Origin: Neophaeotheca triangularis
Lineage: Eukaryota
NCBI GenBank assembly: GCA_054600435.1
Contig: BAAIJX010000009.1
Location: 496,001 to 560,000 of the forward strand
Reading direction: 5' to 3'
Length of the DNA stretch: 64,000 nucleotides
Shown here: piece by piece, positions 1 through 64,000 of the stretch
Position numbering within the stretch: position 1 is the first letter of the stretch
How the letters are laid out: every line of letters begins with the position of its first letter
The notes under the pieces: generated by a model
What the model saw: the letters and a program-made list of their open reading frames with translations, nothing else
Database searches by the model: none
Told to the model about the DNA's origin: nothing
Program-made: the position numbers and the translations under genes

Positions 1-290
1 GGGGGATCGGCTTCGTCGACTACGACCGGGGCAAAAGGCGTGCTGGGGTCACCCTTGATCAAGCCCTGTGGACGGCCTTTGCGCTTCTTGGAAGGTATCG
101 TCTTGCCAACTTTAGGCTTTTTCGAAACGTCTGTACCGACTTCGGGCGCCTTGGAAGAAGGAACATTATTCTGCTCATCGCTCTCCTTCTTGATCGGTTG
201 TGGATTGGACTTCTGACGCTTCGAGCCCTTACCTGGCTGCTTATCAGCGTTGCCGGGAGCGGGGTTTCTTTTGATCGGATGGTCTGTCAT
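1..290 (-). CDS. Partial ORF running off the window edge; basic low-complexity N-terminus with AT-hook-like KKRKGRP
   Basis: ATG at 290 (minus) opens a stop-free frame to the edge: MTDHPIKRNPAPGNADKQPGKGSKRQK...PSKKRKGRPQGLIKGDP. Family not recognised. Confidence 0.5.
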   Translation of the reverse strand, partial: MTDHPIKRNPAPGNADKQPGKGSKRQKSNPQPIKKESDEQNNVPSSKAPEVGTDVSKKPKVGKTIPSKKRKGRPQGLIKGDPSTPFAPVVVDEADP

Positions 291-566
291 CTTCTCGATC
301 GGGATGGATACAGTTGTCGATAGGTAGGTAAGTTGTTTTGGATAGATGGACAATTATCTAGTATGTGGAAAAGGTATGGATCGTCGGGTATGGTCGAGGT
401 AAGTTGGAGAGGTTGATAGTAAGTCGAGTCCAGTATCCTAGAAGGAAGGGTAAAGATATATACGCATCTCGTGTGCGAATAGTAACGTTCGTATATCGAA
501 CAGTAACGTTTCTGTATCGTCCTGTTACGCACTGGCTGTCTTTTATAGGCATATTCGTGCGTTGTA

Positions 567-740
567 GTCTGCTGTATAGGCGCAAACATCCGAGTTACCG
601 GCGATGCGACCGTCGAGGGTGACCCCTACGTCTTTGTCTGCTTTACAGGCGCAAACACACATGTCCCAGGCGACGCAACCCTTAAGCGTGATCCTTACGT
701 CGTGGTCCGCTGCATTTGTGCAAACTCTAGCGTGCCTTGG
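567..740. repeat. Degenerate 69-bp tandem repeat, about 2.5 copies
   Basis: Units start at 567, 636 and 705 (gtcYgct...gcaaac); the first two also share ggcgaYgcRacc and gaYccYtacgtc. Confidence 0.75.
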
Positions 741-894
741 GGCGTAGGTCCTAGTCTTGTGGTTGAGCTGGATTGCCCGATCACCTGGAGTAACGGTGGT
801 CTTCGCGCCCGCTCCAAGAGCAGGGTGTTTTGATCGAGCAATTAACTGCGCTTTCCTAGGTCAAACAGGTTAGGACGGCCTTCACCCTATCCTT

Positions 895-1115
895 CGCACC
901 CTACCTCACCCTCTTTCTTATCTTCTCCACCTCCTAATTCACCTCCTACTTCACCCTCCTGCTTCACCCTCCACTTCACCTGCCTCTTTACCTCATACTT
1001 CACCCCCTTCTTTACCTTCCTTTTCATCTCCTACTCTACCCTCCTTCCCCCCTCCTTCCCCCCTCCTTCACTACGTACCTCGCCCTTCATATTACCTCCT
1101 ACTCCACCCCCCTAG
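895..1115. repeat. Degenerate 12-bp minisatellite (plus consensus ctcctgcttcac; minus GTGAAGCAGGAG)
   Basis: Variants ctcctacttcac, ctcctgcttcac, cctccacttcac, ctcatacttcac, ctcctactctac; several show CAG>TAG on the minus strand. Confidence 0.7.
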
Positions 1116-2310
1116 TTCTTCGCCCTCTTCCTTCAGCCCCTCCTTCTTTCCACTACTTCGCCCCTGCGGTGTGCTACAGTCGTGAAAACGTGATGCTTCC
1201 TGCATAGCCGTATTAAGGGGGTTTTTCCGAGGCTAGCGCTATAGCGTTGTGCGACTGTCTAACGGCAGAAAGTGATTCAATCTGAAGTACATAGGGTGAA
1301 GAGCGAGAAAATGGGAAGTTTAGAAGTCAAAAATAACGGCACAATATTCCGATTCTCGCACGACTAAGACCCCAGCATCCTTAAATTCATTTTTTTCGTA
1401 GGAAGGGTAGGAATAAGAAGCAAAGTACATATAAAAGAAGAGCAGTAAGGCAGTTTAGAGAAAGCAAAGCAAAGCAAAGCGTTGGCAAAACAAAAAGCAT
1501 ACCTAATGTTGAAAGCCACGTTCAAGAAGCAAACGAAAGGAGGCAAAGAATACAACGCACAAGGGACAAACGGAAGGGCTATTTCCGTATTATGGGGTGC
1601 ATGCCCGTCTGCTGGTTGCTAGGGGGAGCTACATCGAGTAGTGGTCAAGATCGAATCGCCCTCGAGGCAACGCTGTCCTGTCTGGAATGGTAGGTCGCTG
1701 GCCGGAGAGTGGCCCTTGACAGTGATAGAAGGTATCACGCTGCCTACTGTCATTTCCTGAATGGGAAGCGCAGTGTGCAGCTGGGAATTCAATGTTGTAG
1801 GTGTCGATGTCATGTTGGTGTTGGTGTTGGTATAACTGCTGCATCTAAAGCGAATCCCCAGGAGGGAGTCGCCGAGGTATCACTAGCGGCTCGCGATAAG
1901 GCGGCATCTCGCCGGGAAACGAGCTGCTACTTCCCGGGATCGCAATTGGCGAATGAAAAAGAGGCGATCAAAGCAAGTGGGGCTATATCTGTTTCACTAC
2001 TGCCCATTCGGGTATCGAGCATCTTCAGCAGCATGCGCTCGCGTGGGGTCTGCCGGCGCAACCGCTGTGACCTCGCAACTTTCTTCCCTCTTCACCTCAC
2101 ATCACACGACAACTCTGACGTTGCCTTTGTCTGCCTCGACTCCAGCCATAAATCGACGTCAGGACCTTCGTGCCCCGAGTATAGCTTAATCCGGACTCGA
2201 CTGCCTTTGGCCTTGCACCGAGCCGACCGTCCTCGAACTCGACACCTCATCCTTCCACCATGTCATGCTAAAATCGCATACTCCGTTGGTGGCACGTGAG
2301 TCCGCCGCCA

Positions 2311-4977
2311 ATGGCGGCCTACCCGTCTTCTGGTAGCAGAGCGCCGCCGAACGGAGGACTCCCCAGCGGCACTTGTCACTTCAAAGACTTGGGCTCTGGC
2401 AACAAGGCGCCAACATGCGGTTGTCGTAGATTTTGGCTCAATCAAACGCGGGAGGACGGGGGTGAAAGAGCTTGGTGCTTTTGTGGTCATCATGCTTGTT
2501 TCCATAATGCTTTTGGTTCGCAGATGAGGAATCAGGATGCTTTGGCTCTCGACTTTAGCACTCCGCCAAATGTGCGTACGTTGGATCGCGATGCTGGACA
2601 GGACGCTAGGCGAAGCGAGCTTGTTCAGCGGGCCGAGAGTCCTCAGAGACAGCCCACCGGATTAGGCATCCACGAAGACCAGTCTATCAACTTCCGCGTA
2701 TGGGATGCTCTAAACGGGTTTGCGCGCCAACAGGACGGTGGGTGCTCGAGCCCGTCGTCGAAGCTTCCCTCTACCGCTGTACCGAGCGTGACTGGAGATA
2801 TTCCGCCGTCAAATCTGAGGTCGGCCGGACAACACGGCAGTACTGGTGCCAATCGTCAGATGGGCCCTCCATTAGGTCTGCCTGCTGGCTTCATGACGAG
2901 GCCTGGAGCTGATGACTACATTGGTAGCGCTACGGAGGTTGCGACTCCAAGTGTACAGGGCACGCCAGACCCGCGAGCCTTCAGGCCAATGGCCTCTCAA
3001 ACCCAACAATTGCCCGGAACCAGGCCGACTGCTCAGAGTAACAACGCCAGGCCGAATCTTGCCAACGGCGAAGAAACGCTTACTCCGTCTCACTCTCAGC
3101 CCACAAGCCTCCCTCTGCCAACTCCAGCGCCTACCTTGTCTACACACGGCTATCCTCCTCAAGAAGTGCAAAATCTGTTAAATAGCTATGCGCACAGACT
3201 TGATGTTTTGGAAAACCTCTCTTTCAACCAAGTGCCTGTCGAGGAAATACAAGACAAGTTCGACTTTTACGAAGCACGTCTATCGGAGCTCGAGAGCTGG
3301 CACAGGGACTGTGAACAGCGCGAGCAGGCCAGCCCCGAGCCAGTTGAAGAGTCCAGCGGCAAGAAGCGACGACGTTTACCAACCGACGACCTGTTTTCAG
3401 GCAGCGACGGCTCATTTGACAGTGCTGCTGCTGCACATGCAGAAGCAGCTGTGCTCGCAACGCTTGCAGCCAACGCTGAGACTGGGCCACGCATAGATGC
3501 TCTCGAGGACCGTCTAGCTGATCTCGAAAGCGCCGCTGGACCATCTTATTCCCATCCATGGCAAGTTCAAGTTATCCTCTTACCTTGGGGTCGCGACTTG
3601 AGAGGGATATGGTACAATTCCATCGATGCAACGCAGCAATCTCAAGTACACGAGCATGAAGAGTGGGTTACGAGTGAAGGAGCGCCAAACATCTCTTTCC
3701 GATCCACTGGCGACGAAGGGGCAGTTTGGACGACTGAATCTATCGAGGCCTGGGCTTCAGACACACTGGACTGGCTTTCCCCCAAAGCATGTGGACCGAA
3801 CACTACAGTCTTCCAGCGCCTGGTAAGTCGTGGCCTGATTAGAGACGTCTCTATAACTTCATCAGATGCCGAGGCCATCTTCGAGGCAATATCGTCTGCA
3901 TTTGATCCTTTCGTTCTCGGCGATGCAGCTTGCGATGGCGATAAAGCGAGAAGCTTCCGTGGTCTGAAGCAACCTTTCATCCCGCTCCGCAAAGTGAGGA
4001 AGTCCTCCCGTCTACGGTTCCTGAGCCCCGCCGAGATGGTTACCCCGGCTATCTGGGCGTCTGGCTTCCTAGACTCGAGTGTCTTCATGAAAGTACAAGA
4101 AGGGCATCGACGTCTGTACATCACGACACCACACGCCTATGAGCAACAGACACACATCGGCTTCACATGGGCGCAGATACGAGGTCTGCCAGTGCACGAC
4201 GCACAAGCGCAAGAACAAGCTGCCCAGACAAGCGGCAAAGTGGTGGAGGCCTGCTGGACCTATAACGAGAAGCTCGACCACGCGCCCAGCCTCCACTCAT
4301 CCTTCGTCACCCGAGCCTCAGATGGTTCCCACTGGGATCTAGAAAGCCAACACGGCTCTTTTGATGGACCGCCACAACTATTCCCTTCATCCTCCCCTGC
4401 GCAGCCTCAACTCTACCGAAGAAGCTCCCTCCCAAGCTCCCGCTCCACCACCCACCGGCCCTCCTCCGCCCTGCCCAAACGCCGCGTCGCCTCCTTCGAA
4501 GCCGGTCACGCCTGTTCAAGCAGACAACCCCCTACCCCCGCAGCCGCAAACAGCAAACGCCGCCGCTTAACAACCTCCCCAGACCCAACCTCCTCCCCCC
4601 GCGGCGCCTTCTTCAACCTCACCCCCCGCCGCTCCCGCGACCCACCCTCACCTTTAACCGCCGAGTCCCACAACCCTCCCGCCACTAATGTCTGCGGCAG
4701 TCAAGGCGTCATATCAATTGCGAGCAAAACTAAAAAGCAAAGGGCCACAACGCCTTTTGCCTACGCGACACCGCACAGTAACACTCATTTCGCGGCTGCG
4801 GTTCCGGGCTTTGATTTCGCGGCTGGGGAAGGGGAGGGGGATACCGAGGCTGGTACGGAAATAGATTTTGGGTTGGAAAGCGAGCATGGTGAGGAGGAGT
4901 GGGAGGGGGTGGGGGATGATGGGGTTTTGGGGGAGAGCGAGTGTATGGATGTTGATGATAGGATGACAGGGGGCTAG
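2311..4977 (+). CDS. Uncharacterised fungal protein (about 888 aa) with N-terminal Cys/His cluster and central coiled coil
   Basis: Long uninterrupted ORF; first ATG 2311; motif C-x12-CGC...CFCGHHACFH; heptad-like segments (RLDVLE, RLSELE, RLADLE). Confidence 0.85.
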   Translation: MAAYPSSGSRAPPNGGLPSGTCHFKDLGSGNKAPTCGCRRFWLNQTREDGGERAWCFCGHHACFHNAFGSQMRNQDALALDFSTPPNVRTLDRDAGQDARRSELVQRAESPQRQPTGLGIHEDQSINFRVWDALNGFARQQDGGCSSPSSKLPSTAVPSVTGDIPPSNLRSAGQHGSTGANRQMGPPLGLPAGFMTRPGADDYIGSATEVATPSVQGTPDPRAFRPMASQTQQLPGTRPTAQSNNARPNLANGEETLTPSHSQPTSLPLPTPAPTLSTHGYPPQEVQNLLNSYAHRLDVLENLSFNQVPVEEIQDKFDFYEARLSELESWHRDCEQREQASPEPVEESSGKKRRRLPTDDLFSGSDGSFDSAAAAHAEAAVLATLAANAETGPRIDALEDRLADLESAAGPSYSHPWQVQVILLPWGRDLRGIWYNSIDATQQSQVHEHEEWVTSEGAPNISFRSTGDEGAVWTTESIEAWASDTLDWLSPKACGPNTTVFQRLVSRGLIRDVSITSSDAEAIFEAISSAFDPFVLGDAACDGDKARSFRGLKQPFIPLRKVRKSSRLRFLSPAEMVTPAIWASGFLDSSVFMKVQEGHRRLYITTPHAYEQQTHIGFTWAQIRGLPVHDAQAQEQAAQTSGKVVEACWTYNEKLDHAPSLHSSFVTRASDGSHWDLESQHGSFDGPPQLFPSSSPAQPQLYRRSSLPSSRSTTHRPSSALPKRRVASFEAGHACSSRQPPTPAAANSKRRRLTTSPDPTSSPRGAFFNLTPRRSRDPPSPLTAESHNPPATNVCGSQGVISIASKTKKQRATTPFAYATPHSNTHFAAAVPGFDFAAGEGEGDTEAGTEIDFGLESEHGEEEWEGVGDDGVLGESECMDVDDRMTGG

Positions 4978-5988
4978 CGGTGGGTATGAGTGGTTCATTG
5001 GAATGGGGCCCTTGTGGCAGCAGTGGCAAGTTTGCGAACAAAAAGGAAGGGGTTCATGGCGTTTTTTTTTTTTTTTTTTGGGAGAGGATTCGAGATTTTG
5101 ACGACTTTTGCACGAAGCTAGCGTTGGCGTTGATTTTAGTGGGTTGGGACGAATGGACGGTGGCGTTCTGCGACACCTTTTCTCTTCTCCCCTCCAAGGT
5201 AACTTATGATTTGGAACACAGGGAACTCCGCCTTTTGTACAGGACTTGCTCGCTTGGGTCGGAAACGGCACTCCCCTCTGACTGGGTAGGATGGAACTAG
5301 ACGACAATGGATGAAGTTGGGAATGGATTCAGCAGCGATATTACGGGCTCGGGTGACGGCCTGGGAGCTGGAGTGGTGTGTATAAGTAGTATTAGACCTA
5401 GAGGGTTATGTAGATTCTCCATTCTTTAGAAATGACCGTTGCGGTGTTGGGAAGGGTGCGGTTCAGGCATGCTTCCCGGCTGTTGTTGACTGGCACTGTC
5501 TGAATATGGCACTGTCTAGATATTGTTCCTACGTGGCATTTGTTACAAACAAGCGGTAAGTAGTAGTGAAAAGGGCATCTGAATTGTACGCACCACGGGG
5601 ATAGTTGGTTGATGCGATTGCGTCGCAGATGGGGTATTCCAGCGTTAGTGAGGAGGGCAGCAGCTTCCAGTGTCCAGCCCCAGCTGCACCTGCACTTCAC
5701 AGCAAGGCAAAGTGACGTAACAAGATGAGGTGTTGCTCCATCATCGCCAAAACCAACAACAAACGCCATCCCATCGACCTCCATCTCAAGGAAGAGACCA
5801 AACGACTCCAACAACCACAACAAATCAGACTGTCGCGGCGAAACAGACCCAATCCCATCGAAACTCGAAACCCAGCGAATGCGCCCCTTTTCAACAACAG
5901 CGAGAATCATGTCCAAGAGAGTGAGCACCCAAACCCACCCAGACGCCCCCCAACTGGCTCTTCTTCGACCCCAGCAGCCACCCCGGCG

Positions 5989-6532
5989 ATGACAACGACT
6001 CGGAACACCAATACTAACACCACCGATCTCAAACAGATTCAATACAATGTCCAAGGCGTGGTGCAGGGCGTCAACTACCGGTGGGTTTTAACCGCCTCAC
6101 TCCCCCTCCTGCAAGAAGAGTCACGAGCAGGGCTACGGGGTTAGAGCTGTTTGCTTGCCGAGCTGACGATTGTAGGTCGTGGGCAGCGGACAAAGCGAAG
6201 AGCTGCGGCGTTACGGGGTTTGTTAAGAATGCTAGCGATGGGTCGGTGAGTTTTTTTTTCTTTTCCCTTCTCTCATCTCACACTCGACGTCCTTGTCCGA
6301 TTCTTTTGTCTGAGACCGCTGGGACTTTTTCTTACGTCCTTTTGGGGTTTGTGGGCGGTTTGGCTGAGTTTTTGTTTAGGTTACGGGAGAAGCGCAGGGC
6401 GATGACTCTGGTTTGCAGAAGTTTGTGCAGTTTTTGAACTCGGGGCCTTCGGCTGCGGAGGTTAGGAAGGTTGAGCAGAAGGAGATTGAGATTAAGAGTG
6501 GTGAGAGTGGATTTGAGAATGATCGGTCTTAG
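5989..6532 (+). CDS. Acylphosphatase (3 exons)
   Basis: Introns 6081-6175 and 6246-6379; spliced product has GVVQGVNYR...VTGFVKNASDGSVTGEAQG...GPSAAEVRKV. An in-frame upstream ATG exists at 5725. Confidence 0.9.
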
Positions 6533-7262
6533 GGGGTGATGTTGACGGTGCTGCGTATGGTACAGAGAGAGGTGCGGGAGTGTGGCTGTGGCTTTGATAC
6601 GAGCATTACTCCTGTCGTCTTGTGGAGTGTTCAGATGACTCGACGGATTAGGAAGATGCGGTATTATTATGGCTATATGAGGCATTTGTTTGTTTCCGGG
6701 AAATTGTCTTCAGCGACGACTTGAGGTCAAATGCGAGACGATGTCCTCTTCACGCTATCCTCAAAGCTCGATCTTCTTTTCAACCCTGAGGGAATTCAGT
6801 GGCCGAAATTGATACTTTGGAGCAGCAGCGCATCACATCATCATCGACGAAGCTTCCTACAACGATGCGACTTGTTGTTTGAGTTGTTAAGGGAGATCTA
6901 TGAATGTTAGGTCGCATCGGGATATGTAGGGGCACATGCTTAGTAAGTCGGCGACTTGAGGCTGAACCGGAGCCGGCTGACCGTACGAGCTTCCGATCCA
7001 TCCTCGACGGCAGCGACAAAGAAACATCCTTGGCCATTCTTCGCCGCAATGGTAGCAGTAAGACTCATCCGAATCAGGCGTATCCGTAAATTAGACAAGA
7101 TCCCCGTCAGCTTCAGCCGCAGTAGGTTATCGTGTCGTGATCCTTATTTAATCTTGCCACTGTCGCTCTTCCCTCGCGTCTCTCCACCCTCCATATCCAG
7201 TATCCAAACATAACAACAATTCTCATTCAACAAATCTACGACAACACCATCCATCATACCCG

Positions 7263-8371
7263 ATGAGCTACACAAGCTCCCTAGGAACGCGCGCCATTAT
7301 CCCCAAGCAGTCCGCTGCTCAAACTTTCGCAACCCTCCACGGCTCGTCGATAGCTACCAGCCTCAGCCGACCCGCCTTCGTTACCCTCCGGCATCAATGG
7401 ACCGCCAAAAGTCACTTCACCACCTCTCGACCCTCCCGAATCCGTGACTTCTTCCCCGCCCCCGATGCTCCCAACATTCGCACCACGGAAGCAGCATGGC
7501 CACACCCCGTTTACACGCAACAGCAAATGGATATGGTGAAGCCTGCCCACCGCGCCACCAAAGATCTCCCCGACCGCATCGCGCTGCTCGGCGTCAAACT
7601 TCTGCGTTTCGGCCTTGATACCGCCACCTTTTACAGACACGACGATGGCAAGGGAAAGTACACGATGTCTGAGAAGAAGTGGATGGTTCGGAATGTGTTT
7701 TTGGAGAGTGTGGCCGGTGTCCCGGGCATGGTGGCGGGAATGTTGAGGCATCTGCACAGCATGAGGCGAATGAAGCGAGACAATGGTTGGATTGAGACAC
7801 TGCTCGAGGAAAGCTACAACGAGAGAGTGAGTTGACAGTTCTCGTCTAGATCCAAAAAGGTTGCCGCTAACTTTTCCCGCAGATGCACCTCCTGACATTT
7901 CTAAAAATGGCCGAACCCGGCCCCTTCATGCGTCTAATGGTCCTCGGCGCCCAAGGCGTCTTCTTCAACGCCTTCTTCATCGCATACCTCCTCAGCCCCC
8001 GCATCTGCCACCGCTTCGTCGGCTACCTCGAGGAAGAAGCCGTCCTCACCTACACGCGCGAAATCAAGGACCTTGACGCCGGCAAGCTGCCGAAATGGGA
8101 GAAGATGCAGGCCCCAGATATCGCCGTCAAGTACTGGAATATGCCCGATGGTCATCGCACCATGCGCGACTTGTTGCTGTATGTGCGTGCCGATGAGGCC
8201 AAGCATCGCGAGGTCAATCATACCCTGGGGAATTTGGATCAGAGGAATGATCCTAATCCTTATGTGAGCCAGTATAAGGATGAGAAAGTGCCGCATCCTA
8301 CCAAAGGGATTGAGTACTTGAAGCCGTCTGGATGGGAGAGGCAGGATGTCATTGGCAAGGACGGAAAGTGA
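7263..8371 (+). CDS. aod-1: Mitochondrial alternative oxidase (2 exons)
   Basis: [33 protein letters not shown] and [12 protein letters not shown] diiron motifs; intron 7827-7882; Ser/Arg-rich presequence. Confidence 0.97.
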
Positions 8372-8826
8372 TTTGTTCTGCACGGTATTAGGCGGCGTTG
8401 AAAGGGAAGCGGAAATTTTCGGGCGATACCCGTCGGAACATGGTTTTGGGATTGTCTAAAGGCGTTCAGGGCTCGGGTCGGTCTCCTTTACTTACGAATA
8501 TGCTATAGAGAGCCTCACCTTTTGCGGCCGAGGAAGTTTATGGTACTTTACTCCTGAATGCTTACTCCTGAATGCTTACCGATAAGATAAGATAAGCCCG
8601 ATCGTGACAGCTGTAACATTAATTTACACATGTCAGGATAAACATGCCTTGAGCCTTTTCACGATCTTTCAACAACTACTTTACACCTTACTCGACAAAC
8701 TTTCTCTCTTGTCGTGTACGGAACGTTTGGACCGATACGTTGCAATGTTGAGGTAGAACCAGCAGATTCCGAAATCCCTCAGCAGCTTATCTTGGAACCG
8801 ACCTCGACCCCGACCTTGATGGCAAC

Positions 8827-10120
8827 ATGCACGTCTTCTCAACACTGGCACTATTGTGCCTCTTAGTCCTCGCCGTCCTTGCGCAACAAGACTACTACAA
8901 AGTACGTCAACACACCAAAAGCCATGTACACTAAATATCAGAGCCGACCAAATTAACACCACCCACCCCAGCTCCTAGGCCTAGACAAAGACGCCGACGA
9001 CCGGCAAATCAAAAAAGCCTACCGCACCCTCTCGCGCAAACACCACCCGGACAAGAACCCCGACGACCCGGAGTCGAAACAGAAATTCGTCGACATCTCC
9101 GACGCCTACGAGACCCTCATCGACCCCGAGCTGCGCCGCATCTACGACCAATACGGCCACGAAGGCGTAAAACAGCACCAACAAGGCGGCCAACGCGGCG
9201 GCGGCGGACACCACGACCCCTTCGACCTCTTCAGCCGCTTCTTCGGCGGCGGCGGGCACTTTGGGCGCGGCGAGCGGCGCGGCCCCAACAGCGAGGTCCG
9301 CATCACGCTGCCGCTGAGGGATTTCTACACGGGTGCTGAGCATGAGTTTTCGCTGGACAAGCAGGCGATTTGCGAGAAGTGCGAGGGCAGTGGCAGTGAG
9401 GATGGTCAGCGCGAGAAGTGTCAAAGGTGTAATGGCCAGGGCGCGATTCTGCAGAAGCATATGCTGGCGCCGGGCATTTTCCAGCAGATGCAGATGGCGT
9501 GTGACGTGTGTGGCGGCAAGGGGAGCACGGTGAAGCATAAGTGCAAGGCTTGCAAGGGCGAGCGCGTGGTTAGGAAGGAGGAGCCTTTTACGCTGAGTGT
9601 GGAGAAGGGCATGCCGGATGGGGCCAGGGTGCAGTATGAGAACGAGGGCGACGAGAGTCCGGATTATGTTGCTGGGGACTTGATTGTCAATGTTGTCGAG
9701 CAGGAGCCGAAGATGCCGGGTGATGAGTCGGAGAGGACGGACGGGACTTTCTTCAGGAGGAGGGGTAAGGATTTGTTCTGGAGGGAGGCTTTGAGTCTGC
9801 GCGAGGCGTGGATGGGTGGCTGGACGAGAAATCTTACGCATCTGGATGGGCATGTGGTTCGGTTGGCTAGGGGGAGGGGGGAGGTGGTGCAGCCGGGTGC
9901 TGTTGAGGTTGTCGAGGGAGAAGGCATGCCCATCTGGCGACACGAGGACGGTCCCGAGTACGGCAGCTTGCACGTGGAGTATGTGGTTGTGCTGCCGGAT
10001 CAGATGGACAAGGGGATGGAGGGTGAGTTTTGGGAGGTCTGGGAGAAGTGGCGGAAGAAGAACGGGGTCGATCTGCACAAGGACAGCGGGCGTCCGCTGC
10101 CCAAACATGATGAGCTATAG
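8827..10120 (+). CDS. SCJ1: ER-lumenal type I DnaJ co-chaperone (2 exons)
   Basis: Signal peptide MHVFSTLALLCLLVLAVLA; intron 8902-8971; J-domain with HPD; four CxxCxGxG-type repeats; C-terminal HDEL. Confidence 0.93.
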
Positions 10121-10618
10121 TCGCTTGATCTGATAGATGGATAGAAGAGGATGTAACAGTATTTTCAGCCACAAGATGTACTCGCTGGTTCTCTGCAGCA
10201 TTTGCGGTACGCCCGGTCTGCGACATGGTCATACTATACTACCGACAAGCGTGTGTAATGCCAAAGGAGAAATCGCTTTTTGCTTGCAACGAGCGGTCAT
10301 TATTGAGTTGGCAAGGCTCCACCTCAATTATTCGACTATAAGAGGGTCAATGGCCACCCCCTCGATTGGCGACTTCTTCCTATCAAAGGTCAGACGTCAT
10401 TCGCAGCGTTTCTCTGTGTCAACTGTCAATCGACCCCACCTCTCTATCATCGCCAACAGCTACTACCGAACAACTTACAGAGCAACGGGTCTATCTTTTT
10501 TCGAAAACGTCAACGTCCTCGACGCAACATCTCCTGCAGTTATATACCGACCGCCAAAACAATACAATTCTTTCTTATCCGTCTCTCAGGCCTTAATTGC
10601 AAGTAGCAGACTAGCAAC

Positions 10619-11974
10619 ATGGGCAACAAAAGTAAACCAAGGCCTCCCCTCGAACAACCCCCCCTCAAACCACTAACCCTCCGAACCCCCAGAAATCCAA
10701 TGCTGCATCTCCGTCGACATCGACGCCGTAGCGGGCTGGCTAGGTAGCTACGGCGGCGAGGACTCAACCAGCGACATCTCCCGCGGCATGTTTGCGGGCA
10801 CCATCGGCGTGCGTCGTCTCCTCAACATGTTCGACAAGTACAACATCAAAACCACCTGGTTCATCCCGGGTCACTCTCTCGAGACTTTCCCCGAAGAGTG
10901 CCGCTTGATCGTCGAGAAGGGCCATGAGATTGGGCTGCATGGGTATTCGCATGAGAATCCCATTGCCATGACTCTGGAGCAGCAGACTGCTATTATGGAT
11001 AAGGTCTGTTTTTGTCTTTGATGACAGTGATGTGTTTGATGAGGTTTCGCAGTAGCGGTTGGCCCGAAGCTAACGATACCTTACCAGTGCTACAAACTCA
11101 TCAAAGACTTCACGGGCAAGCCGCCTCGCGGTATCGTGGCACCTTGGGTTCGTTCATCAACTCCCATCCCACTCATGACCCATCGGCAAAGCTGACACCG
11201 CGATTTGCAGTGGGAATCAAGCCAAGAGGGCGCGGAGTTGATGCTTCGTTACGGGTTGGAGTACGACCACAGCTTCTCCCACCATGACTGCCAGTGCTAC
11301 TGGCTGAGGACGGGCGACAAGTGGGAGAAGATCGATTACGAGAAGAAGCCGGAGACGTGGATGAAGCCTTTGGAGCCGGGGCAGATGACGGGGCTGTGTG
11401 AGATCCCGGCTTCGTGGTATTTGGACGTGAGCTTAACACTTTTTCCCACTTCCGATCGTGTGCAGAGACGACCGAACTGTCGGTTGTGTACAAGCTCGTT
11501 GCTGACGCTGAGTTTGTTTGCCACTAGGACCTCCCTCCTATGATGTTCATCAAGAAAGCAGCCAACAGCCATGGCTGGGTCAACCCCCGCGACGTCGAAG
11601 AGCTGTGGCTCGACCAATTCAACTACTTCTACCGCGAGTACGACGAGTTCGTGTTTCCAGTGACGGTGCACCCAGACGGTAAGCAGCCCAGCCCCCCCCC
11701 CCCCCCAAAAAAAAAAAAATCAACCAAACCCCCACGCCCTTCCATTATTCTAAAACTTTTGAAACACCCAGTCTGCGGCCACCCGCACGGCCTAATGATG
11801 CTCGAGCGCATCATCGAATACATCAACACCAAGGAGGGCGTCGAGTGGGTCACCATGGAGCAGATCTGCGACACTTTCAAAGCCAAGAGCGAGCCCCCCA
11901 CGGGCGCCCTGATGCCCACGAAACCAGGCGCCATTCTCGAGAATCCCGATTTGAAATTGGAGAACAAGGCGTAA
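10619..11974 (+). CDS. Polysaccharide deacetylase family protein (CE4/NodB fold, PuuE/PgdA-like; about 6 exons)
   Basis: [59 protein letters not shown]. Introns about 10632-10692, 11004-11088, 11149-11210, 11427-11527, 11679-11771. No signal peptide. Confidence 0.9.
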
Positions 11975-12400
11975 TTTGGCTGGGGGGAGAGGGTACGAGA
12001 CGTTTTGGATTTCGATTGGCCGAGGTTGTATCCGATTTCTGTATATAAGGTGTCATACTGTGTTTGGTTGGCTTCCTTTAGATTAAAGCGCACGTCGATG
12101 ATGAGTTTGTTCTCCGAGCGGCTGCTGCATTACACAACACTCGACTATCGAATGCATGGACCGCTAGAACGGGTAGGTATATAAAGCTGGCACCGGAATC
12201 TCATTGATGATGCGTAGAGGAAATCTAAGCCAACACGAACCACATAATCTGTCAATGCAATTCCCCGACCCCACTTATCCCACCACACCACCTTAACCCA
12301 CTCATCCCATCGCTCCATCAACCATCCACGCCTCACAAGCCCCATCCCGCACCTTGCCCCCTTCCGTCCTCCCTCCCTCCTTCCTTCCATCCACCCCAAC

Positions 12401-15400
12401 CTACAAAAACCCCCCCAACCCCCTCCCCGCCGCCGCAGCGACAGCAACATGCCAAGGCACCGTCCCCTCTCTCGTCTCCCTGACGCCCCTGACCCTCCCC
12501 AAAAGCCCCAAATTCCTATACATCCACAGCGCCTGCTTGAGCAACAAGCCCGACTCGAGGACCGAAGTGGCGTCGTTGAAACCGCCGCTGTTGGCGCTCA
12601 CGCGCACGGACCAGTTGAGGTTGATGCGGAGGAGAGGGAGGGGTTTTGCGGTTGTTTGATTGGTGGGGCTGGTGCTGGGATTTGGAGGGAAGGGGAGGGT
12701 GGTGCCGCGTTTTATTAAGGCGCCGTGGCAGAGGTGGGAGCAGGGTGGTTGCGGGGTGGAGGTTTCGGTGGCCGGGTTGGTGGTTGTGCTGCTGTTGTTG
12801 CAGGTGCTGGCGTCGAGGAGCACGCCCCAGCTTTCGTCTGTGAGATCTACGAGGTGGGCGTCTGGGTCGGTCTCGGGCGGTGCTGGCGGCTGTGCTGGCT
12901 CGCTGGGGGCAGGGGTCGGAGGCGCGTTGGCGTGGCCGCTGGCGTCGGGAGAGACGGTCATGGCGGATGAGGCTTGTGGCGTAGATGCTGGGGTGAGAAA
13001 ACCGGCACCTGGCGCGCTTGGGTTTTGTGAGAATGTGTCGTTTGCGGGTGAAGTCGAGATGATGAGCGAGGTGTCTAGGTCTGCGGAGAGCAGAGCGACG
13101 TTGAAGGGATGAGGTCGCGGTCTGGAAGTTATGACTTCTTTCCAACAGCTCTTTACATTGTCGTCAAAGCTGTCGGTCGTTACGATAAAGATGCGCCATG
13201 AAGTACGGCGAGCTGAGATGATGTCTTCGGTCCTTTTCCACACTTCTGTGATGGTGTCCGCCAAGCTGGTTCCCAGTAGACAGAATGGCGTGAGATTCTG
13301 ATAGCGCCCTGTGTTATCAGTCCACGCCACTGTCAGCCATAAGCCATCAGGGCTGCGAGAGTAGGCAACATGCATGACCGAGCCCTCGTGCAAAAGGTCT
13401 TGTGGTGGGTCGACAGCGAGCTGGAAATTGATCTTCTTAGGAGGTGGACTTGCGAGCTCTACTGCAGGAGCTGTCGCTATCGGCAGGGTACCGGTATGGC
13501 TCGGTATGATCGAAGGAGCACAGCGGTCATAGACTTGCTGAGCAATCGACGCCAGATACTTAGGCTCAGGTACCACCAAAGTTTCCAGCGAAGCGACAGA
13601 GTCTATCGGTATGATTTGGACTACCAGGTCGCTACATTCTTTACTGCCCTTCAACGTGTCCTGGTACGCTTTGTACAGCATCCACGAGTAAACACCCAGA
13701 TATTGCGACGATTGAGCCGTGACAAAGGGGTCAATCATGTAGACAACAATAGTGCGGTCGACTTCGTCGGAGGCGACTTCACCGAGGTCTTTGGCAAGGG
13801 CGTTGCAAGTCTGCGCCCAGGCTTCTAGGACCTTGGACAGCGTAGTTTCACCTTCCTCAAGCACCACCGGCACCAAACCATGCGTATACGGATCATTCTC
13901 GTCCGTCCTATGCACGTGCGAGCCCAGTTTGCAGCTTTCGTACGCAGCGCCGAGTTCCGTGATGAAATCAAGCAAGGGCCCTTGAAGATCGTCGTTGTCA
14001 GGATACAAGATGTAGGCTCGTACGTTCTTCGGTCCATTCGCAGGCTCCAGTGTCAGGGCTTCCCAGAAGGGCAGTGCAGATGGTAGCATCTCCCAGTGCG
14101 AACTTGCACGCTGTACACGTATGTATGGCGCTTGGAAAGGAAATATCTCTGGGCCTGTCAGAGTTTCGGGCCGTGGGGGTGGGCGGTGTTGACCTTTGGG
14201 TGGAGGTGGACGTGGTTGTGCCTCTCGGGCGAGGGCGAGTTTGGTCAAATCCATATTGGTTGCAGCTGGGAGCGATCGGATGACCACATTACGGACTGTG
14301 TCGAGCGCTACAGAATCAATTGCACTCGCTCCAGGGTCCTTGAAATCGTTCCATAACTCCTGATTGCCGGCTGTGAGAGCATACTGCTCAACGAAAATCT
14401 GCGCGGCGCACACGATATCCGAATCAGATACATTGCATGCACGTGCGACCTTCATCGGATGGAACTCGGCAGCCAGAGTGTCTTCTGGGGCAACAGTAGT
14501 GACATCCTGGGAAGGCGATGCATCTGGACACGGCCAACTCGGGACTCCCAAGGTCTGCGATTGGCCTTCCATAACCGCCTCCAGTAGAGTGATTAATTTC
14601 CGTGTCGAAGCTCCGTCTACCTCCTGTTGCCCAAAGTTGTCGGGCCACATGCGTCCCAACGCACCGTCAACCGGGGTTCGGGCATCAGATCCACCGCCGC
14701 GTTTGCGTTTCCTGGTGTCCCATGGCAGTTTTGGCGGCAGGCTCTCATCACTCGCAGTCGAAGCCGATTCGTACGAGTCTTCTTCGCTCTCACTCTCGCT
14801 CTCACCATCATGTGGTTCTGCGGTCTTGGAGCGTTTTCTCTGTGATTCTGGATGGCGCTTCTTGCGCTTGGGCGGAAGGGCCAAGCCATCGTCAGGCACG
14901 AGCGCATCTGGGTCAAAGATTGGGAGGTTGTTGTATTTTGCGCTCAATTTGAAGTCGTTCCTGAACTCAACCGGATTAAAGCTGCTGCCTCTTCGAATGC
15001 TAGATACGGGCTGCTGTGCTTGCTGAGCACTTGCTGGGATAGGCGGAGGAAGAAGTCGTTCCTTGATGGCGAATGGGCTAAGTGGCTTTGGTTGAGAGGT
15101 GACTTCATCTTTTTCAAGCTCCGCGACGCCGTCCCCATCGTATATAAGCTCCTTGGAAGGAGATGGACCGCTCTGCGTAGATGGCATTAGCGAATCGCCT
15201 TGCGATTCGCTTTCTTTCTTGCTGCTTTCGACAGCTTCCATCTCGGGTTCGAACGGCACTGAAGCATTCGGAAAGATAGGCTCGGTGTCTGCAGCATGGC
15301 CCTCCTCTTCTTGGGCCGAGAGGTTGGCCGCTCCGTCACCACGCTGTAGGATGTCCGGTACTTCGCCAGGCGCGTCAGGCTCGTCGAAGAAGTTAAAATC

Positions 15401-16681
15401 GGCGTCGCCAACCTCATCGCCCCCAAAGTCTAGGTCTTCCATCTCTTCCCCGAACAGGTCGTCAGTATTGTCTTGATAGCCGTGCGCGCCCATAGAGGAT
15501 GCTAGGCTGTGACCCCTGCCCCTGACATCGGTAGGCTCATCAAAACCGTGGGAAAAGTCATTGTTTGTATTTTCGTCGGGCTGAGCAGATGGACCAGTGT
15601 CGGAGCTCAGGGGCTGAGCAGGCACAGAACCTGGTATTAAACCATCTGGTGGAGTCGGGTAAATGCCATTCACGTTCTGTTGTTCGGGTCTCTGGGCGAA
15701 CGGTGGAGATGTGACGAGCTCAGACGGTGTCTCCGCGTTCCTTGGTATCATCGCATTCTCGGTCGTGGTCTCTGGCTCGTTGCTTGGGAACTCGGTCACA
15801 GTTTGCAAAGCTTCCTCGCGCTCAGCGCTCTTGTCGAACCAGTCCTGGGCGATGGCAAGTGGGTTACGATAGCTCTCTTCGCTACCAATTCCGAACCATC
15901 GTTTCCAATGTATTCCCCTCTCACTAGTCTTGGATTCTTCTTCGTTCATGGGCAGACAGTATCGTGCCGGCCAAAGTACTTTGCTCAGCTCCGTATCGTG
16001 CTGCACATCCACACACACCCAATCTTCCTCTTCATCCACACTCAAACCCTCACATTCCAGAGCGGCACCAACTATCCGACTCCACGCCTCCTGATCACTC
16101 CCAGCAACCGAACCACTTGCAGATACCGTCGCTCTCGAACCAAAAGGTGCCAGCGAGACGACATCACCAGGCGAAACGCCAGCAACGCCATCGCCCCTCT
16201 TCTCCTCAGCAACAGTAGTCAACCGCAAAACCGCATCACCAAACCAGCCCGTTTCCACCCTCACCTCCACAACCCCCTCCCCCTCTCCAGCAGGAAACCT
16301 CCATTTCCAACCCGGGCACCTCACAACCCCAAACTGCCTCCCCAGCACAAACGACAGCATACCCTGCACAGCACCCAACAACGCAGCCCGCCTCTCGCGC
16401 CCCTCCAACCCTGCATCCAGAACCGGCCGCAAGCCCGCTCGCCGGCAGACATCCCCCACATCAGCAGTACCCGCGCCGACATCAAAAACATGCACGAGAC
16501 CTCCAAAGAGCGCAACAAGCGCGCCGCGCGCACGCAGCTCCGCAACAGCTTCCAAACCCCCCAAAGACACCGAGCGCGAAGCGTCGTCGCCCTCCCCGAC
16601 GCCAGACGCGTACACCGCGTGCGCGAAGCCCGAAGTGTCGACGCTCTGCACGTTGGTCGCGCACGCTTTGAGGAAATCCAT
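12401..16681 (-). CDS. SSN2: Mediator kinase-module subunit Med13
   Basis: About 1426-aa single ORF with WPA, GIYPTPPDG, DFNFFDEP, ALPFWEALTLEPANGPKN, YESCKLGSH, MHVAYSRS..WLTVAWTDNTG and PWHVA motifs of fungal Med13. Confidence 0.92.
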   Translation of the reverse strand: MDFLKACATNVQSVDTSGFAHAVYASGVGEGDDASRSVSLGGLEAVAELRARGALVALFGGLVHVFDVGAGTADVGDVCRRAGLRPVLDAGLEGRERRAALLGAVQGMLSFVLGRQFGVVRCPGWKWRFPAGEGEGVVEVRVETGWFGDAVLRLTTVAEEKRGDGVAGVSPGDVVSLAPFGSRATVSASGSVAGSDQEAWSRIVGAALECEGLSVDEEEDWVCVDVQHDTELSKVLWPARYCLPMNEEESKTSERGIHWKRWFGIGSEESYRNPLAIAQDWFDKSAEREEALQTVTEFPSNEPETTTENAMIPRNAETPSELVTSPPFAQRPEQQNVNGIYPTPPDGLIPGSVPAQPLSSDTGPSAQPDENTNNDFSHGFDEPTDVRGRGHSLASSMGAHGYQDNTDDLFGEEMEDLDFGGDEVGDADFNFFDEPDAPGEVPDILQRGDGAANLSAQEEEGHAADTEPIFPNASVPFEPEMEAVESSKKESESQGDSLMPSTQSGPSPSKELIYDGDGVAELEKDEVTSQPKPLSPFAIKERLLPPPIPASAQQAQQPVSSIRRGSSFNPVEFRNDFKLSAKYNNLPIFDPDALVPDDGLALPPKRKKRHPESQRKRSKTAEPHDGESESESEEDSYESASTASDESLPPKLPWDTRKRKRGGGSDARTPVDGALGRMWPDNFGQQEVDGASTRKLITLLEAVMEGQSQTLGVPSWPCPDASPSQDVTTVAPEDTLAAEFHPMKVARACNVSDSDIVCAAQIFVEQYALTAGNQELWNDFKDPGASAIDSVALDTVRNVVIRSLPAATNMDLTKLALAREAQPRPPPPKGQHRPPPRPETLTGPEIFPFQAPYIRVQRASSHWEMLPSALPFWEALTLEPANGPKNVRAYILYPDNDDLQGPLLDFITELGAAYESCKLGSHVHRTDENDPYTHGLVPVVLEEGETTLSKVLEAWAQTCNALAKDLGEVASDEVDRTIVVYMIDPFVTAQSSQYLGVYSWMLYKAYQDTLKGSKECSDLVVQIIPIDSVASLETLVVPEPKYLASIAQQVYDRCAPSIIPSHTGTLPIATAPAVELASPPPKKINFQLAVDPPQDLLHEGSVMHVAYSRSPDGLWLTVAWTDNTGRYQNLTPFCLLGTSLADTITEVWKRTEDIISARRTSWRIFIVTTDSFDDNVKSCWKEVITSRPRPHPFNVALLSADLDTSLIISTSPANDTFSQNPSAPGAGFLTPASTPQASSAMTVSPDASGHANAPPTPAPSEPAQPPAPPETDPDAHLVDLTDESWGVLLDASTCNNSSTTTNPATETSTPQPPCSHLCHGALIKRGTTLPFPPNPSTSPTNQTTAKPLPLLRINLNWSVRVSANSGGFNDATSVLESGLLLKQALWMYRNLGLLGRVRGVRETREGTVPWHVAVAAAAGRGLGGFL

Positions 16682-17367
16682 GCTCGCTCTCAAGCTGCTG
16701 TGCGCATCTGTGTGATCTGTGTCCTATTGGCTTCCTATTCTGAATGGACAGTGGTGGTCGTATCTGGTTTGATGGTGACGTGGCGCCCTGCTAGGGCACG
16801 TTGCGGTGGTGGTGGTGCGTTTCTATCGGGCTGAGGATGTGGTGGATCGGCCACATCGGCGCTGTTCGCGGGGGCAGACGAGACAGAGTGGGAAATGATC
16901 TTGGGTCGGGAGGGAGTGGTGGGTTGGCTGTAGAGATGGAATATGGTGGTGGAGGGAGCGTGGGTGATTAGGTAGGGACGAGAGGAGGTGCTGGTTAACC
17001 CAGCTGGGAGATTGATGCGCCGGCCCGGGTTCCGGCGTCCGCTTCGCTGTGACTGCGACTATATACTTATATTATAAACAAACTCTGGACGATGTAGGAG
17101 CCTTCTATTAGGCGATGGTTACGAGAAATGCGAGCATTCGTCTTCGAAACAGACAAAATATCAAGTGCCGAGTGTATTGTGAGACGTCCGCCGGGCCCAG
17201 GCTCTCGAAAGCGTGTCATTGCAGCACGCGCCCAGCGAGCACTGAGCCTCGATTGTCTTTCTATCTAATGGCCTAGGGATATCACACGCAACTCTACCTT
17301 GCTCTCCTTCACCTCCCCTCCGCTCCTCCAACCTCCCCTTCCTCTCCTACCGAACTACTCCCAAGCC

Positions 17368-18242
17368 TTAAGCAGCCTCAGTCCCATTCCCAGCAGCACC
17401 CTCGGTATCCAACGAGCGGTAAATACACGAAAGCACCTCACCCTGGGCATTGATAGTCTGGCCGCGAAAGAAGAACTCGCCCTTGGGCAAGCCCTCGCGC
17501 ATCTTCTCGCGCATCCCCGCGACCGCGTCCTCCATTCCCGCGCGCGCTTCTTCGATCTTCTTGGGGTCGATGCTGTCGAGCTTCTCTTTGGCGTCGGCCT
17601 TGGCTTTCTCGAACTTCTCCTCGAAGTCGTCGGGTAGCTCGGGCATTGGGGGCAGTTCTGGGATTTGGAAGTCGTGGGTCCATTCGAAGGGGCCGGCTTC
17701 GATGGGGCACGGTTTGGCGTCGAGGGCGTCGGGGATCTTTTGTTAAAGGGTGGCGGGTTAGTGGGTGGGTTTTGGGGGGGAGAGGGGAAAGCGAACCATT
17801 TCGATGCCTGCGCAGACGTCGCGGCTGTTGGTGAAGAGAACCTTCTCCTCGCCGCCCTCGATCTTGCCGATGGTCACTCTTTGCTGGGTGCCCTCGGTGA
17901 TGTCGTTCTTGAGAGTGCCGGTGATGGAGATGGTGGCGTTGGTGCCGCTGTGGGGGATCAGTATTAGTGGCGATAGTCGCCTTTTCTGCTGCGGGACAGG
18001 TTCTGTGCTCACGGTTCAGGCATCTCGGGCGTGATTTCGACGTCCATGTCGGTGAAGGAGTAGTTCGATGGGTCCTCGCAGTAGTGCGTGAACTTGGAAC
18101 CAGGGACGAGGGGACCGTCGCTGCCAGAGCTGCCAGTCAATTCGGTAGAACCGCCAGAAGGCGCAGCAGCGGCGCTTCCGTCTTGTGCCATAGAGTAGCC
18201 AGCCAGGGCAAAGGCGAGAGAGATGATCTGAGTGGTGTGCAT
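17368..18242 (-). CDS. Secreted ML-domain (NPC2/PG-PI transfer protein-like) lipid-binding protein (3 exons)
   Basis: Signal peptide; YCED..VEITPEMPEPG..ISITGTL..ITEG, DVC, CPIEAG and LSCI pattern of ML domains; two GT-AG introns (about 17948-18012, 17738-17796). Confidence 0.75.
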
Positions 18243-21200
18243 TTTGACTGTCGTTTTGTTTTTCGGTGGCTTCTCAAAAGCGACCGCCTGGAATAAAGTG
18301 TAAAGAACGAAGAATTGAAAAGTAGCACCAGGCTATTAGATAGGACAGTAGAAGGAAGAGAAAGTTGCGATTGTGTCTGGAGAAAGGTGGTTCTCACAGG
18401 TAGAATACCTACCTTTTATCCCCTCTATCACCTCGTTCCGGGTCAGAAGCGAGGAGACTGTCGAGCCCTGTGGCAAGAAGGCGGGACATCTTCTGGTACA
18501 GCCAATGTTTAGGATGCGATACCCAAGGGCCATGTACACCGGTGAGCTAAGAGGAAGGAAGCCTTCCGTCGACGCTTGAGTGACTTGGCCCGTCTGCTCG
18601 TCCGCTTACCCGTGTTGTCTTGGAGTGATGTTGTAACGTGCAGTCCTTCAGCATACCATGTCAAACAGCACCATCAGAAGTATCCAGTCTTTCGGGTATA
18701 ACTACCATCCTGGAAAACAGCGCGGTCAAGGCCAAAGTTGAAACGTGAGGAAGTTGAAGCAATAGCTGCCCCAGATCCGTAACCAGCGGGCTCCCGTGGC
18801 TGTCTCAGGATCACAATGCCAAGACTCCAATTTTCCGCTTGAAGCTCGAAGATGCCTTAGAATCCGCGGATAACCAGGATCTCGCTCGATGTATGTGAAA
18901 CTTCGAGCAGGTGATTCAACCACCTTCGCGAGATGTCGTGCGAAGTTGTGATGCCGATGTCGTAGCTTTGGTCTTCGTGGCCAAAGTTGACTTGACCGAC
19001 ACCAAGATTCCAGAGATACGGCGAGAACAACATCTTCACGATAGTTCGTCGCCTCCAGTAGTTTGCTGTTTCAGGACCCTCATCGCTTGAAACCTGAGCT
19101 GCTCCTACAACGCATTCCGAAAGGCGCATGGCATCCACAACTACAGCCTCGCTTTTGCAACAGACATCTCGCTCCATTTTTCTATTCCATCTCTTCTACC
19201 CTGCAAGCTCACTCACCGTCTCTACAAAGCATTTTAAAAAGTTCTGTTTCCCTCTTGCACCCAAGCCCTCATCCCGACAGCCCACGACATCTCAAGCATA
19301 AGCAGCGCCCTCCTCCTCTTGAGCTATCATCCGGATACCCGACAAATCAATGATCCCTCGTCGTGTTCAACCTATCTCCCATAAAAGAGCGAAAGCCGAT
19401 CAGGGCCAGACAATCGAGAAATCAGCGTACTGCAGCACCACCGAGTTGCAACTACTCTGAACGCCGACAAGACGGGAATGACAGCGACGACCTGCCCATG
19501 TCTCTACACCGCGCCACGAGACTCATGTGTAGCTTCGCCCGATTATGTACCGATCGCCATAGAATTCTGGCGTGTCCGGCTCTCCGTCGAGCCTTCCAGG
19601 TGCCTGTATCGCGATCGGTAGTCCTATAGATCTGGAGCGTTTGTGCCTCAGCAAGTGTGGCTTTGAGTGCTCGCCCTCTAGCACAGAGACGCTTGCAACA
19701 ATGAGGGAAGGAAGGAAAGGAGAGGAAGCCGTTCTTGGGGGAGAAATCCGACAATAGATGCGAAGCCACGGTGGTAAGGTGAAGAAGACAGATTTCTAAG
19801 ACTTGCCTGCGGTAGAACATGTGACGGTTCACGCCCAGCGATGTACCCCTATGCCATGCTCCGCCAACCAACGGTGTTGGGTTCTAGGAAAAGGTCTTTT
19901 GTTCGTAAGCGAGCGACCTGCGATGAACGGTAGCTATCTACCGTCTGAGTGTAAGGAGAGTCGCTTGAAACCAGGAGTATCTGGCAATCTTGCATGGTAG
20001 ACGGCTATCGATCGTCCATGCAGTGTTGCTTGTTCGTCGCTGCAACAGTGGCTAGTTATTGTTCGCTTGGTGTCTTGTGAGTGATTGGAGCCGCAGTGAA
20101 GCGATGTGCAGGATCTGATCTTAACGCTCGCTCGGGTGGTATCGAGGAGATGGTGATTCGAACGGTCTCTTCCTTACGGCGGTAACGCTCTCTAGAATCG
20201 ATACCCTCACGCATCGATCCCCACCAATTAGGTTATAGCAGGCGCCAGAAGTAACCTTGTAATCATCGTGGTGTATCGCAGGAAATTGAGAGCAAGCCAA
20301 TCGATAGGTTAGACGGATCAACACCGTCTAGGCGCTTCACAAGCGAGCGGCGGGTGGACAGGGCAAGATGGGTAATCTAAATCCCGATCTCCTAGTGTCG
20401 TGGCAACCAATTATCGGGGGGATTGCCATGGAGATTGGTTCCAATAATAGAGGTGGGGATGGGGCAGTTGGGGCAGTTGGCAAGGAAATGAAGCGTGCCA
20501 TATCGCAAACACCAAAGGCGGGTTTCTGCGTGCTCGATGTGCTCGATCTCTACGATTGTGAGGGCGGTGAGAAGGATGGCTGTCTAGCTGATTTCTTGGT
20601 GCGATCTGATATTATTGTAGGGCTGGCGTGTGGCGATGATGTTGTAACTGTACAGTAGACGCTTTGAAGACTCCGCCTTTTAGATGGATACGGCGCTACG
20701 GGATGCGTTGGTCATGGTCGATCGACCTTGTAAGGCGCGACTACTGATGAGACTCGGCTCTGAGCTGCGGGTCTGGAGAAGTCGTAGGTGGTGTGGCTGG
20801 TGATTTCGGCTCAGTGGCGTTAACTGTCCCCTGACGAGCCATGCCCGGCTGATGGATCGATGGTACTACTAGGTTAGGTACCCAAGGTACCTTACTACTG
20901 TGGTACAGCGATAGAAGGCGGGCAGCATGGATCCCAAGATGAAGAGCAAGCACTGCGACGACCGTTTGTGCTGCCCACCAACCAACCCCTTTCTTTGGAT
21001 GGTTTCACTACGAAGAGCGTCGCTCGTGCTGGCGCAAACTTACTGGACGGGTACCTAGGTACTAAGCAACGTCGTGTCCCGCTGTTGTGTCGGCATACCC
21101 GGTCCGTAGAGCTTGAAGTGCCTCCATGGATTGTTAAAAGGAGACGGGCAATAACCTGGAATGTGAGGGGGGAACAGCGGCCGTAGCCAATGATGCAATG

Positions 21201-22227
21201 ATGGCTACCATGTACACGGCCGCCTCCTTTCAATGTGCCACGATACCTACTTACTTACCCAGGTGTAGAGCGAGACGAGCATGACTTCATAGCCGGACCG
21301 CAATAACTGTCAACCTGTTCGTGAATTGAAACAAGAGTCAAGAACCGACACGTGCATCCACAGTCGGCGCCTGGGTGGGCAGAACCCAGGAAGTTTTCAA
21401 GGTTGGCACCTTGTTCGCCGCTTGGAATCTTGGAAGTGCTGCAGGGTTGCGGCGGGTAGGGCGTACGCCACAGCGCCAAGAGGAGCGTCTGGGCCAATGA
21501 TTCTTGCGTCACTGTAGAGACGACGGGATAGTCATGTACCTTAGTTAGCTAGTAGTGGTGTGAAGAAGACGGATCAAGGCTCCGGATCGAGGACTATAGG
21601 TAGGCATCTTGGCATGGTAGCAACGACAGCAGCAGTGGAGAGCATATGGATGGTTGAACGGTAGGGGGTAAGGTAGGCGAGCCACTGTCAGTACTGTAGT
21701 ATTGTCCAGTTGTTGTCCCTGCCATTGGCTCGTGGACACCAATTTTAGTTATTATCACCTGCCCAGTTTTCTTCAATGCCATGGAAAATCTCGCCACCAT
21801 CATCATCATCATCACCTTAGGTATGCTCGTACAGGTACCACCTCCTCAAGGCAGGTAACTTGGGTAACTACTTACTGTCTGCAGGCGGCGTGCAAAAGCT
21901 CCAGCCACAGTCCATTGCGTCGGCGCGCTTTGACTCTCCTGTCACCCGCCAAGCCCCGCTCCCAGCAACGGCCAGCCTCTCCTAATTAATCACTAGCAGC
22001 TCCGCGGTTAATCTTAAATCTGCCAGAGTCCTGAACTGCTCACCTCCCACAGCACCTTTTATTTACCACCACGCCCTCACCACATCTCACCTGCTTCTTC
22101 TTTCCCACCAGCAGAGAGCTTTCAATCTTCCACCAACTCCTCCAACAGCATCTTCAACGAGAACCAGCTCCCATCAACAAGCTCCTTCATCCACCAAACC
22201 AATCACACCCCGACAACCTCTCTCACA

Positions 22228-23456
22228 ATGAAGACCTTCACGCTTGTTGCCTCTGGCGCTGCTCTCGCTGTTGCGCAGGACCTCAGCTCTCTGCCTCAGT
22301 GTGGTGTAAGTCTTTCCGTCTTGCGCGCGCGCCCCCGGCTTGAGATAGTCTACTGACCTCAATACACAGCAAACATGCATCAACAACATGATCCAGATCG
22401 CCAGCTCTCAGCTCGGCTGCTCCACCGGTGACGTCGGCTGCTACTGCCGTGAGCCTGACTTTGGTTTCGGTGTCCGTGACTGCGCTCAAGAGGCCTGCCA
22501 AGAGGAGGGCGATGTCGCAACCGTGATCTCCTTCGGCACCCAGTACTGCCAAATGGCCATCGCCGAGGCCAGCGGTTCCGCAGGTGGCTCTGCTCTCTCC
22601 GTTCTCTCTTCCGCCACCGCCACTGGTGGTGCCGGTGGTGCTGGCGGCCAGACCACCCAGACTGGCAACAACCAAGGTCCTCTCGAATCTGCCACTGACG
22701 CAGCTGGCAACGTCGCTACTTCTGGCACCGGCGCTGTTGGCAACGTCGCTACATCCGGTACCGGCGCCGTCGGCAACGTTGCTACCTCCGCTACTGGTGG
22801 TGCTGCCAACCTAGGCACATCCGCGACTGGTGGTGCCGGCAACGTCGCTACGTCTGCCACTGGCGGTGCCGGTAACCTCGCCACCTCTGCTACTGGTGGT
22901 GCCGGCAACATCGCCACCTCTGCCACCGGCGGTGCTGGCAACCTCGCTACCTCTGCCACTGGCGGCGCCGGAAACCTCGGCACCTCCGCTACCGGTGGTG
23001 CCGGCAACATTGCTACTTCCGCTACTGGTGGTGCCGGCAACATCGCCACCTCTGCCACTGGCGGTGCTGGAAACGTCGCTACCTCTGCCACTGGCGGTGC
23101 TGGAAACGTCGCTACCTCTGCCACTGGTGGTGCTGGAAACGTCGCTACCTCTGCCACTGGTGGTGCTGGAAACGTTGCTACCTCTGCCACTGGCGGTGCT
23201 GGCAACGTCGCCACTTCTGCCACTGGTGGTGCCGGCAACGCAGCTGCTAGTGCCTCTGACGCTGCTACTCCTGGTAAGTCTTGTCTCGTTCACGAGCCCT
23301 CTCTCTACAATGCGCTAACACCTGATCCCAGACGGCGACGATGACGACAGCGACAACGCTGATGCCGAGGAGTCCGAGGAAGGTGCCGCTACCATGGTGA
23401 CCGCCGCTCCCTTCCTCATGGGCGCCGCCGCCTTCTTCGCCTTCTTCGCCCTGTAA
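22228..23456 (+). CDS. GPI-anchored CFEM-domain cell-surface protein (3 exons)
   Basis: Signal peptide; eight-Cys CFEM (PQCGQTC..LGCSTGDVGCYC..VRDCAQEAC..YC); Ser/Thr/Gly/Ala repeat stalk; hydrophobic C-terminus (PFLMGAAAFFAFFAL). Confidence 0.93.
22703..23240 (+). repeat. Coding 33-bp minisatellite, about 16 copies of AGN(V/I/L)ATSATGG
   Basis: Directly visible in DNA and translation. Confidence 0.97.
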
Positions 23457-25467
23457 ATGACTCGCATCGACACACCTCTTTCTCGACCATACAGCGTGAA
23501 TAGAGGACTTCCCAATTCAAAAGCGTCGGCGTTGAAACATCACCCTTACATAATCACGAATGGACACGGACACTTGCGCATAATACCAACCGCGTACTGG
23601 GGGTGTCGTGGGCCCTTTGTTCGAGGGATGCATTTACTGGCGAAGCGGCAGCTGAATGGCAGAAGCACACAGTGCAGTGCAGTATGCGGAGGTAATGACT
23701 TCAGCGGATGTACTTCGATACCCTTTTGATAGCGTGTGGCATCAATCATAATGCAATTAACCTTTCTCATCAACTGATTCGTAAAATTTTCTTTTCATTC
23801 TTTCTTCGGGCATAGTGAGGCAAGGTTGAGCAAGGGGAGGTGAAGTTAAGATAAAGTGGGCCCTGGCTTTCTTCCACATTCCTCAACACATCCAATCTTA
23901 AGCAGCTACCTAACCGCACGTGGGATGATTGATTCAGCCTTGCCCCGGGAACACACGACGATTAAGACTCTTCCGGACGACATACCAAGGTCCCGAGTAC
24001 ATATAGCACTATAGTAGTACGCACGCATTCGCACTCGCCAAATGCCTCTTCTAGCCCGCGACAACGAACGCCAGCAGCTCGAGGTAGTAGTAGTGCTCGT
24101 TCCAAGACTTTCGTCGACAACCTACCCAGCTACCTTATCACCTACTCATGACCGCAAGCGGGAGGCAAACCGTTCAAGTCCCTCCACTTGCCGACTGCAC
24201 CCATCCGATACCTTTACCACGAGCACGCCAAAGCAGAGCAGGCGAGGGCTCTCGACTACCTTATTGTACCTCCTACCGGCATCCGCTTCGATGGTTTGGG
24301 AATCACAACACTCACATGCACCCCGCCTTTTCAAGGCACCCTTTCTCTTGTCCCTGGTCTACACTGCGACGGCGCATTCATCCTGAAGATGCGATGATGG
24401 CAGCGCACTTGGAGATACTACAGGCCGCCAAAATATCTCGAAGTGCCATGAGTTCCTATGTTGCTTCTTCTTTTTTGCTTACCTTTAATCTTAGGGTGGT
24501 CGGCTCGCGCTGCTATTGCACTTTTGTCAGCGCTTCCTTCGCGACTGATAGCCAAGGGGTCCCAAGCTGCAGACATTCTATTTGTCTTGACTCTCGCCGA
24601 CTCGTCTTGGGCTCGTGGCTTTTCAGCCCTGTGGGCTGATGATTTCTACTGGGGTCGCTTCACCGGTCGGTGGCTTCGTGGACTTCACGTACCCCGCCTT
24701 ACCAAGGCGCCGGTCTTTCATATGCAACTCGAATGGTCTTGCCTTATCTTAAGAATTTGGCTTACTACTTCAATCATTCTTCACCAGCCAGTAGGCCCGG
24801 GAAATCTCGACGGTAGGACAGGACGAAAAGTCCCATTCCTTCAGTATCACATACACCACAGTGGGCGGTGCGGTCTCGCGTTCCAAGAAATCGAGCTAAA
24901 TGATGTTAGTACCACCAACAAATTACCCCCTTTCCTCTCGTGGCACGGAGCTTCGCCCGAGACTGCGGTCGTCAAGCTGCGGGCAAGCCTCAAGACACCC
25001 TTGGCGAGTGGTCGCGTTGCAGTCCCAAGAGCAGGCGTCCGATCACGTCGTCTCTCCCACATCCAATGGCAGCCAGTCAGCCCATTCATTGCCAATCCCA
25101 ATCCCACTCGACATCTCGCCATGTGGGCGCACGTCGGCGCTACACTCCAGCCTTTTCCCTGGGCAAGGGGTTATCCTACACTGCTTTAGGCCTCGCCAAG
25201 TTGCGCTCCCGGTGGGGGAGTATCACATGGTATTGCTAGCGACAATCCTTCGAGGTCTTCCAAGAGACTCCTCCACTCGCGTGGCTTGAGGGTTGCGTCT
25301 TCGGATGGGAGGGAGTGGTGCGGTGGAACGCGCCTTGCCAACGATCTGCGTGGAGTGTGGTATAGAAGGGCTTGCGACCCGCTGTCGGGAGGTTTTTGAA
25401 AGAGCTGCGAGTTTTGCACCTCATATCGTCTGTTTCTGAGGACTCTGTTGTAGTACGCTCACCCATC

Positions 25468-27700
25468 ATGGCTCCCAATTTTGCCGGGACGGACAGCGTC
25501 GAGCGCGTCGAGGCGCCCGTGACGTTCAAAGCCTACCTCATGTGCGGCTTCGCCTCGTTCGGCGGCATTTACTTTGGGTAAGAAGATTTCTTGCGGCTGA
25601 AGTTTGCAGTTGTGCTTACCATTGACGAATAGCTATGATATCGGTTACATCAACTCCGTCTTTGCCATGCGATACTTCATACACGAGTTCGCTAACAAGC
25701 CCTACCCGCCCGAGACTCCGGAATCAGACTTCGTGCTCCCAACGTCCGACGTTTCTTTGATCACCTCCATCTTGTCAGCTGGTGAGTGAAGGAGGCCTTC
25801 CGCAGGGAGGGGGACAATACGTTGACAATTCAAGGTACCTTCTTCGGCGCCATCATCGCCGGCGATTTGGCGGATTGGATAGGACGACGAATGACCATCC
25901 TAGTGAGCAAGCTTCGTCACGGTCAGTCTGCCCATTACTGACACACCCGTGTGTAGGTCGGTTGCGGTATTTTCTGCGGCGGAGTCATCATGTCCGTCGC
26001 CTCAACAAACGTAGCCCTGCTATCAGCCGGCCGCTTCATCTGCGGCATTGGCGTCGGTTTCGAAAGCGCCATCGTCATCCTTTACATGAGCGAATGCGCC
26101 CCGCGAAAAGTACGTCTTCGAAATCCAAACCAGACGAGAACCTGCCCACTAACGACTTTCCTCCACTCTCAAAGGTCCGCGGCGCCATCGTCGCCGTCTA
26201 CCAATTCTGCATCACCATCGGCCTCCTCCTCGCAGCCTGCGTGGGCTACGCTACCCAAAACCGCACCGACTCCGGCAGCTACCGCATCCCTATTGCTATC
26301 CAATGGATCTGGGCTCTTGTGCTTGCGGGCGGTATCGCTTGGTTGCCGGAATCCCCGCGCTACTTCGTGAGTCTCTCGAAAGTCGGTTGAGATATCAAGA
26401 CTGACAATCCCGAAAAAAAAGGTCAAAAAAGGCAAGATCGAGCGTGCGACTAAAAGTCTTGCGAGCCTTCGTGGGCAGCCTCCGGACTCTGACTTTGTGA
26501 GGGAAGAGCTCGCTGAGATCATCGCCAATCATGAGTACGAATTGCAAGTCGTGCCTCAGGATAGCTATCTTGCTTCGTGGGCGAATTGCTTCCAGGGAAG
26601 TATCTGGAAGTCCGAGTCGAACTTGAGGCGTACAATTCTCGGCACTTCGTTACAAATGATGCAACAGTGGACCGGCGTAAACTTCATTTTCTACTTTGGT
26701 AAGAAAAACACACCTCAAACATATTTCAAACGCACCTAGTTAGGGTTAGAGCTACGAGGTGACTTGAACTCATTAGAACTATAGCTGACAGCAGGCCTCG
26801 AAAGGCACAAGATACTTCACTCAGCTCGGCACGATCGACGACCCTTTCCTCATCTCCCTCATCACGACCCTCGTCAACGTCCTCTCGACCCCCATCTCCT
26901 TCTGGACCATCGAGCGTTTCGGCCGCCGTCCACTCCTTATTTACGGCGGAATGGGCATGCTCGTCTGCCAATTCATTGCCGCAAGTGTGGGCACGGCCCT
27001 TCCAGCCAGTAACCAGGACGCCACGCGAGCACAGATCGCCTTCGTCTGTATCGCAATCTTCTTCTTCGCTTCCACCTGGGGACCAACAGCTTGGGTGGTG
27101 ATTGGGGAGACTTTTCCCTTGCCGATCCGCTCGAGAGGTGTCGGCCTTTCCACCGCTTCGAACGTAAGTGCCCGGCCCTTATGTCCATGAGACTCTGAAA
27201 GGTCAGGCAGTAATTAGGAGCTAACGAGCCGGGTGACAGTGGTTCTGGAACTGCATCCTCGCCGTCATCTCTCCCTACTTCGTCGGCGAAGAGTACGCCA
27301 ACATGGGGCCCGCTGTCTTCTTCGTCTGGGGCGGCCTCTGCACTTGTGCAACCGTTTACGCCTACTTCCTGGTAAGCCATCATATCCCCCATACAGCCCA
27401 AGAGACCAAAAAAGAAAATTCCTAACTAATCCCGCTCACCAGGTCCCCGAGACAAAAGGAAAGCGCAATCCCTTCCTTTTCCTCCATCCCAACACACAGT
27501 CTTTCACGGTTTCGCTAACTGTAGTAATAGGTCTCACTCTCGAACAAGTGGATACGATGCTCGAGGAGACTAATCCTAGGAACTCAGCCAAGTGGAGACC
27601 ACACACGACTTTTGCCGCGCAGATGGGTATGACGACGGAGGGGAAGCTAGGGACCGAGAGGGTCGAGGAAGTGGATGTGGAGAGGAGAGCTTCTTCTTAG
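25468..27700 (+). CDS. MFS sugar porter, high-affinity hexose transporter type (about 10 exons)
   Basis: FGGIYFGYDIG, DWIGRR, YMSECAP, PESPRY, MQQWTGVNFIFYFG, ERFGRR, GETFPL, VPETKGLTLEQ; nine introns inferred. Confidence 0.95.
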
Positions 27701-28291
27701 CTGAGCCGCGAGGTCTCCTGAGCTGCGCGTCAAGAGAGGAGAGGGGTAGGAAGTTTGAACCGGGAAAGTGTGGCAAGTGAGTGATCGATTCGAGTTGGGT
27801 TGTTGTACTAGGTAACGTCCTTGTCGATGTGATAATCGCTTGCTGCCATGGCACCCCTTCCCATCCCCCCAACCCATTGGAGTCCCCCACTCCGAGCCAT
27901 CGACAGACGTCTTCCTCCCCCCCAGCCTCCCACCACCCTCCCCACCCCTCCATCGTGACCCGCCGCCCCGTCGCCAGAGATCTCAAATCTCCAAGCAACA
28001 TCAGCGCGAGAACATCGCTCCCAACGGCCAGAAAATCAAAATGCCGTTACCCTGCCCTCACCAAGCCCAAGCCCAACCCCACAACCTCCGATCCAAACCC
28101 GTGTTTCCAAAGCCAGGAGCGGAGTGCGGCAACAGCAAAACCACAACTTTCGCCGGGCAAACCCGACGATGCAAACGAAAATCCTCTCGCAACGTGAGAT
28201 CACGCTTCTCCTCCGGGCGTTCCCACTCGCTGTCTATAATAGCACGTCTCAGAGCTGCTTGCGACGACTTGCGGACGAGGAGGCTTTGTTG

Positions 28292-28726
28292 CTAGAGCGC
28301 GGGAGAGGAAAGGGGTGAGTGCTGTACCTGCTCTAGCTCGTGTTTTTGGCGTGTCGGGGGAATTCTTGACATTTTACCCGGTTTTCTGTTGCTTGCGCTC
28401 TTGGCTTTTGGTTGTACGTGCTCTTGATAGGCTTGTCGTTGTGGGTCTTTTCGCAGAGTGTGGCGCTGAGACGGGTAAGGAGGTGCTGGTTGCGGGTCGT
28501 GGGTGATGCGTCGGGTGAGGGTTTGGGTTTGGGTTTGCGATCTTATACCAGCGCCAGGGGGGAGCAGGGGCAGTTGTGGTATGTGAAGTGGCTCCTTTAC
28601 TGGTGCTGGGTGTCTTGTGCCATGGAGAAGTGCCAAATATGTCTCAGATACCGGTGCTGGTTTTGCAAAGTACCCGGATGAGGAGCTTGGGGCATCGTCT
28701 TGGACGGTCGGATTGGGAAGAGACAT
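28292..28726 (-). CDS. Possible orphan gene (first exon; structure uncertain)
   Basis: ATG-initiated 144-aa Pro/Gln-rich ORF; a protein-like downstream frame (AALRRAIIDSEWERPEEKRDLTLREDF) might be joined by splicing. No recognised motif. Confidence 0.3.
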   Translation of the reverse strand: MSLPNPTVQDDAPSSSSGYFAKPAPVSETYLALLHGTRHPAPVKEPLHIPQLPLLPPGAGIRSQTQTQTLTRRITHDPQPAPPYPSQRHTLRKDPQRQAYQEHVQPKAKSASNRKPGKMSRIPPTRQKHELEQVQHSPLSSPAL

Positions 28727-31701
28727 TTACTACTCGTTCAGACAGTCTGATGTATGTATGCAAATATCGAAGCTACTTGTCTGCCGCACACGAATGCGCG
28801 TGTACACTACTCCCGAGTAGGTGTCCGTATCCACCCTCCGAAAATTCTCTCTTCTCCTTCAACTCGAACTTCGCTAAAGACCGTGGAAGCGAGAGAGTCA
28901 CCAGATCGAGGCTTCACTGGAAAACGCATGCAACTGCTGCAAAGGTGATAAGATGAGACGCTGGTGTTTTGCCTGTGAGCCGACGGCTGGGGCCCGTAAG
29001 TACGACTGCGCTATTGCTGCAATAGCTAGGAGGCAGATCGCAGAACGGCGGAATATCCACAGAGACGGCCGCCACGCTGGTGGACTAACACGTAACTTAG
29101 AGATATCTTGATCTAAGGAACGTGGAGGTCTTGCTGTTGTGCTCCCGCTCCTTGGTGCTTTGTGGGACGTGACCGGTGGGCTTGATTAAATAGGTCATTA
29201 GATTGTCTTTGCCTTGGAGGGCAAATACAGAGGGAAGGGGTAATATCAACAGCACGTGTGGTTTCTGCTGGGAGGGCTGGGGAATAAATATAACCTTCAC
29301 CTTGGGGCGATGAGGAGGTCCACTTGTTCTCTTTGTAGACTTGGGGCCCTGCGGGCAGACACATCAGCTAGAGCACTCGCGGCCTGACGAGCTGGTTAAG
29401 AAGCGACCAGCGTTTCCCAATGGCCGCAGTCGGAACTGCCTGCAAGCCCAATCCCAAGATTAGATCGCCGTCTCCTGCTTTGAGAGGCCGGGAACAAGAT
29501 TATTGATCGAAAGTCATCTCGACTAATAAGGCCAACCTGATACCGACGAGGCCAGCCCAAGACAACACTACTCTACTTCGTGCAACTTCCGAGGAACGAC
29601 TTAAGTGACTTACAAGACAGCGCATGCCATCCCAACCCATCTCACGATGAAGTTTCTATCTGATCTCGCGTGCTGGAGCCCGGCGCAGGGTGTTAAGCTT
29701 GTCGATTGCCCATCATTGCTCAACTTGCGCATGACTCCAGATCTCGCAAAGCTTTGATAAGTTCCAGGTTGTGTAGGCTCCGGATTGAAAAGCCCACCGC
29801 TCGTCCACCTGACCTACGCAGATCAGTAGGATTCGAAACTCAGTCTTTCCACGATGAACAGAGCTCCTACCAGGTCGACGAGAATCGGATCGAAGATCGC
29901 CGGATGTAGCTCCTACTGCTGCGCGGGTTCAAAATGCTAGGCAGAGCGCGGCAGAGCTGCCGTTGTTTGTACTGCGGTGCTATCCCCGGAATGTTCACAG
30001 ACCAAGATATTCGGTTCACTGAATCGCGTGGCTCAACTTGGCTGCGTTAATAATGGGTAACTTTCTCGTGGTGGGAGACGGAAACGAGGACTCGGGCTCC
30101 TGCATACCCAGCTGTTAGGTGTGAATCTTGGAGATCGTACAGGTACCGTGAACACGATAGCACAGCTTCTGGGAAGTGCAGAACGCTGTCTTTGGAACCG
30201 TCTTCTACAATGCTTCATGGCCCGCAAGCTGAGTCACGAGAGATTGCCCTACGTTGCGGAGACCTGGAGGTGGATTGCCTACTTACCCCTTCCTGGTCAG
30301 CGTAACCTACCTAGCTGTACTCGTGAGACTGCCCACAGCCATAGGTTAGCTCCAACGCCCAGCCGTGTAAGCGATGCTACCGCAAGAAGATCACTAGGCG
30401 TCCCCGTGGCGTTAGGCCCGCCGTACTCCGTAGACGCTGCTAGCAATAGCGGAGACTCGACGTGGCAGGTACCCTGTCTCCCAGGCCTCGTACGCAGGCT
30501 AATAATTGTGAAGCGAAAGCGCCGTCGCTTTGAGACGGTTGGAAGAAGCCGCCATGTCAGCATCGAAAGGAGGAGCTTCCCCGCATCTCAGCGTGCGGTA
30601 TGCGCAGTAGCTTCGTTTTATTGTGGAGAAGGCTTCTTGTAGGAGGCGTGTCAAGTTTCAACTAGGTACCGTACCTTATTGATTGTTACCTGCTGAGGTG
30701 CTGCTGAGGGACGGAACTTCGGAAGATTGAATGAAGCACCAATTGAGTTCAATGCCGCCGATGCCGGTCTGTCTTGGCAGGCGTCTCTCGCGCCCCACAC
30801 TTCCCCGCGTTGAACGTGCTGGGCTTGCTGGGGTAGCTCCTCTGCCCCGTGAATCGCGGCGCCACAAGCGAATGGAAGGTGGTGTTGCCGGATCAGGTAT
30901 TCCAGAGCTCCAGCATCCTAATTGAACGATGGACGCTTTGCTTTTGCCGCACCCTGAAAAGGCGTCTTGCGAGTCAGCCGCGCACTAAGAGGTAGGATTT
31001 CGGACAAATTTCGTCCTTAGGGCACAGAGCCAGCGGTTAGCCAACGGTACTCGGCGCGCTCCTTACTCCCAAACCCTGAAGGCCAACGTTCGATATCAAA
31101 GTCAAGAATCCTACCACAGGTCAGCTGCATTGGCTTCTCACGCCTGTACTCAAGTTAGCAGTGTTCCTCCTCGAGCTCACCCCAATGACCCGCGTTGTGT
31201 TCAAGAAAGACCTCAGCCAGGATTGAGAGCTTCTCCGCATTGTATGCAGGCTCTCCTGCTCTAGACATGGGTCTCACCATACCCGTGGGATAGATCCCCT
31301 CAGTAAGCCCTACCTTACTCGTATACCAACCGCTAAGCTTGCGTGTGCCCTTGCCAATGGGATGGTCTCCTCGTCAAATGGCTGGCTTCGTTGCTAGCGA
31401 ATGCCAAATCCGTCCGGACGATCTGCTGCGTTGATTCCCGCGGCTAAGCAGCTCGCAATTACAGCCTCGACAGAGGCGCTAGCCCTCGTGCAGTAGTCTC
31501 ATCGACCCCAAGAGAGAAAGACGGCAAAGACCACCCAAGGGTGGATTTCCTTGTGGCCGAGAACACATGATCGTGCGGGGCCTTTGAGCTCTAGGTATAT
31601 CTTGCCAGCAGCTCATCCAACTTGGGTAGTCAGGTAGCATTGCTCCTTTGTCTTCTCGACACCATCGATTCCAGTTCGATCACCCCAGGCATTCAGCAAA
31701 C

Positions 31702-34045
31702 ATGACGATTCCAGATGAGGTCGACATCATCGTGTGCGGTGGAGGAAGTTGCGGGTGAGTCCAGATCATTGGAGTTATTGCTGGATGGACCCCAATGCTA
31801 ATACCTCGATAGCTGTGTTGTAGCAGGACGTTTGGCAAACTTGGACCACAACCTCCAGGTGATGCTCATCGAGGCCGGAGAGAGCAACCTCAACAACCCA
31901 TGGGTTTACCGTCCCGGTATCTACCCCAAGAACATGAAGCTGGACAGCAAGACAGCTTCGTTCTACTACTCCAGGCCCTCGGAATGGCTCGGTGGTCGTC
32001 GTGCAGTCGTGCCTTGCGCTCACATCCTCGGCGGCGGTTCGAGCATCAACTTCATGATGTACACGCGTGCGTCTGCCTCCGACTACGACGACTTCCAGGC
32101 CAAGGGCTGGACCACGAAAGAGTTGCTCCCCCTGATGAGGAAGCATGAGACATACCAGAGGGCTTCCAACAATCGCGACTTGCACGGCTTCGAGGGCCCC
32201 ATCAAGGTCTCCTTTGGCAACTACACCTACCCGGTCATGCAGGACTTCTTGCGAGCCGTCGAGTCGCAAGATATCCCGGTCACGGACGACCTCCAGGACT
32301 TGACCACTGCCCATGGTGCCGAGCACTGGCTCAAGTGGATCAACCGCGACACTGGCCGCCGCAGCGACAGTGCTCACGGCTACATCCACAGCACTCGCGC
32401 TCACCACCAGAACTTGCACCTCGTCTGCAACACCAAGATCGAGAAGGTCATCATCGAGGGCGACCGCGCAGTCGGCGTCAAGACCGTCCCGACCAAGCCT
32501 CTTTCCCCGTCGCAGAATCAGTCCAAGGTCTACAAGGCCAGGAAGCAGATAGTCGTCAGCGGTGGCACTCTGAGCTCCCCACTGATCCTTCAGCGTTCCG
32601 GCATTGGTGACCCCGAGAAGCTCCGCAAGGCCGGAGTCAAGCCCCTCATCGACCTTCCCGGTGTTGGCTTGAACTTCCAGGATCACTACCTGACCTTCGC
32701 TACCTACCGTGCGAAGCCTCACGTCGAGAGCTTCGATGATTTCGTCCGTGGTGACGAAAAGGTCCAGAAGCAGGTCTTCGACCAATGGAACATCAACGGC
32801 ACCGGCCCTCTCGCGACCAATGGTATCGAGGCTGGTGTGAAGATCCGTCCCACAGAGGAAGAACTTAAGCAAATGGACTCGTGGCCGACCCCAGAGTTCC
32901 GCAGCGGCTGGGACTCTTACTTCAAGGACAAGCCCGACAAGCCCGTCATGCACTATAGTGTCATTGCTGGCTGGTTCGGCGACCACATGTAAGTATCCAA
33001 AGACTAAGGTTTGACTGGTCGAGACTGACACACTTCAGGCACATGCCACCAGGCAAGTTCTTTACCATGTTCCACTTCTTGGAGTACCCGTTCAGCCGCG
33101 GCTCGACTATGATCACTTCGCCGTCCGCCTATGATGCTCCTGACTTCGATGCCGGTTTTATGAATGACAAGCGCGACATGGCTCCGATGGGTAAGTGTCC
33201 TCTTTTCGCCCTCTGCATGCTGGAAAACAGTAGCTAATCCATTCGTACAGTCTGGGGTTACATCAAGTCTCGTGAAACCGCTCGCCGTATGGACGCGTAC
33301 GCCGGTGAAGTGCACGCTATGCATCCATGTAAGTTGAGCCAAGAAGTTCGTTCCAGGTGACCCAGTCCAGAACTAATGATCACTGTCCAGTCTACGCCTA
33401 CGACAGTCCAGCTCGCGCCTTGGACATGGACCTCGCCACCACCAACGCTTATGCCGGGCCGAACCACATGTAAGTCGCATGCCTTGGTAAGAAATTAGTA
33501 TCGCCCGCTGACTCTCCCATAGTACCGCCAACATCCAACACGGTTCCTGGACTCAACAGATCCAACCAGGCAAGCAGCCGCAGCCCAGCATGCTCAACAG
33601 CAACAAGCAAGAGATCCGCGAAGACTTGCCCTACAGCAAGGCCGATGTCGAGCAAGTCGAGGAATGGGTCAAGGTAAGAAACCTCGAGCACGGCAAGCGA
33701 AATACTCACACTCGAGCATCACTGACAGGCCTTTAGCGTCACGTGGAGACGACTTGGCACAGTCTTGGCACTTGCTCAATGGCGCCCAAGGAGGGCAACA
33801 GCATCGTCAAGCACGGCGTGTTGGACGAGCGCCTCAACGTGCACGGCGTCAAGGGCCTCAAGGTTGCCGATTTGTCCATCTGCCCCGACAATGTGGGCTG
33901 CAACACTTACTCCACCGCTCTGCTCATCGGCGAGAAGTGCAGCATGTTGGTTGGAGAGGACTTGGGTTACTCCGGCAGTGCCCTGGACATGAAGGTGCCC
34001 AACTACCACGCTCCGCGCGAAATTGCCGGGCTATCGAGGCTGTAA
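31702..34045 (+). CDS. AOX1: Peroxisomal alcohol (methanol) oxidase, GMC family AA3_3 (7 exons)
   Basis: MTIPDEVDIIVCGGGSCGCVVAGRLANLD, LGGGSSINFMMYTR, ETTWHSLGTC, PDNVGCNTYSTAL; C-terminal PTS1 SRL; six GT-AG introns. Confidence 0.97.
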
Positions 34046-34646
34046 GCAGCTGTTGGGTTTGGCTGGATGGGAATTGCAGTGCCGTTGCATTGGATGTAGT
34101 TATGATGAATGAATTGAATGGCTTAACCGTGTAACTGCGCTTTCTGGCAGTGATGATTGTGTCGACATTCGCAGGCTGGTGAGAGGGAACTGTTGAAGTT
34201 TCCAAGTGTGTTCGAGGGGGGCAAGTTTCATTGTTGTTGTATGCAGGTGGTTGATGTCGTCCTAGTTCCCGAGTCCTTGCAAGGCGCATCCGGCTTCCAT
34301 TTCACGGTCATAGATCAGAATGCAACAGTACAAGTAACTTATGCTGAAATGCTGTATCTATGTGATGAACTAGACGCTTGAACAGAAGGGCTGGACAGAC
34401 TGGTGGACTGCTCAAGCAAAGCGAAATCTGAACACAGGGCAGCATCTGACAAGGGTCAAAGTCATGAATCATGGAGCTGTATAGTTGGAGCCTCAGGCAA
34501 GAACGATACTCGAAATCTTGGCAACCCCCTCCACCGAAATCCGACTTTGAGACTTTGCGACAGTCCGTCTTTTCTCTTTGAACCTACCAGGCGAGTGAAC
34601 ATACAAACTTCATAACGACCCCCCAGCAAATATCCAACTAGACGCA

Positions 34647-35265
34647 ATGGCCCCCAAGAAGAACCAGAAGGGTGTGGACAGCATCAACGCCAAGTTGGCG
34701 CTGACCATCAAGGTCCGCAAACACCGCGAGAGAGCATGGCGCAATGATGAAGAGACTGACAAGTGAATAGTCCGGCAAGGTCACCCTCGGCTACAAGTCG
34801 ACCCTCAAGACCCTCCGCTCTGGCAAGGCCAAGCTTATCATCATTGCTGGCAACACTCCTCCCCTCAGGAAGAGTGAGCTCGAGTGTAAGCCTTCACCAC
34901 AATCCATCTCACAGTCGCGACCCAGTAGATTGACAACGACACACAGACTACAGCATGTTGGCCAAGACCCAGGTCCACCACTTCTCCGGCAACAACGTAA
35001 GATTCCCGCCCAGATAGCGCACGAAAATCAAAAAGCAAGCCTAGCGAAGGAGCTTCGATGGCTCTGGAAGGCACCACACACCTCTCTGGAGCCCTGAGAA
35101 GAAGTCTTTCCTGCTATATGCAAGAAGCTTTGGAGGGTCAACACATACTGACTGTTGAATGAACAGATCGAGCTCGGTACCGCTTGCGGTAAGCTTTTCA
35201 GGTGCTCCACCATGGCCATCCTTGACGCTGGTGACTCCGACATCCTGAGCGCCCAGACCTCGTAA
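34647..35265 (+). CDS. RPL30: 60S ribosomal protein eL30 (4 exons)
   Basis: [36 protein letters not shown]...[14 protein letters not shown]...DAGDSDIL. Confidence 0.97.
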
Positions 35266-35449
35266 AAGGCTCGTAAAAAAGCATAGGGAGCTAGGTTTGC
35301 ATCGAGGGGATACCCGCTACCACTCGCCGTCTGCTCTGCAGGAACGGCCTGTTCAAGACAAGGCGTGCTGGTCTGTTTAGGCGCAAACCAGCGATGTCAC
35401 GGATAGCACAAATAGATACCCAAAATAGCATGCGCAGTTCTCTATGCGT

Positions 35450-35599
35450 TCTATCTCTGTGACTCATTTCGTATACTTGTCGCCTTGGCCAGTAACGTTC
35501 AATTTGGAGGCGTTAACGATTTCATCTATCTCTGTGACTCAATTCGTATACTTGTCGCCTTGGCCAGTAACGTTTAAATTGGAGGCGTTGACGATTTCA
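35450..35599. repeat. 75-bp tandem duplication (2 near-identical copies)
   Basis: tctatctctgtgactca...acgatttca at 35450 and 35525, about 4 mismatches. Confidence 0.95.
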
Positions 35600-35611
35600 A
35601 AGCATTTTCCT

Positions 35612-35623
35612 GGTCACGTGACC
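35612..35623. promoter_or_regulatory. Palindromic E-box, Cbf1-type site upstream of RPL10
   Basis: Perfect 12-bp palindrome GGTCACGTGACC about 150 bp upstream of the ATG. Confidence 0.55.
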
Positions 35624-35771
35624 CACGGCGCAAACCCCAGATGATTTGAAAGCAGGCGCCCAACGCCAAGCCTCGAGCGTCTGCGGCGAAATCGAACAAC
35701 AAGAGAACGTCACTTCTCGATCTTTGAACCTTCTCACCACACCACATCGACACCCCATCAATACCGTCGAA

Positions 35772-36725
35772 ATGGCCCGTCGTCCCGCGAGATGCTACCG
35801 CTACTGCAAGAACAAGGTGAGTCTCATCGCCGTGCCCGAAAATCCCCGCACACTGGACGACACACCACCAGCCGTCAAGAGGCGGCGGCAATATCGACAG
35901 CATGGCGAATGGCGACAATGTGCGAGTATCTACTGACGAACAACTCTTTCTCAGCCGTACCCCAAGTCGCGTTTCAACCGTGGTGTGCCCGACCCTAAGA
36001 TTCGCATCTTCGACCTTGGCCGCAAGCGTGCCGGTGTTGACGAGTTCCCTCTCTGCGTTCACTTGGTCTCCAACGAGTATGAGCAGCTGAGCTCGGAAGC
36101 CCTCGAGGCTGCCCGTATTTGCGCCAACAAGTGCGTATACCCCGAAACACCTACCAAAGAAGCAGAAGGGATGATATGGTGATGGATGAAGGATTGTATA
36201 CTGATGAGACTCGCCCTACAGGTACATGGTCAAGTCTGGCGGCAAGGACTCCTTCCACTTGCGTGTCCGTGCCCACCCTTACCACGTCGTGCGTATCAAC
36301 AAAATGTTGTCGTGCGCTGGTGCCGATAGACTGCAAACCGGTATGCGCGGTGCCTTCGGCAAGCCCAACGGTCTTGTCGCCCGTGTCAACATCGGCCAGA
36401 TCCTCCTCTCGCTCCGCACCCGTGACTCCAGTAAGTTTCGCAGCCAAGCCTCACCATACACTAAACCACGGATGCTGACTTCTCCCCAGACCGCGCCACC
36501 GCCATTGAGGCCCTCCGTCGCAGCCAGTACAAGTTCCCCGGTCGCCAAAAGATCATCGTCAGCAAGAACTGGGGCTTCACCCCTCTCCGTCGTGATGAGT
36601 ACATCGAGAAGCGCCAGGCCGGTAAGGTCAGGGTTGACGGTGCTTACGTGCAGTTCCTGAAGACTCACGGCCCGATCGAGTACAACATGCGCCGCTTCCC
36701 TCAGGCTTTCGAGACCGAGGCTTAA
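35772..36725 (+). CDS. RPL10: 60S ribosomal protein uL16/L10 (4 exons)
   Basis: [68 protein letters not shown]. Confidence 0.98.
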
Positions 36726-37559
36726 GCGTTTGCGTCTTTTGTGCTTGAAAGGGATGAGGGATGAGGGAATAGGGCGGTTTGTGAAGATGGCTGGCGTTTA
36801 TTAGGGTAGACGCGAGTGGGCACTCTACGGAGTGCGTGCGCTTAGCTAGACCGTATGCCCAAAGTCTTTGCAAAGCTCCGGTACAAGTTCGCGAAATCGT
36901 TCGTTTTTGATGTCTTGTACCTATTCGTTTGGAAGTGGATGAGGTATTGAAAGGACCACTTCAGACGGTCATGTGTTTCCCTTGCACGTATTCGGCCTCG
37001 ACTAAATCACAGCCGTACGTGGATGGTTATCTAAATCAAGCTATAACATCACAAGGCACTAAGATCAAGAACAGCGCATAACTGCCCATCAAGAACGCAA
37101 CGATCTCCGCAACGATCTCAGCAACACAGGCAGTCAACAATAACACTCCCGTTCCAATTCAATTCGCGTCGTGGAAGGGTATCTATCAATCAATCAATCC
37201 ATCACAAAACTCCCTCCGTCCACTCCTCCGCCCTACAATCGCGAAAACACATTGACGCCAGCAAACAAACGCAGTCAACAAAACCCTTATACTCCCATTC
37301 CAATCCAGTGTCCATTCGATTCGTCTCGTGGGTATCTCACAACTACCAAAGCCTCAAAACTCTCACTCCGTCACAGCCACTCGGTCCACTCGACTGCGTC
37401 CGCTCCCCGGGCCCAACCATCGCAAAACAGCCTTGAAAGCAAAGGGCGAGACAACAAACCTGCCTTGTCCCTCTTGTCCTGCTCCACTCTCTGGCCAGGA
37501 CCATGGTGACTGACGGTGCGAACAATGTATATGTATTTGACGCGCCTCGAGCGGCGGTC

Positions 37560-39257
37560 TCAGACTTCCGTTATTACTACATCGTCGTCTGCGATTCTGA
37601 CTTTCTTCGTGCTGTTCGCAGCGTTGGCGCCGTTGTCGGCGGCGCCGGCGGTATCGTGAGCGGGTCGCTTGTGGGCGGTGGGGGCGCCTATGGTGGCAGT
37701 GGCGGCGTTGTTGGAGTTGGCGTTGGCGTTGGCGTTGGCGTTGTCGTTGGCATCGTCGGAACCGGCCGAGTCGTCGTCGTCGTCGTCGTCGTCGTCGTCT
37801 TCTTCTTCTTCAAACTCGTTCATCGCCTCACCCTCGCCGTCCTCATCGCCCCACCCGTCATCATCCTCCTCTTCATCTTCATCCTCATCCTCATCGCCAG
37901 CATCTTCATCCTCATCGCCACCCTCGTCCTCGTCACTGTCCCCCTCCCCTTCCTCCTCACTGCCCCCCTCCCCTTCCCCCTCCTCCCCCTCACCCCCCTC
38001 CACGCCACCACCCCCCTCCACAACACCCCTATTCCTCCCTCTTCCACAAGTCCCCCCCACCCCTCCCCCAGCTCCGACCAACTCCCCATCCCCCCACCCG
38101 GCAACCTCCCTAGCATCAAACTCCCGCTTCCCAATCTGGACCCCCATGACCCCATTCGCCGTCACATCGCCCCTCTCGGCGTCCTTGAGAATCGCTCTCG
38201 CGCGGTTCCGCGCTTCGAGTTTGAGAGGGAAATTGGAAATGTCTGAGGGGTTGAGGTTTTTGGAAACGTGGAGGTCGCGGAGGCGGGAGAGGAAGTGGGA
38301 TTGCGGGGTTTGTTGCGTTTGGGGTTCGGGTGTGGGGTTGGATGGCGGTTGGGTATGGTTTGTGGTGGTGGTGGGCTGGGTGTTGTTTGTGGTAGGAGTA
38401 GGGTGGGTGGCTGTGGTGGTGGGTCGCAGATTAGGTAGGGGGTTGAAGGTCGGGGTGTTGGAGTTTGCGTTTGAATTTGCGTTTTCGGGTTCGGGTTCGT
38501 TAGTGTTAGTGTCTTGTGCGCCTGCAGCAGCTGATGGGGAGGGAGAAGCATCAGGGTCCGAAGTGGGCACTTCGATTGCGGTTCGTGTAGTGGTTTGGGC
38601 AGGGTCGGTCGTTTTTTTCGTGGCGGCAATAATTGTGGTAGGATGGGGGCGGGCGTACAAGGGCTTGGCCATCAGGCGTGCTTGCGAAGAACCGAGTACG
38701 TCTACGTGGTAGCCCGAGCGATAGGGGTTGGCGGCTGTTCCGGGTCGCGCTATGTAGATTTGACTGCCGAGGTCCGTGTGCCAGTAGCAGCTGTAGAGTG
38801 CGTCGTTGAATTGGACGAGTGGATTTGTGGTGTGCAAGTCGAGGATCCTTAGCTTTTGGTTGGAGTTGGTGGACCCGCCATTTCCTGTGTCCTTGCCCTG
38901 GTCGTCGGCTGCTTGGGCGGCGGCAGCATCCGCATCCGTGACGAAGTGGAAGGTCCCATCTTCCTCGATAATGTCTTCGTCCTCGTCGCCGATTGGGACT
39001 TGCGCATGGAAGGTGCTCCTGGTTGCCGCGTAATTCTCGCCCTTCTTGTCCGTGGCTTGAGTCCGGTGGAGTAGAGCATCTGGGACATGGGTGGTGAGGT
39101 CGAGGGTAAAGTACAATTCCTCGGTTTCTTCCTCATCGAGCTCGTACTCCCACTCGTCGTCTTGGATGAAGCGCTGAGATGGCAGCTTGAGATCCGCATC
39201 CTTGAGCTTCGGCGGTTGAATGACATGGTGTGGGTTGCCAGAATTGTTGCCTCCCAT
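37560..39257 (-). CDS. TFIIIC subunit-6 (triple-barrel) domain protein with long acidic tail
   Basis: EWEYE..ETEELYFTLDL and LRILDLHTTNPLVQFNDALYSCYWHTDLGS match the pattern I recall for fungal TFIIIC_sub6 proteins. First ATG 39257; the true start is uncertain. Confidence 0.7.
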   Translation of the reverse strand: MGGNNSGNPHHVIQPPKLKDADLKLPSQRFIQDDEWEYELDEEETEELYFTLDLTTHVPDALLHRTQATDKKGENYAATRSTFHAQVPIGDEDEDIIEEDGTFHFVTDADAAAAQAADDQGKDTGNGGSTNSNQKLRILDLHTTNPLVQFNDALYSCYWHTDLGSQIYIARPGTAANPYRSGYHVDVLGSSQARLMAKPLYARPHPTTIIAATKKTTDPAQTTTRTAIEVPTSDPDASPSPSAAAGAQDTNTNEPEPENANSNANSNTPTFNPLPNLRPTTTATHPTPTTNNTQPTTTTNHTQPPSNPTPEPQTQQTPQSHFLSRLRDLHVSKNLNPSDISNFPLKLEARNRARAILKDAERGDVTANGVMGVQIGKREFDAREVAGWGDGELVGAGGGVGGTCGRGRNRGVVEGGGGVEGGEGEEGEGEGGSEEEGEGDSDEDEGGDEDEDAGDEDEDEDEEEDDDGWGDEDGEGEAMNEFEEEEDDDDDDDDDDSAGSDDANDNANANANANSNNAATATIGAPTAHKRPAHDTAGAADNGANAANSTKKVRIADDDVVITEV

Positions 39258-40895
39258 TGGATCGACGCTTTGGAAGTTGCCCTTGAATGTAGCCTTCTGC
39301 GCCTGTCTGAGACGGCCACGTTGAGGCACTGATTGTGATGATTGTGAGTTTGTTGCCTAAAGCCGTCTGGAAGGGAGTTTTCGGTAGAAGGCTCGATCAA
39401 TCATTCATACTTGTTGCGGGTCCACTTATTGATGAGTTTTGCGGATGTTGTTTCGCGGTGTTTGCGCTCTCCTACGTTGAAGTAGACGAGGCACTTGTCG
39501 AAAAGAGGGATTGGTCGCGTACTACTCGGGCTCTTGGATGCTATCAACCTTGGTCTTGTGTGATTTTCTCAAAAATGAAGGTCAAAGATTACCTATACCT
39601 TACTAGTGAAGTCGAAGTGAGTTGGAAGTGAAGCGGCAGGTCTACCTGCACCTGGGCAGCCTATCGGCAGCAATCCGGTCCGGCAGTCTGGACGGGTGTC
39701 GGGTACTGCCGTACTACCGCTTGTGTGACGGGCACTTTCAGCCTTGCCCGACGATAAGACACGCCCCGATAACGATAACGTTACCACCTGCAGGCACTCC
39801 GATAACGTACCTCGGGCCCTCTCTCCACCCTAGTATTAGTCGTCCGTCCCCCACTCGAGGGTATGGATAACCCGATGGAATGGATTAATCATCCATGCCT
39901 CCAGGCTCCAGCATCCGTTCCGCATCGTCTTCTTATTATTATTGCCTACTGTAGGTACGCCATGCGCACTCTAAGCTGGCCTCAGCTACAGCGCTACTGC
40001 AGCAGTCGTAAGCAGCCCGAGGGCTAGGGCTGGCTGGTACTGGCATCCTCGCGTCCCTGATCCTCCGGCTAGGCAACTACATAGAGTACCTTGGTATATC
40101 TTCAACAACCTCTCGGCTCTTCACTTCCCCCGAAACTTCAAGGGTTCAATCTCACATCATCATCATCATCATCATCGTCATCATCTCAGAACACCAGCAG
40201 CATCCATTTTCCTGCCATCCTCCATCTTGGCCAACCAACCGCTTTTCCATCTGACCGCTTCGGAGCCGAGAAACAACCTCATCCAGACCGCCAAGTAATC
40301 GAGTACCAGTACAGTCGGAAACTCGGGTTTCGTCTTGAATCCCGTCTTGTTCTGGAATTACAAACATCGCCGGCGTCATCCGGAAGACGAGACTGTACCG
40401 ACTGCCCTAGGAGGTACCTCCTCTCCATCGTGTCATCTTCATTTCCATCTTTCTTCTTTCCTGTCAGCATTCCGTCGGCCTCTCACATCCCCGGCATCCG
40501 CGCATTCCTCCCGGATCAACTGACGCTGCCCCACTAGGGCAGTGACTACTACCCATCTCCTACTCCTACAGCGGTCAGGCACCGTTCGTTACCGTTGATA
40601 CGCCGATTGCTACTGTCATCACTCCCCATCGTTCCGCTACCTATTCCGCCCCCCCCCCCCCCCGTCTGCTTCTCTTTCGCACAAGCATCCTCCCTCAGCC
40701 TTATCCGGTTTTGCAGCATCTTGATACCCACCACTGCGCATTATTAGCGACTGCGAGCGATCGTTTACTTCGTTGATCACTTTCGACATCACTCAAACCA
40801 ACGACAATACCCACTTATGCGCCGATAGCATACAACGATCGCGCAGTCGACGAAAACGAACGCTCGTCAAAAACAGCAACCTCGCCGATCCTCCC

Positions 40896-42704
40896 ATGAA
40901 AAGACCCGGCCGAAAATGCTTCGGCGGCTTCTTGGCTCTGTCCATCTGCTACATTGCGCTAGGATGGGGAGGTGTCCAACTGAACAAAGCCACGCCGCCG
41001 GATCAGCTGTACGAGAACGAGGCATGGATCGCGAGTGGAGAGAATTGGCTGGACAGGCAAGCTTGCCGCTGGATCGGCGTTTGCGGTAGCGGTCACTTCC
41101 TCAAGAGCAAGGAATGGAAGTTTGGGACGATGAGTGAGAAGACAAGTACTGCAGGACGGGACAACTCCGACTTCTGGACTTCGGGAAGTGGAGATATTGA
41201 TAGCTGGAGCGAGGAGGAGAGAAGCCAACGAGAGATACCGCAGTATGTGCTGGATCACGCGCCTTATGTCCATCTTTTCTCCGGGGAAGACTTTTGGCCC
41301 TGCGACATTGCAGATCATATCAATCACACGTCGCCTCACGTCAATTACACCACAATCGAAGAAATGCAGGACGACCGCAATCTGACCAACCTTGGTGAAC
41401 TTAACGACGTCGAGAGAGGGGCGCATGGTAGATATCTATACCTCCAAAGCGACGACGACGTGGAAGAGCGGCCCGATTGGCTAGGTGGAGAAAGCAATAT
41501 TCCTGATGTGCCCAAAGGCGGTCTGAATGTCGCTTGGCCAGGTCTTGAGGATTTGAAGAATTTCGATCTGGAGTCTGCCAAGCAAAACGCCTTGAGTGAG
41601 CAACTCGACATTGACCCCAAAGACTTTCCTACCGCCTCGGCAAGAGCTCCACTCGTAGTCAGCGAAGACGGCACTTGCGGAGGCAACAGCGGCTTCACGT
41701 GCAAAGGTAGCAAATTCGGCAAATGCTGTTCCATCTACGGCTACTGTGGCTCAAAAGAAGATCACTGCGGTCCAGCCTGTGATCCATTGTCTGGGAAATG
41801 CAACAACCCATTCGACCCCCCACAGCCTCCCCACATGGACCTCCGCAAGCGCGATCACAGGCTACGGCAAGCCCGCAACAGCTCCGACCAAGCGCCAACA
41901 GCAGGCGGACACAGCAGCGCCCCGGCCATGCTGATCGTCGTTCCCAAAGAAGACGGCATAGTCGACGCCTTCTGGTTTTTCTTCTACTCCTACAACCTCG
42001 GCAACCAAGTCTTCAACGTGCGCTTCGGCAACCACGTCGGCGACTGGGAACACACCGTCATCCGCTTCCAGCACGGCAAGCCGCGCCTCGTCTTCCTCTC
42101 CGAACACAACTTCGGCGAAGCCTACACCTGGCACGCCATGGAAAAATACCTGCCCACGCCCTCCGGCGGAAATCTTCTCTCCAGCCGCGCCAACGCCACC
42201 GCCGCCCGCCTCGCCAAACGCCCCGTCGTCTACAGCGCCACTGGCACCCATGCCATGTACGGCACCCCAGGACTTCACCCCTACGTCCTCCCCTGGGGCC
42301 TTCTCCACGACCAAACCGACCGCGGCCCCCTCTGGGACCCTCTACTAAACTCCAAATCCTACCTCTACAACCCGAACACCCAGACCCTCCTCCCCTCAAC
42401 TCTCAACCCCAGCGCGCCCGTCTCGTGGTTCCACTACGCCGGCCACTGGGGCGACAAGTACTACCCGCTCTCCGATCCGCGGCAATACAGGTTCTGGGGG
42501 CAGTATCATTACGTCAATGGGCCTACAGGACCCAAAGGGAAGAATCTAGGCCGTGAGACGGTTTGTCAGGGCAACGGACGGTGCAGGATCAAGAACTGGC
42601 TCGGTGACAGCGGAGAACGAGGGGGCGTGGGGAGCTTGGTGCCGCCCGAGGAGGATTTGGAGGAGGGTGGGTTGCCCGGCGGGAATGTCACTGAGAGTGC
42701 GTGA
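40896..42704 (+). CDS. Vps62/Tda6-like membrane-anchored protein containing a hevein (CBM18) domain
   Basis: N-terminal hydrophobic anchor; IPQYVLDHAPYVHL..EDFWP, DAFWFFFYSYNLG, FGNHVGDWEH, YSATGTHAMY, GHWGD, GPTGP; internal eight-Cys hevein motif. Confidence 0.88.
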   Translation: MKRPGRKCFGGFLALSICYIALGWGGVQLNKATPPDQLYENEAWIASGENWLDRQACRWIGVCGSGHFLKSKEWKFGTMSEKTSTAGRDNSDFWTSGSGDIDSWSEEERSQREIPQYVLDHAPYVHLFSGEDFWPCDIADHINHTSPHVNYTTIEEMQDDRNLTNLGELNDVERGAHGRYLYLQSDDDVEERPDWLGGESNIPDVPKGGLNVAWPGLEDLKNFDLESAKQNALSEQLDIDPKDFPTASARAPLVVSEDGTCGGNSGFTCKGSKFGKCCSIYGYCGSKEDHCGPACDPLSGKCNNPFDPPQPPHMDLRKRDHRLRQARNSSDQAPTAGGHSSAPAMLIVVPKEDGIVDAFWFFFYSYNLGNQVFNVRFGNHVGDWEHTVIRFQHGKPRLVFLSEHNFGEAYTWHAMEKYLPTPSGGNLLSSRANATAARLAKRPVVYSATGTHAMYGTPGLHPYVLPWGLLHDQTDRGPLWDPLLNSKSYLYNPNTQTLLPSTLNPSAPVSWFHYAGHWGDKYYPLSDPRQYRFWGQYHYVNGPTGPKGKNLGRETVCQGNGRCRIKNWLGDSGERGGVGSLVPPEEDLEEGGLPGGNVTESA

Positions 42705-43286
42705 GCTGTGAGGGTGGTGCGGGTTTTTTTTTTTTTGCGGGTTTCCGCTTTTGCTGGGCTTGGTGTTCCGGATCGTGAGGGGTTTTTGATTTTATTTTTT
42801 GGGGGGCGGGTTTTGGTCTACGAGTCTTTTCACGATTTTATTGATGTTGATGGATTGTTATGGGTTGCGCTGAAATGGGAACTAGCACGGGAGACGCGAA
42901 CGAAACTGATACCCTTCGTTTTTTTGTTTTTTTGTTTTTTCTGCGGACAGCGGCATTGAGTTTGCATGGTTAGGCAGCACGATGTCTCTTTTGGTGGCTT
43001 TCGGTGGGCGTGCTGGTTAGACTACCTTAAGCTCTCAACAGACTTGATTTCCATTTCGGTTTACGTCCGCTTTTCCATCGTTGTTGGATGTAGCTGTTGC
43101 GAGTCGAATATTCCTAAAACTCTGATTCTTGGGAAACGAGAAGATCTCGCTTCTGGGGTGGTCGAAGTATCTTCTCGACATTTCCACGAGATTACTTCAG
43201 CTTCTGTGGACTGGCACCAGATATATATAGGGTAGGGTACGCAAAAGGAGACCTGTGGAGAAAGACCAAAAAACAAAAAAGGGGGG

Positions 43287-43509
43287 AAAAAAAAGGATCG
43301 CATGGCGATCGAACGTATGCAGGGGCTCTAAGGCGCTTTTTGTACACAATATCTCATCTCCAAGAGTTCTTCAGTCGGCACGGAAGCGACCGCACTCTCT
43401 TCCCTCCCTTCGATTAAATATGCGTAGCCAGCTAGGAATCGAACCCAGGGCGAAGAACTGTCGGCACGGAAGCGACCGCACACATTTCTCACCACTGAGC
43501 CACGACTCC
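43287..43509 (-). ncRNA. tRNA-derived Pol III-type element (SINE-like, pseudo-tRNA or ncRNA)
   Basis: Minus strand: GGAGTCG-TGGCTCAGTGG (A box), CTGGG-TTCGATT-CCTAG (B box/T-arm), T8 run about 135 nt further on; anticodon arm is non-canonical. Confidence 0.6.
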
Positions 43510-43771
43510 ATTTGCTGCGGTTTTGGTATATGTGAGATCGCTGTCAGCTGGTATATATCCTTTGCTTGTCTTTCACTTGTGAAGATGCTGCTGCGGTGCA
43601 GACTGGAGCCTGGCTACCTCACTTCACCCCGTCCTCACTTCACTCCATCTTTTACCTCGCTACCTGTAGCCTAAGTGAGGCCTCTCAGGCAGGTGGGACC
43701 GGAGAGTATTATTTCGCGCTTTCTCTCTTGCTCTCCTGAAACTTTACAACAACCTCCATCTGCCACTCAAC

Positions 43772-44415
43772 ATGGCGGATAACGATACAGCCACGGCCGC
43801 GGCCACCACCTCCACCAACACCAACAACGACCCCGACGATGACGGCAGCCTCAGCCACGTCCACAGCAACGGCAGCAGTGAGCCGCTCCCGCCCGCGCCC
43901 CCTCCATTTCGTCAAGTTCTGCACCCGGCCGGCCGTCAAAGCCAAGTCGCCCGCCAGCGCAAGTACGAGGAGGAAGTGAAGAGAATCGCTGTCGGCCACT
44001 CGCACAAGGTTAGTTTCATTCTTAAATCTCAGTTACTTTGACGACGTAATTCGAAGCTGAACATTGCTTCACTCAATAGTTCACCGCAGACGAACTTGCC
44101 GCGATGAGGAAAGAGGACCGCTTCCTGGTCACGTGGTGGCCCGAGGATTGGGAAGCCCAGCTTGCTCGTCGCGACTGGGTGTTCTTTCTCCCGGCCGTTG
44201 GTGCCTCCCACGCCCTCCGCCGCGCCCTTGCTGTCGCCGCAAGGTTCACCAGCGACCCCGAAGAGCTGAAGGAGATTTTGGAGAGGTCTTGGGCCGCGAA
44301 GGTCGCCGGAAAGCCGAAGAGGCAGCTGGACCCGCAGCATGTGAAGGTGGCGGTTTCGGCTTGGCAGAAGAAGGGGTGGGCGGAGATTTCTCGTGATGGC
44401 TTGAAGATGGAGTAG
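43772..44415 (+). CDS. Orphan-family protein copy A (190 aa, 2 exons)
   Basis: Intron 44009-44079; exon 2 is about 55% identical (manual count) to copy B with the same intron position and phase. Confidence 0.85.
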
Positions 44416-45746
44416 ATGGGATGGAGGGTGGCCCCCGGGCCGTAAATACTGAAGAATCCTTTGTGGCCGTGTGGCCCCGTACCTTTGACCACTCTATCAA
44501 TTCACCCGATCGTTCTTGTCTACGCAATACTTTCGCCGTCTAGCTAGTGCCGGGAGATGGCAGACAACTGGAAGAATCGCGGATATAATATCGGGGCGCC
44601 ATGGTTCGAGTGCGGTAGCATGCTCCCGGCTCCTCTCAGATGGTACACTGGCCTAGTTCACCAAGCTCGAAGGGCGCCAGGCTTACGGGTCACTCGCTTT
44701 CAGTTGGAAGTGGCGTCCTCAAATCCCCGGGAACAGCGCCGGGAGTCTACACACGATCATGGATGTGTGTTGAAATAGTAGTGTGTGAATTGAGTCCGGA
44801 ATGAGATTCTTCTCGCCCAGTTTTTGTCCGTTCGCTGAAGTCCATGCCCCAACGGAGATGCAAATGGACATTTTGACATATTGGCGCGGTCTCCAAGCAA
44901 TCTGATATAGAGGGCGCGATAACTAAGTTATGGTATCATTTTTGTCCCTTCATCCTAGGGCAACAAGTACAACTCTTGCCGGATATTGTGCAGATGTAGT
45001 GGGTGAAAAGGCGAGCAAATCCTTTCACAAGGAAATCCACGCAACGATGACTCGAGTGTACCTCTAAACAGCAGCCGATCTTTTATGATGGGTCAACGAG
45101 ATCAGCATTGCCTTTTCGCGGAGTTTGAGATGGCCATGGTCTTGAGGGAAAGAATTTATGTGCATCTAGACAATGTGTAGTTGAGACGAGACGTCAAGGA
45201 ACTGCCCAGGTGATGTATCGATGCTGAGTGGGGCCGCTCTCGGCTCGTCCGGCGGACGAATCAGACCGACATCCACTTTCAACCTCACCTCCTACTCTCA
45301 CTTTGCCGCCGCTCTACTGAGTACTGTAATTTACATTCTCCTCTCGTTCGTGCCCGGAGGACGCTGGTTTTCAATTTCCAAGTTTCACCTGCTCCCGGTG
45401 AAGTGATCCATGCTCTAGAATTGGCCCTAGAAATGCCATCTGACCTCACTAAACCATTCGACCTGGTAACTAGACAGTAGTGCCTTCGGACACTCGTCGC
45501 TTTGTGCCGGAGACTGCTTATAGCGTTGTCAACGCAAATGTCTTGCAACTCTCGGCAGCATCATCAGACCGAAAGCTCTTCGACACTAACGAAATTTCTA
45601 CGGTGTTTCCCTCAACCTAGCACTCGACTAGAGAAGAGGGTGCCCTCATATCTTTCTCAAACCCGCCGGAGACAGGTTTGCCCCCAAATGGAACAGTCAT
45701 TATAGTACAATGATATGTACACTTTTGCTCACATGAACTCTCATTG

Positions 45747-46089
45747 CTATATACAGTCTAGTAAGAAGAACGAGCCAGGCTCTTCGAGCTGCTCGAGGCA
45801 GCCTGAAGGCCATAACTTCACCAGCCACCGGGCCTCCTTTTTCATCTCCGGTCGTGGGGAGTATCTGGTTTTCATGACCCTCCATCACCCGTCTGACCTC
45901 CTCGATGCACTCGCGCTCCCTGGTGACCTGCGTCTGACAGCCAAGGGGGTGCAGGTCGTTGTGGAGTGGTGGGTATGGGCTGGTAGGGAGGCAGAGTGTG
46001 AGGGAGGTGGTGGGGGGTTGGCCATGGGGGTTATCGTTGTCGAGGTCTGGCCTGTTGTTGACCTTGGCGAGAGAAGAAGCTTCCGCCAT
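45747..46089 (-). pseudogene. Intron-less, frameshifted, truncated copy C of the orphan family
   Basis: LHPLGCQTQVTRERCIEEVRRVMEGHENQ matches exon 1 of copy A; after a frameshift MKKEARWLVKLWPSGCLEQLEEPGSFFL matches exon 2, then a premature TAG. Confidence 0.75.
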
Positions 46090-46423
46090 TGCAGTATACT
46101 GGTCTGCCAAGGCCAGTGGAAGTGCGGCGTCGCTGCGAAACAGAAGATAATGGATGGCAAGCAAGAGAAAGATCTTGTATGGCTGAGGTGCGCAACCTCA
46201 CCTCAAAAAGGTGCGTTCTTACCACATTTAAGGTGAAGAGGGGAAGAAGGACGTAAGCCATGGGCACTGGGTTGAAGCAAAGCCAGCGCTTCACTGGGCA
46301 TTCAAATTCCACGCAGGGATGTAAGGTGAGCAAAAACACGAAACGCTCAATCGACGCAGATTGAACAAACTCCTCCAAACCATATAGTCAACCCCCGGCC
46401 AATTCCTCCATCAAAAGTCTTGA

Positions 46424-46631
46424 ACACGAATGGCCCAATGGCTGGAGCGTCACACTGGCTTAAGTTCATGTGACGCAACACCACCACCAGAGATCATCTC
46501 TACCGGATTAGACGGGCGTTCGAATCCGACTCTTGTAAAGTCAAACGCTGGCCTCTAGAGATTACTCGAGGATTCTCTTACCGTTCAATCGGAGTTTGCT
46601 ACCTTCACTCGTAAGAGTGGAGTTCCTTTTT
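46424..46631 (+). ncRNA. Second tRNA-like Pol III-type element
   Basis: A box TGGCCCAATGG at 46431; 8-bp stem GCGTCACA/TGTGACGC; B-box-like GCGTTCGAATCC near 46516; T5 at about 46627. Confidence 0.45.
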
Positions 46632-46902
46632 GCTTCTTTATTCTTCTTAAAAGAACAGCTCGAATGGACATGGAGGCTTAAGCGCGAGCTTCCATCTGCG
46701 CTTACACTTTTGAACAAATAGTGGCACAATTGCAAAAGAATGTCCTGCTGGTGATTGCCCGAACTCGACGTCTGCCAAGACTTCACTTGAGCTCACTAGT
46801 ACAATTGTACTCAGTCCAGCTGAGTCAGACCTCCCAAGTGTTAACTCTCTGCCTTTCCTCTAACCCTGCGCTACTACAAACACCAACCGTCTGCCACTCA
46901 CC

Positions 46903-47521
46903 ATGGCCAACAACGACACCACCATGGCGGATGCCACCAACAATACCAACGATGCCACCACCAACGCCAGCAACCCATCACTTCCAGCTACCATTTCGCT
47001 ACCTATTCGCAATATCCCAGGCGCAACCAGCGGTCAAATGCACGAGGACACCACCATGGAAGACCGCGCTGAGGAAGTGAAGGATGCCGCCAAAGGCCAC
47101 TCACACAAAGTAAGCTTCACTTTTCTACATGCTTGTTAGCTCACTTCACATTGCAGAAGAAGCTGACCGTTCGTTCACTACGCAGTTCACCACCGCCCAG
47201 CTTACCACCATGAAGAAGGAAGACCGCGTGCTCGTGATGCATTGGCCGGAGGACTGGGAAGCGCAGCTTGCCCGTGAGGACTGGGTGTTCGTTCTCGCGG
47301 CCACTGGCGCTGGCAACAATCTCCGTCGGGTTCTTGCCGTAGCGGCGACGTACCTGGACGCGCCTCAAGAGCTAAAGCGTATCCTGGAGCGTGCTTGGGG
47401 CGAGGAAGTTGCTGGGAAGCCGAAAAGGGCTCTGATCCCATTCCACGTGAAGTCGGCGCTCACGAGTATGATGAGGGAGAACTGGAACGAACTTTCCAAT
47501 GCTGCGTTCATGGATGCTTGA
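46903..47521 (+). CDS. Orphan-family protein copy B (180 aa, 2 exons)
   Basis: Intron 47110-47185; shares KEDR.LV..WPEDWEAQLAR.DWVF and ELK.ILER.W...VAGKPKR.L.P.HVK.A with copy A. Confidence 0.85.
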
Positions 47522-47606
47522 GAGGCAAGCGGAACACCCGTTCGTAATTCGGTGTTGTCCTAGCAGGGTATATCAACAAAGAGCTTCTACATAGCTACAA
47601 AGAAAA

Positions 47607-47632
47607 CAGCATCAGCATCAGCATCAGCATCA
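47607..47632. repeat. (CAGCAT)4 microsatellite between convergent genes
   Basis: Directly visible. Confidence 0.85.
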
Positions 47633-47664
47633 CAATCATACAACCCCTCATCACCCACTAAAAC

Positions 47665-49669
47665 TCAATGGAAATCCGCCTTAACGCTCCCATACTTAAC
47701 CCCATCCACCCTCAGCTCAAACACCAAATTCGCACTTTCAATCTTCATATGCAGCTCAAAGTCCAGGTTATCAAACTCGACGCCTTTGGTCGTTGTGAGC
47801 CGGGTGAAGAGCGTTTTCGGCACGGCGTTGAGGTCGGTAGTCAGGGTGCAGACGTCGGTGAGACTCTTGCTGTAAGCATCCGGAGGCTCGTCGAGGTCCG
47901 TGCCGATGAGGTCGTCTTCGACGACGAGGGATTGCCCCGGTCGGAAGTTCCGCGTGTAGTGGAAACTTATGGGCGTTTCCGAGGAGATTGGGGTGCCCTG
48001 GGGTTGTTAGTGTGAGGACTTCTCGTCTCTTTTCAAGAAGAAAGATGGCTAGTGGTGTAAGGCTTACCTTGGCGATGTGCCATTGCATGCGGTCGCTGAC
48101 CATCCACCTCTCCCATAGTGGGCTCCAGTAGCGGTCGCTGACGGGGTGCTTGGCCTCGTCGAAGACGGTTGCGTAGCTGGTGCCGTAGTGCCAGCGGCTG
48201 CGACGCTTTTCCACCATGTTGCCTTCGACGCCCTTGAGCACCGCGCCTCGCACGACTGAGGTCCAGGCGTTCATGGGTTGCAGGACTTCGACGCTCTGTG
48301 CTTGTTGATTGCCTAGCTCGTGGGTGGGTGTTTCGGAATAGGGCGGTGGCGGTGAGACGTTAAAGTAGTCTTTCAGTCGCGTGTAGAGGTAGTTGCTCTG
48401 CCCGAAACCACCGACCAATATTATGCCGCTGACTGCTCCTCCTTTCGACTTGATGGCATTGACCTGACCCTCCACCAACTGGATGACCTCCTTGATGACA
48501 GGGTCGAAGATGGACTTGACCTGCGCCGCCGTCATGATTAAGAAGCCGCTGTCCAGACCGGCTTCCTCATTATCCGGCAGCCCGGGAAACGGCACGTTGA
48601 CTTCAGAATGCTCTTCCTCGTTGAAGTTGCGCTTGATAAACTCCTCAAAGTACTTCAAGCCCATCATCCACGTCTTCGGCTTTTTCTCTCGCATCATGGT
48701 ATACGTCTCCATTCCCAAACGCTGCTTGACGTGCTCCTCGAATCGATAGTTGAGGAAAGCCGAGCCACACAGCCCACCAGTGCCAACCGCGCTCTCTTCG
48801 ACCCTCAAAGGCGATAGCTGTGTGACCTTGTACGCGATCAGATCCACCGTCCCGCCTCCAGCATCACAAACAACGAAGTTCGAGCCTACTTTCAGGGCCC
48901 CTGGCTGCATAGTCTTGAGCGTATGTACCGCCGCGGCCTCGGGCTCGCTGATCAACTGCAGCTTTGCCCTCTCGCCCATGCCAGCTCTTTCTGCCGCCTG
49001 CAACGTCGCATTCTTCGCCGCATCGCTCCAAACCGCCGGCACGGTGAGGATAAACTCAATCGGGGTCGAAGCAATAAAACTCTCGCCGAACCGCCGTTTC
49101 AGCGTTTCCATTGTGTGCTCGTAGACTTTGGTCAAGTAGTCGGACACGGCGTCCATGACGGTTCTGTCATACTTCCGCAAAGCCGTGGCCGTCTCGAGAG
49201 GGGAGACGAAGTGAGGGAGTTTCTGGTTACGGTCGAGGAATAGCTTGATGCAGCGTAGTCGCGGCTCTTCGGGCTTGAACTGGAAACCCCATCGTATCTG
49301 GCGCGGGAGCGTGGCCGTGTGGTTCAGCTGCTCGGGGGTCAGGTCTGCTCGCGGAGTGGTTGCTGCGGCGCCGTTGGGCTGCTCGACCAGTTCGTAGGCC
49401 ACTTCGCTCGGGACTTTGTCGCTGGTGATGCCATTGCCGCCCGGCCAGGCCTTGATAATGTCGATGTCCTCCGGCGTTGCGCTGTACGTGAAGGCCACAC
49501 CGGAGTAGGTCGTACCGAAGTCGAGGCCCACTACTATCTTGTCTTGCTGGCGCGAAGGCGTCGATGGCTCGCTCTCTGCCATTGTCGCGCCGTGGCTACC
49601 CTTCGATGCGCCATTGGTTTTCTGCGCTGCACTCTCCGCTGCGCTGCGGATTGGAAGGTTTTGAGCCAT
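47665..49669 (-). CDS. Atypical Hsp70-like actin-fold ATPase (HSPA12-like, 2 exons)
   Basis: VGLDFGTTYSG, LTVPAVWSD.AK, ISEPEAAA, CDAGGGTVDL, LVGGFGQSNYL; intron 47998-48067; short C-terminal domain ending VKADFH, with no lid or EEVD. Confidence 0.93.
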
Positions 49670-50558
49670 TCTCAGTATTCCCCGACTGTCTCTGCACCTA
49701 CGATCGCTGCTGTGGTATGATAGATCGTTTCTCAGTGGGAAACACGCTCCTGAATGGCAATAGGAAATTCGCCTCTAGTTAGTTACAGCAGTGTATTGAA
49801 GACCCAATGGCTCTCCGCGAGACCGAAATGGTTTGCATCAGGCTCCAACCGTTGCCAACACCAGCTTTGCCGGAAAAGTGATGAAACTTGTCGAGCGTCG
49901 GGTTATGAAACAAGAGATCAATAGCGTCGAATGGCTTGCCTTGACGGAAGAGAAGAGCCACGCTCGAGGTTTCCTGTCACTTCCTACCTTATCTTACTTT
50001 CTGTATCACACCGTGCCTCTTCGGAGTCCGACGAAGTAGCTTGAGCTGTTTGGTACGGTACCCAAGTAGCTCGAGCTTCGAGAACGTCAGGGCGATCAGT
50101 AATAATGCTAAATGCGGGTATCCGAAATCGCCGAAAAGCACGGCAGGGTCGATCCCGTGGATTTCGCAAGAGTCTAATCAATCAGAAACCGGCAGGCTGA
50201 ACCAGTAAACACGATTCAGTCGAGAGACATCACTCCGAGAAACGGCATACGGCATACGGGACCGTCGTTTCGTCAACAGTAGTCCGTTATCACGAGACGA
50301 TGCCGAAGCAGTACAGCATTATCTGAGCAAGCTTGCGATTCAGTAGGTCGGACCCGTTTCGTTTTGTCTCCCATTCGAAACACTCTCGAGGCACAAGCAT
50401 CTGTTGCATAGTCCCAGCTGTTTCGCGCATACTTGATATTGCCCTAGCTGCCTCAACATCCGCCGAGAAATATAAACACAGCCGTGAATGCCAATGGCTG
50501 TGGACTCTGCCTGAGTTCAGAAGACGCAGTAAGCACCACAACCCTTCCTTTCTTCCAC

Positions 50559-52265
50559 ATGTTCATCCGAAAGAAGCTATCGGACGCTGCTTTCTGCTTC
50601 CGCACTCGACCCTCCGGCCCCACTGCTCCTGCTGCTGACGACCAGCCTTCCCCAGAAAGCGATCCTTTGGCCGCTGCCGTTGACGAGAAGCAAACATCAC
50701 AAGCTCATGCCCGCCCGTACCTGAAGAGCAAAGTCAGCGCCCGCTTCAGAAGCCCAGCAATGACGAGTGACGAGCCTAATGGCAAGGCGGAGCCTGAAAC
50801 CACGGCAAAGCCAACCGGCCACTCCAACGGCATTGTCGAAGCCCAAGACCGAACTCCCGACCGACCACAGAGTGCATCTCGCGCTACAAGCTCGAAGATA
50901 GCAGGCCTGCTTGCGGCTTTCGAGAAGGACGGGCCAGAGCGCGCCGCCTCGCCTCGACGCACGAGTTCCCGGCAGAGCAGTGTACAGCGCAACGCCGATC
51001 AGGATGCCGAGCTCGCGAGGACGCGGCATCAACTTGCTGCGGAAACTGAGTTGAGGACGGTTTATGAGTGTAAAGTGACGAGCTTGGAGGAAGAGGTGGA
51101 GAAGTTGATGGGGCAGCTGCGGGAACGTGATGGGGTGTGGGAGAGAGAGTTTGAGCGGAAGAATGAGGCGCTGGTTGTGGAGAAGGCAAGGGCTGTGGAG
51201 GAGATGAAGGAGGAGCGGTGGAAAAGGGTGCAGTTGCTTTCAGAAAAGGGGGAGCTCGAGGAGGCTTTGGAGAAGGCGGAGGGGGAGAGAGAGGAGATGA
51301 AGAGCCAGTGTAATGAGTTGAGGAGGAAGGCGAGGCGGAATGGGAGTCCTGCGGCTGCTGCTGCCGCCACACCGGTCAATGGAGAGGCAAACAAAGCGCT
51401 GCTCCACGCGGAAGGGGAGACTAGAACACTCAAAAGTCAGTTGACTGATTTGAAGCGGAGTATCAGTGTCAGCACGCGGGTTGAGAATGAGGTTTCGGAC
51501 GGTACTTTTGTGCAAGAGATGGGACGGCTGCAGCATGAAGTTCAGAACTGGGTCGTTAACAATTTTCGAAGGGCCAAGCTGCAACAGTCGTACGATGAAA
51601 TCTGCAAAGGATTGCAGCAAGCCGTAGGGGACGATCCGCCAACATTCGAAGCTTCGCAATCAATGTACCAAACGTTCGAAGCAATGAACAAGCTTGCGAT
51701 CTTCCAAGCAACGGTGGTTGCGATACTCCACGAAGTTTTTACCGAACCTTACCTGTATGGTTTGCGACAAGGCGACCCGTGGGCGGACTCCGTGAGGCAG
51801 AGTGCAGACGCCCTGAGCTCCGTTATGAATCCCGTGGCATACAACAAGTGGCGATCTTCGACCTTCGACGCGCTGCGGCATACACCAGCTGTCGAAGAGC
51901 ACGTCAACGTGAGAGCGACACAGCTTGCAGGAACAGCTCTCAATTTCCTAGAAACAGCGACGGGCACAGAACGTAATGAAAACGGAGCAATGACGTTGAA
52001 GCAAATCGTTAAGCGTGCTATCTCATTGGCACATCTGTTTCGTGTGCAAAGAGCACACTATCATTTCGACCTTCCTTCCCCTGGACAATCCTTCGAAGCC
52101 GACGGGATGGAAGATGTCGCCATTGATGCTGAAGAGGATGTCCAGAGAGTCGTCGTATGTGCCATCTTCCCAAGTGTCGTAAAGATTGGCAACGGCCAAG
52201 ACAGCAACGCGGCAGTTCGTAATGTCGTCGTGCGGTCGAAAGTGCTTTGCAGCGAAGGTGGTTGA
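50559..52265 (+). CDS. Coiled-coil protein with a GrpE-reminiscent C-terminal domain
   Basis: About 568-aa ORF with TATAAA near 50471; disordered N-terminus, long E/K/R heptad region, KWRSST helix, terminal PGQSF..MEDV..VVCAIFPSVVK..VVVRSKVLC. Confidence 0.85.
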   Translation: MFIRKKLSDAAFCFRTRPSGPTAPAADDQPSPESDPLAAAVDEKQTSQAHARPYLKSKVSARFRSPAMTSDEPNGKAEPETTAKPTGHSNGIVEAQDRTPDRPQSASRATSSKIAGLLAAFEKDGPERAASPRRTSSRQSSVQRNADQDAELARTRHQLAAETELRTVYECKVTSLEEEVEKLMGQLRERDGVWEREFERKNEALVVEKARAVEEMKEERWKRVQLLSEKGELEEALEKAEGEREEMKSQCNELRRKARRNGSPAAAAAATPVNGEANKALLHAEGETRTLKSQLTDLKRSISVSTRVENEVSDGTFVQEMGRLQHEVQNWVVNNFRRAKLQQSYDEICKGLQQAVGDDPPTFEASQSMYQTFEAMNKLAIFQATVVAILHEVFTEPYLYGLRQGDPWADSVRQSADALSSVMNPVAYNKWRSSTFDALRHTPAVEEHVNVRATQLAGTALNFLETATGTERNENGAMTLKQIVKRAISLAHLFRVQRAHYHFDLPSPGQSFEADGMEDVAIDAEEDVQRVVVCAIFPSVVKIGNGQDSNAAVRNVVVRSKVLCSEGG

Positions 52266-52278
52266 AGGACCTCATTCA

Positions 52279-53841
52279 TTACAAAGTCTGCTCTCTGGCC
52301 CTGCCTTGTCCACGCCTGACTGCGGTGCGAGAGGTAGGGGTTCCGGCCTGGTCGCCAGAAGCGTCGTTCCTCGAAGGTGAAGCGAGCCAGGCATCGAGTC
52401 CACCGGAACGCTCTTCCACAGTGGCGGCCCTGGCCCTAGTGGTGCTGCCTGACGGACGACGACTAGCAACCGACTCGCCGTGGATGACACGGGTCTCAAA
52501 TTCAGCGTCACGGCTCATCATGGCCTCACGTCTCTGCAAGAGTGTGGCGGGGGATAGTAGAGCGCTTGTAGTCGCAGAGCTGGGAGCAAAGTCTCGAACT
52601 CTGATAGCGGTCGTAGAGGAAGGATCGCTTCTCGCATGTGGGGTCTGGAAGCCGTCGAGCCCTTGGCGTACGATTTGACTCTCGAGTGCTGGGAAGGAGC
52701 CGGTGAAGATGCGTGGGACGCTAGGGGCATTAGGACGCCGAGCGCGCACGCTGGTGCGTGGCTGGAAGGTGGACTCTGCTGGTGCGTTGTCTAGAGGACG
52801 TGTTAGCGACCAGAGCGAGACAACCGGGTATTCCGGGGCAGTGGCTCTACGATGATGGCGGCGAGGTGTAGTAGCCTGCTCTTCAGCCGTGGTTTCCTCC
52901 TCAATTGATGGGAGACGTCTGAGTGCCCTCGTGTCTTCTAGCACGTAGGACGTTGCGTCGGCACCCTTGACGGCTGAGGCTTGGCTATCATAGGTTGGTT
53001 GCAGACGCCTAAGGTAGCGTGAGTCTTCAAGAATAGAAGCGACAGGTTCTTGGGGGCCATACTTCTGCTTTTCCTCGCTGCTGATGCTTTTGCCTTTGTT
53101 CTTGCGAGCGCGAGCTTCTTCGATCTTGGCAACGGTAGCTTGATGGAGTGCTAGTCTCTTCCTCGCCTGCTCATTGTCGAACTTGAGGCGAGCGTGCATG
53201 CGAACACCAGCAAAGTACACCTCGTCCAGCTCGCCGACAGCTTTCTCAAAGTCGTAGAAGATCTTGATGAGGCTCTCGAGTTTGAGGAAGATGTCTTGAA
53301 GGCGTCCATCCAGCTCATTCATGCGGTTGCTGGGGTTCTGGCGGCTGAAGGTGAGGAATTCGTGGTAGACTGCTTCGTCGAAGAAGACAGCAATCTCCTC
53401 CCACATTGCCAACCATTCGCCGCAGATGTCGTGAAGTTTCCTGTTTATTGTTGTCAGCTTCCTTTCTCACGTCACGGATGTTTCTTGATACACTTACTTC
53501 AGCTCCTCGGCCCAGAGATCCTTCGTCGCCCTGGCACGCCCCTCTCCAAGCTCCTCCTGAAAGACAGGCAACGCTCCCAGCTTGTGCCGTGCATCCTTCT
53601 TGAGGCGAATGCACGGGACGATCCAGTTCGTCAGGCCCTTCTGCAGGCACTGACAGTACCAGGTCACGGTGCCTAGATCGCTGGTCTGGAAGGTTCCCGA
53701 GGGAGGGAAGAGCTTCGCGCCCACGCCGTGGATTGTCCTCACCATCATCTGGAGGTCATGTAGACCTTTAGGATGGTCGAGTAGCTTGCCTTTGTTGTTG
53801 AGGTCTTGCAGTGCTTGCCATACCGCTGTCTGTTCCGCCAT
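52279..53841 (-). CDS. Orphan protein (about 500 aa, 2 exons): helical N-terminal half, disordered C-terminal half
   Basis: Intron 53441-53497 (GTAAGT..CTGAC..CAG) joins the two ORFs in frame (AEELK-KLHDICGEWLAMW). Confidence 0.75.
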
Positions 53842-56800
53842 GGCTTGTGATTGTTATTGTTGTTGTTGTCGGCGGTGTTGATGGTGTGGTCAGAAGGAAG
53901 AAGAAGAGAAGGAGAAACGTTGAAGCGGTGCGAGTATATGTTTCTGCGCCCAGGTGAGGTTTTGAGGCAGGAGCCATGACGCAGCTCGAAGTCGTGCCTT
54001 CCCCTTTAGGTGAACTTGACAATCCTCACCTGGAACTTCACCTCGCCGAGAGCACGATATCAACAATCTATTGGCACCTAAGGTCGCCAGGGACGAGGCA
54101 GGAAGCTTGCATGAGGGGTATCTGAGGACCGATGGGCATTTCTCAGCGAGTCCCATGGCATCCACGAGGCAATCAATGACCATGAGAGACCACGATCGAA
54201 GCAAACGAACATGGTATGAGGTGCGAAGCCCTCCCGAATTAGCTATGCTGTATCACCGGGAACAGGGTGTAACAAAGTTGTGAAGTGCTGACAACCGCCT
54301 TAGTACTTTACTCTTCCCCGGGCATCTCCCTTATGCGCCTGCAATCCTCCTCTTCCCGGCGACTTCAACAATCCTAAAATCACGAGTAAGGAATGCGAGG
54401 GGCTCTGAACCGATTGCAACAACCAATATCGCAGTACTACGCTGTCTTAGTATAGGAACAGTTCACCGCCGGGGATATTATGAGAAATTCGTCCAAAGCT
54501 CCGGGCGCCGTCTCCTGGCTCGTGGTAATATGTCAACGAGGCAGGCGGTGGTTACGATAAGCCTCGACCGAGGCATTTCGATAAAACTATGAGTTGCGAC
54601 CTCGTGTCAAGCTATAAGCAACGTGGCGCTGAGGAAAGAGCGTGGCCGGTGGGGAGGTGCTGAAAGTCTCTAGGCTACCTAGTATCTTGGTCTTTTTGTT
54701 GATCTCAATACGAGGTAACCAGCCATTTCGAACGACTACCCGGTGAGCTTTCGACAAGGGTCTGCGAAGAGGTGGTATTGTAATTCTCCCGAAGAACACA
54801 CCATCCAGCGCCGAGAACAGTGTTTGATTAGACTGCTGAGAACAACTCTCCGTTCAATCGAAGAGCACATTTTCGGGCAAGGGACAGCAATATCTGGATA
54901 ATCTGCCCGGTGCTCCTAAAAACAATGATCTGATACTCAATGGACACTGCGAGCTACGAGCATCCTTGAAGAGTATGGATAGTCGTGGGCTGCACATCGC
55001 GACGAGGTAGCTGGTTTATGTTAGCGATGAACTTGAACGAAGACTCAAAAACTTCGCAGCGATGGCTTCTAAGACGTGACCTCGCCTCAGATTCAGGACA
55101 ACTTGACGCCGTGAGCAAAGCTCATCAAGCGCGCGCTCCCATCCTAACACCATGTCTCCGGCGATCCAACCTCGGCTTCACTGCCACTGTCCATCACCGT
55201 CGCTGGAGCCTAGAAGTTTTGCGGCAGCTCTAACCCAACACAAGCCCGGCTCACTGGTCGAAGCGGTCGAGTACGGGAGAGGAGTAGCACTTTGATTGGT
55301 GCGACGGAATAAGAAGGGACTTGTTCATGTAGACCAGCCCTGTAGCTGTCAAGATCCGCACGTGGACGACAAAGGCATGTCTATACCCTCTCCCCCTTTC
55401 CTCCGCCACAATGGCGCCAAACTGTTCTCCCACGACCCAGCGTTTCGGCAAAGTCGGACAACACTGATCGACGTGGCGCCTGAAGCGAGCGCCCTTGGAA
55501 ATGGACGATCGTGCCCTAGGATGTCTTGATGGTCCGAACTCTAGAAGGCCATCGACAGTTTGTGTACGATCATTTTCAGGCTTTTTGTAAGTGTCGATCT
55601 TCCGCGCCGTCAATTGGAAGGTAGAAGGTGCGTTTGCCCCAGACCGTGACGAGACTTCAAGCTTCCATCAAACGCCTCTACTCCCATTTTGCTGCTCAAG
55701 TTTGATAGAAGTAACATGTGCAAATGGCCGAGGTTTCCGTCTACACATGGCTCTCGACGCTTGTCTAAAACAGTTCGGAGTAGTGCAAGTTCGAGTGCAC
55801 GGCTGACCTGTCAATATTTTCTTTGGACTCAAAATACGCCGTCGCTACAGATGCCACGAGCGACCTGATCTCGCGCCTGTTTCGAGCCTCGAGGGAAGCA
55901 AAAAAGCTTGCCGCCTCAGCGCTGAGAAGCAGCACCCCAAGTGAAGCTTCGCACGAGCTCTTCCCTCCCGGCCCCTGACATGTTAGAACCATACACTTAG
56001 CAATCCAGCTACACGCCAAAGCAGAGCGCCGCACCGTCTCGTCTGCAAGATAGAACTTCAGCACCTTGCCGAGTGGTAAGGTCAAGCGAAGGCTCGGTGA
56101 GAAAAGTCAGGCTTGCTTAGCTTGCTTAAATAGCCCCGAAAGGCGGACGAAAAGCGCACGAGTGCGCTCACATGCTCCCACGGCCCGGGCTAAAAGTTCA
56201 CGCCGTTGTCTTTTCAATCGGGGTCGGAGCAGAGACAGAGAATTAAGAGCAGGAGCTCAGCATGGGCAAAACGAGTTGGAGGGGAAAGGGGGAGCCTCAG
56301 ATTGAGAGGATGCCGGCGGAGGACGGAGTGAGAGCCGCAGCCTGCTGATGAAGAGGGTCACTTATATAAGTGAACGTAGGCGGGGCACCGTCGCCGGGAA
56401 CGACAGTGATCTTGAAACCCGCTTTCCTGGTGAGACTCCGCGGTGAACGATTGTACTCCCAGCACCACCCACTCGCCCCCACCGCTGCTCTACGGAGCAA
56501 GAATGCCATCCACGCGGGCCTGGACATGGAGCAACAACCCGAGGAAACAGAAGCGAAGACACTCGCAAGTGGAGCGGTATGTGTAGGTATGCGTCTACTC
56601 GAACGCAACGAACACTTAAGTTGCCAATGCAAGTCTACGCATCGTAAGAACCGGCAAGAGATGGGAGCCCTCACCATGCATTTTCACAACCCGCCAGCAC
56701 GAGAGACTCACTACTACCAGATTGCAAGCCGCATGGTTCCACTTCCGATACTGACAACACAAGTCTGAAGATGCCAGGCCTAGATTGCATAAATATATAT

Positions 56801-57529
56801 GATCAGGCAAACTCGATGAAGAAATTGCCTAGTCCAGTCCACTATAAAGATAGGTGCCCAAGGGAGCGAGAAAAGGCCAGACCAGCAAATATCCAATCTT
56901 GGTGACACTTCAACCACCCGACTAAACCGTTAAACCTACAATTGCGAAAGTGAAATGGACGTGAAAGTTTCCGAAAGTGATCAAGTAGGAGGCCAGGCGG
57001 ACGAGAGACTCGACAAGGAACACGAGATATACATTGGTGATTCCGCGAACTCAAAGCCTGACCCTCGACTCCAAATTAGGAGGAGGTAGGTGATCCGACT
57101 GCCTCGCCCTGTCTACCTTGCTCATCAACCGTCTTCCGCAGTCGACAGCAAATAGCAAAACGGGAAGTATCCAGCGACCCAGCGTTGACAGAAGGGCGTT
57201 CGTTGGTAAGAGAGAAGCGTGTAGCTCAAGCACACAAGCGCAGTAACCGACCCAGGAGACCATCGAACAACAAGATACAAAAAGCAGAAGTGAAAGCAAA
57301 AGGCAAAAGGCAAAACCCGCAAGACACCTAGTTCATAAACAACCATAGCCCATATCTCGTGTCTATTCTAGTCTAGGCTCTGTACATACCTAGGGAAATT
57401 AACTGTCTAGGTGGGAGGCTCAGGCGCTCGCTGTAGGTAACACCGCCATCTACACCACGCCTGGCAAACAATAGGATATCCTCCTGACCCCTACCACCAC
57501 CACCACCTCCTCAAACACCCACGACCCCC

Positions 57530-60500
57530 TCAAAGCTCATCTTTCGCCCCATCAATCCCTGAACTCAGCTCATCCCCATACTCCCTCGACTCCTGCGTCT
57601 TGAGCCTCTCCAACTGATCATGCACATACCGGTTAATAGGATCATCTGGATCGTCGGGATTGCCACCAGCACTACCCGGCGCACCAGCTTCACCATCCTC
57701 CTTGTAAATGCTCCAGCTCCTGCTAGGCGGGCCGTTGCTCCTAGCGCCAAAATCCGTCTTGGCGTCGGCGTTGTCCTCATCGTCGTCGTCGGCGTCGCTG
57801 CCGGCGCCGTAGTCGCTGCGGGCGCCGATGGAGCGGGTTGTTGTGGTGCTGCGGGCGAGCTCTGCCGGGCGGCGGCCGCCTAGCGAAGCGCGCCGTTGCC
57901 GGCTGAAGACGTCGTCGAAGTAGTGGGCGGCGGCGGCGCCGGGCGTGCGGGGAGTTTGCGGGAGGCGGCAGTTGACGCTGGAGGTGGAGGTTAGTACTGA
58001 GGTCAGGGGGTGGAAGGAGGAGGGCTTACCCAGTGTCGTGGATCATCTTGGCCATGAGGCCGGTCCAGCCGCACTGGTGGCTGGCGCCGAGACCACGTCC
58101 GCTGTCGCCGTCGAAGAATTCGTAGAACCAGAAGTAGTCCTTCCAGTGCGGATCAAAGTCAAGCATGTCGTTGCCGTCGTTGATGCTGCGACGGCCGGTC
58201 TCGTTGCGCGTCATCAGGTGTTGAAGTCTGTGTTGGAGTTCCTCGGCGACATGACCAAGGTGCATGTAGTCGCCGCTGCCAGTCGGGCATTCCACCTTGA
58301 AGGTGTTGCCGTAAAACATGTAGAAGCGCAGGAGGGATTCGATGAGGAGGAAGTTAACAGCAATCCAGACGGGACCGCGCCAGTTGCTGTTGCCACCGAA
58401 GAGGCCACTGTCGGAGTCGCCAGGGACGTAGCTCACACTATAGGTTTGGCCATTGACGTCCATGGAGACGGGGTTGTCTTTGTGGTGTTTGGACAAGCTG
58501 CGAATACCGCCCTCGGAGAGGAACTCCTCAGGTTTGAGCATGTAGTGAAGGATGCTGCGGAGGCGATCCTCGTTCACGAGCGAGAGCAGAAGGCGCTTAT
58601 CCTTACCGCGGCGCGTCATGGAAGCGATGTTGCGGCCGGCGACATCATGGCGGTTCTTGATAAACCAATCCAGACGCTTTTTGAACTGCGGGAGCTTGTC
58701 GATGACTTGTGGCTCGAGGGTGAGGGTGGCATACATGGGGATGAGACCGACGAGAGATCGCACAGGCATTTGGTGTGCCCACGGTCCACCCCAAGAGATC
58801 GCGTCGTAGTAGAAGCCGTCTTCTTCATTCCAGAGTGATTTGTGTTCGCTACCCTTGCGGTATTGCATGGCGTCGGAGATCAGTATGAAGTGCTCAAAAA
58901 ACTTGTTCGCAATGTCTTCGTAGATGCGGCGGTGCTTGGCGAGTTCTAGGGCGATGTTGAGCATGCTCAGGCAGTAAAAGCCCATCCAGCCGGTTGCATC
59001 GGCTTGCTCGAGCTGACCACCGGTAGGCAGAGGGTCGGAACGGTTGAACAGGCCAATGTTGTCGAGACCCAGGAAGCCTCCTTCGAACACGTTCTTGCCG
59101 TCAGCATCCTTGCGATTGCACCACCAGGTAAAGTTTAGCAGCAGCTTCTGAAAGACCTTCTCGAGGAAGTCCAGATCCTCGCGGCCGTACATCTTGCGCT
59201 CCATCTTGAATGTGCGAAAAGTGGCCCAGGCGTGAACGGGCGGATTGACGTCGCTAAAGTTCCACTCGTACGCCGGAAGCTGTCCGTTGGGATGCATGTA
59301 CCATTCGCGAGTGAAGAGGTCCAACTGCTTCTTGGCAAACTCCGGGTCGACCAATGCTATCGGTATGCAGTGGAAAGCCGAATCCCATGCGGCAAAAAAG
59401 GGATACTCCCAGGAATCAGGCATCGAGAGGATATCGTCCAGGTGCATGTGCTTCCATTGCGAGTTGCGGACGGCTTTGCGAGAAGGAGGCGGAGGGGGCA
59501 TAGCTGGGTCACCATTGGCCCATTGATCCCAAATGAAGTGGTAGTATTGTTTGCACCACATCATGCCGGAGAGGGCTTGGCGTTGGATATTACGGAGGTC
59601 GTCAGACATGGGCATTGGGTTGATCTTCCAGTAGAATTCGTCAGCTTCGGCAAGACGCTGATCCATGGCGTCGTCAAAAGCCTCCTCGTCGAGATAGCCT
59701 TCCTTTTGGTGCTTAGTGATGCGGAAACGGACGACCGCGCAGTCACCCGGAGCTACACCATGGCCTTGGTCGAAAGCGTACCATGCTGCGCTCTTGGTAC
59801 CGGTCTGATTTGGGTTGACAGCCTTGGTATCGCCCTTGACGACGCGCTTGTGGAAAGCGTCCTTGACGTAGGGGGTCGCATTCTTGGTACCCCAAAGGTC
59901 CTTGAAATTGGTGTCGTTGTCCGTGAACAGCATCTTGGGCTCAATGTCCTCGTCCTTTCCACAGCTGTTGGGAGATGGCGAGCACTGGAAGTAGCGATTG
60001 CCGAGTTCACGGTGCTTGATTTCGGAAGTCAGAGGGCCGGTCTGGTGAATGTTGGGCCTGTAATCGTCGTAACCCCAAGCCCAGGTGTTCCGGAACCAGA
60101 CGTGCGGCAGGATGTGCAGCTTGGCTGCCTCAGAGCCGCGGTTGTAAGCAGTGACTCGGAACATGAGCTCGTCCGGCTCGTCAGCCTCCTTTGCAGTCTC
60201 GATGAAGATGTCCCAGTATTTGTTGTCCTTGAAGGCGTCGGTGTCGATAAGGTTGTACTCGCGCTCTTTTTTTGATCTCTTTGCGTTTTCTTTGACAATT
60301 TTCTCGTAGGGGAACTCGGTCTGCGGGAGCTTGTAGAGAAACTTCATGTAGGAGTGCTGGACAGTGTCAGCCGTTGACTCGCAAGCACATTGGCGATGGT
60401 ACTTACAGTGGGGGTGTTGTCAAGGTGGAAATGAGCTTCCTTGATACTCTCGCCGTGGACACCCTGAGGGTTCGAGAGACCAAACAGGCGCTCCTTGAGG

Positions 60501-60900
60501 TGGCCACTAGGGAGGAATTAGTGTCAATCCAAAGCTGCCGGCAGGGACGGGTTTACTGACTCCTTCTCATTCCAAAAAGCAAAGGCAATGTTCATCCTCC
60601 CGTGAGTGTCGGAAACACCAGCAATACCGTCCTCGCCCCATCTGAAGGCTCGGCTGCGGGCCATGTCGTAGGTGAAGTGACTCCAGGCATCTCCGTCGTG
60701 GCTGTGGGAAAGAAGTTAGCAAGACCGCTCGCTGGGAGAAAGACCAGATCGGGAACTCACGAGTAGTCCTCTCGCACAGTAGCCCACTGCCTCTCAGCAA
60801 CGTAGGGACCAAACTGCTTCCAGTACTTTGTCCTCTCACGGTCCTCCTTCAGCCTTCGCTCTTCGGTGCTGAGCACTTCCTTCTTGTCTACGATGACCAT
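57530..60900 (-). CDS. GH63-like (alpha/alpha)6 glycosidase, YMR196W-like (5 exons)
   Basis: [79 protein letters not shown]; last intron about 57978-58029. Confidence 0.92.
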
Positions 60901-61627
60901 GTCGACGACTGCCTAGCCCGAGGCAGGCTGTCAGGCGTGGGAATGGGTCTTTGTTGTCTGACTGAGGAAACGGCGGTGGGACGTGGTTATTCCAGCGAGT
61001 GGGTGAGGGAGCGAGGGTAGTTTGCTTGTTGACGAGGTGGGGCGAGCGTGGAGATAGCGAGAGTGTGGGTAGGTACTGTATGAATTCCCTGTGCAATATG
61101 TACTAGCGTACAGGAAAAAGGATGCCGAGCTACTAGCAGCAGGGCGGTGGTGAGGCAAGAGGTGGATATGAAGCGAATGTGGATGGGAGATAGTGGATGG
61201 AGATGCGGTGGTGGTGGTGGTGTAGCTTGTCAAGGGCAAGCTTCCAGGTCAGGTAGGTCAAACAAACAATATTGAGGGAGATACCAGGCAGGCACCTACA
61301 GTACCCAAGGTAGGTAAGGTAGGTAGTAAGTGGTGATGGGAAAGAACCTTGGATTGATGAGGCTCTTCTCTTTCCTCTTGCATGTGCCTGGCAGGCGAAA
61401 TGCAAGCAAGCAGCCACACTTTGATTTCCCTTGGGAACTGCATGCAGCATGAGCCGGTCTTTAGCGAGTCTGGATTGGTGATAGTCTGGCGGGACGCCAA
61501 CACCCATCAACACGTACTAATAGGTACCGTATTCGGCCCATTCGTCTTGTCGCCGCCCTCAACGCTCAAAAACCTGAAGGTAAAGTACATTTAGTACACA
61601 CTTGCGACGGCCACGGTGCCACCTCAC

Positions 61628-61828
61628 GATAAGCATGCAACGTGTGTTCATTACTTATCAAGTCTTATCTACAGCGGCGTCCATAGAGACTACTAGTACA
61701 TAGTAGGTAGGCAAGTAGGTTAGGCGTGTCGGTACAAGACTGAGGACCCCATCGTATCGCTTCCGGATCGCCGTTTGTCTCGAAACCCGATCAGGATAAG
61801 ATGAAGATTCCTGACAAGATAAGATAAG
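61628..61828. promoter_or_regulatory. Cluster of six GATAAG sites in the divergent GH63/TRP2 promoter
   Basis: GATAAG at 61628, 61795, 61818, 61823; CTTATC at 61654, 61664. Confidence 0.45.
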
Positions 61829-62022
61829 ATCTTGAAGCTAAGCTAGGTGGGACTCGCCGAGTTGGAAATTGTTGGAGCGACTCGTCTATGACTGCGACTG
61901 ACACATCCCCTCGTCGACGAACCCCCTGCGGTGATGCTTTGCGCATGAATCTATGCTGCTCGCCGTACCATCGTTTGTGTTTTTGACCTCTCCCCGACCG
62001 GTGCCATAGCACGGAAAGCAAC

Positions 62023-63823
62023 ATGGCCGGTGTAAGGAGCTCTACCACATAACCACACATCCATACAACGCAAAAGCTGACAGACTCCAAGACATCCGTC
62101 CAACCCACCTTTGATCATGTCCAGAGCATCGTTGATGCCGGGAACAAACTCCCCAACGCCCCCAATCTGGTGCCAATATGCGCCTCCATGTCCTCCGAAT
62201 TCCTCACTCCCTCCGCCATCTACCTCAAGATAGCCGCAAAGTCCGTTTCAAAAGAGCAGACAGCAGCATTCGGCCACATACTAATACTACTGCAGTTCTT
62301 CCTCCGACTACTCGTTCCTCTTCGAGTCCGCAGCCACCACTGAGACCATTGGTCGTTACAGTTTTGTCGGCACCAACCCTCGCAAGCTCCTCCTCTCGGG
62401 ACCCAAGCATGGCCTCGAAGCAGACCCTCTACCCGCTCTACAGAACGAGCTCGAGCAATATCGCGTGGCCGATGTCCCTTCACTGCGGCTTCCGCCCATG
62501 ACGGGCGGCGCCATTGGTTACGTTGGCTACGACTGCGTCAAATACTTTGAGCCAAAGACAAAGCGAGACATGAAAGATGTTCTGGAAATACCGGAGAGTC
62601 TGTTTATGCTATGCGACACCGTCATCGCCATGGACCACTTCTTCCAAAAAGTCCAGGTCATTACTTACGTCCACGTCCCCGGCCCCAACGTCGGCGAAGG
62701 AGCCCTCCGGACCGCCTACGATCAAGCAACAAAGTCGATCCACAAGACACTATCCACACTCCGCAACCAAGAAACGCCCCTCCCACCTCAACCCCCTATT
62801 ACCCTCGGCAACGACTTCACCTCCAACGTCGGCCGCTCGGGCTACGAATCCCACGTCACAAACCTAAAGCGACACATCGTAGCAGGCGATATCATCCAAG
62901 CAGTTCCCTCGCAACGTATCGCCCGCCCAACCGCCCTCCACCCCTTCAACATCTATCGCCACCTCCGAACCGTCAACCCCTCCCCTTACCTCTTCTACCT
63001 CTCCCTCCGCGACTTTCAAATTATCGGCGCCTCTCCAGAACTACTCGTCAAAAAAGACCCCCTAACCTCGCGCATCATAACCCACCCAATCGCGGGCACA
63101 GTAAAACGCGGCTCAACCCCGGCCGCCGACGCAGCCCTCGCGCACTCCCTCCGCACCTCCCTCAAAGACCGTGCCGAACACGTCATGCTCGTTGACCTCG
63201 CCCGCAACGACATCAACCGAGTCTGCGACCCGCTCACAACCCGCGTAGACCGCCTAATGGTCGTGCAAAAGTTTTCGCACGTCCAACACCTGACGTCGGA
63301 AGTCAGCGGTCTGCTCCGCGCCGACAAAACCCGCTTCGACGCTTTCCGCTCCATCTTCCCGGCCGGCACCGTCAGCGGCGCCCCTAAAGTGCGCGCTATG
63401 GAACTCATCGCCGAGCTCGAGGGCGAGAAACGCGGCGTCTATGCTGGCAGCGTTGGGTATTTTGGCTACAACACTGTCACTGTCGATGGCGAGAAAGCTG
63501 GTGCCGAGGAGGAAGGGGCTATGGATACATGCATTGCGCTGAGGACTATGATGACTAAAGATGGGGTTTGCTATTTGCAGGCTGGCGGGGGGATTGTTTT
63601 CGATAGTGACGAGGGTGAGGAGTTTGAGGAGACTGTTAACAAGTTGGCTGCGAATGTTCGGTGTGTGGAGGGTGCTGAGAGGGCGGTCTGGGAGGAGCAG
63701 CGGATGGAGCAGGATGCTGGGGAGGGCATTGAGGGGGCGGAGGCGAAGGCTGTGCCCGGGGGTGAGATTGGACAGGTCAGGAAGGAGGATGGCGATGTTA
63801 AGGTTAGCTTGGGAGGTGGGTAA
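62023..63823 (+). CDS. TRP2: Anthranilate synthase component I (3 exons)
   Basis: LTPSAIYLK, SFLFESA..GRYSF, GDIIQAVPSQR, NPSPY, PIAGTVKRG, AEHVMLVDLARND, FPAGTVSGAPKVRAM, MDTCIALRT, LQAGGGIV. Confidence 0.97.
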
Positions 63824-64000
63824 AAACTCTCCGCAATAGAAGTGTTGGCGGTGAATGTAGTCTGGAATGTCGGATGATCGAAGCTCTCGAGATCTCAACA
63901 CTTCAGCATTCCATGGACCCAAAATCTGCTAACTGTGCTTCACACTGTGTGCAGCTGAATCTTGTTGCCCACTGGGATTAATGAGACTTGCCCATCGTGT

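Follow-up and report, generated by a model that had tools for sequence, protein, structure and literature searches.

The two tRNA-like elements that lie beside a family of orphan genes in Neophaeotheca triangularis are best explained, with moderate confidence, as mutually unrelated, SINE-like, tRNA-derived Pol III-type units that inserted into a lineage-specific, insertion-tolerant island, and not as parts of a cassette. Both sit in an island of 5 kb, within the 64-kb window (the whole stretch of DNA analysed), that holds genes A and B and fragment C of the orphan family and is bounded by chitin-binding/Vps62-like and Hsp70-like genes. A preliminary description of this DNA had proposed that the duplicated unit was a gene plus a non-coding RNA (ncRNA). 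That proposal is not supported: the two elements are unrelated, the flanks of the genes are unalike, element 2 is dispersed and element 1 is single-copy. Its fallback, in which genes and tRNA-derived sites came together through insertion history, is the better reading.

Results

Anatomy of the two elements

Element 1 (43287–43512, minus strand) was delimited from its promoter boxes, a T-run scan and contig coverage, and is a single-copy, tRNA-derived, Pol III-type unit made up of a head, a body, a terminal hairpin and a run of eight Ts (T8). Its A box (TGGCTCAGTGG; 43492–43502, minus strand), preceded by 7 nt that begin at 43509, and its B box (GGTTCGATTCC; 43435–43445, minus strand) both match the consensus perfectly and are spaced by 57 nt. 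As read from the sequence, the B box lies within an intact T arm (CTGGG/CCTAG, five pairs including one G-T) and three of the four D-stem pairs are kept; the acceptor ends do not form a stem (3/7 pairs, two of them wobble). A 22-nt direct repeat with a period of 86, detected by repeat search and blastn self-match, occupies 43460–43481 and 43374–43395. The first copy reads on the minus strand as an anticodon-arm-like hairpin (GTCG/CGAC, with a C-C mismatch and the 7-nt loop TTCCGTG), and the 8 nt that follow each copy on that strand, AGTTCTTC and GAAGAACT, are complementary to one another. A weak Rfam match to mir-22 includes this latter stem. Hairpin scanning and folding place a terminal hairpin, GATCGC-CAT-GCGATC (43296–43310, minus strand), 1 nt ahead of the T8 (43287–43294, minus strand), which is the first run of at least four Ts downstream and a putative Pol III terminator. 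The T8 falls in a zone rich in homopolymer runs (42720–43295).

Element 2 (46424–46631, plus strand) belongs, by its boxes, contig coverage and read depth, to a dispersed repeat present in three copies, and is built of a tRNA-like head, a body, a terminal hairpin and a run of five Ts (T5). Its A box (TGGCCCAATGG; 46431–46441, plus strand) and B box (CGTTCGAATCC; 46517–46527, plus strand) each have one mismatch to the consensus and are 86 nt apart. The letters themselves give a broken T stem (two of five pairs), a D stem with two of four pairs, and an acceptor-like pairing, ACACGA/TCTTGT (5/6), that flanks the head at the places expected of a tRNA. Both the MFE and the centroid fold contain a hairpin with an 8-bp stem (GCGTCACA/TGTGACGC) and a 14-nt loop (46447–46476, plus strand) in the anticodon-arm place. 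A terminal hairpin, CACTC-GTAA-GAGTG (46606–46619, plus strand; hairpin scan and fold), stands 7 nt ahead of the T5 (46627–46631, plus strand), the first run of at least four Ts and a putative terminator. In both elements a T4 run is absent until the oligo-T, 208–219 nt from the first base, and the predicted RNA would be approximately 205–220 nt. The A box, B box, extra hairpins and oligo-T of the preliminary description were thus all found where it had placed them, and the anatomy of both elements is compatible with a tRNA-derived, internal-promoter (type 2) Pol III unit whose transcription is putative.

The description of the elements as tRNA-like stands for the boxes and for some of the arms; it does not extend to a cloverleaf. 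ARAGORN reported 0 tRNA genes in the window at default and introns-allowed settings. At a threshold lowered to 90% it made 22 calls, and the one at 43422–43819 (with a 320-nt 'intron') merely reuses the T arm of element 1. No tRNA match was obtained from Rfam at E ≤ 10 when the 311- and 321-nt element stretches were searched alone, and Rfam 15 at gathering score gave 0 matches in the window, with 5S, U6, 7SL/SRP, RNase P/MRP and snoRNA families included. The weak matches from the small-stretch Rfam scans lie outside known Pol III families and far below gathering scores (E 0.63–9). Neither element is thus recognised by these programs as a tRNA or as a known Pol III RNA. Fold stability is not unusual relative to shuffled sequences (z of −1.25 and −1.43).

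Promoter boxes and terminators relative to chance

Both elements were scored against the consensus TRGCNNAGTGG (A box) and GGTTCGANNCC (B box). With at most one mismatch allowed per box, and the boxes 25–120 nt apart, the 64-kb window contains exactly two A+B pairs, namely elements 1 and 2, and element 1 is the only perfect pair. Simulation of 300 windows matched in dinucleotide content never produced a perfect pair (0/300); at least one pair with up to one mismatch occurred in 76 of them, and at least two such pairs in 15. Therefore, the boxes of element 1 are far beyond chance, and those of element 2, by themselves, are within it. Of 79 runs of at least five Ts on both strands of the window, however, four are preceded by a perfect hairpin of at least 5 bp ending 0–8 nt upstream, and two of these four are the runs that end elements 1 and 2. 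A run of this length 150–260 nt downstream is found for only about 6% of window positions. Since this rare combination of hairpin and T run is common to both elements, significance is restored for them. The two elements are 3.2 kb or less apart in a window that has no true tRNA gene; this nearness is poorly explained by pure chance, and the sole explanation offered is an insertion-tolerant island.

Copy number and boundaries

A single source-genome contig spans element 1, and a second copy of the element at 80% likeness or more is absent; it may therefore be a decayed tRNA gene and not a retroposon. Element 2 has three dispersed copies, counted from contig pieces and summed depth. Its copies, located on 21-kb, 7.4-kb and 41-kb contigs of the same genome, are 81–93% identical, and the preliminary description had itself named copies of a dispersed SINE as a finding that would speak against its proposal. 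More precisely, contigs of 21,293, 7,415, 129, 41,284 and 61 letters match parts of 46373–46634 with 2–18 other letters, each at approximately single-copy depth (120–135), and the depth of 415.8 at 46470–46534 is what three contigs add up to (148.8 + 131.7 + 135.3). In strain X2, other contigs likewise cover 46373–46634 in the same pattern. One genomic copy begins to match exactly at the A box (a loose end before 46431), and likeness to the other copies stops at 46634, 3 nt past the T5 (two loose ends). In another copy the likeness extends 80 nt or more upstream of the A box, as the 10-mer at 46345–46354 recurs in the loose end of its contig, and a DNA-level duplication thus fits better for this copy than retroposition of a Pol III transcript.

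In the test for a tRNA-derived SINE, both elements carry the expected A and B boxes (perfect in element 1, one mismatch each in element 2). No target-site duplication (TSD) beyond chance was found: the longest direct repeat in the flanks measures 7 nt at element 2 and 6 nt at element 1, and among 300 control geometries a repeat of at least 7 nt occurred in 116 and of at least 6 nt in 255. Old insertions can lose their target-site duplications. The 3' ends consist of a hairpin followed by T8 or T5, rather than an A-rich or simple-repeat tail, and none of the 20 long window ORFs scanned matched a transposon-related Pfam family.

The orphan gene family and its relationship to the elements

Copy A (43772–44415, plus strand) has two exons (43772–44008 and 44080–44415) separated by a GT..AG intron and encodes 190 aa; its translation is P0003, named hypothetical protein g8457t1. 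Copy B (46903–47521, plus strand; exons 46903–47109 and 47186–47521) encodes 180 aa (P0004, hypothetical protein g8458t1); in exon 2, copies A and B have 59% identity. Copy C (45750–46110, minus strand), located by tblastn, is an intronless, frameshifted and 3'-truncated pseudogene of the same family. Residues 1–84 of P0003 align to 46110–45841 in one frame and across the exon junction (40% identity, E 6e-12), and residues 88–119 align weakly to 45845–45750 in a different frame. A HMMER search of 1.84 billion representatives returned as family members the two window proteins and one further cluster, the one named member of which bears the same species name; the remaining three matches listed are repetitive proteins. 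Intact paralogues number three, and each carries the name Neophaeotheca triangularis; two lie in the window and the third (g8086) is on another contig. The protein family is real, orphan, as had been described, and species-restricted. No Pfam family was found for the orphan proteins and their structural model gave weak, generic matches at best (best Z 4.2), so RNA binding is not indicated.

The preliminary description had placed element 1 approximately 260 bp from copy A, and element 2 approximately 335 bp from pseudogene C and also upstream of copy B. Measurement agrees: between the start of element 1 (43509) and the copy A ATG (43772) there are 263 bp, in divergent orientation, and between the start of element 2 (46424) and the pseudogene C ATG (46089, minus strand) there are 335 bp, also divergent. 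The copy B ATG (46903) lies 479 bp downstream of the start of element 2. With copy B, element 2 is co-directional, and its end is about 270 bp from that gene.

Neither the elements nor the gene flanks are homologous. Local alignment of element 1 with element 2 scored 16, against a shuffle mean of 16.2, and 169 of 300 shuffles were as good, in keeping with the earlier remark that the elements have little sequence in common outside the boxes. Their spacing from A box to B box is different too (57 against 86 nt). Between gene copies, coding DNA is 70–74% alike and the remaining DNA cannot be aligned. Upstream of copies A and B, the common stretch is the 26 nt before the ATG and nothing beyond, and alignment of the DNA upstream of copies A and C, gene-element intergenic DNA included, gave no similarity. 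Because the copies of element 2 are 81–93% alike, as against 70–74% for the coding DNA, and the flanks cannot be aligned, these copies are younger than the gene duplication. The elements are mutually unrelated and one is a low-copy dispersed repeat, which argues for SINE-like insertions and not for duplicated parts of a cassette.

A toxin/antitoxin-like role, also raised earlier, or an antisense one finds no counterpart in the DNA: blastn-short against the window detected no complementarity of at least 11 nt between either element and the family genes, and such pairing is thus not seen. The matches within 43510–47521 are self-matches and a single 11-nt match at 45729–45739, a little beyond where the alignment of copy C ends.

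Discussion

Both elements appear closest, by analogy, to low-copy tRNA-related SINE-like sequences of other ascomycetes. In each, a 5' tRNA-related head retains the A and B boxes (TFIIIC sites) while no longer folding as a cloverleaf; a tRNA-unrelated body follows, and then a 3' hairpin and oligo-T where Pol III would terminate. We infer that TFIIIC may bind these boxes, that Pol III may transcribe the units and terminate at their ends, and that they may have originated by retroposition; insulation of the divergent promoters of A, C and B, or interference with them, would be a further possible consequence. The elements probably arrived in, or decayed within, the 5-kb island, and would have come independently of the gene duplications. 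Independent arrival implies that there is no gene-plus-RNA cassette.

Several known systems bear comparison. Like nuclear tRNA genes and pseudogenes, the elements have A and B boxes at tRNA-like positions and an oligo-T terminator, and element 1 keeps a complete T arm and three of four D-stem pairs. In contrast to tRNA genes, neither forms a cloverleaf, the acceptor of element 1 pairs at 3/7, and ARAGORN and Rfam report nothing. In intronless class I tRNA the boxes are spaced by approximately 44 nt, whereas the spacing is 57 nt in element 1 and 86 nt in element 2, and the terminators lie approximately 125–135 nt past the tRNA-like part. Yeast ETC sites are essentially B-box-only and conserved at orthologous positions, and ETC sites and tRNA-gene insulators lie between divergent Pol II genes. 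The elements are similarly intergenic B-box sites upstream of divergent protein-coding genes. They differ from ETC sites in their full layout of A box, B box and terminator, and their conservation was compared in one other strain. Yeast RPR1 and snR52 are Pol III genes driven by a tRNA-like leader. The tRNA-miRNA units of murine gammaherpesvirus 68 are reported to combine a tRNA-like head with hairpin units. With all of these the elements have in common a tRNA-like 5' A/B-box module, hairpins, an oligo-T and a transcript of approximately 200 nt (predicted for the elements), but sequence and Rfam matches are absent and the resemblance is one of layout only.

The closest parallel is with the AfuSINE2 families of Aspergillus fumigatus, which are low-copy, tRNA-related SINEs of 140–493 bp that derive from different tRNAs, have no inter-family similarity and have heads that cannot be folded as cloverleaves (PMC5063351). 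The likeness extends to length, a 5' head related to tRNA in which the A and B boxes are degenerate, a tRNA-unrelated region behind it, low copy number, different tRNA origins, unalike families, heads without a cloverleaf, and insertion in gene-rich regions (PMC5063351). There are also differences: AfuSINE2 elements have TSDs of 4–14 bp, and five of the eight families were shown to be transcribed (PMC5063351). Elements 1 and 2 have no TSD beyond chance, and their transcription is putative. In addition, the hairpin and oligo-T ends of both elements, and the lack of a second copy of element 1, set them apart.

One alternative sees in the elements lineage-specific Pol III ncRNA genes that are functional and act independently of the orphan proteins, with element 2 in a small multigene family; in each, a tRNA-like promoter head would lead into a structured RNA with a 3' hairpin and U-tail at its end, and their position would merely reflect free intergenic space. 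This would account for a non-random architecture in two units of unrelated sequence, and for the likeness of the window copy of element 2, which is confined roughly to the stretch from A box to terminator as in multi-copy Pol III genes. Both elements are also kept in strain X2, where element 1 has two differences in 223 nt, while the copy A intron has six in 71 nt and the stretch 43093–43217 has 13 in 125 nt; the alignment holds down to 43287, and the next 69 nt are swapped for 65 other letters. Yet the 183 nt upstream of element 1 have just three differences, so the low divergence is not specific to the element. Moreover, Rfam family matches are absent, the folds are no more stable than shuffles, and the copies of element 2 differ by 7–19% with many small gaps, which is loose for a constrained RNA. 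We regard functional ncRNA genes as unlikely.

Comparably doubtful is the suggestion that the elements have no common nature: that element 1 is a tRNA gene decayed in place, with an 86-nt internal partial duplication, that element 2 is an unrelated short dispersed repeat with chance boxes, and that neither is transcribed by Pol III. The single-copy state of element 1, its 22-nt repeat of period 86 and the position of its T8 inside the homopolymer-run zone are consistent with this, as are the frequency of boxes like those of element 2 in simulated windows (76/300) and its poor T (2/5) and D (2/4) stems. It has to treat the hairpin and T run of both elements as coincidence, but such runs are rare (4/79) and two of them sit 205–220 nt downstream of the sole A+B pairs, on the correct strand. 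The likeness of element 2 to one of its copies spans exactly the A box to just past the T5, and its acceptor-like pairing (5/6) occurs at tRNA-expected positions.

A more speculative proposal, which we consider improbable, is that the elements represent an undescribed fungal Pol III class (a tRNA-like head, a body of approximately 100 nt and a 3' hairpin with a U-tail) that was recruited more than once to divergent promoters serving young orphan genes, as protein-paired RNAs or as TFIIIC-bound switches or insulators; the other copies of element 2 would then mark more such modules, the third paralogue included.

The original idea of a single functional, duplicating unit of orphan gene and divergent Pol III RNA (an RNP, a toxin/antitoxin-like pair or a mobile module), of which only the promoter boxes and general architecture survived divergence, is very improbable: it draws on an arrangement seen twice (element 1 and A at 263 bp, element 2 and C at 335 bp, both divergent), on the common hairpin and T-run ends, on the confinement of the window's only A+B pairs to the family island, and on three copies of element 2 alongside a third paralogue on another contig, but neither the elements nor the gene-to-element DNA of the A and C units can be aligned, element 2 has its closest relatives (81–93%) on other contigs, against a far greater divergence among the genes, element 2 is co-directional with copy B and ends 270 bp away from it, element-gene complementarity of at least 11 nt is absent, and the proteins have no Pfam family and weak structural matches (best Z 4.2).

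If SINE-like insertion is the true explanation, the locus would be an ordinary but clean case, from a black yeast-like Dothideomycete that has been little studied, of tRNA-derived Pol III-type elements at low copy number; the literature searched gave no specific account of such tRNA-derived elements in Dothideomycetes. A single lineage-specific island here brings together young orphan genes, a pseudogene that looks processed and relics of Pol III type, an observation relevant to the question of which sites new genes and small mobile elements come to occupy in compact fungal genomes. Should the elements be transcribed and influence the divergent promoters, the island would be a compact natural system for Pol III/Pol II interplay at newly born genes.

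Anatomy of elements 1 and 2

The A box has the consensus TRGCNNAGTGG and the B box the consensus GGTTCGANNCC. When both strands of the window were scanned with at most one mismatch to these sequences, 29 A-like and 12 B-like sites were found, and only two A-to-B pairs lay 25-120 nt apart: those of element 1 (43512-43287, minus strand) and element 2 (46424-46631, plus strand). Both boxes of element 1 are perfect and lie 57 nt apart; those of element 2 carry one mismatch each and lie 86 nt apart. Of 300 simulated windows, none contained a perfect pair; 76 contained at least one pair with at most one mismatch in each box, and 15 contained two or more such pairs. Therefore, element 1 is certainly tRNA-derived, and the boxes of element 2, taken alone, are not significant.

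The two elements also end alike. Element 1 has no run of four T until a T8 (43294-43287), and element 2 none until a T5 (46627-46631); a perfect hairpin lies 1 nt 5' of the former (GATCGC-CAT-GCGATC) and 7 nt 5' of the latter (CACTC-GTAA-GAGTG). Such a hairpin precedes 4 of the 79 runs of at least five T in the window, and two of these four are the ends of elements 1 and 2. Only about 6% of positions have a run of at least five T 150-260 nt downstream. This common arrangement, correctly oriented and equally spaced in both elements, goes far beyond what chance would give, and it also restores the standing of element 2 as a genuine unit. The A box, B box, extra hairpins and oligo-T that the preliminary description had reported for both elements are borne out. 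If, instead, the elements had no common nature, element 1 would be a decayed tRNA gene and element 2 an unrelated repeat with chance boxes; the box statistics of element 2 allow for this, its shared ending argues against it, and it is an improbable explanation.

Comparison with tRNAs and known RNA families

The term "tRNA-like", applied earlier to both elements, fits their boxes and some of their arms but not tRNA identity, as ARAGORN reported no tRNA for either element and Rfam gave no tRNA or other family for either, even when pieces of some 300 nt were searched with an E cut-off of 10. Read from the sequence, element 1 has an intact T arm, a D stem with three of four pairs and unpaired acceptor ends (3/7). 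Its anticodon-arm-like hairpin, with the loop TTCCGTG, lies inside a 22-nt segment that is repeated 86 nt downstream. Element 2 has acceptor-like pairing (5/6) at the expected places, a broken T stem, an 8-bp hairpin at the place of the anticodon arm, and a long insert with a short palindrome. The predicted folds were not more stable than those of shuffled sequences (z -1.25 and -1.43).

Several other candidates were rejected. At lowered thresholds, ARAGORN made 2, 22 and 112 calls, nearly all of them containing introns hundreds or thousands of nucleotides long. The Rfam matches to sR40, sR2, sR5, ZNFX1-AS1_2, mir-22, FTX_1 and SNORD48 were weak, below threshold and attributed to chance: the mir-22 match is due to complementary stretches of 8-9 bp beside the 22-nt repeats of element 1, and the spurious C/D-box snoRNA matches sR2 and sR5 are due to a (CAGCAT)n-type microsatellite (47597-47643) directly downstream of copy B, which was also flagged as a skipped repeat in the contig comparison. 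No terminal inverted repeat that would indicate a MITE was found within element 2, and a mitochondrial origin is unlikely, its base composition being roughly balanced by eye.

Copy number and strain comparison

Contigs of four sequencing runs (X1, X2, X3 and X5) were compared with 41500-49500 at ≥80% likeness. In X1, possibly the source of the window, one contig spans 41500-46460 and another 46577-49500, and the assembly graph branches between them. Further contigs of 21,293, 7,415, 129, 41,284 and 61 letters match parts of 46373-46634, each at single-copy depth (120-135); they differ by 2-18 letters, have up to 8 gaps and are 81-97% alike. The summed depth is 382.3 at 46613 and 415.8 over 46470-46534 (148.8 + 131.7 + 135.3), the latter indicating three copies of element 2 in the genome. 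The second strain, X2, has the same branching pattern around element 2, identical even in its small gaps, so that each of the other copies occupies an orthologous locus in the two strains. The match of one copy starts precisely with the A box (a loose end precedes 46431), and two contigs cease to match at 46634, 3 nt past the T5. In a further copy the match breaks off at 46373, but the 10-mer of 46345-46354 recurs in its loose end; the likeness of this copy therefore reaches 80 nt or more upstream of the A box. When metagenomes were scanned with a 24-nt core of element 2, no match appeared.

Element 1 was binned under one contig (depth 128.4) and is thus single-copy at ≥80% likeness. Across this element and the copy A promoter (43287-43692), 5 of 406 sites differ in X2. 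The 69 nt just past the T8 (43218-43286) are replaced there by 65 unrelated letters, and 13 of 125 sites differ in 43093-43217. In a search for target-site duplications, the best flanking direct repeats measured 7 nt for element 2 and 6 nt for element 1, no longer than in controls. The elements might also be working Pol III ncRNA genes that are specific to the lineage and have nothing to do with the proteins; the few differences across element 1 would suit such genes, the ordinary fold stabilities do not favour them, and this explanation is unlikely.

Two contigs of low depth (2-4x) in run X3, which carries another organism's label, agree at 98-100% identity with 42091-42241 and 45845-46299; these reflect either low-level presence of this species in that sample or carry-over, the depth being too low to interpret. 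Run X5, which bears the same organism label, matches only two short pieces of the Hsp70-like gene at ≥80% likeness and is uninformative on the island.

The orphan gene family

Copy A (exons 43772-44008 and 44080-44415, plus strand) encodes 190 aa, and its translation is exactly that of "hypothetical protein MBLNU230_g8457t1" [Neophaeotheca triangularis]. Copy B (exons 46903-47109 and 47186-47521, plus strand) encodes 180 aa and is likewise an exact match, to g8458t1 of the same species. Each gene has one GT..AG intron at an identical codon boundary, and the exon-2 products are 59% identical. A HMMER search of 1.84 billion representatives (E ≤ 0.001) returned six proteins: copy A, copy B, the P0005 cluster (E 2e-14, two members) and three repetitive proteins (P0006-P0008), which were matched in 3-8 short stretches and are not relatives. 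The description of the family as orphan therefore stands. Because the named P0005 member (g8086t1, 184 aa, on a different contig) carries the same species name, the family comprises three intact members, all from one species. A homologue search in the "longer" length class found none, and of the 251 pattern matches that a metagenome scan with the protein alignment returned, none was confirmed as a relative.

All 30 invariant columns of the four-sequence family alignment are in the C-terminal domain, which is modelled by AlphaFold as helical (pLDDT 70-89; mean of the model 65). Pfam gave no convincing family for these proteins (a single match at E 0.065, below the cut-off) and the ESM Atlas no usable match; Foldseek found nothing in the PDB at E ≤ 0.001. 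The best matches of a wide VIA-align search were small helical bundles (best Z 4.2, in the range rated as common by the tool), and none was a convincing structural neighbour.

Between X2 and the window, copy A has 11 exonic differences (4 synonymous and 7 amino-acid-changing), and 6 of 71 intron sites differ. Copy A is a coding yet fast-evolving gene, and appears to be under relaxed constraint or diversifying selection. Its codon at 44149-44151, a Trp invariant in the family alignment, is Ser in X2. An ACC/AAC-rich stretch at 43803-43841, encoding the Thr/Asn-rich N-terminus, matches another contig in X1 and X2 (with loose ends) and is a low-complexity coding repeat common to copy A and another locus.

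Copy C (about 46110-45750, minus strand) matches residues 1-84 of copy A by tblastn (40% identity, E 6e-12) in one frame. This single alignment spans the exon junction, and is followed by a weak match in another frame before it ends. Since it runs straight across the junction, copy C lacks the intron of A and B. It is a frameshifted, 3'-truncated, processed-looking pseudogene, and looks like a cDNA-derived copy or the product of precise intron loss; no poly(A) tail was seen on reading the downstream sequence.

Probable independence of the elements and the genes

The preliminary description had proposed, as one possibility, that an orphan gene and a divergent Pol III RNA were duplicated as one unit. 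The elements cannot be aligned with each other (score 16; shuffles averaged 16.2, and 169/300 did at least as well), in agreement with the earlier observation that they share little beyond the boxes. Nor does the spacer between copy A and element 1 align with the one between copy C and element 2 (19 versus 18.4; 125/300). Upstream of A and B, local alignment finds only the 26 nt directly before the ATG in common (1 of 300 shuffles as good), and the DNA match between the two genes (70-74%) is limited to a stretch that begins 24 nt ahead of the start codon and runs into exon 2. At 81-93% likeness, the element-2 copies elsewhere are much younger than the gene duplications, unless strongly constrained. 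Their orientation differs between the genes, divergent for A and C and co-directional for B, and neither element has a complementary stretch of ≥11 nt in the genes, so that the suggested toxin/antitoxin-like pairing is not seen. Joint duplication as a cassette, for which the divergent placement beside A and C speaks, is therefore very unlikely.

Neighbourhood of the island

The window is fungal DNA, and the surroundings are ordinary and gene-rich, with genes for an alternative oxidase, DnaJ, Mediator Med13, a CFEM protein, a sugar transporter, a TFIIIC subunit, a glycoside hydrolase and anthranilate synthase nearby. No transposon-related families were matched among the scanned long ORFs of the window. 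The orphan family occupies a 5-kb island (about 42705-47770) bordered by a chitin-binding/Vps62-like ORF (40725-42704, plus strand) and an Hsp70-like ORF (47771-49774, minus strand).

About 4 kb separate element 1 from the ORF with a TFIIIC subunit 6 triple-barrel domain (37560-39356, minus strand; Pfam PF10419, E 3e-14); the closeness is probably coincidence, although the boxes would be bound by TFIIIC. Long homopolymer runs are crowded on both strands of 42720-43295, including a long T run near 42725 (where 5 letters are absent in X2), T-rich runs at 42918-42945 and A/G runs at 43266-43294. Within the chitin-binding/Vps62-like ORF, some 55 nt (42025-42079) recur on another contig of the same genome; they are flanked by loose ends in both X1 and X2, and the depth of their bin goes up from 128 to 150.

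Origin and possible activity of the elements

There is about an even chance that the elements are two unrelated tRNA-derived Pol III-type units, low-copy and SINE-like, that settled in a lineage-specific island; element 1 perhaps decayed inside the island rather than settling there. In this best-supported reading, the island also gathered the orphan paralogues and the intronless pseudogene. The closest described counterparts are the AfuSINE2 families of Aspergillus fumigatus, which are low-copy, 140-493 bp long and derived from different tRNAs, and have degenerate boxes, no likeness between families and no cloverleaf fold (PMC5063351). Unlike AfuSINE2 as described there, elements 1 and 2 lack target-site duplications above chance level and have an internal hairpin and an oligo-T end, and element 1 is a singleton. 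Full-text searches of a limited literature collection turned up no specific account of SINE or Pol III-type elements from Dothideomycetes, nor of tRNA-like Pol III ncRNAs from filamentous fungi.

The steps of expression can be modelled on established type 2 promoters. TFIIIC would bind the A and B boxes, initiation by TFIIIB and Pol III would follow a few nucleotides 5' of the A box, and the T-run would serve as terminator, giving predicted RNAs of about 205-220 nt. Such units may influence the adjoining divergent promoters.
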